Source of the DNA: an uncultured virus (IMG/VR IMGVR_UViG_3300042468_000189)
Taxonomy: Duplodnaviria > Heunggongvirae > Uroviricota > Caudoviricetes
Direction: 5' to 3' (one strand)
Length of the DNA: 20,000 nt
IMG/VR virus record: IMGVR_UViG_3300042468_000189
The notes below the pieces were generated by a model. That model saw only the letters and a list, made by a program, of their open reading frames with translations, was not told the origin of the DNA and ran no database searches. The position numbers and the translations under genes were made by a program. Shown here piece after piece: positions 1 to 20,000 of the stretch (the stretch's first letter is position 1; every line of letters begins with the position of its first letter).

Positions 1-582
1 CCCGCTATTAAAGAGGCTAAGCGCCAAGCTGAAATAGCAAATCAGGCAATCGGCGCAAAAGCAGCGCAAGCAGGTGCTTTTGGTGGTTCTCGGCAAGGGT
101 TGATGGAGTCTGAGTTACAACGCAATCTGCTAAATCAGATTGGCACTATCCAAGGTCAAGGGTTACAGAAAGCTTACGAGTCTGGTCTTGGGCAGTTTAA
201 TACTGAACAACAGCGTGCTCTTGAAGCCCAGAAATTGGCTGAGCAATCTCGACAGTTTGGTTCTGAGCTTGGGCTTAAAGGTTTGCAAACTAGTATTCAA
301 GCGGGTAGTGCTCTTGGCAATCTTGGGCAACAGCAAGGTTATCTTGATCTGGCAACGCTTAAACAAATGGCGGATCTTGGGCAGCAACAGCAGCAGTTTG
401 ACTATAACGAGTTCTTGCGCGGTGAAAAGTATCCGTATGAAAATCTCACGTTTATGAGAAATATGCTGCAAGGACTGCCTTATAACGCAGCACCTACTGG
501 TATTGACCCCATGTCTCAGGCATTATCGGGTGGTATTTCTTCCGTTTACTTAGCGCAACTTCTTGGTGGGTTAGGGGGTTAA
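1..582 (+). CDS. Internal virion / DNA ejection protein, 5'-truncated by the window edge
   Basis: Frame 1 is open from base 1 (PAIKEAKRQAEIANQAIGAKAAQAGAFGGSRQGLMESE...), so the track start at 100 is probably not the true start. Gln/Gly/Ala-rich with a GAFGGSR motif typical of podovirus ejection proteins, a Gly-rich hydrophobic C-terminus, and a position upstream of other internal proteins. Confidence 0.65.
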   Translation, partial: PAIKEAKRQAEIANQAIGAKAAQAGAFGGSRQGLMESELQRNLLNQIGTIQGQGLQKAYESGLGQFNTEQQRALEAQKLAEQSRQFGSELGLKGLQTSIQAGSALGNLGQQQGYLDLATLKQMADLGQQQQQFDYNEFLRGEKYPYENLTFMRNMLQGLPYNAAPTGIDPMSQALSGGISSVYLAQLLGGLGG

Positions 583-585
583 AAC

Positions 586-2205
586 ATGGCACAGATTCCT
601 TTTTCCCCGCCTCAGACACAGGCTGCGCTACAAAACCCTGTCCGGTTTCCTGACCAAAGACTTCAGGAATATGCTAGAGGTCAACAGCCCACTGGACAAG
701 TCACGCCACAGATGGCGCAGCAAGAGATGATGGCTCGTGGTAACGAGCGTCAAGCTTTTCAGCGCCAACAAGCTATGCAAAACAATCCTGCAAACAGCCC
801 AACCATCTTTCAACAGAAGGATATGGAGTTGCAACAAAAGGCTCAGCAGCTTGCTGCGATGGGGCAACAGATACAACAAAAAGAACAACAGCTTGGTCTA
901 CTTGGCGCACTCATGGCTAAAAAAGAACAGGATCTTGCTGGACGCGAACAAGGTATTGCCACACTGCCGATGCGTCCTGATATGTTTACTGCGATGGATG
1001 GCGGTATTGTGTTTAGCGGTGGGGGTGGTGTACTTGGGTTTAAAAAAGGTGGCGATAGGGGCGAAATGGACCCAGAAAATGCTGCGGAATCTCCTTACCG
1101 TATTAGCGAGTCTGTTGAAGAAGAAGTTCCTTCAACCACAGGTACATCTACAGGTAAGTTAGATCCCCTCCAAGAAATTATGGCTGCTCGTCGCCGTATT
1201 ACTGAGCGTGGTGATAAAACTATGCTCTCGGAAGCTAAACAAAAAGATCTTAGAGATCAACGTATTGCTGAAATGGCTGCGGAGTTTGGAGAATACGAGA
1301 AGGGTAGGTCTGGTAGAGAAGCTCGTATGGCTGAAGCTTTGCGGGGCCAAAAACCTGAGTTAATGGATTATCTTGGCGCGATGGCAGCGGGGGGTCCAAA
1401 GCGTACGCTCGGTGAGACTTTATCTGCTATGGTCCCCGGCACTCAGAAACTTCGTGCTGAACAGCAAGCTCGTAACATGGCAGCAGCTAAATACCTTGCA
1501 GAAGCTGAAGAAAAAGCTGCTCAAGCTGAACTTGCTGAGAAACGTGGTCAACGTGCTGCTGCGGATAAACTGATTCAAGATAAGCAGGCACTAGAGCTTA
1601 AAGCATTTGAAGTTGCAAAAGGTGTTGAAGACACAGGCATCCGTGCGCTTACATCTGTCGCTGAAGCAGAAAGAGGAGAACGTAGCGAAGCTAGAAGAGC
1701 ACAAGAAGCTGCGGAAAGAATGGCGTTGGAAAGAGAGAAATTTAAATCTGAAGAAGCTTACCGCGCTGGTGACCGTGCATTCAAAGAGAAGATGGTTAGG
1801 CTTGAAGCTAGCTTACGACCAAAAGACTTCTATAACCAACTTCTCGGTATGGCAACTAATCCAAAAGATCCTAACTACGAATTTGCTAAGAATTTACTTG
1901 AAGCTCGTGGGGGTCGTAGTGGTGCGGGTGCAGATGGTAGACCGACGTTTGATCAAATAACAGACAACGTAGAGAAGCGTATGCAGAGCACTGATATAAA
2001 TAAAATTATCAAGGCTGCTGCTAAAGATCCTAAGAACCCTCGTACCTTGACTGAAGCTGACATACGTGAGATGTTTTTTGACGAGGAAATAGCAAGAGCT
2101 AAGAGGTTCTACGGGGAAGATGTTTTTAAAGGTATGAAACCATCTAAGTCTTCAGATGCTGGAGCTGTAGACACATCAAATCCACTTCTTTCAGGTAAGC
2201 CCTAA
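586..2205 (+). CDS. Putative internal virion (ejection) protein, 539 aa, Gln-rich N-terminus and long coiled coil
   Basis: Long ORF starting 3 nt after the previous stop, G-rich RBS (GGGGG 574-578), Ala/Glu/Lys/Gln helical composition and a tandem xxxGG motif cluster. Function inferred from context. Confidence 0.6.
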   Translation: MAQIPFSPPQTQAALQNPVRFPDQRLQEYARGQQPTGQVTPQMAQQEMMARGNERQAFQRQQAMQNNPANSPTIFQQKDMELQQKAQQLAAMGQQIQQKEQQLGLLGALMAKKEQDLAGREQGIATLPMRPDMFTAMDGGIVFSGGGGVLGFKKGGDRGEMDPENAAESPYRISESVEEEVPSTTGTSTGKLDPLQEIMAARRRITERGDKTMLSEAKQKDLRDQRIAEMAAEFGEYEKGRSGREARMAEALRGQKPELMDYLGAMAAGGPKRTLGETLSAMVPGTQKLRAEQQARNMAAAKYLAEAEEKAAQAELAEKRGQRAAADKLIQDKQALELKAFEVAKGVEDTGIRALTSVAEAERGERSEARRAQEAAERMALEREKFKSEEAYRAGDRAFKEKMVRLEASLRPKDFYNQLLGMATNPKDPNYEFAKNLLEARGGRSGAGADGRPTFDQITDNVEKRMQSTDINKIIKAAAKDPKNPRTLTEADIREMFFDEEIARAKRFYGEDVFKGMKPSKSSDAGAVDTSNPLLSGKP

Positions 2206-2210
2206 TTGCC

Positions 2211-5200
2211 ATGCCGACACTGCTGGAGATCCTGCAAGACCCCAACTACATCAACGCAAATCCTGCTACAAAAAAAGCTATCTTTGATAAGTACGCTCCG
2301 CAGGATTCTAATTATGTAGATGCTAATGACGCTACCAAAGCTGCCATACGGCAGCGTTTTGGGTTAAGCACTGCTGCTCCTGCTGTCAAAAAACAATACG
2401 GTGTACCCTTAGAAGTTCCTCCTGAAGATAAGGAAGGGTTTGTCCCCGCTGTTAAGGCAGGGTATGAATCACTCAAAGGATCGCTTGCGCTTGCTGCTGG
2501 TAAAGCAGGACTAATGGATCTTAAAGAAGCCGAGCGTTATCAAGCAGAGCGCGAAGCAGAAGCCCAGAGGGTATTCACACCTACTGAAAAGGGTTGGTCT
2601 GAAGCGCCTTTTCAAAAATTTAAAGAGACTTTGGGTGGTTCATTACCTTATATGGCTGCACCTATTGCTGCGGCTGCGGGTGCCGCTGCGCTTCCTGTTA
2701 CGGGTACTGCCGCTACATTAGCCACTTTGGGCGCAACTGGTTTAGTGTCTGCTACGCAGTTCACAGGTACTAATCTTGCGAGACAGCTTGACGAAGTAAA
2801 GCGCACTAATCCTAATGCGGGGCTTGAACAAACAAGTTTAGGTAGCGCCGTTGCCGCTGCCATACCACAGACTGCGCTAGATATTGTTGGTATGAAAGCT
2901 ATCCCACTAGTGCGTGGGTTGTTTAAGTCTGTTGGTAAAGAAGTCACTGAACAACAAGCTAAGAACTTTGCCGAGCAAGGGTTCCGTCGCACACTTGCTG
3001 ATTACTCTTTAGCTACAGGCAAAGCTGCGGGTGTTGAAGGTGCTACTGAGACAGGGCAACAATTTTTAGAGCGTCTACAAGCTGGGTTAAACATTGCAGA
3101 TGCTGATGCTCGTAAAGAGTACGTTGAAAGTTTTATTGGTGGTGCTGTTCTTGGTGGCGCACTTTCTCCTGCTGGTCGATACATTGAGCGACGCAGGGAA
3201 GCAAAGACTCCCGAAGAACGTTCTGCAATTGATGAAGCACAAGCCAAGATTGATGCAGAGCAGCTAGCAAAGCAGAAAGAAGATCTTCAAGGGAAAGCCG
3301 CTGCGGTAAATGTAGAAGACATTGCTGCTAGGACGCAAGAGCTTGCTAAAGAACCTGCTACTGCTGGTGACGTATTAACTGCTGCTACTCAAGCAGCACA
3401 AGAAAAGTTAGCTGAGCAAGCAACTCCAGAACAAAAAGTAGCGGAAGCTGCTACTAAAGTTGATGCGCTTACTTCTAGGATTAATGAACTTACTGACGAA
3501 TACATAGCTGCTGGAGATTCCCCTGATCAAGCCAAAATCAAAGCCGCTGCTCAGGCTGCGGAAGAGGAACGAAACGACCAAGAGGCTGACCAAGCTCTAT
3601 CCGAACTTGCAGAAATTCAAGCCGAAGCCGGAAAGGAGGCAGAAGATGCTGCTAAAGCTATCGAACAAGGAGGTGGAGAAAGCGTTCCAATTCCTAGCCG
3701 ACCCGACGGAGGAGTACCCACCGGAGGAGTTGAGCCACCTGTCGCCGGTGGAGTGGAACGCCCTGCACGTCCTGCTGAACCAACTGTACGAGGAGAGGAA
3801 GTACCATCCGGTGCAGTAGAAGAAAAAACTCAACCCCCAAAGGAAATCCCCAGTGTCACTACGCCCACTGAAACCAAGCAAGCAAAAGAAGAAGGAGCAG
3901 CAGCGCCTGCTGAAGGAACAAAAGTGGCAAAACTTGCCACAGCAGCCAAACCTGCCGGTGTACCAAAAGCAGCAGCCCCTCAAGTAACAATTATTAATCA
4001 GTATCCTGGCAAGAATACAAACGGCCAAAATACAAAAGATCTTGTGCTCTCAAACGGAGAGACCGTTACTATTACGAATGTAGGTGAAGGGCGTAAGCCT
4101 AAGTGGGTTAGGCGTGTAAATGGTGAGGAAGAAGTTCTTGGCACTAACTTAAAAGATGCGTTTCTAAAAGTTAGATCTGATGCTGTGCCTACTGGCCCTG
4201 CGCCTAAACGTGGTCCGAAACCTAAGCTGACTGAGGAAGAAAAAGAAGCTCGTGCTGTTGAGTCGGGGATGCGTACTGAGGAACTTAACGCAATTGAAAA
4301 TATTATTCTTTCTACTAAGAAGCTAAAAGGTTCTGACCGCCCCGGCTTGGCTACGATGTTGGATCTGTTCCTTGGCCCAAGACCCGAATCTAAAGCTTCC
4401 ATGCAGCAGTACCACGATACTTTTATGAAAGGTATTGAGGGTCAGTTTGCAAACATTGGTAATCCAGAAACTAGAACAGAAACTCTTAACGACTATATAA
4501 CTAAGAGAGTGCTCCCTGTTTTGGAAGAGCTGTACCGCCTTGGTACTGATCCAAGGTATGCAAACACTCGCATCCGTGATCTCGCTATGAGTAATTTTGA
4601 GCGTGGTCCTAGCAATATTAAAAAGGGCATCATAGCGCGAGCTGAACGCCGTAAAGAAGAGACTAAGCCTGTAGAGCAAACAGAAGCTGTTAGCGAAGAA
4701 CCCATAGTCACACCCAAGGCTCCCACTGGCCCTGCACCTGTCGTTACTACTAAGGTAAAGAAGCGTACGTTCGTAAAACCAGAAGGTGGTCCTGGTGCTC
4801 TTGCTCAGGCAGATATTTCAGAAACGGAATTACAGTCAACCAGCCCTGCCTTAAATCCAAAGATCGAAGCCGGTGCGCCTAAGACAGGTAAAGACGCTGC
4901 CCAGATTATTGCAAAAGATCCTAAGAGCAATAAGTTTGAACGCACCTTGGCACAAAAATTGGTGTCTGCGTTAGGGAATATAAAATTCATAATTGTTTCT
5001 AATAAGTCTAAGCAAGGGCTTATTGATAATTTCAAGAAGCAAAAAGCTAGGGGGTTGTTCATACCCACTAACGATATGGTCGTTGTAGCAGGGAGCGATC
5101 TGTCAGGGGTAGGGCAAGGCGTAAACAACCAGACTGTTTTGCACGAGCTACTACATGCGGGGACTGCGGTAAAAATCTACGAAGGTGAGCAGATTGTAAA

Positions 5201-8200
5201 AGCTGACCCTAGAAGCACAGACCCAAGGGCGCTTGCGTATCGTAAATTAGTACGGTTAATGGCTGCTGCACGGGACGCAGCCGATGATGCGGATAAGCTT
5301 CCTGATGGTCATCCATACAAAGAATTTGTAAAAAGCTTAAATCAAAAGTTCACCAAAGGTAAAGCTCTAACCAATGTGTATGAGTTTTTAACCTACGGTA
5401 TGACTGATGGGGACTTTCAGCAGTTCTTAAGCACAGTGCAGTTTGGCAAAACGCAAAGCGTCATGAGCACTTTTGTAGCTACGATTAGACAGCTACTTGG
5501 GCTTAGTAAAAACGATGAGTCTGCGCTTGCTAACCTTATTGAAGTAACAGACACGCTCTTGTCACTGGAGCCTTCCGTTGCCGACGCGCAGGCTAAAATA
5601 GAAATACTCTCCCAGAAAAAAGACGTACAGACCGCTGCCGATGTGCAAGTCAAATATGCTAACGACGTAATCAATACGCCTCGTAGCCAAGGCCCATCTG
5701 TATCTGCGCTGAACCAAGCTATAGCTAACGGTATGGATCTATCTAGTCAGGCAGAGCTTGCTGGTGCTATTGCAGAAGGTGCTATGTCTGGTGCTAGAAA
5801 ACATATTCTTGGTGCGTTTACTCCTAGCCAACTTGCAAAACTTGTTAAAGACAAAATCCCTGCGCTTACTCGTGTGGTCGATCTTGGTCGGAAGTTCAAC
5901 GCTAAGCGCCAGCAGTACGTCGATGAGATGAAAGATGTTATGAAGCCGTGGCTTAAGCTTCAACGCAACGACCGTGAACAAAGTCAGTTGCTTGCCACCA
6001 TCATGCACCTCTCTACAGTTAACGGTATAGACCCAAGCATCCCCGGTAAAGATCGTCTTGCATCCACGCCGCAGTCAGATACCTTGGATGATCTGTGGGA
6101 AAAGCTTGGCGAACCGGGGCGCAAGATTTATATCGATGTACGTGATTACTACGCTAAGCAATATGAAACGTATAAAGATCTTTTGAACAAACGTATTGAA
6201 ATGATGGGGATCTCCGATGAGGAGAAAACCAAGTTCATGGATCTGCTCAAGAAACAATTTGAGTCAGACAAAGTAGCTAAGCCTTACTTCCCTCTTATGA
6301 GATATGGAGAGAACTGGTTGCGTGTCGGCAAAGGCAAGGACATGGAGTTTTATATGTTTGAGTCTGCCTCAGAGCGCAACCGCTTCGCCATCCGTAGAGC
6401 TAAGGAGATGGGCAAGCCGCTGAAGGATTTGTACGCCGACGGTACGCTCAAGCGTGGTGACCAGCTTAAGAATATGATGGAAGAAAGCTTTGCTGATACG
6501 ACGAAGCTAAAAGAAGTTCTTGCTGCTGTAGACAAGTTAGGCATCGACACTGATAAGGCATCGATCAAGGACGAGATCTATCAGATGTATCTGCTCACGC
6601 TGCCAGAGAAGAGCTTCCGCAAACAGTTTATTCATCGTAAAAACACAGCAGGTTTTAGCGCAGATGCCCTACGGAACTTTGGCACTGCGGGTTTCCGTAT
6701 GTCCAATCAACTTGCCAAGATGGAGTACCAACCCCAGATCGTCAACACACTTGACGAAGCAAGAGAGTCTATCAAGGATGACCCTGACGCATCTAAGTAT
6801 CGTCCTTATATCGAAGAAGTAGCAGGCGACTTTGACGCTGCTGTTAATCCTAAGAACGAAAACTCTATCCTGAACTTTGCAGCCAACGGACTATCGACGC
6901 TCAACTTCTTCTACTACATGAGTTCGATCTCGTCTGCTCTGACGAACATGACTTCGCTGCCTGTGTTTGGTTATCCCACACTGCTTGCTGAGTATGGCAA
7001 GACTCCCGGCGGCGCAAAGGATGTGCACAAAGAGCTTGTGCGGTTCATGAATGTCTACAAGGAAGTTGGGTTCCGACGCAAGGTTAATGGTAAGACTGAA
7101 TATGTTATGCCTTCCATACGCAATGCGTTGACCAATGCTGATGAGATTAAGGCTTACGATGAGTTTGCGGCTGACAACCTTTTCTCATTCAACCGCTCGA
7201 TGGATTTGCTCAATATCGTCAAGTCTCCTTCTCAGGAAGCTACTAACCCTAACATTTTGAAAGTGCCTGTTCAGGCTGCAACCGATGCTGTCTCTACGTT
7301 GTTCTCCATGACGGAACAACTACCCCGCGAGATGATGGCTATGGCTGCTTATCGCTTAGGACGCAGTCAAGGTTTGTCGCATGATGAAGCTACTAAAAAA
7401 GCTTTGGATCTGACGCATGATGCGATGTACGACTACTCCATGTTTGATACACCCAGATACTTCCGTGGGCCGGTTGGCAGAACCATATTCCAGTTCAAGA
7501 AATTTTCACAGAACACGGCGTTCTATCTCACGACTAATTTCTTGCAAATGTTTAAAGGTGCAGATCCTACGATTAGGAAGCAAGCTGCAACGCGCTTCTT
7601 CGGCACACTAGGTATGACAGGTATGTTTGCAGGTCTGACGGGTATGCCGTTGTACACCGTGATGTCTACCGTTGCCGAGAAAGTATTAAGTGCATTTGGT
7701 GATGATGACGATGACGAAGACAGTGCAGCTTTCCAGATACGCAAGTACGGATTTGATTTGTGGTTTAAGAAGTGGCTGTCCGAAAACTTTGGCGCAAATG
7801 TAGCAACCTACGTCGCTATGGGTCCGGTCACTGGGCTAACAGGTGCAGACTTCAACTCGCGGGTCAAACTTAACGATCTATTCTTCCAAGATTGGGAGTT
7901 TAAAGGGTTGCTCGGCCCAAGCTTCGGTATGTTTGAGAATGCCCAACGTGCGTACGACAGATTCAAAGAAGGGCAAACCGAGAGGGCTATCGAGACCATG
8001 ATGCCTGCGTTCATCAGGCAACCGCTGAAAGCGTATCGCTTTAGCGAAGAAGGAGTAAAGACTCCAAAAGGCTACGAGGTTGTAGCGCAAGAAGATTTGA
8101 ACTGGATGGACATAGCCATGCAGAGTATTGGGTACGCCCCAATCAAAGTGTCCGCAAAACAAACTGAGAACTTTAAGCTTAAGAAGCTAGAACAGGAACG

Positions 8201-8453
8201 GGAAGAAGAGCGCACAGAACTGCTAAAGCGTTCGGTCTATGCGCGACGGGGTATTTCTGACGAAGACCCCGATGATATTCAGGAAGATATTGATAAGTTC
8301 AACAGTAAGTTTCCCAACCGTCGAATCCTCCCTGTAACCATCATGCAGTCGGATCAAGCTAGGCGTAGGCAGGAACGTGCCGTAGACCAAGGGTTGTATA
8401 TAGCCAACCCGATGAACCGACGCGAACTCTTAGAGCTGAGAGCTAAAGAGTAA
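2211..8453 (+). CDS. Large polyvalent internal virion protein (2080 aa) with a zincin-like metallopeptidase domain
   Basis: Uninterrupted 6.2-kb ORF. Gly/Ala hydrophobic segments near the N-terminus, a Pro/Glu-rich linker, HELLH (H978-H982, nt 5142-5156) with a downstream Glu in NVYEFLTYG (E1058), and a helical C-terminal region with hydrophobic segments. Last gene of the structural arm. Confidence 0.8.
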   Translation: MPTLLEILQDPNYINANPATKKAIFDKYAPQDSNYVDANDATKAAIRQRFGLSTAAPAVKKQYGVPLEVPPEDKEGFVPAVKAGYESLKGSLALAAGKAGLMDLKEAERYQAEREAEAQRVFTPTEKGWSEAPFQKFKETLGGSLPYMAAPIAAAAGAAALPVTGTAATLATLGATGLVSATQFTGTNLARQLDEVKRTNPNAGLEQTSLGSAVAAAIPQTALDIVGMKAIPLVRGLFKSVGKEVTEQQAKNFAEQGFRRTLADYSLATGKAAGVEGATETGQQFLERLQAGLNIADADARKEYVESFIGGAVLGGALSPAGRYIERRREAKTPEERSAIDEAQAKIDAEQLAKQKEDLQGKAAAVNVEDIAARTQELAKEPATAGDVLTAATQAAQEKLAEQATPEQKVAEAATKVDALTSRINELTDEYIAAGDSPDQAKIKAAAQAAEEERNDQEADQALSELAEIQAEAGKEAEDAAKAIEQGGGESVPIPSRPDGGVPTGGVEPPVAGGVERPARPAEPTVRGEEVPSGAVEEKTQPPKEIPSVTTPTETKQAKEEGAAAPAEGTKVAKLATAAKPAGVPKAAAPQVTIINQYPGKNTNGQNTKDLVLSNGETVTITNVGEGRKPKWVRRVNGEEEVLGTNLKDAFLKVRSDAVPTGPAPKRGPKPKLTEEEKEARAVESGMRTEELNAIENIILSTKKLKGSDRPGLATMLDLFLGPRPESKASMQQYHDTFMKGIEGQFANIGNPETRTETLNDYITKRVLPVLEELYRLGTDPRYANTRIRDLAMSNFERGPSNIKKGIIARAERRKEETKPVEQTEAVSEEPIVTPKAPTGPAPVVTTKVKKRTFVKPEGGPGALAQADISETELQSTSPALNPKIEAGAPKTGKDAAQIIAKDPKSNKFERTLAQKLVSALGNIKFIIVSNKSKQGLIDNFKKQKARGLFIPTNDMVVVAGSDLSGVGQGVNNQTVLHELLHAGTAVKIYEGEQIVKADPRSTDPRALAYRKLVRLMAAARDAADDADKLPDGHPYKEFVKSLNQKFTKGKALTNVYEFLTYGMTDGDFQQFLSTVQFGKTQSVMSTFVATIRQLLGLSKNDESALANLIEVTDTLLSLEPSVADAQAKIEILSQKKDVQTAADVQVKYANDVINTPRSQGPSVSALNQAIANGMDLSSQAELAGAIAEGAMSGARKHILGAFTPSQLAKLVKDKIPALTRVVDLGRKFNAKRQQYVDEMKDVMKPWLKLQRNDREQSQLLATIMHLSTVNGIDPSIPGKDRLASTPQSDTLDDLWEKLGEPGRKIYIDVRDYYAKQYETYKDLLNKRIEMMGISDEEKTKFMDLLKKQFESDKVAKPYFPLMRYGENWLRVGKGKDMEFYMFESASERNRFAIRRAKEMGKPLKDLYADGTLKRGDQLKNMMEESFADTTKLKEVLAAVDKLGIDTDKASIKDEIYQMYLLTLPEKSFRKQFIHRKNTAGFSADALRNFGTAGFRMSNQLAKMEYQPQIVNTLDEARESIKDDPDASKYRPYIEEVAGDFDAAVNPKNENSILNFAANGLSTLNFFYYMSSISSALTNMTSLPVFGYPTLLAEYGKTPGGAKDVHKELVRFMNVYKEVGFRRKVNGKTEYVMPSIRNALTNADEIKAYDEFAADNLFSFNRSMDLLNIVKSPSQEATNPNILKVPVQAATDAVSTLFSMTEQLPREMMAMAAYRLGRSQGLSHDEATKKALDLTHDAMYDYSMFDTPRYFRGPVGRTIFQFKKFSQNTAFYLTTNFLQMFKGADPTIRKQAATRFFGTLGMTGMFAGLTGMPLYTVMSTVAEKVLSAFGDDDDDEDSAAFQIRKYGFDLWFKKWLSENFGANVATYVAMGPVTGLTGADFNSRVKLNDLFFQDWEFKGLLGPSFGMFENAQRAYDRFKEGQTERAIETMMPAFIRQPLKAYRFSEEGVKTPKGYEVVAQEDLNWMDIAMQSIGYAPIKVSAKQTENFKLKKLEQEREEERTELLKRSVYARRGISDEDPDDIQEDIDKFNSKFPNRRILPVTIMQSDQARRRQERAVDQGLYIANPMNRRELLELRAKE
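3646..3819 (+). CDS. Candidate overprinted small gene (57 aa, +1 frame) nested in the giant virion gene
   Basis: AAGGAGG at 3633-3639, 6-nt spacer, ATG at 3646. Product MLLKLSNKEVEKAFQFLADPTEEYPPEELSHLSPVEWNALHVLLNQLYEERKYHPVQ looks like two amphipathic helices. The host frame here is a Pro/Gly linker with atypical codons. Confidence 0.6.
   Translation: MLLKLSNKEVEKAFQFLADPTEEYPPEELSHLSPVEWNALHVLLNQLYEERKYHPVQ
3853..3987 (+). CDS. Second candidate overprinted ORF (44 aa, +1 frame, basic and Gln-rich)
   Basis: AAGGA at 3840-3844, 8-nt spacer, GTG at 3853, TAA at 3985-3987. Product MSLRPLKPSKQKKKEQQRLLKEQKWQNLPQQPNLPVYQKQQPLK. Confidence 0.3.
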   Translation: MSLRPLKPSKQKKKEQQRLLKEQKWQNLPQQPNLPVYQKQQPLK

Positions 8454-8479
8454 AAAAATCCCCGCAGGAGGGCGGGGAT
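8452..8479 (-). terminator. Rho-independent terminator for the minus-strand replication operon
   Basis: 8-bp stem ATCCCCGC (8458-8465) / GCGGGGAT (8472-8479) with a 6-nt loop. The A7 run at 8452-8458 gives a U-tail on the minus strand. Lies between convergent genes. Confidence 0.85.
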
Positions 8480-8523
8480 GAAAAGACTCGTCGTGAGTCT
8501 GAGGAGACAGCATGGACTACAGC
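8452..8523 (-). ncRNA. Candidate ~70-nt small RNA or regulatory 3'UTR carrying anti-SD/anti-AUG sequence
   Basis: Minus-strand TATACT (8534-8529) lies 17 bp from a weak -35 TTCGCG (8557-8552). Hairpin AGACTC/GAGTCT (8484-8500), then the terminator. Contains UCCAUGCUGUCUCCU, complementary to phage start regions. Confidence 0.35.
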
Positions 8524-8537
8524 GGTGGAGTATACAG

Positions 8538-8732
8538 TTAAACTCTCCAAACGCGAACCCCTTGGATGCCTTCCTCAATTACTGTCTTCATAACAACTTT
8601 AAAACGCATCCGCCGCATCTCCTCGCGGATCGTAACTTTGGCCGCAGCGCAATCTAAGCAGGGTATAAAAAACGAACTACCCTTCACAAAGTTGCGCCAG
8701 TTAATGTTGAAGTTAACTTGGTGTACTAGCAT
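8538..8732 (-). CDS. Small phage protein (64 aa), possibly DNA-binding
   Basis: ATG overlaps the end of the primase gene. The GxSFF...GVRVWR pattern is one I recognise from small phage hypothetical proteins. Ends just before the terminator region. Confidence 0.7.
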   Translation of the reverse strand: MLVHQVNFNINWRNFVKGSSFFIPCLDCAAAKVTIREEMRRMRFKVVMKTVIEEGIQGVRVWRV

Positions 8733-11517
8733 CGGCAGGTACTATCATTTCCTCAACGTCGAGGAAGTTGCCGTTCGTGCAATCAAACACCAAGCAGTAG
8801 ACAGGTGGCGCTGTGATCTTCATGCCCTTGGTGATGCGCTTAACTTCAGAATTAATCAGTACCTTGTCTTTCTCCAACTTGCGAGTAAGTTCCCTGTAAG
8901 TTATTTGAGCCTTGGCGCAGTCTGCTCTGAAGTGTTTAGCATTGATATACATCCGCTTGCTGTCTGGTTCGTATCGTATGTATAGCGGACCCTTGGGTTC
9001 TAAGATTGGTGCAGCGGACATCTGTGTGCGCGAGTCAACCTCTGCATTGACGACAAGGATGTTCTGCATGTGCCTACCGATATAGTCACCGATGACGCTT
9101 GCTACATTATCAAGTGGAGGTCGCACATGCTGACGCAAAACATGGATCTGTTCAGTAACCCATACGTAAACGTTCCGCATGTTGAAGTCATGAAGCCCAA
9201 GCTCTTTGGCGATAAGTCCCCCTGCTATGTTGCAAGCAATGAGTGCCGACCAGAACCGCTCACGAGAAGTTAGTCTGACTTCCTTATCAATCTTGGCTTG
9301 AACTGAGCGCACCATGTTGATAACGTAATCTTTGTTGCTGACAAGGTAGGAGAAGTAGATGTCGGCGGCGTGACCGTAATTGCTCTCTAACTGCACATCA
9401 AACATCTGCTTGGCATACTGCTCATCCAACCCGCTGCTATAAATCACATACTCAAAGACCCGCATCATCTCTCCGTCTACCGAGTCCCGTGCTATCTGTA
9501 GCTTGTCGTAAAGACTAGCGTTGGAAGTCATAATTTCTATAAGCTCCCACCGCTCGGTGTTTGATCTGAGTTGGTTGACGCTTGCTTGCGCTCGCTCTTT
9601 GTCACGGCCTTGAGTTACTTGGTACAAGTGCGATCCGATGTCTTCAGCAGGAACCTTGGTAACTTCATCGTATGTGTGGCATATGTTATTAAAGATAGCA
9701 AGCTTGCGAGCTACTGCATTCTGCGTATCCTTCCACATCGACATAAGTTCCGTGGGTTTGCCGACCACACTATTAATAACACGAAGGATCGTTGATTTAC
9801 CTGGGCCTGAGTCACCACTGATTAAGTTAATAGCAGCACCACGAATTCCAGTAAACTTTAGTAGGGGGCTACCGAATGCTGTTAACGCAGCATAAGCATA
9901 GGGTTCTAACCCCTCCTTACCGTAGACGTTGAAGCATTCTTTCCATTTATCAAACTCACCTATTGCAACCATGTTTGGCGCAAACTGATCGGTGGATGCC
10001 GATGGGGGGCTGTAGTGGATGCCCGTTGCCGTTATCTCTCTATCGCCAACGATGAACTTACTGTCACCGTCGCACCATCCGAATTGTGTTCTCATCTTGT
10101 CAGCCTTTCTGCTCACTTGTAGTTCTTTAACGAATGTCATGATGTAGCCAAGCAGTAGTTCTTGTTGCTTAGCTGTTGCTGCTACCCCTTTTTCTGCTAG
10201 CGCCTCGCGCAGCTTTTCTTTAACGACAACTGACGTAAGCGGTACAGAAAATTCTTTTACTCCATCCTGTGGTAGATGAAGTTTGAACACAACCATCTCG
10301 CCCTCAATCGGATGCACCATCCTTCGGACGACATAAAGATCGTGTTCGTACACAACCTGCGCGTCTTCCTCCTCCGAGATCGGACGTTTATAAACACCCC
10401 CTGCTTTACCCCGAAAATATGGGAATGGGTATTCGGGTACGGAATGAACAATCGCAGGCTCATCGTCTTTTGCTTCTTCAATGATCTCGTTAGTTGTAGC
10501 TTCAGCAATCTCAAGCCCAAGCAAAATAGGACTCTTGATCTTGCCTTTGTGTATGCACTCGTCACAACCGCCGGGGTTAAACTTTTCAAACGTAGCGCAA
10601 CCGTATGGGCCTTTAATCCGATTAGCCTTCTTCTCGGTTTCGTCTGGATCGTACTGCTCGTAGTTTTTTGATATGGCGTGTATCGCCACATCTCTGTCTA
10701 CGCAATACTGTGCAACTGAAAGCCCCGCCCTCCATATCGGCTCAGACATCTCCTGCTGATGCGTTGTTATGTACTTAATCTGATTACAACCAAAGTCACG
10801 ATCTGTCTTAATCAGAATAGTCTTGAAGTGGAACTCGCGGTTATTGGCAAGTGACTTCGTTAGCTCATTGACTTGACGTGGTAGGAAGTCTGGTACTTCT
10901 TCCTTAAAAACTAGAACACCAAGAGTCTGCCTTAGCTCCTCAAAGTCAACTGGCTCGCCTGTATATAGCAGCGTTACATCAAGCGGGTCGTCTGGATCTT
11001 TGAGGTTCTTTGTATCTGGCAGACGCAGTATCCGCGCCTTATCTGCTGTGCATGCAGGGTCAGCACTGAGGAACCCTTCTTCACATAGTGCCTTCAACCT
11101 GTCCGCAGCGGGTTGCCATACAGCAGGTGCTACTGGGGTTTTGAATGTCCAGTATGCGTGTATGCCGCGCCCACTGTTGACAAGTGTCGGCCTTGGTAAT
11201 GCGTTGTCCTTACAAAAAGTTTTGAGTGCCGCGATGCCTTGCGTTTGATCTTCATAAGGTTTGTCTGTTCCGCAATCTATATCTAACCAGAGTGCACGGA
11301 ACTCTTTGGTGTTGTCTCCTGATCTTGTGGTTGGTTCCTTAAACGTAGCGCAGGCATAGTAAGCATCGAACCCATCGTCCACCAACTGCTGCCCCGCCTG
11401 TATAACTTCTTCAGCAGACTCAACAAATTTCTTGATGACTCGTTTGTTCTTTATACCTACTACACAGCGCCACCCCTCCGGTGCATGCACCGCAGATAAC
11501 AACTCAAGCGCCGACAT
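8713..11517 (-). CDS. AEP-type primase fused to a Cys-rich domain and a DUF927-like/P-loop helicase (934 aa)
   Basis: AEP motifs WLDID, SGRGIHAYW and D..RILRLP. Cys cluster C...PYGC...CDEC. FGW motif, Walker A GDSGPGKST and Walker B TYDE. RBS GGAGG upstream. Confidence 0.88.
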   Translation of the reverse strand: MSALELLSAVHAPEGWRCVVGIKNKRVIKKFVESAEEVIQAGQQLVDDGFDAYYACATFKEPTTRSGDNTKEFRALWLDIDCGTDKPYEDQTQGIAALKTFCKDNALPRPTLVNSGRGIHAYWTFKTPVAPAVWQPAADRLKALCEEGFLSADPACTADKARILRLPDTKNLKDPDDPLDVTLLYTGEPVDFEELRQTLGVLVFKEEVPDFLPRQVNELTKSLANNREFHFKTILIKTDRDFGCNQIKYITTHQQEMSEPIWRAGLSVAQYCVDRDVAIHAISKNYEQYDPDETEKKANRIKGPYGCATFEKFNPGGCDECIHKGKIKSPILLGLEIAEATTNEIIEEAKDDEPAIVHSVPEYPFPYFRGKAGGVYKRPISEEEDAQVVYEHDLYVVRRMVHPIEGEMVVFKLHLPQDGVKEFSVPLTSVVVKEKLREALAEKGVAATAKQQELLLGYIMTFVKELQVSRKADKMRTQFGWCDGDSKFIVGDREITATGIHYSPPSASTDQFAPNMVAIGEFDKWKECFNVYGKEGLEPYAYAALTAFGSPLLKFTGIRGAAINLISGDSGPGKSTILRVINSVVGKPTELMSMWKDTQNAVARKLAIFNNICHTYDEVTKVPAEDIGSHLYQVTQGRDKERAQASVNQLRSNTERWELIEIMTSNASLYDKLQIARDSVDGEMMRVFEYVIYSSGLDEQYAKQMFDVQLESNYGHAADIYFSYLVSNKDYVINMVRSVQAKIDKEVRLTSRERFWSALIACNIAGGLIAKELGLHDFNMRNVYVWVTEQIHVLRQHVRPPLDNVASVIGDYIGRHMQNILVVNAEVDSRTQMSAAPILEPKGPLYIRYEPDSKRMYINAKHFRADCAKAQITYRELTRKLEKDKVLINSEVKRITKGMKITAPPVYCLVFDCTNGNFLDVEEMIVPADASTPS

Positions 11518-11539
11518 TTTGCAAATCCTCCGGCAAGCA

Positions 11540-11767
11540 TTACCGATAGCTGCTGATAAAACGACTCATCAGATCCCTGTAGATTGGACGTACCTCAGTG
11601 CCTCTAAACCAGTTGTAGACTGTCTGCCTACTGACACTGAAGTACGCCGCAACGTCGGCTACAGAAATGTTGTGCTTGATGCACACCCTACCCAATAAGA
11701 CTCCGAGTTTCCGCTTGTCCGCAGCTTTGTTGTCACTGATAAGCTGTTGACTGTAGCCGATAGCCAT
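11540..11767 (-). CDS. Cro/XRE-like helix-turn-helix protein (75 aa)
   Basis: SVADVAAYFSVSRQTVYNWFRG is a classic HTH. Start reassigned to ATG 11767, 1 nt after the upstream stop. Confidence 0.85.
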   Translation of the reverse strand: MAIGYSQQLISDNKAADKRKLGVLLGRVCIKHNISVADVAAYFSVSRQTVYNWFRGTEVRPIYRDLMSRFISSYR

Positions 11768-11768
11768 T

Positions 11769-12650
11769 TTAGTTATCGTCGCCCCAAGCATCGAGAACCG
11801 CTGTCAGGTCTCGCTTCTTTTCAGGTTCAGCTTCAGCCTTCTTGCTTGGACGCTTCACCGGCTCTTCGATCTCTTCAACTACTGGCTTAGCAGCAGGTTT
11901 AGCGGCAGGCTTAGCTTCAGCTTTGGGTAACGCTTTAACATTGTCAGTCTGCGCCACGGTAGAAGAAAGCATGCGCTGTGCCTCTGGCGAATTACCACCT
12001 TCGATAGCTGCATCGTACTGCTCACGGTTCACGTAACCAACTGCACGGAACTTAAGCACGGGCACATCACTATCACCATCGAACGACATGCGAGTTACGA
12101 CCATGTTGATGTTCTTGCCATTACCTGCGATGTACTTAGCGTACTGATCAAAGCCCATCGAATCCATATCACCCTTGGCGAAGATCGATTGCGAAGGCAG
12201 CGTCAATTGGAACAACCCATTAGTCGGATCGTTTGCAAGCACAACTGCAAGACGCTTTTGATAGCGGCAAGCACGAGTGCCGTTAGACCCAGACCCTGCG
12301 ATATTCTGAGGGCAGTTAGCGCACGTATCAGCTTGGCGATTCTCAGCCTTGGGGTGCGGTGTTACACCATCATCAGACCAACAATCAGGAGGAGTAATAT
12401 CCTTGGGGTTATAAGCTTTAGCATAGAAGATGCGCGAGTTCTCTTTGCGACCTGCTGCAACAACTACGTCAAGCTCAGGCTTGTCAGTCTTTGATACTTC
12501 TTCGCCGTTAATCACAAGACGGAAACGACCGCCCCTGATAGAGATACGACGGTTCTGTGTGCCACCTGCTAGCGCCTTGGTTAGTTCATCGACTTCGGTA
12601 TTCTTAAGGAAGTCGGGAAGGTCTTGTTGGAATACAGTTACGTTAGACAT
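11769..12650 (-). CDS. Putative single-stranded DNA-binding/annealing protein with four Cys (293 aa)
   Basis: GAGGA RBS before ATG 12650. PDCWS..CANC..RACR Cys set, a Lys/Pro/Ala linker (AKPAAKPAAKP) and an acidic tip (DAWGDDN). Located in the replication operon. Confidence 0.55.
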   Translation of the reverse strand: MSNVTVFQQDLPDFLKNTEVDELTKALAGGTQNRRISIRGGRFRLVINGEEVSKTDKPELDVVVAAGRKENSRIFYAKAYNPKDITPPDCWSDDGVTPHPKAENRQADTCANCPQNIAGSGSNGTRACRYQKRLAVVLANDPTNGLFQLTLPSQSIFAKGDMDSMGFDQYAKYIAGNGKNINMVVTRMSFDGDSDVPVLKFRAVGYVNREQYDAAIEGGNSPEAQRMLSSTVAQTDNVKALPKAEAKPAAKPAAKPVVEEIEEPVKRPSKKAEAEPEKKRDLTAVLDAWGDDN

Positions 12651-12663
12651 AGGTTCCTCTTGG

Positions 12664-13098
12664 TTACTTACTACGACGGACAACAATGCTGTACCGACTA
12701 TCGGTGTTCAGACCCATCGGTAACAAGTTGGGGTTTTCCTCGATGAATTGCTTCATGTTGGTTTGATGAATGCGCCGTTCTAATAAACCAAACGCATCGT
12801 GTTCACGTACAAAGCTGTACATAGAATCCCAATCGTTAGTCCAGTAACGGTTCTTCACACTACGAATCACAGTACCTGCTGCTGTGCGGATACTGTCAGC
12901 ACCTATTGATTTGCAAGCTTCAAGAAGTTGCTCTTCGATCACGTCCATCTGTTCTTGAAGCTCAACATCCTTCGCTTCGTAGTCAGACTTCAGCTTCGCT
13001 CGCGCATCTCGAATCTTGATATAGATGCCTGCTAATTTGTCCACAGGGACAGATTGCTTTTCTTCAGGGGACACAAGGTCTTGGATGCCCTCATCCAT
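12664..13098 (-). CDS. Phage coiled-coil protein, Gam/Gp157-like (144 aa)
   Basis: RBS AAGGAG-N6-ATG. N-terminal coiled coil followed by SIRTAAGTV and DWD...F motifs. The family assignment is tentative. Confidence 0.55.
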   Translation of the reverse strand: MDEGIQDLVSPEEKQSVPVDKLAGIYIKIRDARAKLKSDYEAKDVELQEQMDVIEEQLLEACKSIGADSIRTAAGTVIRSVKNRYWTNDWDSMYSFVREHDAFGLLERRIHQTNMKQFIEENPNLLPMGLNTDSRYSIVVRRSK

Positions 13099-13129
13099 GC
13101 TACGCTCCTTTAAGTTATTTTGTGGGTTA

Positions 13130-13158
13130 ACTGTAAATCATAAAGTTGACTTTGTCAA
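13130..13158 (-). promoter_or_regulatory. Sigma70-type promoter for the Gam-like/SSB/HTH/primase operon
   Basis: TTGACA (13158-13153), 17-bp spacer, TACAGT (13135-13130). Lies in an AT-rich gap upstream of a strong RBS. Confidence 0.7.
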
Positions 13159-13162
13159 GTTT
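13142..13162. promoter_or_regulatory. Imperfect palindrome over the -35 box (candidate operator)
   Basis: AAAgTTGACtttGTCAAgTTT: 8 of 9 arm positions are symmetric around a 3-nt centre. Confidence 0.45.
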
Positions 13163-14711
13163 CTTTAAGCTCTTGACCGTACAAGTCAACGATACGGGAA
13201 TGCACATCGATATTATTTTTGAGCATTTCGTAAAGCTTGCGCTCCACTGGACTGCCTGATATGTGCACCACCGTCATTGTGTTCTTCTGTCCGGGCCTAT
13301 TGATGCGAGCGTTTGCTTGCAGATAAGTTTCTACAGAAGTCACAGGCGCATACCATATCACCACGTTAGCAGCAGTCAGCGTTAGCCCATGCGATGCCGC
13401 TTGTGGTTGAATGATAAGCACTTTAGGGTCAGGCTGCTCTTGGAAGTTCTTGATGATTGCAGCCCTGCGATTAACTGTTACTGATCCGTTGATAACGTCA
13501 GACGTTATGCCCGCCTTGGTTAGATGATTGTTGAGCAACTCGATGGTATGCGTGAACGGTACAAATACTAAAACTTTATGGCTAGCCTCTTCGATAACTT
13601 CCTCGATGACCTGCAAGCGATTAGCTACATCAAACTCTATAACTTCCCTAGTGTCCGTATAGACCGCGCCACCAGAAATCTGTAGCAACTTGTTCAAGCT
13701 TGTGGCTGCATTCGGAGAAGTAACTTCTTCGCCACCGGCTGAGATCATCATCTGGTCTTTGAGGATCTTGTAATACTTGCGCTGCTGCGGAGTCAGGGGT
13801 GCATCTCGTTCTACGTACATAAGATCAGGCAGATCGATACAATCTTTTTTCTCAAACCTGATTGCAGGTTGCAGCACTTGATGCACGACATTCTCTGCAT
13901 TCGGTCTGGGTATCCACCTGAACTGACTGACCTTCTGCATCACCTTGTCACGGAACGAACCAAGGAACTTAGGCGTGTTGTCTGGGTTGACTAGCTTTGC
14001 TAATCCGTAAGCATCAACAGGCGATTGCGCGGCTGGTGTGCCTGTCAACATCCATAACCACTTGGCACGATCCGACACACGCTTCATAACTTTCCAACGT
14101 CTGGTCGATACATTCTTATAAGCGTTGGCTTCATCGACAACAATCAAATCAAACTTACCGTCGGCAGTGACTGCGTCTTCGATGATCTCAACACCTTCAA
14201 AGTTTGTTATGACAAACTCAGCACAGCTACCTACTATCTTGACCCGTTGCGCTGCCGATCCGTAGGCTACGTTGCATGTGCGGTGTACAGCAAACTTAAA
14301 GAGATCCTCTTGCCATGCTGACTTCATGATAGACAGAGGGCAGACCACCAACACGCGACGCACAAGCCCTAGCTTCATTAAGTAATCAGCAGACCATATA
14401 ACGGATGCTGTCTTACCCGTGCCTTGCTCGTTGAAGCAGAACGCCCTGCGGTTTAATGTTAAGAACTCTGCTGTAGTCTTTTGGTGATTGAATGGCGTGA
14501 ACTGCCCAGGCCAATCGTATTTCTTTGATATAGGAGATGGAACACCTTTTATGAATTGATTAAGAAGCTGAGCTTCGTTTAGCCCCCACTTAACCGCAAC
14601 CTCGTACACCCCATCTTCCTGCCCTACCACCTTGCTCTTTTCTATGGCTGCTGTTATTCGGTCAGGATATTTAGTCCTGACCAGTAGCGCCCTGTTATCG
14701 ATCACTTCCAT
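13155..14711 (-). CDS. SNF2-family (SF2) helicase/translocase (518 aa)
   Basis: Motif I EQGTGKT, Ia VVCPLS, II DEAN, III LTGTP, V HGLTLT, VI QANARINRPGQ. Confidence 0.92.
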   Translation of the reverse strand: MEVIDNRALLVRTKYPDRITAAIEKSKVVGQEDGVYEVAVKWGLNEAQLLNQFIKGVPSPISKKYDWPGQFTPFNHQKTTAEFLTLNRRAFCFNEQGTGKTASVIWSADYLMKLGLVRRVLVVCPLSIMKSAWQEDLFKFAVHRTCNVAYGSAAQRVKIVGSCAEFVITNFEGVEIIEDAVTADGKFDLIVVDEANAYKNVSTRRWKVMKRVSDRAKWLWMLTGTPAAQSPVDAYGLAKLVNPDNTPKFLGSFRDKVMQKVSQFRWIPRPNAENVVHQVLQPAIRFEKKDCIDLPDLMYVERDAPLTPQQRKYYKILKDQMMISAGGEEVTSPNAATSLNKLLQISGGAVYTDTREVIEFDVANRLQVIEEVIEEASHKVLVFVPFTHTIELLNNHLTKAGITSDVINGSVTVNRRAAIIKNFQEQPDPKVLIIQPQAASHGLTLTAANVVIWYAPVTSVETYLQANARINRPGQKNTMTVVHISGSPVERKLYEMLKNNIDVHSRIVDLYGQELKET

Positions 14712-14712
14712 G

Positions 14713-15006
14713 CTAGTCGTTACGCTTTATTGTGTGGTTGCTGTTGCGACTGAATGATCGGTTGGCACTTGCGGATGTGATGCGTAGGTTTTTCTTGCTG
14801 TTGCCACCGCCCCTCGTGATCGGGCGTTTATGGTCTATGTCTTTACCCTCGCGCACATCGGCTTTACCGTTGCCGTTAGCGTCTTTACCTTTGCGATCAA
14901 TCAGATCCCTTGCTCTCTCGCGCACCCTGCGCTCGTCTTTCTCTCCTCGTGCTAGTTGTTGTTGATATTCTTTTTTGTACGGTCTAGGTTTGTTAACATA
15001 AGGCAT
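14713..15006 (-). CDS. HNH-family endonuclease (97 aa)
   Basis: DHKRPITRGGGN...NL......AN (HNN variant). Start reassigned to ATG 15006 with RBS AAAGGA. Confidence 0.75.
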   Translation of the reverse strand: MPYVNKPRPYKKEYQQQLARGEKDERRVRERARDLIDRKGKDANGNGKADVREGKDIDHKRPITRGGGNSKKNLRITSASANRSFSRNSNHTIKRND

Positions 15007-15688
15007 GATCAGTTCCTTTCGGATTGTGCTCACAACTAACCACTGGACAGAATCTGCATAACCCACTTGTTATCGGGTTCCACGTATCGTTCTCAAGTGC
15101 TGCTTCTAACCTAGACAACTGCTGAATCTGTGGCTCCAGATACTCAAGCTTCATATCTACCGTGTGCTTTTTCTGGATAAACTCTTTGCTAACTACAAAC
15201 AGTAACGCAGACTTAACGGTGTGGATCTTGGGGAAGTGGATAAAGGTCGCCGCTGCCAATACGTCTAGCTGCTGCGTGTCTGCAAACTTTGCATTCTTTC
15301 CGGTCTTGTAGTCAACAAGGTGCGCTACGCCTTTGTCCTCGTTGATGATCAGTAAGTCTGCTATACCCCTCCACCAAAACCCTTTTGTATTAAACCCGCA
15401 GGGGGAGAGCGAGTCTCCCTCCTTCATCAACCCCATCTCGTACTCGCAATGTTTTGTGCCTTCGATCCTTACCAGAGAGTCAAGCATCCCCTGAATAAAA
15501 CCAAACCGCTCTGGTATAGGCACACCATCTTTGATGTAGTCCTCCGCTGCTTTGTGTAGCTCCTTGCCGTACAAGGTTGCTTCACTGCCTGAGTCCCGTA
15601 CATCCTTCTTAATCTTAAGATGGTAATACTTACGTGGGCATTGCTGGAATGTTTTGAGACTGCTGTACGACCAACTGATATTGCTCAT
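14993..15688 (-). CDS. PD-(D/E)XK exonuclease, Cas4/AddB-like (231 aa)
   Basis: SYSSL...CPRKY, G...H, IAD, DYKTGK and C-terminal CRFCPVVSC. Four Cys are arranged as in Fe-S staple nucleases. Confidence 0.88.
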   Translation of the reverse strand: MSNISWSYSSLKTFQQCPRKYYHLKIKKDVRDSGSEATLYGKELHKAAEDYIKDGVPIPERFGFIQGMLDSLVRIEGTKHCEYEMGLMKEGDSLSPCGFNTKGFWWRGIADLLIINEDKGVAHLVDYKTGKNAKFADTQQLDVLAAATFIHFPKIHTVKSALLFVVSKEFIQKKHTVDMKLEYLEPQIQQLSRLEAALENDTWNPITSGLCRFCPVVSCEHNPKGTDHALC

Positions 15689-15866
15689 CGTTCTCGTGGG
15701 CTATTTTGATACTGTTATTGAGCAGCCGTACCTCTGTGGATAGCAGGGGACAAAGCTCTACGGCTTCCTGAAACCTCCTATTAAGCAACAGATTTTTCAA
15801 TTCCGCAAGTAGCTTTTCAACCTTGATAGCGTTCTCAGAATAGTCAACAAAATCAACAACTTCCAT
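15630..15866 (-). CDS. Hypothetical protein (78 aa)
   Basis: GGGGA RBS before ATG 15866, which overlaps the end of the polymerase gene. Helical composition; fills the gap between the polymerase and nuclease genes. Confidence 0.6.
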   Translation of the reverse strand: MEVVDFVDYSENAIKVEKLLAELKNLLLNRRFQEAVELCPLLSTEVRLLNNSIKIAHENDEQYQLVVQQSQNIPAMPT

Positions 15867-17679
15867 AAGTTTCCCCATAGCCTGCTTCACAGTTTAACGG
15901 TAGCTCTTCACACCAATCGGGCCGCATCTTCATGCACTGTTCAACGAAACCTTTAGCGACCTCTGCCTCTTCCTTTGGTGCTACACAAGCAATGGCATCA
16001 TGCACGGTCATAACCACACGATACCGCCTAGCGATCAGCAACATCTGCTCGCCAATGATGATTCTAGCCAAAGCTTGGCAGACATTCTCCGTTACCTTCC
16101 CACCGTATATGCGGTTAGGAATAACCGCTTTACCTTTCCTGGTGTCGTACACAAACTCTTCTTTACCCTCCGGCGTAACCTGAATCCGCAGGTTGGGATA
16201 CTTGAGGTATAACCCATTAGGTAGCCTGATACCGTTCTCACCCTCTGCATATATCTTGGGCTTGTCTTCCGGCAGTCCTGCTCTCTGCCCTATCAAGATA
16301 GCCACAAGTGCTTTCTGACAGTCCTTCCACAGCAGGGGGATGCGGGGGTAAGTCTCCCTGTACACCGAGATGATGCGCTGCGCTTCTTCCTCTGCGATAG
16401 TTACGCCAAAGTTCTTAAGCTGAGCTTGGAACTTCTTAGCCCCCATACCGTACCCACTGCCAAGGATTGTGGTCTTACCCACGAACCGCTCGTCCTTGGT
16501 TATATCTTCCACTGGCTTGTTGTAGATAGCACTAGCCATGATGCGGTACACATCTTCCCCACGCTCGAATGCTTGCACCAAGTCCCACTGCCCTGCTAGC
16601 CAAGCTAGTGTCCGCGCTTCGATCTGCGAGGAGTCCGAGTCAATCATCACGTAGCCTTGCGGTGCACGGATGGCATGTTTAAGAGGGGACTGTCGTGGTA
16701 GGTTCTGTAGGTTAAGGTTGTCTGTGCCACCCCACCTGCCTGTATGTGCGGCGTAATACTTCAACGGCACAGGCATCTTCCCGCGCTCTGCGATGTTTAT
16801 GAACCGTTCAGTCCTCGTTTCTTCAAGCGTTGACTTAGTACCTAGCCGCGCAGCAACAAGTGCCTGCACTTCAGGGTTAGGGTGTTCTGCCAGCGCCTTA
16901 AATTCTTCGTCATTCTTAGCTAGTGCTAAGGTCTCACGCCCCGTGGTGGGACTAATTTTTGTAGGGGGTGTTACCCCAAGGCTTGTTAGCACATCTGCGA
17001 ACTGAGGGTTGCTCATCAGTGTTGCTTTATCCACCGTGACCTTGGCTAACAGATCCTCTTTCTTTTTCTGCACCGCCGCTAGGTGTTCAGTTAGTGCAAC
17101 CTTGTCAAGCACAAGCACAGGTTCCGAATACATCTTGATCGTCAGATCGATCAACCGCAGTTCTATTTGGGGAAAACCTTTTAACAGACACTGCAACAAG
17201 TCATAGGTCAGGTTAACATCGTTGACGCAATACTCGCCGTATCTTGCAAGTTCCTCTTCTGAGAAATCTAGTCTGCGCTTACCTAGCGCGTTGATTACTT
17301 CCGTGCCTTTGACCCCCAGTTGGTAGTGCTTCGCCAACGTCGCCAAGCTACCACCCACTTCTGTGCCGTGTACCGCCCTCGCCATACTGAGTGTATCAAT
17401 CCATCCACGAGGCTTAATGCCAAAATACCAAGTAAGAATAGCGGCATCAAACATAGCATTGTGAGCAACCGCAAGAGACTCACGCCAGTTGAACCGTTGT
17501 AGGAATTGTTTTGTTTGTTCATACGTACCACTAAACCATTCAGTGTCTTCATCACCAACTTTAACGGCTACTCCAATCACTTCAAAGTGCGGACTGCGTA
17601 TGTACTCCTCCGTTGTTATTTTAGTTAGAGAGAAATCACGACTGTAATAAGTCTCGAAATCAATAGTTAGTATGCTCAT
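15853..17679 (-). CDS. polA: Phage family A DNA polymerase with 3'-5' exonuclease and no 5'-3' exonuclease (608 aa)
   Basis: ExoI DFET, ExoII HNAMFD, ExoIII YCVND, TGRW..NLQNLP, motif A DSSQIEAR, motif B RFVGKTTILGSGYG, motif C VHDA. Confidence 0.95.
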   Translation of the reverse strand: MSILTIDFETYYSRDFSLTKITTEEYIRSPHFEVIGVAVKVGDEDTEWFSGTYEQTKQFLQRFNWRESLAVAHNAMFDAAILTWYFGIKPRGWIDTLSMARAVHGTEVGGSLATLAKHYQLGVKGTEVINALGKRRLDFSEEELARYGEYCVNDVNLTYDLLQCLLKGFPQIELRLIDLTIKMYSEPVLVLDKVALTEHLAAVQKKKEDLLAKVTVDKATLMSNPQFADVLTSLGVTPPTKISPTTGRETLALAKNDEEFKALAEHPNPEVQALVAARLGTKSTLEETRTERFINIAERGKMPVPLKYYAAHTGRWGGTDNLNLQNLPRQSPLKHAIRAPQGYVMIDSDSSQIEARTLAWLAGQWDLVQAFERGEDVYRIMASAIYNKPVEDITKDERFVGKTTILGSGYGMGAKKFQAQLKNFGVTIAEEEAQRIISVYRETYPRIPLLWKDCQKALVAILIGQRAGLPEDKPKIYAEGENGIRLPNGLYLKYPNLRIQVTPEGKEEFVYDTRKGKAVIPNRIYGGKVTENVCQALARIIIGEQMLLIARRYRVVMTVHDAIACVAPKEEAEVAKGFVEQCMKMRPDWCEELPLNCEAGYGETYGSC

Positions 17680-17972
17680 GTACGCAGTATCTCTTTGATG
17701 GTTGTGTGTAGCCCGTCGATGTTATCTTCGTTGACTACGAATGCCACACCCTTAGCCTTTTGTATTCGTTCTATCTCTCGTAGCTGTAGGACGGTGGGCT
17801 TGTTTGTTCCTGCTTTGCACTCGATAGCAAGGAAGTAGCCTCGGATACAACATATGATGTCAGGTACACCTGAACGGCCATAACCATGAGTAGCAGGGAA
17901 GAAGTAATAAATTTCATACTGCTTCAGTAGCTCTGTTACTTTCTTCTTGACCTTGTGTTCCTTGGTGTCCAT
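17676..17972 (-). CDS. VRR-NUC domain nuclease (Holliday junction resolvase-like, 98 aa)
   Basis: E..V, GVPDII, AIECK, PT.LQ and G.AFVV motifs. ATGA overlap with the polymerase start. Confidence 0.9.
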   Translation of the reverse strand: MDTKEHKVKKKVTELLKQYEIYYFFPATHGYGRSGVPDIICCIRGYFLAIECKAGTNKPTVLQLREIERIQKAKGVAFVVNEDNIDGLHTTIKEILRT

Positions 17973-18132
17973 GAGTTCTTTCCTTTACGTATTCAATCAA
18001 TGCGTTACGCATACGTATGTAGCATGAAGACCCAACTCCGTTGTGCATGAAGTATTCGATGACTTCTCTTGGGTATCGTATGTTCGTATGAATAAGCGTT
18101 GGGTTTTTGTTTGGTCCTCGCATCCGTTTCAT
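17914..18132 (-). CDS. BrnA-antitoxin-like ribbon-helix-helix protein (72 aa)
   Basis: RGPNKNP...NIRYPREVIEYF....YIRMRNALIEY resembles the BrnA pattern RGRP..K..vtlRld.dVl.wF....yqtRiN.aLr. Starts by ATGA overlap at 18132. Confidence 0.55.
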   Translation of the reverse strand: MKRMRGPNKNPTLIHTNIRYPREVIEYFMHNGVGSSCYIRMRNALIEYVKERTHGHQGTQGQEESNRATEAV

Positions 18133-18383
18133 TTGTCTTTCTCCTTCCATGCTGCTTCAAACCCTTTGAGCCAAGCCTTCTCCCAAGCAATACACCACAG
18201 GTCATATGACCCATCGAGTGGGAACTTGAAATCTTCTTTGTCTTTCATCATGGCTTTAACATCTTTGCGCTTGATGAATGCTGCCCACGCTTTGTCTCTG
18301 TCAGGGTTAACAAGGGGTACGTCATCGAACAGTCCTTTCTTGTTGCCCTTCTTTTTCTGGTATAGGTTGTGATCGCCACTCAT
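18129..18383 (-). CDS. Hypothetical early protein (84 aa, Trp/Lys-rich)
   Basis: ATGA overlaps at both ends, with RBS AGGGGAG. Confidence 0.7.
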   Translation of the reverse strand: MSGDHNLYQKKKGNKKGLFDDVPLVNPDRDKAWAAFIKRKDVKAMMKDKEDFKFPLDGSYDLWCIAWEKAWLKGFEAAWKEKDK

Positions 18384-18622
18384 TTCTCTCCCCTTGCTCG
18401 GATTGCTTGCGCGGCCACCTTTGTAATGTCTGACGCATATTCAGGATGTACAGCAAGCACATCACACACCTTCGCACACGCCTCGCGTTCATGCGCGGCG
18501 ACAAGGGCGGCAAAGCGTTCAAGAGTTTCGTCACCAAACACCCAAGCAGTAGAGTTCCAATCCTCACGCGGTGCTTGGTCACAGGCCTCCCGCGCCAACT
18601 TAATGATGTCTTCTTTGTTCAT
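18380..18622 (-). CDS. Modular early protein, family 1 (EDII.LAREA...FAALVAAHERE.C...C...AIRARG), 80 aa
   Basis: Starts at 18622 by ATGA overlap. Paralogous to 18619-18873. Confidence 0.75.
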   Translation of the reverse strand: MNKEDIIKLAREACDQAPREDWNSTAWVFGDETLERFAALVAAHEREACAKVCDVLAVHPEYASDITKVAAQAIRARGEK

Positions 18623-18873
18623 GTGTTTCCCCTTGCCCGTATAGCTTTCTTGCAATCCTCGGCATCCGGTTTGTTTTTGTAAGCCTCGTCCTCGTCTTCA
18701 AATTCTTGATTGCACCAGTCATGAAACATCTGGTCGCACAACCTTGCACACTGTTCTCTTTCATGCTCGGCAACAAGGGCAGCGAAGCGTGTTACAGAAT
18801 TTAACGGCTTTTCGTCAGATCCGTAAGCCAATCCAGCCCCCCGCGCCATGCGGATTATTTCTTCTCTATCCAT
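18619..18873 (-). CDS. Modular early protein, family 1 paralog (84 aa)
   Basis: MDREEIIRMARGAGL...FAALVAEHEREQCARLCD...AIRARG, with RBS AAGGGGA. Confidence 0.75.
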   Translation of the reverse strand: MDREEIIRMARGAGLAYGSDEKPLNSVTRFAALVAEHEREQCARLCDQMFHDWCNQEFEDEDEAYKNKPDAEDCKKAIRARGNT

Positions 18874-19334
18874 GATTCTTCCCCTTCTTTGTTACTCCAT
18901 TCTTGCCACCTTGCTGCGATGAGATCTAATAAATGTTTAAGCAGCGATTGATCTGAATCAGATAAATCATCTCTACCTGCGTACTCAAACAGCAAGTTCC
19001 ATATAGCTTCGCGCTCATGCTCGGCAACAAGATATGCAAAGTATTCAAGCTGATAAAAAGCATGAACAACCCCGTTGGAATCAGCAAGCCCTGCTTCTCT
19101 AGCCATGCGGATGATGTCTTCTCTATCCGGCGGGTCGGCTTTTATCACGAGGCAATCCGGCCAGCCGTGAATGCGGTGGTCAACGTGAGCCACCGGCTCT
19201 TGCTCTGTCTCCAATGCTTGTCGCAGTGCGGCAATGGCTTCACCGTAGTAATTTTCATCGCCTGTTTCCCCTAACATCTCTGCGCCTGCATCCTCCAGCA
19301 CCTCTATCGCTTCTTCAATAGCTTCTTTATCCAT
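18855..19334 (-). CDS. Chimeric early protein (family 2 N-terminal half fused to family 1 C-terminal half), 159 aa
   Basis: AIAALRQAL...EPVA is shared with 19644-20000. DREDIIRMAREAGL...FAYLVAEHERE is shared with 18619-18873. RBS AAGGAG. Confidence 0.75.
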   Translation of the reverse strand: MDKEAIEEAIEVLEDAGAEMLGETGDENYYGEAIAALRQALETEQEPVAHVDHRIHGWPDCLVIKADPPDREDIIRMAREAGLADSNGVVHAFYQLEYFAYLVAEHEREAIWNLLFEYAGRDDLSDSDQSLLKHLLDLIAARWQEWSNKEGEESWIEKK

Positions 19335-19347
19335 GATTCTTCTCCTT
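18861..19347. repeat. 26-bp direct repeats (18861-18886 and 19322-19347), each covering an RBS and start codon, flanking the chimeric gene
   Basis: cttctctatccatgattcttcccctt vs cttctttatccatgattcttctcctt, 24/26 identical. Confidence 0.8.
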
Positions 19348-19647
19348 TAGCTTGGCTTCAATGGCACGGGCAAATCCCCATCGATCAAACCACTCTGAAT
19401 TACTTGCATCAAACTTTTCGGACAGATAACCTAAATCTTGTATCTCCTCATCCGTCAGCCCAACCCATTGCTTTGGTGGTGCGGTGTAGAGGGGAACGCC
19501 ATTTAAGGTCAACGGTGCGTCAAGGTCTTGTACCAGTGGTTTGCGTTGTTCTTTTGATAGCGGACCCTCGTAAGCGGGCATTCCGTTGCACCACGCATCA
19601 GGCTGACCGTCATCCGCCGGTGTTTTTGCGTTCTTGTTTTCACTCAT
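19327..19647 (-). CDS. Modular early protein, family 2 (PLYTAPP.QWVGLTDEE...ARAIEAKLKEKN), 106 aa
   Basis: RBS AAGGAG and ATGA overlap. C-terminal module shared with the upstream ORF. Confidence 0.75.
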   Translation of the reverse strand: MSENKNAKTPADDGQPDAWCNGMPAYEGPLSKEQRKPLVQDLDAPLTLNGVPLYTAPPKQWVGLTDEEIQDLGYLSEKFDASNSEWFDRWGFARAIEAKLKEKNHG

Positions 19648-20000
19648 GTGTTCTTCTCCTTAAAAGCCTGCTCAAGAACCCTTGCTACATCAAGCCAACC
19701 ACCACCCTCAAGCACATTATCAATTGCTTGCCATACTTCCTGATCTGTCAAACTGACCCATTGCTTCTTTGGTGGTGCGGTGTAAAGTGGTGTAGATTTG
19801 TTGAAGTGTGGGTGAGCTTGTTCCACAAACCGCTGGTCCGTGAATGTCAGGTGCTTTCTGCTGTCCCACTCATACATCCACGCCACCGGCTCATGTTCAT
19901 CTTTTACGATTTCATCAACACGTTCTTGTGATGTGTCGTCGGCATTGACAAGTGCTTGGCGCAGTGCGGTGATGGCCATTTTTCTATGAACCAAACCCAG
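19644..20000 (-). CDS. Modular early protein, family 2, probably 5'-truncated by the window edge
   Basis: Frame is open to base 20000. Contains AITALRQAL, EPVAW, PLYTAPPKKQWVSLTD and KEKNT modules. Confidence 0.7.
   Translation of the reverse strand: MGLVHRKMAITALRQALVNADDTSQERVDEIVKDEHEPVAWMYEWDSRKHLTFTDQRFVEQAHPHFNKSTPLYTAPPKKQWVSLTDQEVWQAIDNVLEGGGWLDVARVLEQAFKEKNT

Follow-up and report, generated by a model that had tools for sequence, protein, structure and literature searches.

Small genes embedded in another frame of a larger phage gene are known from the spanins, with lambda Rz1 lying inside Rz and T7 18.7 lying inside 18.5. The Rz1 product is a lipoprotein that carries a signal peptide and a lipobox Cys and partners the product of its host gene. 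In this study, two small ORFs, ORF-A and ORF-B, were analyzed in the +1 frame of a giant gene of an uncultured virus of the Caudoviricetes. Like the embedded spanins, each candidate is a small +1 gene wholly within a larger phage gene, with its own Shine–Dalgarno (SD) sequence and start codon, and both frames appear to be used. Unlike the Rz1 case, the host segment over ORF-A is a relaxed linker, constraint falls more heavily on the nested frame than on the host frame, and bacteria have a homologue that stands alone. An o-spanin identity (Rz1-like lipoprotein) was rejected: ORF-A and ORF-B both lacked Cys, and there was no match to Pfam Rz1.

Same-strand dual coding has also been described for microviruses and other small viruses, as in phiX174 with B in A, E in D, and K (PMC8227390, PMC7017920). 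The present locus is similar in its out-of-frame, same-strand dual coding and in the asymmetric constraint on the two frames. The genome of the phage studied here is ~56–65 kb of dsDNA. Microvirus genomes are tiny, with selection to keep them small, and their nested genes are mostly taken to be the younger ones, whereas this locus lies in a large dsDNA genome and has two nested ORFs in tandem. Multidomain polyvalent proteins with variable middle domains were described by Iyer et al. (2017; PMC5512222). The host gene resembles those of polyvalent and P1 DarB-like injected proteins: it encodes LPD39 and a DarB-like C-terminal region, and the middle domains vary among relatives. Among the matches listed by full-text literature searches, there was no report of a gene nested in a linker of a polyvalent, DarB-like or PLxRFG protein gene.

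The features of the locus are listed in Table 1. The window is the whole stretch of DNA that was analyzed (20,000 nucleotides). Residues 1190–1342 of the host protein matched Pfam LPD39 (72.2 bits vs. a cut-off of 27), and residues 1346–2076 matched the PHROG 'DarB-like antirestriction' (E = 1.3e-83). Only residues 1200–2075 were aligned by tblastn, at ~26% identity, with 'DarB-like / PLxRFG' proteins from ~60-kb cultured phages. These family names, together with an adjoining weak 'DNA ejection protein' match, suggest that the host protein may be packaged in the virion and ejected.

Table 1. Coordinates of the nested ORFs, their putative translation signals and the host gene in the window.
Feature	Position	Strand	Description	Basis
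Host gene	2211..8453	+	Giant polyvalent / DarB-like protein, 2080 aa, predicted virion protein	ORF and translation
Shine–Dalgarno AAGGAGG	3633..3639	+	6 bases, then the ORF-A ATG (3646–3648)	
Host-frame linker over ORF-A	3645..3821	+	Codons 479–537, rich in Gly/Pro/Glu/Val	Low-complexity reading of the same bases
ORF-A	3646..3819	+	57 aa and TAG (3817–3819); +1 frame of 2211–8453	
SD-like AAAGGAAA	3839..3846	+	N6, then the ORF-B GTG	
ORF-B	3853..3987	+	GTG start, 44 aa, stop TAA (3985–3987); +1 frame of the giant gene	

ORF-A had been proposed in an initial annotation as a +1-frame ORF behind AAGGAGG-N6-ATG, and its coordinates, its length, the host codons that it covers and the quoted strings were all found to be correct. 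The ribosome-binding site had been called one of the best in the window. This was borne out. AAGGAGG-N4–9-ATG occurred just once on both strands of the 20 kb; the expected count was 0.18, and at least one occurrence was found in 35 of 200 shuffles. Other genes of the window had AAAGGAG-type SDs. A shift in Gly codons had also been noted and was confirmed: the overlap contained GGA 8 and GGT 3 (n = 11), compared with GGA 10, GGT 63, GGG 29, and GGC 29 in the rest of the giant gene (n = 131; Fisher p = 1.7e-6).

From the single sequence, ORF-A was within chance. The window contained 93 ORFs of at least 50 aa, and the giant gene contained five further plus-strand ORFs of 52–64 aa. The proof rests on comparison with relatives. 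Codon-usage fit was poor in both frames (−0.08 and −0.07, vs. +0.05 ± 0.05 elsewhere in the gene) and favored neither. Predicted mRNA structure at the ORF-A ATG was at the 22nd percentile, no weaker than in the rest of the gene; accessibility at the ORF-B start was at the 74th percentile and, as for ORF-A, uninformative. No sigma-70-like promoter site was found in 3200–4200, which implies co-expression from the mRNA of the giant gene.

The ORF-A product is acidic, with a pI of 5.0 and a net charge of −5. The AlphaFold2 structure obtained with a 22-row alignment was a three-helix model (mean pLDDT 87, pTM 0.66), with helices at residues 7–18 and 34–53 and a short one at 27–29, which fits the helix-loop-helix that had been guessed. 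In comparison with Homeodomain-like, Myb and SANT folds, the best VIA-align Z was 5.0, with an rmsd of 2.7–3.4 over 52–57 residues, within the stated noise range. Foldseek searches with the model found no entry of PDB or BFVD at E ≤ 0.001, and neither ORF-A, its relatives nor ORF-B had a match in Pfam, PHROGs, or NCBIfam. One family member (P0001) reached at most 0.79 in the ESM Atlas, and P0014 had no usable match there. The predicted complex of ORF-A with ORF-B scored 0.02 against a mark of 0.32, a value obtained with no controls and neutral on binding.

Phage relatives were collected as four sets of loci (127 in total), 12 retrieved by host-protein motifs outside the overlap and 30, 80, and 5 retrieved by the peptide; 12 contigs were common to the 12-locus and 30-locus sets. 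With 15 bacterial loci, these made up the DNA context covered. The widest family alignment was too diverse for locus searches, and narrower alignments were used. Three candidate loci were dropped as false positives, being part of an unrelated ORF of ~385 aa. At all 12 loci found via the host protein, ORF-A was intact, with no difference in its length, in the position of the stop, in the start codon or in the SD-like motif. In the peptide-retrieved sets (30/30, 80/80, and 5/5 true matches), ORF-A was nested in an ORF of 621–1858 aa. The nested peptide was 55–62 aa long in the relatives, mostly 56–58, and ran from a conserved start to an aligned stop position. In the 80-locus set, the start was ATG in 73, GTG in 6, and TTG in 1, and a GGAG-type SD-like motif was seen upstream in most (by eye, untallied). 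In a group of 28 loci, the start was ATG or GTG, and GGAG/AGGAG SD-like motifs stood at the same place in relatives.

The initial annotation had held that stops in the +1 frame, or loss of the RBS or ATG, in homologous linkers would speak against the gene, and that relatives should stay nested in large genes. ORF-A was intact in all 127 phage loci, and every phage locus retrieved by the peptide lay inside a large gene. The peptide-retrieved sets are biased toward retention of the peptide; this bias is offset by the host-protein set, by ORF-B, and by the exclusion of the retrieval codons.

A profile search with ORF-A gave 143 protein clusters, nearly all with matches ending at the protein C-terminus. 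The exact ORF-A protein was absent from a collection of 15 billion proteins, where its relatives were sporadic and labelled 'hypothetical protein'. Positions 3000–4500 had no blastn match among cultured phages, two family members (P0001 and P0066) gave nothing significant by tblastn against 50,697 phage records, and no cultured phage member is known.

The frame under constraint was investigated by codon position. In the 58 codons upstream of the overlap, the 12-locus set had 21, 12, and 43 variable columns at host codon positions 1, 2, and 3; inside the overlap, the numbers were 28, 16, and 9 (chi-square p = 3.8e-5). Along the 2080 codons of the giant gene, the synonymous-difference fraction was 0.12–0.55, except for a dip to 0.03–0.10 at codons 485–575, and only there was host position 3 less variable than position 1. 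The dNN/dNS of the ORF-A +1 frame was 0.30 (CI 0.16–0.56) in the set retrieved by the host protein. With 25 unique sequences it was 0.40 (CI 0.24–0.65), a ratio that cannot discriminate between the +1 frame and an antisense frame with the same wobble position (0.38); these two were separated by stop codons, by the start and SD, and by the bacterial homologue. The host-frame dNN/dSN in the overlap was 1.37–1.46, and purifying selection on host residues was undetectable. These values, from the frame-specific dN/dS that the initial annotation had suggested as a check, agree with its proposal that the +1 frame is the constrained one: ~0.3–0.4 for the nested frame and ~1.4 for the host frame. Pairs among 45 unique distant sequences were on average 58.7% identical in the +1 peptide vs. 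35.4% in the host frame, and this frame signal persisted without the 9 codons used for retrieval.

ORF-B starts 33 bases downstream of ORF-A and was absent from the initial annotation. It played no part in locus retrieval. Its product is polybasic, with a pI of 10.6 and a net charge of +8.5. Its first ~28 residues, up to about 3945, form the conserved part, and the family is 22–50 aa long with an invariant KPSKQ core. The start position was fixed in 74 of 75 occurrences (GTG 42, TTG 22, ATG 10), and an SD-like motif lay at −16 to −4 of the start in 73 of the 75. The dNN/dNS of the ORF-B +1 frame was 0.05 (CI 0.02–0.12), a tighter constraint than on ORF-A. Ser codons switched between AGC and TCN and Arg codons between CGC and AGG, by which the +1 residues were kept and the host-frame residues altered.

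The host frame of the linker was uninterrupted in every relative. When ORF-A was recoded synonymously, the host frame was open in just 1.4% of trials (range 0.4–7%). This openness, compared with the 1.4% expectation, and the resumption of the coding pattern on both sides indicate that the host frame, too, is used throughout the overlap.

A free-standing ORF-A homologue of 58 aa was found at 15 metagenome loci at which the other frames had no long ORF. It had 51% identity to ORF-A (E = 2e-17), shared the AFQF..P and PP..EL..L...W motifs, and had an SD of its own in front of the same starting Met. Its variable columns by codon position were 17/7/52, a textbook pattern of purifying selection. The chromosomal order was obg, rpmA, rplU, ispB, a FlgM-like gene, and the small gene, followed by variable chromosomal genes; in 4/4 bacterial contexts checked, the small gene was directly downstream of the FlgM-like anti-sigma gene. 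The FlgM-like neighbors scored under the curated cut-offs (21–24 bits vs. 25; 35–38 bits vs. 40.75). The carriers were Burkholderiales-type chromosomes or Betaproteobacteria MAGs, as named by their source labels. This 'hypothetical protein' of Burkholderiales is thus homologous to ORF-A and near-equal in length, and differs from it in being un-nested and chromosomal. A scan of prokaryote genomes with the family alignment confirmed two stretches. No giant gene was found near the chromosomal loci, and no ORF-B was recognized after the bacterial homologue. In the phage, no FlgM-like signal was found in the giant protein upstream of ORF-A (7 segments, E ≤ 10), and the nearest phage record had no FlgM-like match.

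The main proposal of the initial annotation, a real nested gene missed by annotators, was strongly supported by the 127 phage loci, the selection on the +1 frame, and the absence of the exact protein from the 15-billion-protein collection. We consider, with a probability of about 0.88, that ORF-A and ORF-B are genuine genes in the +1 frame of the giant gene, translated internally, and that the stretch is dual-coding. By comparison with relatives, the +1 frame carries the amino-acid information, and the giant-gene frame needs only to stay open. Each small ORF would be translated by internal initiation on the mRNA of the giant gene, ORF-A via AAGGAGG-N6-ATG and ORF-B via AAAGGAAA-N6-GTG.

The function of the nested genes can be suggested only tentatively. 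The same small protein is under selection in chromosomes without the giant gene, after a FlgM-like gene; therefore, ORF-A may act in trans, with a conserved partner in the cell as its target, and not be a chaperone dedicated to the giant protein. A partner of the transcription-factor or anti-sigma type would be the lead candidate, a functional reading drawn solely from the bacterial gene neighborhood. It is rather unlikely that both products are dedicated helpers in assembly, packaging or ejection of the giant protein, an idea favored by strict physical linkage with the giant gene throughout the 127 phage loci, by the implied shared mRNA, and by a low dN/dS that suits a housekeeping phage role better than an arms race. 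The polybasic ORF-B could also bind DNA or an acidic partner in such a role. The selected free-standing homologue, however, speaks against a role tied solely to the giant protein, and among distant relatives retaining ORF-A the flanking domains of the giant protein were unrelated to each other.

To call the small gene 'overprinted' is to take it for the newcomer; either frame could be the older one. One speculative scenario, to which we give a low probability, is that ORF-A and ORF-B are the constant core of the locus, around which the giant gene was built when a fusion of neighboring virion genes overran them, with the Gly/Pro linker as the newborn frame. Two ordinary small genes, of a family common to Burkholderiales chromosomes, would have been read through out of frame, and the polyvalent gene would swap domain cassettes at the edges of the microprotein genes with both genes preserved. 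Strong internal ribosome-binding sites would drive a large excess of both peptides over the giant protein, and the peptides would be host-directed sigma / anti-sigma (FlgM-like) effectors.

The coding status of the stretch was weighed against three other explanations. Conservation as nucleic acid, untranslated in the +1 frame, either as RNA structure or as a recombination joint for domain cassettes, is very improbable. In some relatives (L008 and L032), inserted cassettes were flanked by duplicates of the ORF-A 3′ end and the ORF-B 5′ end, as would be expected of recombination joints. A 5-bp hairpin at ~3924–3940 was kept in 19–20 of 20 sequences, but it was invariant, without compensatory change. 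The variation had a three-base period centered on the +1 wobble position, and the Ser/Arg codon-family switches changed 2–3 bases and broke local CAGCAG/CUGCUG pairing while keeping the residues. The ORF-A consensus fold had only two 5-bp helices at −3.1 kcal/mol (Alifold), and Rfam gave nothing at gathering level in 3400–4100 (best 17 bits vs. a threshold of 100). The protein homologue, moreover, is an ordinary bacterial gene.

Frameshifting occurs in structural genes of phages, as in lambda G-T and T7 10A/10B. Entry into the +1 frame by programmed ribosomal frameshifting, in which the N-terminal product would be truncated and end in an alternative tail, would be compatible with the window, where no +1 stop interrupts the 46 codons preceding the ATG. 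In many relatives, however, a +1 stop lay 0–12 codons before the start; it was directly adjacent in four (L089, L099, L103, and L128) and 5–6 codons before in two (L039 and L052). An extension of the lambda G-T type was rejected on these stops, by which the alternative frame is not open from upstream. The start codon and SD of ORF-A were conserved, and the bacterial homologue has the same initiator Met, preceded by an SD of its own. Frameshifting is slightly less probable still than conservation as nucleic acid. A minus-strand ORF at 3597–4028 (143 aa, across the ORF-A and ORF-B regions) is open in the window and has equally low ratios (0.38 and 0.10 in the two regions) by sharing the wobble position, but it has next to no chance of being the constrained frame and was rejected, since stops occurred inside the overlap in 14/25 unique relatives vs. 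0/25 for the +1 frame, the product is Cys/Phe/Ser-rich, no start is conserved, and its codons lie exactly opposite the host codons and are therefore free of stops as long as TTA, CTA, and TCA codons are absent from the linker.

The annotation of one frame per locus hides ORF-A and ORF-B in hundreds of phage contigs. The two ORFs represent two new small-protein families, one of them possibly linked to anti-sigma regulation in freshwater Betaproteobacteria. The locus provides a clean comparative case, with a nested pair in large dsDNA phages, a dominant nested frame, and a free-standing homologue as a natural control. It can be used to address which frame is the newcomer where a giant multidomain gene overlaps small genes. 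Dips in synonymous variation could serve as a screen for hidden genes in the linkers of giant polyvalent genes.

The giant gene (2211–8453, +) encodes the 2080-aa protein P0002, a predicted DarB-like virion protein, and its frame is referred to here as the host frame. The initial annotation had placed a strong ribosome-binding site, AAGGAGG-N6-ATG at 3633–3648, ahead of a 57-aa ORF in the +1 frame of this gene, and both were confirmed. The motif was unique in the window, against 0.18 occurrences expected, and at least one occurrence was found in 35 of 200 shuffles. The GGA bias of the host glycine codons was reproduced as well, with GGA at 8 of 11 glycines in the overlap versus 10 of 131 in the remaining giant gene (Fisher p = 1.7e-6). 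Since 93 ORFs of at least 50 aa were listed in the window, the nested ORF (ORF-A) was not beyond chance when judged from the window sequence alone.

Coordinates of the two nested small ORFs and their associated elements
Feature	Position	Strand	Description
SD AAGGAGG	3633–3639	+	6-base spacer, then ATG at 3646
ORF-A	3646–3819	+	57 residues (P0001); +1 frame of ORF 2211–8453, across host codons 479–537
Module B	~3843–3945	+	nucleotide-level conservation in relatives
ORF-B	GTG 3853 to TAA 3987	+	44 aa, pI 10.6

The conservation of ORF-A was investigated among phage relatives. A sample independent of the peptide, obtained with host-protein motifs outside the overlap as query, comprised 21 viral loci, 12 of them spanning the linker. 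ORF-A was kept with identical start, stop, and length in 12/12, and these loci aligned without gaps; the host-motif set included relatives with a giant protein just 63–75% identical. The majority of ORF-A loci were retrieved via the peptide itself. For the window's group, a peptide-motif search gave 30 loci, 12 of which shared contigs with the host-motif set. All 30 were nested in an ORF of 621–1858 aa, each with an SD-like motif; of the 28 start codons displayed, 5 were GTG and the others ATG. The 25 unique sequences gave a gapless alignment with the stop at a common codon, and the host domains flanking ORF-A were unrelated in distant members. When 1.84 billion representative proteins were searched with a profile, 143 clusters matched at E ≤ 0.001, of which 18 reached E ≤ 1e-10; almost all were 47–110 aa long, with the match reaching the C-terminus. 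Four cluster members were used as queries in a second viral scan, and 233 stretches were confirmed. The best 80 of these were all nested (host-frame ORF of 653–1715 aa within the locus; peptide of 56–58 aa; ATG 73, GTG 6, TTG 1). A distant AT-rich branch contributed 5 further true hits, nested too. The phage homologues of these sets stayed inside large genes, mostly with an SD-like motif, which was the check named in the initial annotation. Three other hits of the AT-rich-branch scan were false and were dropped. The blastn and tblastn searches found no cultured phage member of the family.

The two frames were then compared for selection. In the 12 host-motif loci, variable columns at host codon positions 1/2/3 numbered 21/12/43 in the 58 codons upstream of the overlap, which is the normal coding pattern, and 28/16/9 inside it (chi-square p = 3.8e-5). 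Wobble in the +1 frame falls at host position 1, and the low variation at position 3 with high variation at position 1 therefore marked the +1 frame as the one under constraint in the overlap. This had been proposed in the initial annotation, and a purpose-written OLGenie-style count of differences synonymous in one frame and nonsynonymous in the other gave the same result. The +1 dNN/dNS was 0.30 (CI 0.16–0.56) in the host-motif set and 0.40 (CI 0.24–0.65) in the 25 unique peptide-motif sequences, with a host dNN/dSN of 1.37 (CI 0.57–3.94) and 1.46, respectively. Among 45 unique distant sequences from the best 80 of 233, mean identity was 58.7% for the +1 peptide versus 35.4% for the host-frame peptide, and dropping the 9 retrieval codons left the ratio unaltered. 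Control frames (sense +2 and two antisense) had ratios of 1.2–2.5. The antisense frame exactly opposite the host codons, which has its wobble position in common with the +1 frame, had a ratio of 0.38; it contained stops in 14/25 sequences, against 0/25 for the +1 frame of the homologous linkers. A minus-strand ORF across both modules (3597–4028, 143 aa, product rich in Cys, Phe, and Ser) was rejected as a by-product, with stops in 14/25 relatives. Its codons lie exactly opposite host codons, so it is open wherever the linker is without TTA, CTA, and TCA.

When the full 2080 codons were scanned across 10 sequences, the synonymous-difference fraction was 0.12–0.55 and dropped to 0.03–0.10 at codons 485–575, the only region where host position 3 varied less than position 1. 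The host frame was open across the overlap in every natural sequence, versus 1.4% of trials (0.4–7%) when ORF-A synonymous codons were randomly redrawn, which argues that the giant protein is read through the overlap.

The synonymous dip extended beyond the ORF-A stop into a second nested +1 ORF, the polybasic ORF-B. In relatives, the distance from ORF-A to module B, the conserved stretch that contains the ORF-B start, varied from 18 bases to ~700, with domain cassettes between. The +1 frame of ORF-B was nearly invariant while the host frame drifted (+1 dNN/dNS = 0.05, CI 0.02–0.12), and its residues survived Ser AGC↔TCN and Arg CGC↔AGG codon switches. ORF-B occurred 75 times, across 74 of 113 sources, and its start position was fixed with one exception (GTG 42, TTG 22, ATG 10). 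An SD-like motif preceded 73 of the 75, and an in-frame stop lay at most 10 codons upstream of the start in 41. Length ranged from 18 to 50 aa, with a mode of 23. Because module B was never used for retrieval, ORF-B independently confirms the +1 reading. A hairpin of 5–7 bp (GTGGC..GCCAC, 3924–3940) inside ORF-B was kept in 19–20 of 20 window-group sequences with U-A to U-G changes only, and scored terminator-like on the minus strand.

In some relatives (L008/L032, L012/L033, L013/L030, L014/L026), the giant gene carried whole domain cassettes of ~110–230 aa, placed precisely where ORF-A and ORF-B meet, at a site corresponding to 3786–3860 in the window. In L032, the terminal ~30 bases of ORF-A (host frame EE[VP]PSGAVE) recurred as copies flanking the cassettes, and a hybrid mini-ORF began as ORF-B and ended with the ORF-A tail. 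These sequences suggest that cassettes are exchanged at the edges of both small genes. One cassette, beginning ..TLYRG.., may be ADP-ribosyltransferase-like; a second, ..SLIQRGL.V.YNRAQRILEQLE..GVVS, may be similar to an FtsK-gamma winged helix. Both types sit among L033 ~3180–3480, L026 ~3180 onward, L032 ~3260–3850, and L044–L046 downstream of ORF-A.

The ORF-A product is acidic (pI 5.0), and its structure was predicted with confidence (pLDDT 87). The model has helices at 7–18, 27–29, and 34–53, which fits the helix-loop-helix suggested in the initial annotation. No match above noise was found for it among solved or predicted viral structures; the best Z of 5.0, to homeodomain, Myb, and SANT-type three-helix domains, was at noise level. 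Family libraries gave no match for either small product.

The giant protein carries a Pfam LPD39 domain, and aa 1346–2076 match PHROG 'DarB-like antirestriction'. Cultured phages of ~60 kb encode 'DarB-like / PLxRFG' proteins to which it is ~26% identical, but over aa 1200–2075 only. Two regions showed weak similarity to phage N4-type virion RNA polymerase: aa 854–1156 (~4770–5680) to PHROG 'virion RNA polymerase' (E = 1.6e-18) and aa 387–470 to Pfam N4_RNAP_helical (E = 0.18; region aa 349–478, ~3255–3644). A replication module adjoins on the opposite strand (DUF927 primase/helicase-like, SNF2 helicase, PD-(D/E)XK nuclease, and family A polymerase). At 8566–8985 (+), a 139-aa ATG ORF that matches no family shares ~270 bases with the 3′ end of the DUF927 gene, which runs towards it (8713–11517, −).

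One branch of the ORF-A family (P0010/P0014) was absent from viral contigs and present in 15 metagenome loci. Source labels for the protein give Burkholderiales and Betaproteobacteria MAGs, with the annotation hypothetical. This 58-aa homologue was 51% identical to ORF-A (E = 2e-17). It was not nested in the 15 loci, where the longest open stretches in the other two frames were 118 and 89 codons; a GGAG motif lay ahead of its ATG, and variable columns by codon position were 17/7/52 in 7 unique copies. The chromosomal order was obg, rpmA, rplU, ispB, a FlgM-like gene, the 58-aa gene, and then variable genes. The order ispB, FlgM-like gene, and 58-aa gene was conserved in L141, L146, L153, and L155, with rplU-rpmA-obg adjoining in L146; the FlgM-like proteins of these four loci lay outside any flagellar cluster. 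The FlgM-like gene scored 35–38 bits on TIGR03824 (cut-off 40.75) and 21–24 bits on Pfam FlgM (cut-off 25). In an unrooted tree of 86 peptides (57 columns), the five bacterial rows formed one split (support 96/97), joining inside the window's phage group beside a long branch. Being unrooted, this tree is compatible with transfer in either direction between phage and bacteria.

The stretch was shown by sequence comparison to be dual coding, with two small +1 ORFs holding the protein information while the giant frame merely stays open. Each small ORF would be translated on the giant gene's mRNA by internal initiation at its own SD and start. No promoter-like site was found near them, and their SD type is also used by other genes in the window. 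The ORF-A SD was the strongest in the window. At the start of the giant gene (2205–2211), no SD-like motif preceded the ATG, and the gene before it (539 aa) ended 5 bases earlier, which suggests translational coupling between the two. Given this difference in SD, synthesis of the ORF-A protein may exceed that of the giant protein.

Because the family persists as an ordinary gene in bacteria without the giant gene, ORF-A could possibly act in trans on a cellular partner, and the bacterial neighbour gene suggests a sigma/anti-sigma link. The small genes may have arisen inside the linker, or the linker frame may have grown over pre-existing small genes. The tree does not decide between these. The latter is favoured, since two adjacent same-frame small ORFs lie in operon-like spacing, the host frame there is disordered and unconstrained, and free-standing homologues exist.

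What the first reader, a model, noticed from the sequence alone, without database searches (positions are those of the whole stretch)
8452..8557. Candidate small RNA / 3'UTR at the end of the replication operon that is antisense to the start region of the operon's own first gene
Seen: right after the last minus-strand stop there is TATACT (17 bp from a weak TTCGCG), then ~70 nt with a 6-bp hairpin and an intrinsic terminator. This RNA contains 5'-UCCAUGCUGUCUCCU-3' (8516-8502). The mRNA of the Gam-like gene, first gene behind the TTGACA promoter about 4.6 kb upstream, reads 5'-AGGAGCGUAGCAUGGA-3' (13109-13094). They pair over 8 Watson-Crick bp across the AUG, 2 G-U pairs, one bulged C, and 5 bp across the SD. 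Known: 3'UTR-derived sRNAs and hok-type fold-back elements repress translation by occluding SD and AUG. Inference: a phage riboregulator, acting in trans or by 5'-3' fold-back, that limits replication gene translation. Caveat: any reversed RBS-like sequence pairs to some extent with start regions.
Basis: partly seen in the sequence, partly recalled or inferred. Interest (0 to 1): 0.8.

Follow-up and report, generated by a model that had tools for sequence, protein, structure and literature searches.

The report
Phage small RNA targeting its own operon
The gap between two converging phage genes holds a conserved gene for a small regulatory RNA of about 72 bases, and across many uncultured water phages its exposed stretch changes in step with the ribosome-binding site of one phage gene, so it most likely switches that gene's translation off.

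Summary
Window 8452-8523 (minus strand) folds into a single-stranded 5' stretch carrying CUCCU, a 6-bp hairpin and an intrinsic terminator. It fills the whole gap between the 64-aa ORF ending the replication operon and the converging 2080-aa gene.

The element is conserved after the same ORF in phages whose primases are only about 45% identical.
- 63 of 70 representatives have the terminator.
- 58 of those 63 carry CTCC, against 17.4 in shuffles.
- 47 of 70 have a sigma-70-type promoter straddling the stop codon.
- A covariance model found 96 hits, all on this strand.

The exposed stretch co-varies with the start region of the same phage's Gam/gp157-like gene. The longest Watson-Crick run averages 7.8 in cognate pairs and 6.0 in permuted pairs (0 of 10,000 permutations reach it). 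Five other gene starts show little or no such signal. In the window this start region is the best of 18 (-27.9 kcal/mol).

No transcript data could be obtained, so expression and repression are inferred. The promoter is weak in the window's own clade. The closest known analogues are the Burkholderia double-hairpin "toxic" sRNAs (Rfam RF02278, below threshold here) and the self-regulating 3'UTR sRNAs OppZ and CarZ. It is a new RNA family of a known kind.

The parts
8452..8523 (-). Candidate small RNA, about 72 nt, from the predicted start to the end of the U run
   Evidence: Covariance model R1 hit at 8452-8523, 83.4 bits; fold; sub-threshold full-length match to RF02278 at 8451-8509.
8499..8523 (-). 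Single-stranded 5' seed region; the core UCCAUGCUGUCUCCU is 8516-8502 and CUCCU is 8506-8502
   Evidence: Unpaired in the centroid fold and in the consensus fold. CTCCT is invariant in alignment A3.
8484..8500 (-). Hairpin 1, 6 bp with a 5-nt loop
   Evidence: All 5 consensus pairs keep pairing through changes on both sides in relatives.
8458..8479 (-). Intrinsic terminator stem-loop, followed by the U run at 8457-8452
   Evidence: No terminator-like site was called on the + strand here.
8529..8557 (-). Weak sigma-70-like promoter: TTCGCG (8557-8552), 17 bp, TATACT (8534-8529), straddling the stop of the 64-aa ORF
   Evidence: It was not called by the promoter scan. The same position holds TTGCGN-16..18-TANNNT in 47 of 70 representatives, with TTG/TTA Leu codon bias at the -35.
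8538..8732 (-). Conserved 64-aa ORF of no known family, last gene of the operon; its C-terminal G-L/V-R-V-W codons carry the -35
8713..11517 (-). DUF927 primase/helicase (934 aa), used to collect relatives
13094..13109 (-). Target site: SD, spacer and AUG of the Gam/gp157-like gene
   Evidence: covariation.
12664..13098 (-). Gam/Sipho_Gp157-like gene (144 aa), the proposed regulated gene
   Evidence: Pfam hits are below threshold (Mu_Gam-Sipho_Gp157-TOTE, E 0.002) and PHROG 13900 scores E 1.9e-23. The AF2 model has pLDDT 84. BFVD matches include 'Siphovirus Gp157' (E 5e-4) and 'Host-nuclease inhibitor' (E 2e-3). No PDB match.
13130..13158 (-). Promoter TTGACA-17-TACAGT in front of the target gene
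   Evidence: conserved in relatives.

Best explanation
Window 8452-8523 (minus strand) is the gene of a small base-pairing RNA that belongs to the phage. The RNA is made by one or both of two routes: transcription from a promoter that overlaps the stop codon of the last operon gene, or release as the 3' end of the operon's own mRNA, since both share one terminator. Its unpaired 5' stretch carries an anti-Shine-Dalgarno core (CUCCU) plus flanking letters. This stretch pairs with the SD, the spacer and, in this clade, the AUG of the Gam/gp157-like gene, which is the first gene behind the TTGACA promoter 4.6 kb upstream. The duplex is much stronger than the ribosome's own SD contact and would block 30S binding. 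That would limit synthesis of this protein as operon transcripts and the RNA accumulate, which is a delayed negative feedback. Hairpin 1, the U-rich linker and the U-tailed terminator resemble the body of chaperone-dependent sRNAs. Shown here: the anatomy, its conservation, strand specificity, the structure covariation and the seed-target covariation. Inferred: transcription, repression rather than another outcome, action in trans, and any chaperone.
For: Anatomy. The seed is single-stranded and is followed by a hairpin and a terminator. The RNA gene fills the whole 84-nt gap between the converging genes.

Conservation after the 64-aa ORF, in phages with 45-100% primase identity:
- A terminator is present in 63 of 70 representatives.
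- CTCC occurs in 58 of those 63 (shuffles 17.4), CTCCT in 52 (6.5) and CTCCTT in 40 (2.4).
- GGAG occurs in only 3 of 63.
- In 43 of 63 a CTCC is unpaired in the minimum-energy fold.

Promoter. The pattern TT[GTA][AC][CAG]N-16..18-TANNNT, with the -10 placed 3-6 nt from the stop codon's first base, occurs in 47 of 70 representatives. The background is 1399 of 102,882 15-nt windows. The Leu codon under the -35 is TTG or TTA in 55 of 60 cases, against 32% in the primase genes.

Structure. All 5 pairs of hairpin 1 and 3 of the 8 terminator pairs show compensatory changes. Model R1 gave 96 hits at E <= 0.01 in 1.94 Mb searched on both strands. All lie on the operon strand, and G001 (56 kb) has a single copy.

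Target.
- The longest Watson-Crick run between the RNA and the cognate Gam-like start region averages 7.82, against 5.98 permuted (sd 0.16; 0 of 10,000 permutations; n = 56).
- With one representative per start-region cluster (30 clusters), z is 7.2-8.9 and no permutation reaches the observed value in any of 20 resamplings of 2000.
- Anchored on GGAG/CUCC, the flanking pairs number 4.21 against 2.39 permuted (0 of 5000), with 2-4 Watson-Crick pair types per column in most columns.
- 29 of 56 representatives have exact runs of 8 nt or more, spanning a median of -12 to -3 from the AUG.
- Examples include changes in the SD core matched by the RNA.
- Control gene starts give z of 1.6 (primase), 0.4 (293-aa), 0.8 (64-aa) and -0.1 (HTH).
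- In a scan of whole loci on both strands, the Gam-like start carries an exact complement of 9 nt or more in 26 of 56 representatives.

Window. This start region is the best of 131 candidate starts (-27.9, next -24.1). The net cofold gain is -19.9 kcal/mol, against -8.7 for the SD with the 16S tail.
Against: - No transcript evidence. All runs holding the stretch are kept as contigs, which cannot show ends or strand.
- In the window's own clade the -35 is TTCGCG, because the codon is Val instead of Leu. The promoter scan does not call this promoter, so independent transcription is uncertain here.
- In 27 of 56 representatives the exact run with the Gam-like start is 7 nt or less, hardly more than generic SD complementarity.
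- The Gam-like start is first by energy in only 17 of 56 loci, against 5.5 expected by chance.
- In the full 56-kb relative the window's seed ties with one doubtful candidate start at -28.1.
- In a scan of all positions of the window the site is not an outlier: a site at 7310-7271, antisense to the 2080-aa gene, scores -30.3, and the next sites score -27.4 and -26.4.
- In one clade other gene starts share the same complementary sequence, so the target may not be unique.
- 7 of 70 representatives, and the nearest cultured phage found (Pseudomonas phage Rollin), lack the element.
- Start codons of the Gam-like genes were assigned by my own heuristic, and a few look wrong.
Confidence: 0.78

Rival explanations
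1. The same pairing acts in cis. The element is only the 3' untranslated end of the polycistronic mRNA, and it folds back on the 5' start region of that same molecule (a hok-type fold-back). No free small RNA is involved.
For: The RNA shares its terminator with the operon. No convincing terminator lies between 13098 and 8538. The window clade's own promoter is weak. The covariation fits cis as well as trans.
Against: 47 of 70 representatives keep a good promoter at a fixed distance, with codon bias that has no use in a pure 3'UTR. The two sites lie 4.6 kb apart. By established knowledge of coupled transcription and translation, ribosomes would load long before the 3' end exists.
Confidence: 0.12
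2. The RNA is chiefly a general anti-SD regulator of host or many phage mRNAs, like the Burkholderia double-hairpin 'toxic' sRNAs. The Gam-like start region is only one of many partners.
For: The invariant part is the anti-SD core. There is a full-length sub-threshold match to RF02278, whose model begins with the same seven letters. RF02278 members carry CU-rich unpaired stretches complementary to RBSs, and ncS27 slows growth when overexpressed (PMC5688073, passages read). Extra start regions share the complement in one clade.
Against: The letters flanking the core follow one particular gene's spacer, and the other gene starts show little or no signal. The host is unknown, because MAG labels of related contigs disagree, so no host target could be examined.
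Confidence: 0.12
3. The region is nothing more than the operon's terminator with a protective hairpin, and the complementarity is a chance by-product of a reversed RBS-like word.
For: Any CUCCU pairs with SDs. Scanning every position of the window gives several sites within 2 kcal/mol of the Gam-like site.
Against: CTCC is enriched in the RNA body (58 of 63, against 17.4 in shuffles). The cognate-specific covariation holds with negative controls. The promoter is conserved.
Confidence: 0.05
4. The conserved word is read on the + strand, as an RBS (AGGAG-N5-ATG at 8502-8514) for a tiny ORF after the 2080-aa gene.
For: On the + strand the word is a textbook SD and start, with a 9-codon frame running 8512-8541.
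Against: By eye on the sequences, the peptide is not conserved in length or frame, being 9 codons here and some 24-46 in relatives. Distant relatives have no ATG at a workable distance (L131, L045). G-U pairs in the helices fit the minus strand.
Confidence: 0.02
5. The complementarity is a DNA-level feature: two copies of a protein-binding site in inverted orientation, or a primer RNA for a replication origin next to the primase gene.
For: The element lies beside the replication genes. Lambda OOP RNA was once taken for a primer (PMC12197685, section 2 read).
Against: The covarying letters are the SD and spacer of an mRNA. At positions beside the exact runs, G-U is enriched over A-C in cognate pairs (24 to 17) against permuted pairs (350 to 550). 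This modest signal only makes sense for RNA pairing on these strands.
Confidence: 0.02

Closest known systems
Betaproteobacteria 'toxic' small RNAs, also called double-hairpin RNAs, of Burkholderia (Rfam RF02278; ncS03, ncS05, ncS27, ncS62)
   Same: [quoted passage not shown] Predicted interactions centre on start regions (PMC5688073, passages read). The Rfam model aligns over its full length to 8451-8509 and begins with the same seven letters.
   Different: The score is 29.6 bits against the gathering score of 50, so this is not a member by Rfam's rule. Here the RNA is phage-borne and single-copy. Its seed flanks are tuned to one phage gene. Burkholderia carries three to five chromosomal copies with many predicted metabolic targets.
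OppZ and CarZ of Vibrio cholerae: gene autoregulation by 3'UTR-derived sRNAs (PMC7398697; search listing and start of abstract only)
   Same: The small RNA lies at the 3' end of an operon, shares the operon's terminator, and base-pairs with a transcript of the same operon to give negative feedback.
   Different: As I recall, and not checked here, OppZ and CarZ are released by processing and have no promoter of their own. Here most family members have a promoter overlapping the last stop codon. The target here is the start region of the first gene behind the operon's promoter. The setting is a phage.
Phage antisense RNAs that block translation of a phage gene: sar of P22, OOP and aQ of lambda (review PMC12197685, section 2 read)
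   Same: A short phage RNA pairs with a phage mRNA and limits synthesis of a regulator or early protein. sar acts at translation initiation.
   Different: Those RNAs are encoded opposite their targets, so complementarity is automatic. Here the RNA gene lies 4.6 kb from its target, so complementarity has to be kept by selection, which is what the covariation shows.
Trans-acting phage sRNAs VpdS (VP882) and PreS/LPR1 (lambda) (PMC12197685, section 2; bioRxiv 10.1101/2024.10.31.621285, abstract and outline)
   Same: Phage-encoded base-pairing sRNAs that act in trans.
   Different: Their described key targets are host mRNAs or host sRNAs, for example dnaN. Here the conserved target is a phage gene. 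No sequence relation was tested.
   Same: A 3' element complementary to the 5' start region of the same mRNA.
   Different: hok mRNA is a few hundred nt long and the fold-back keeps the full-length mRNA inert. Here the distance is 4.6 kb and a separate promoter is conserved.

Membership tests
Rfam RF02278 Betaproteobacteria_toxic_sRNA | Score at or above the curated gathering score (50 bits) | tested here: not met
   29.6 bits at window 8451-8509 (E 1e-4 in a 131-221 nt search). The gathering search of the window found nothing. The best score among 12 relatives was 25.4.
Rfam RF02278 Betaproteobacteria_toxic_sRNA | Two hairpins, the second an intrinsic terminator, with an unpaired CU-rich stretch complementary to RBSs | tested here: met
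   Folds; consensus fold; CTCC statistics.
Rfam RF02278 Betaproteobacteria_toxic_sRNA | Several chromosomal copies per Burkholderiales genome; growth inhibition on overexpression or on cloning in E. coli | not testable with these tools
   There is a single copy in the 56-kb phage record. Toxicity needs an experiment.
Trans-encoded base-pairing sRNA | Own promoter and own terminator | tested here: inconclusive
   The terminator is clear. The promoter is good in 47 of 70 representatives but weak in the window (TTCGCG-17-TATACT, not called). No 5' end data exist.
Trans-encoded base-pairing sRNA | A conserved, accessible seed whose complementarity to the target is kept by compensatory change | tested here: met
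Trans-encoded base-pairing sRNA | The RNA is expressed and changes target expression | not testable with these tools
   Only assembled contigs of RNA libraries were on hand.
Autoregulatory 3'UTR-derived sRNA (OppZ/CarZ type) | Lies at the operon's 3' end, shares its terminator, and pairs with the same operon's transcript | tested here: met
   Gene layout; terminator; pairing and covariation.
Autoregulatory 3'UTR-derived sRNA (OppZ/CarZ type) | Released from the mRNA by processing, so that RNA output follows operon output | not testable with these tools
   No end-mapping data. The conserved separate promoter argues that most members are at least partly independent.
Cis-antisense phage RNA (sar/OOP type) | Encoded on the strand opposite its target | tested here: not met
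   The RNA gene (8452-8523) and the target (13094-13109) lie on the same strand, 4.6 kb apart.

The most novel reading that the evidence does not exclude
The RNA has two jobs. Its variable flanks tune it to the phage's own Gam/gp157-like gene. Its invariant anti-SD head and double-hairpin body imitate the host's own double-hairpin (toxic-type) sRNAs, so the phage also plugs into, or overloads, the host's growth-arrest regulon and its chaperone. Late read-through from the converging 2080-aa gene has no terminator of its own. It would produce a perfect antisense copy that carries a decoy of the Gam-like start region and so cancels the RNA late in infection.
Probability: 0.12. Interest if true: 0.85.

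Novelty: new variant of a known kind. Interest (0 to 1): 0.72.

Why it matters
Phage-encoded base-pairing RNAs are few, and most described ones are either antisense to their target or aimed at host genes. Here a whole radiation of uncultured lake and marine phages keeps a small RNA gene at the end of the replication operon, with more than 500 primase relatives in each of two collections. More than ten different seed versions each match that phage's own Gam/gp157-like start region. This amounts to a natural compensatory-mutation series. It names the target without an experiment, shows that a lytic-type phage module carries its own post-transcriptional feedback, and offers ready-made orthogonal RNA and start-region pairs for reporter tests and for synthetic biology. 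It also suggests that the dose of the gp157/Gam-like protein must be kept low, which gives a way in to a protein family of unknown function.

Tried and rejected
- Rfam at gathering scores found nothing in the window.
- blastn of the region against cultured phages found no match.
- tblastn of the primase against cultured phages gave a best hit of 29% identity, Pseudomonas phage Rollin. Its operon ends in overlapping converging genes with no room for the element, so no cultured carrier was found.
- RNA libraries. 20 runs hold part of the stretch, but all are kept as contigs. The four metatranscriptomes laid (X5, X7, X9, X10) cover both sides of the gap. Two contigs bridge the terminator (X9, 8331-8590; X10, 8338-8538). 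Two contigs from different studies start at 8488, inside hairpin 1. Contigs cannot show strand, ends or level, and a break inside an inverted repeat is an expected assembly artefact, so nothing is concluded.
- Host. MAG labels of related contigs disagree (Nanopelagicales, Actinomycetota, Parvibaculum, Caulobacteraceae, a betaproteobacterium and others), so the host stays unknown.
- A + strand mini-ORF was considered and rejected (see rivals).
- Two covariance-model hits at L059 and L080 12751-12831 (24.8 bits) lie inside the converging large gene and are taken as false positives. Those phages have no gap after the 64-aa ORF.
- Identity of the target protein. The PDB profile search and Foldseek against the PDB gave nothing usable, and NCBIfam gave nothing. 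'Gam-like' rests on sub-threshold Pfam hits and on named BFVD models.
- The energy ranking that used the whole RNA body was noisy. Some top scores came from spurious ORFs antisense to the RNA itself.
- The own assembly is not held.
- Earlier notes of this scan held nothing on this genome.
Full report
**What is there**

The window is part of an uncultured phage. The + strand carries a 539-aa ORF and a 2080-aa polyvalent protein gene (LPD39, DarB-like) that ends at 8453. The minus strand carries a replication module:
- family A DNA polymerase;
- PD-(D/E)XK exonuclease;
- SNF2 helicase (13155-14711);
- the promoter TTGACA-17-TACAGT (13158-13130);
- a 144-aa Gam/gp157-like gene (12664-13098);
- a gene of about 293 aa;
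- a small HTH gene;
- a 934-aa DUF927 primase/helicase (8713-11517);
- a 64-aa ORF (8538-8732).

The 84 nt between the two converging stop codons are the finding.

The RNA read from 8523 to 8452 folds as follows (z -3.2):
- an unpaired 5' stretch of about 23 nt;
- a 6-bp hairpin (8500-8484);
- a U-rich linker;
- an 8-bp G+C-rich terminator stem (8479-8458);
- seven U.

The + strand has no terminator-like site there.

**Conservation**

The primase protein and then a primase alignment (A1) were used to collect relatives. They came from IMG/VR, JGI metagenomes and GTDB genomes. I held 175 loci with 40-100% primase identity.

The 64-aa protein was found in 142 of 176 sequences. Of these, 108 had non-identical downstream sequence of at least 110 nt, and I reduced them to 70 representatives.
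- 63 of the 70 have a terminator within 170 nt of the stop.
- The RNA body is a median 74 nt long (range 34-110).
- It contains CTCC in 58 of the 63 (17.4 expected from shuffles), CTCCT in 52 (6.5) and CTCCTT in 40 (2.4).
- The complementary word GGAG occurs in only 3 (3.5 expected).
- In 43 of 63 a CTCC is unpaired in the minimum-energy fold.

Between the core and the terminator most members have a hairpin whose sequence differs from clade to clade. In a 15-sequence alignment all five consensus pairs of that hairpin, and three of the eight terminator pairs, keep pairing through changes on both sides. The seed stays unpaired and CTCCT is invariant.

A covariance model built from this alignment found 96 hits at E <= 0.01 in 1.94 Mb searched on both strands.
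- All 96 lie on the operon strand.
- 94 lie directly after the 64-aa ORF.
- The other two are weak hits inside a coding region, in phages that have no gap at all.
- The nearly identical 56-kb record G001 has one copy. G001 is 99.1% identical to the window over 17.6 kb.

**A promoter of its own**

In 47 of 70 representatives a -35-like TTGCGN (or TTACGN) lies 16-18 bp from a TANNNT box. That box starts 3-6 nt from the first base of the stop codon. The same pattern occurs in 1.4% of 15-nt windows elsewhere in these loci.

The -35 is written in the conserved Gly-Leu-Arg codons of the 64-aa ORF. The Leu codon there is TTG or TTA in 55 of 60 cases, against 32% in the primase genes. CGA is over-used for Arg, at 19 of 70 against 9.6%. 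This points to selection on the DNA letters.

The window's own clade is the exception. It has Val (GTT) at that codon, which gives TTCGCG-17-TATACT, and the promoter scan does not call this. In the window the RNA may therefore come mainly from the operon's 3' end.

**The target**

It has 10 contiguous pairs over the AUG (8 Watson-Crick and 2 G-U), a small internal loop, and 5 pairs on the SD.
- It is the best of 18 gene starts in the window (the others score -10.5 to -23.7).
- It is the best of 131 candidate starts in the window (next -24.1).
- It ties with one doubtful candidate among 357 in G001.
- Shuffled seeds reach it in 3 of 2000 trials, and in 13 of 2000 with CUCCU fixed. The best of 18 starts reaches it in 10 of 500 such shuffles.

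On its own this is suggestive only. A scan of every position in the window gives several sites within 2 kcal/mol.

The comparative test is what settles it. In relatives the letters next to the anti-SD core follow the SD and spacer of that phage's own Gam-like gene. Examples, written mRNA / RNA:
- GGAGCUAACU / AGUUAGCUCC (L125, L131);
- AGGAGCGAUUC / GAAUCGCUCCU (L135);
- CAACCAAGGAGAAA / UUUCUCCUUGGUUG (L097);
- CAAGGAAAAA / UUUUUCCUUG (L101, where the SD core itself has changed);
- CUGAAGGAGA / UCUCCUUCAG (L074), against CCGAAGGAG / CUCCUUCGG (L073).

Measurements:
- The longest Watson-Crick run between RNA body and cognate start region (-24 to +6) averages 7.82. It averages 5.98 (sd 0.16) when RNAs and start regions are re-paired at random, and no permutation in 10,000 reaches the observed value (n = 56).
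- With one representative per start-region cluster (30 clusters), z is 7.2-8.9, with no permutation reaching the observed value in any of 20 resamplings of 2000.
- Anchored on GGAG/CUCC, contiguous flanking pairs number 4.21 against 2.39 permuted (0 of 5000), and most flanking columns show two to four Watson-Crick pair types.
- 29 of 56 representatives have exact runs of at least 8 nt. These span a median of -12 to -3 from the AUG, and 25 of the 29 cover the SD.
- A scan of whole loci on both strands finds an exact complement of at least 9 nt at the Gam-like start in 26 of 56. By my reading of that listing it is the longest or tied-longest site in 18.

The same permutation test on other gene starts gives z of 1.6 (primase), 0.4 (293-aa gene), 0.8 (64-aa ORF) and -0.1 (HTH). 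The SNF2 helicase gives 2.8 (22 of 3000, n = 23).

Beside the exact runs, G-U is enriched over A-C in cognate pairs (24 to 17) against permuted pairs (350 to 550). This modest signal fits RNA pairing on these strands.

**Results against the reading**
- In 27 of 56 representatives the run is 7 nt or less.
- By energy, the Gam-like start ranks first among called gene starts in only 17 of 56 loci (5.5 expected) and within the top three in 35.
- In one clade, start regions of DUF6378/DUF3310 genes, and once of the SNF2 helicase, carry the same complementary word.
- 7 of 70 representatives lack the element.
- Gam-like start codons were set by my own heuristic. It favours SD-bearing starts equally in cognate and permuted pairs, and a few look wrong (L174, L104, L069, L162). 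I did not drop these rows.

**How it most likely works**

The RNA, either free or as the tail of the operon mRNA, covers the SD and AUG of the Gam/gp157-like gene. The net gain is -19.9 kcal/mol in cofolding, against about -8.7 for the SD with the 16S tail. This keeps ribosomes off.

The RNA is produced with or after the operon, so the circuit is a delayed negative feedback on the first gene behind the TTGACA promoter. Repression, action in trans and any chaperone are inferred from how such RNAs are known to work. None of them was observed.

The regulated protein is highly conserved (alignment A2, 58% mean column identity). Its model is a long helix followed by an alpha/beta domain (pLDDT 84). 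It resembles only predicted phage proteins, among them ones named Siphovirus Gp157 and host-nuclease inhibitor. 'Gam-like' is therefore tentative.

**Comparison with what is known**

The nearest catalogued RNAs are the Burkholderia double-hairpin 'toxic' sRNAs (RF02278). Related models are ncS54 (26.1 bits) and anti-hemB (18.5 bits). The RF02278 model aligns end to end at 29.6 bits, against a gathering score of 50, and starts with the same seven letters. Distant relatives weakly hit anti-hemB or the mmgR model instead, and none reaches threshold.

Passages read in PMC5688073 describe RF02278 members as follows:
- 57-92 nt long, with two hairpins;
- CU-rich unpaired stretches that are the reverse complement of RBSs;
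- 55-80% of predicted interactions at start regions;
- slower growth when ncS27 is overexpressed.

PMC4603805 cites their toxicity in E. coli. The phage RNA works like these RNAs but is not a member by Rfam's rule.

In circuit logic it resembles OppZ and CarZ (PMC7398697; listing and start of abstract). Among phage RNAs reviewed in PMC12197685 (section 2 read), sar, OOP and aQ are antisense to their targets. The key described targets of VpdS and PreS are host RNAs.

My three literature searches listed no phage small RNA encoded at an operon's end that targets that operon's first start region. That covers only the held library. The supplements of the papers cited were not opened.

**Verdict**

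This is a real, conserved, strand-specific RNA element, and a new family. It most likely regulates translation of the phage's own Gam/gp157-like gene. What is missing is any direct view of the transcript.

Noticed in passing
window 13146-13158 (minus strand): The -35 of the promoter in front of the Gam-like gene lies in a perfect 5+3+5 palindrome (TTGACAAAGTCAA), which also contains the TGA stop of the SNF2 helicase gene. The word is conserved in near relatives, and TTGACA is kept in distant ones. It may be an operator, for instance for the operon's small HTH protein.
   Followed up: no
L120:1657-1727 and L032:471-537: int-alpA RNA (Rfam RF02996) scores above its gathering score (47.1 and 43.6 bits against 35.8) just upstream of the primase gene in two distant relatives. 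Nothing of the kind was found in the window.
   Followed up: no
window 8446-8545 (+ strand): The stop codon of the 2080-aa gene (8451-8453) lies inside the complement of the small RNA's U tail, and the + strand has no terminator-like site. Read-through from the converging gene would make a perfect antisense of the small RNA that carries a copy of the Gam-like start region.
   Followed up: no
relatives, e.g. L125:6097-6189, L066:2856-2946, L086:9011-9091: Many distant members have an extra 5' hairpin before the seed. Its stem varies, but it has a conserved GCAG loop and closing letters (..UAAGCAGUUGC..). Its function is unknown.
   Followed up: no
L153:1029-1547, L170:1223-1780, L168:173-676, L155:1116-1526, L171:47-1558: In the clade whose seed reads (A)GUUUGCUCCUU, a second gene start upstream in the replication module carries the same complementary word. 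The genes encode DUF6378 or DUF3310 proteins, and once the SNF2 helicase. This may be a second target.
   Followed up: partly
window 8538-8732 (minus strand): The 64-aa protein after the primase is conserved across the whole family, from a shared N-W..F..G.SFF.PC motif to the C-terminal G-L-R-V-W-R. It matches no Pfam, PHROG or NCBIfam family.
   Followed up: no
window 8488: Contigs of two metatranscriptomes from different studies begin exactly at 8488, inside hairpin 1 (X5 record 12, X7 record 20). This is probably an assembly break at an inverted repeat rather than an RNA end.
   Followed up: no
window 2211-8453 (+ strand): The 2080-aa protein combines an LPD39 domain (residues 1190-1342), a DarB-like C-terminal part (PHROG 10089, E 1e-83) and a stretch resembling virion RNA polymerase (PHROG 2206, residues 854-1156, E 2e-18).
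   Followed up: no
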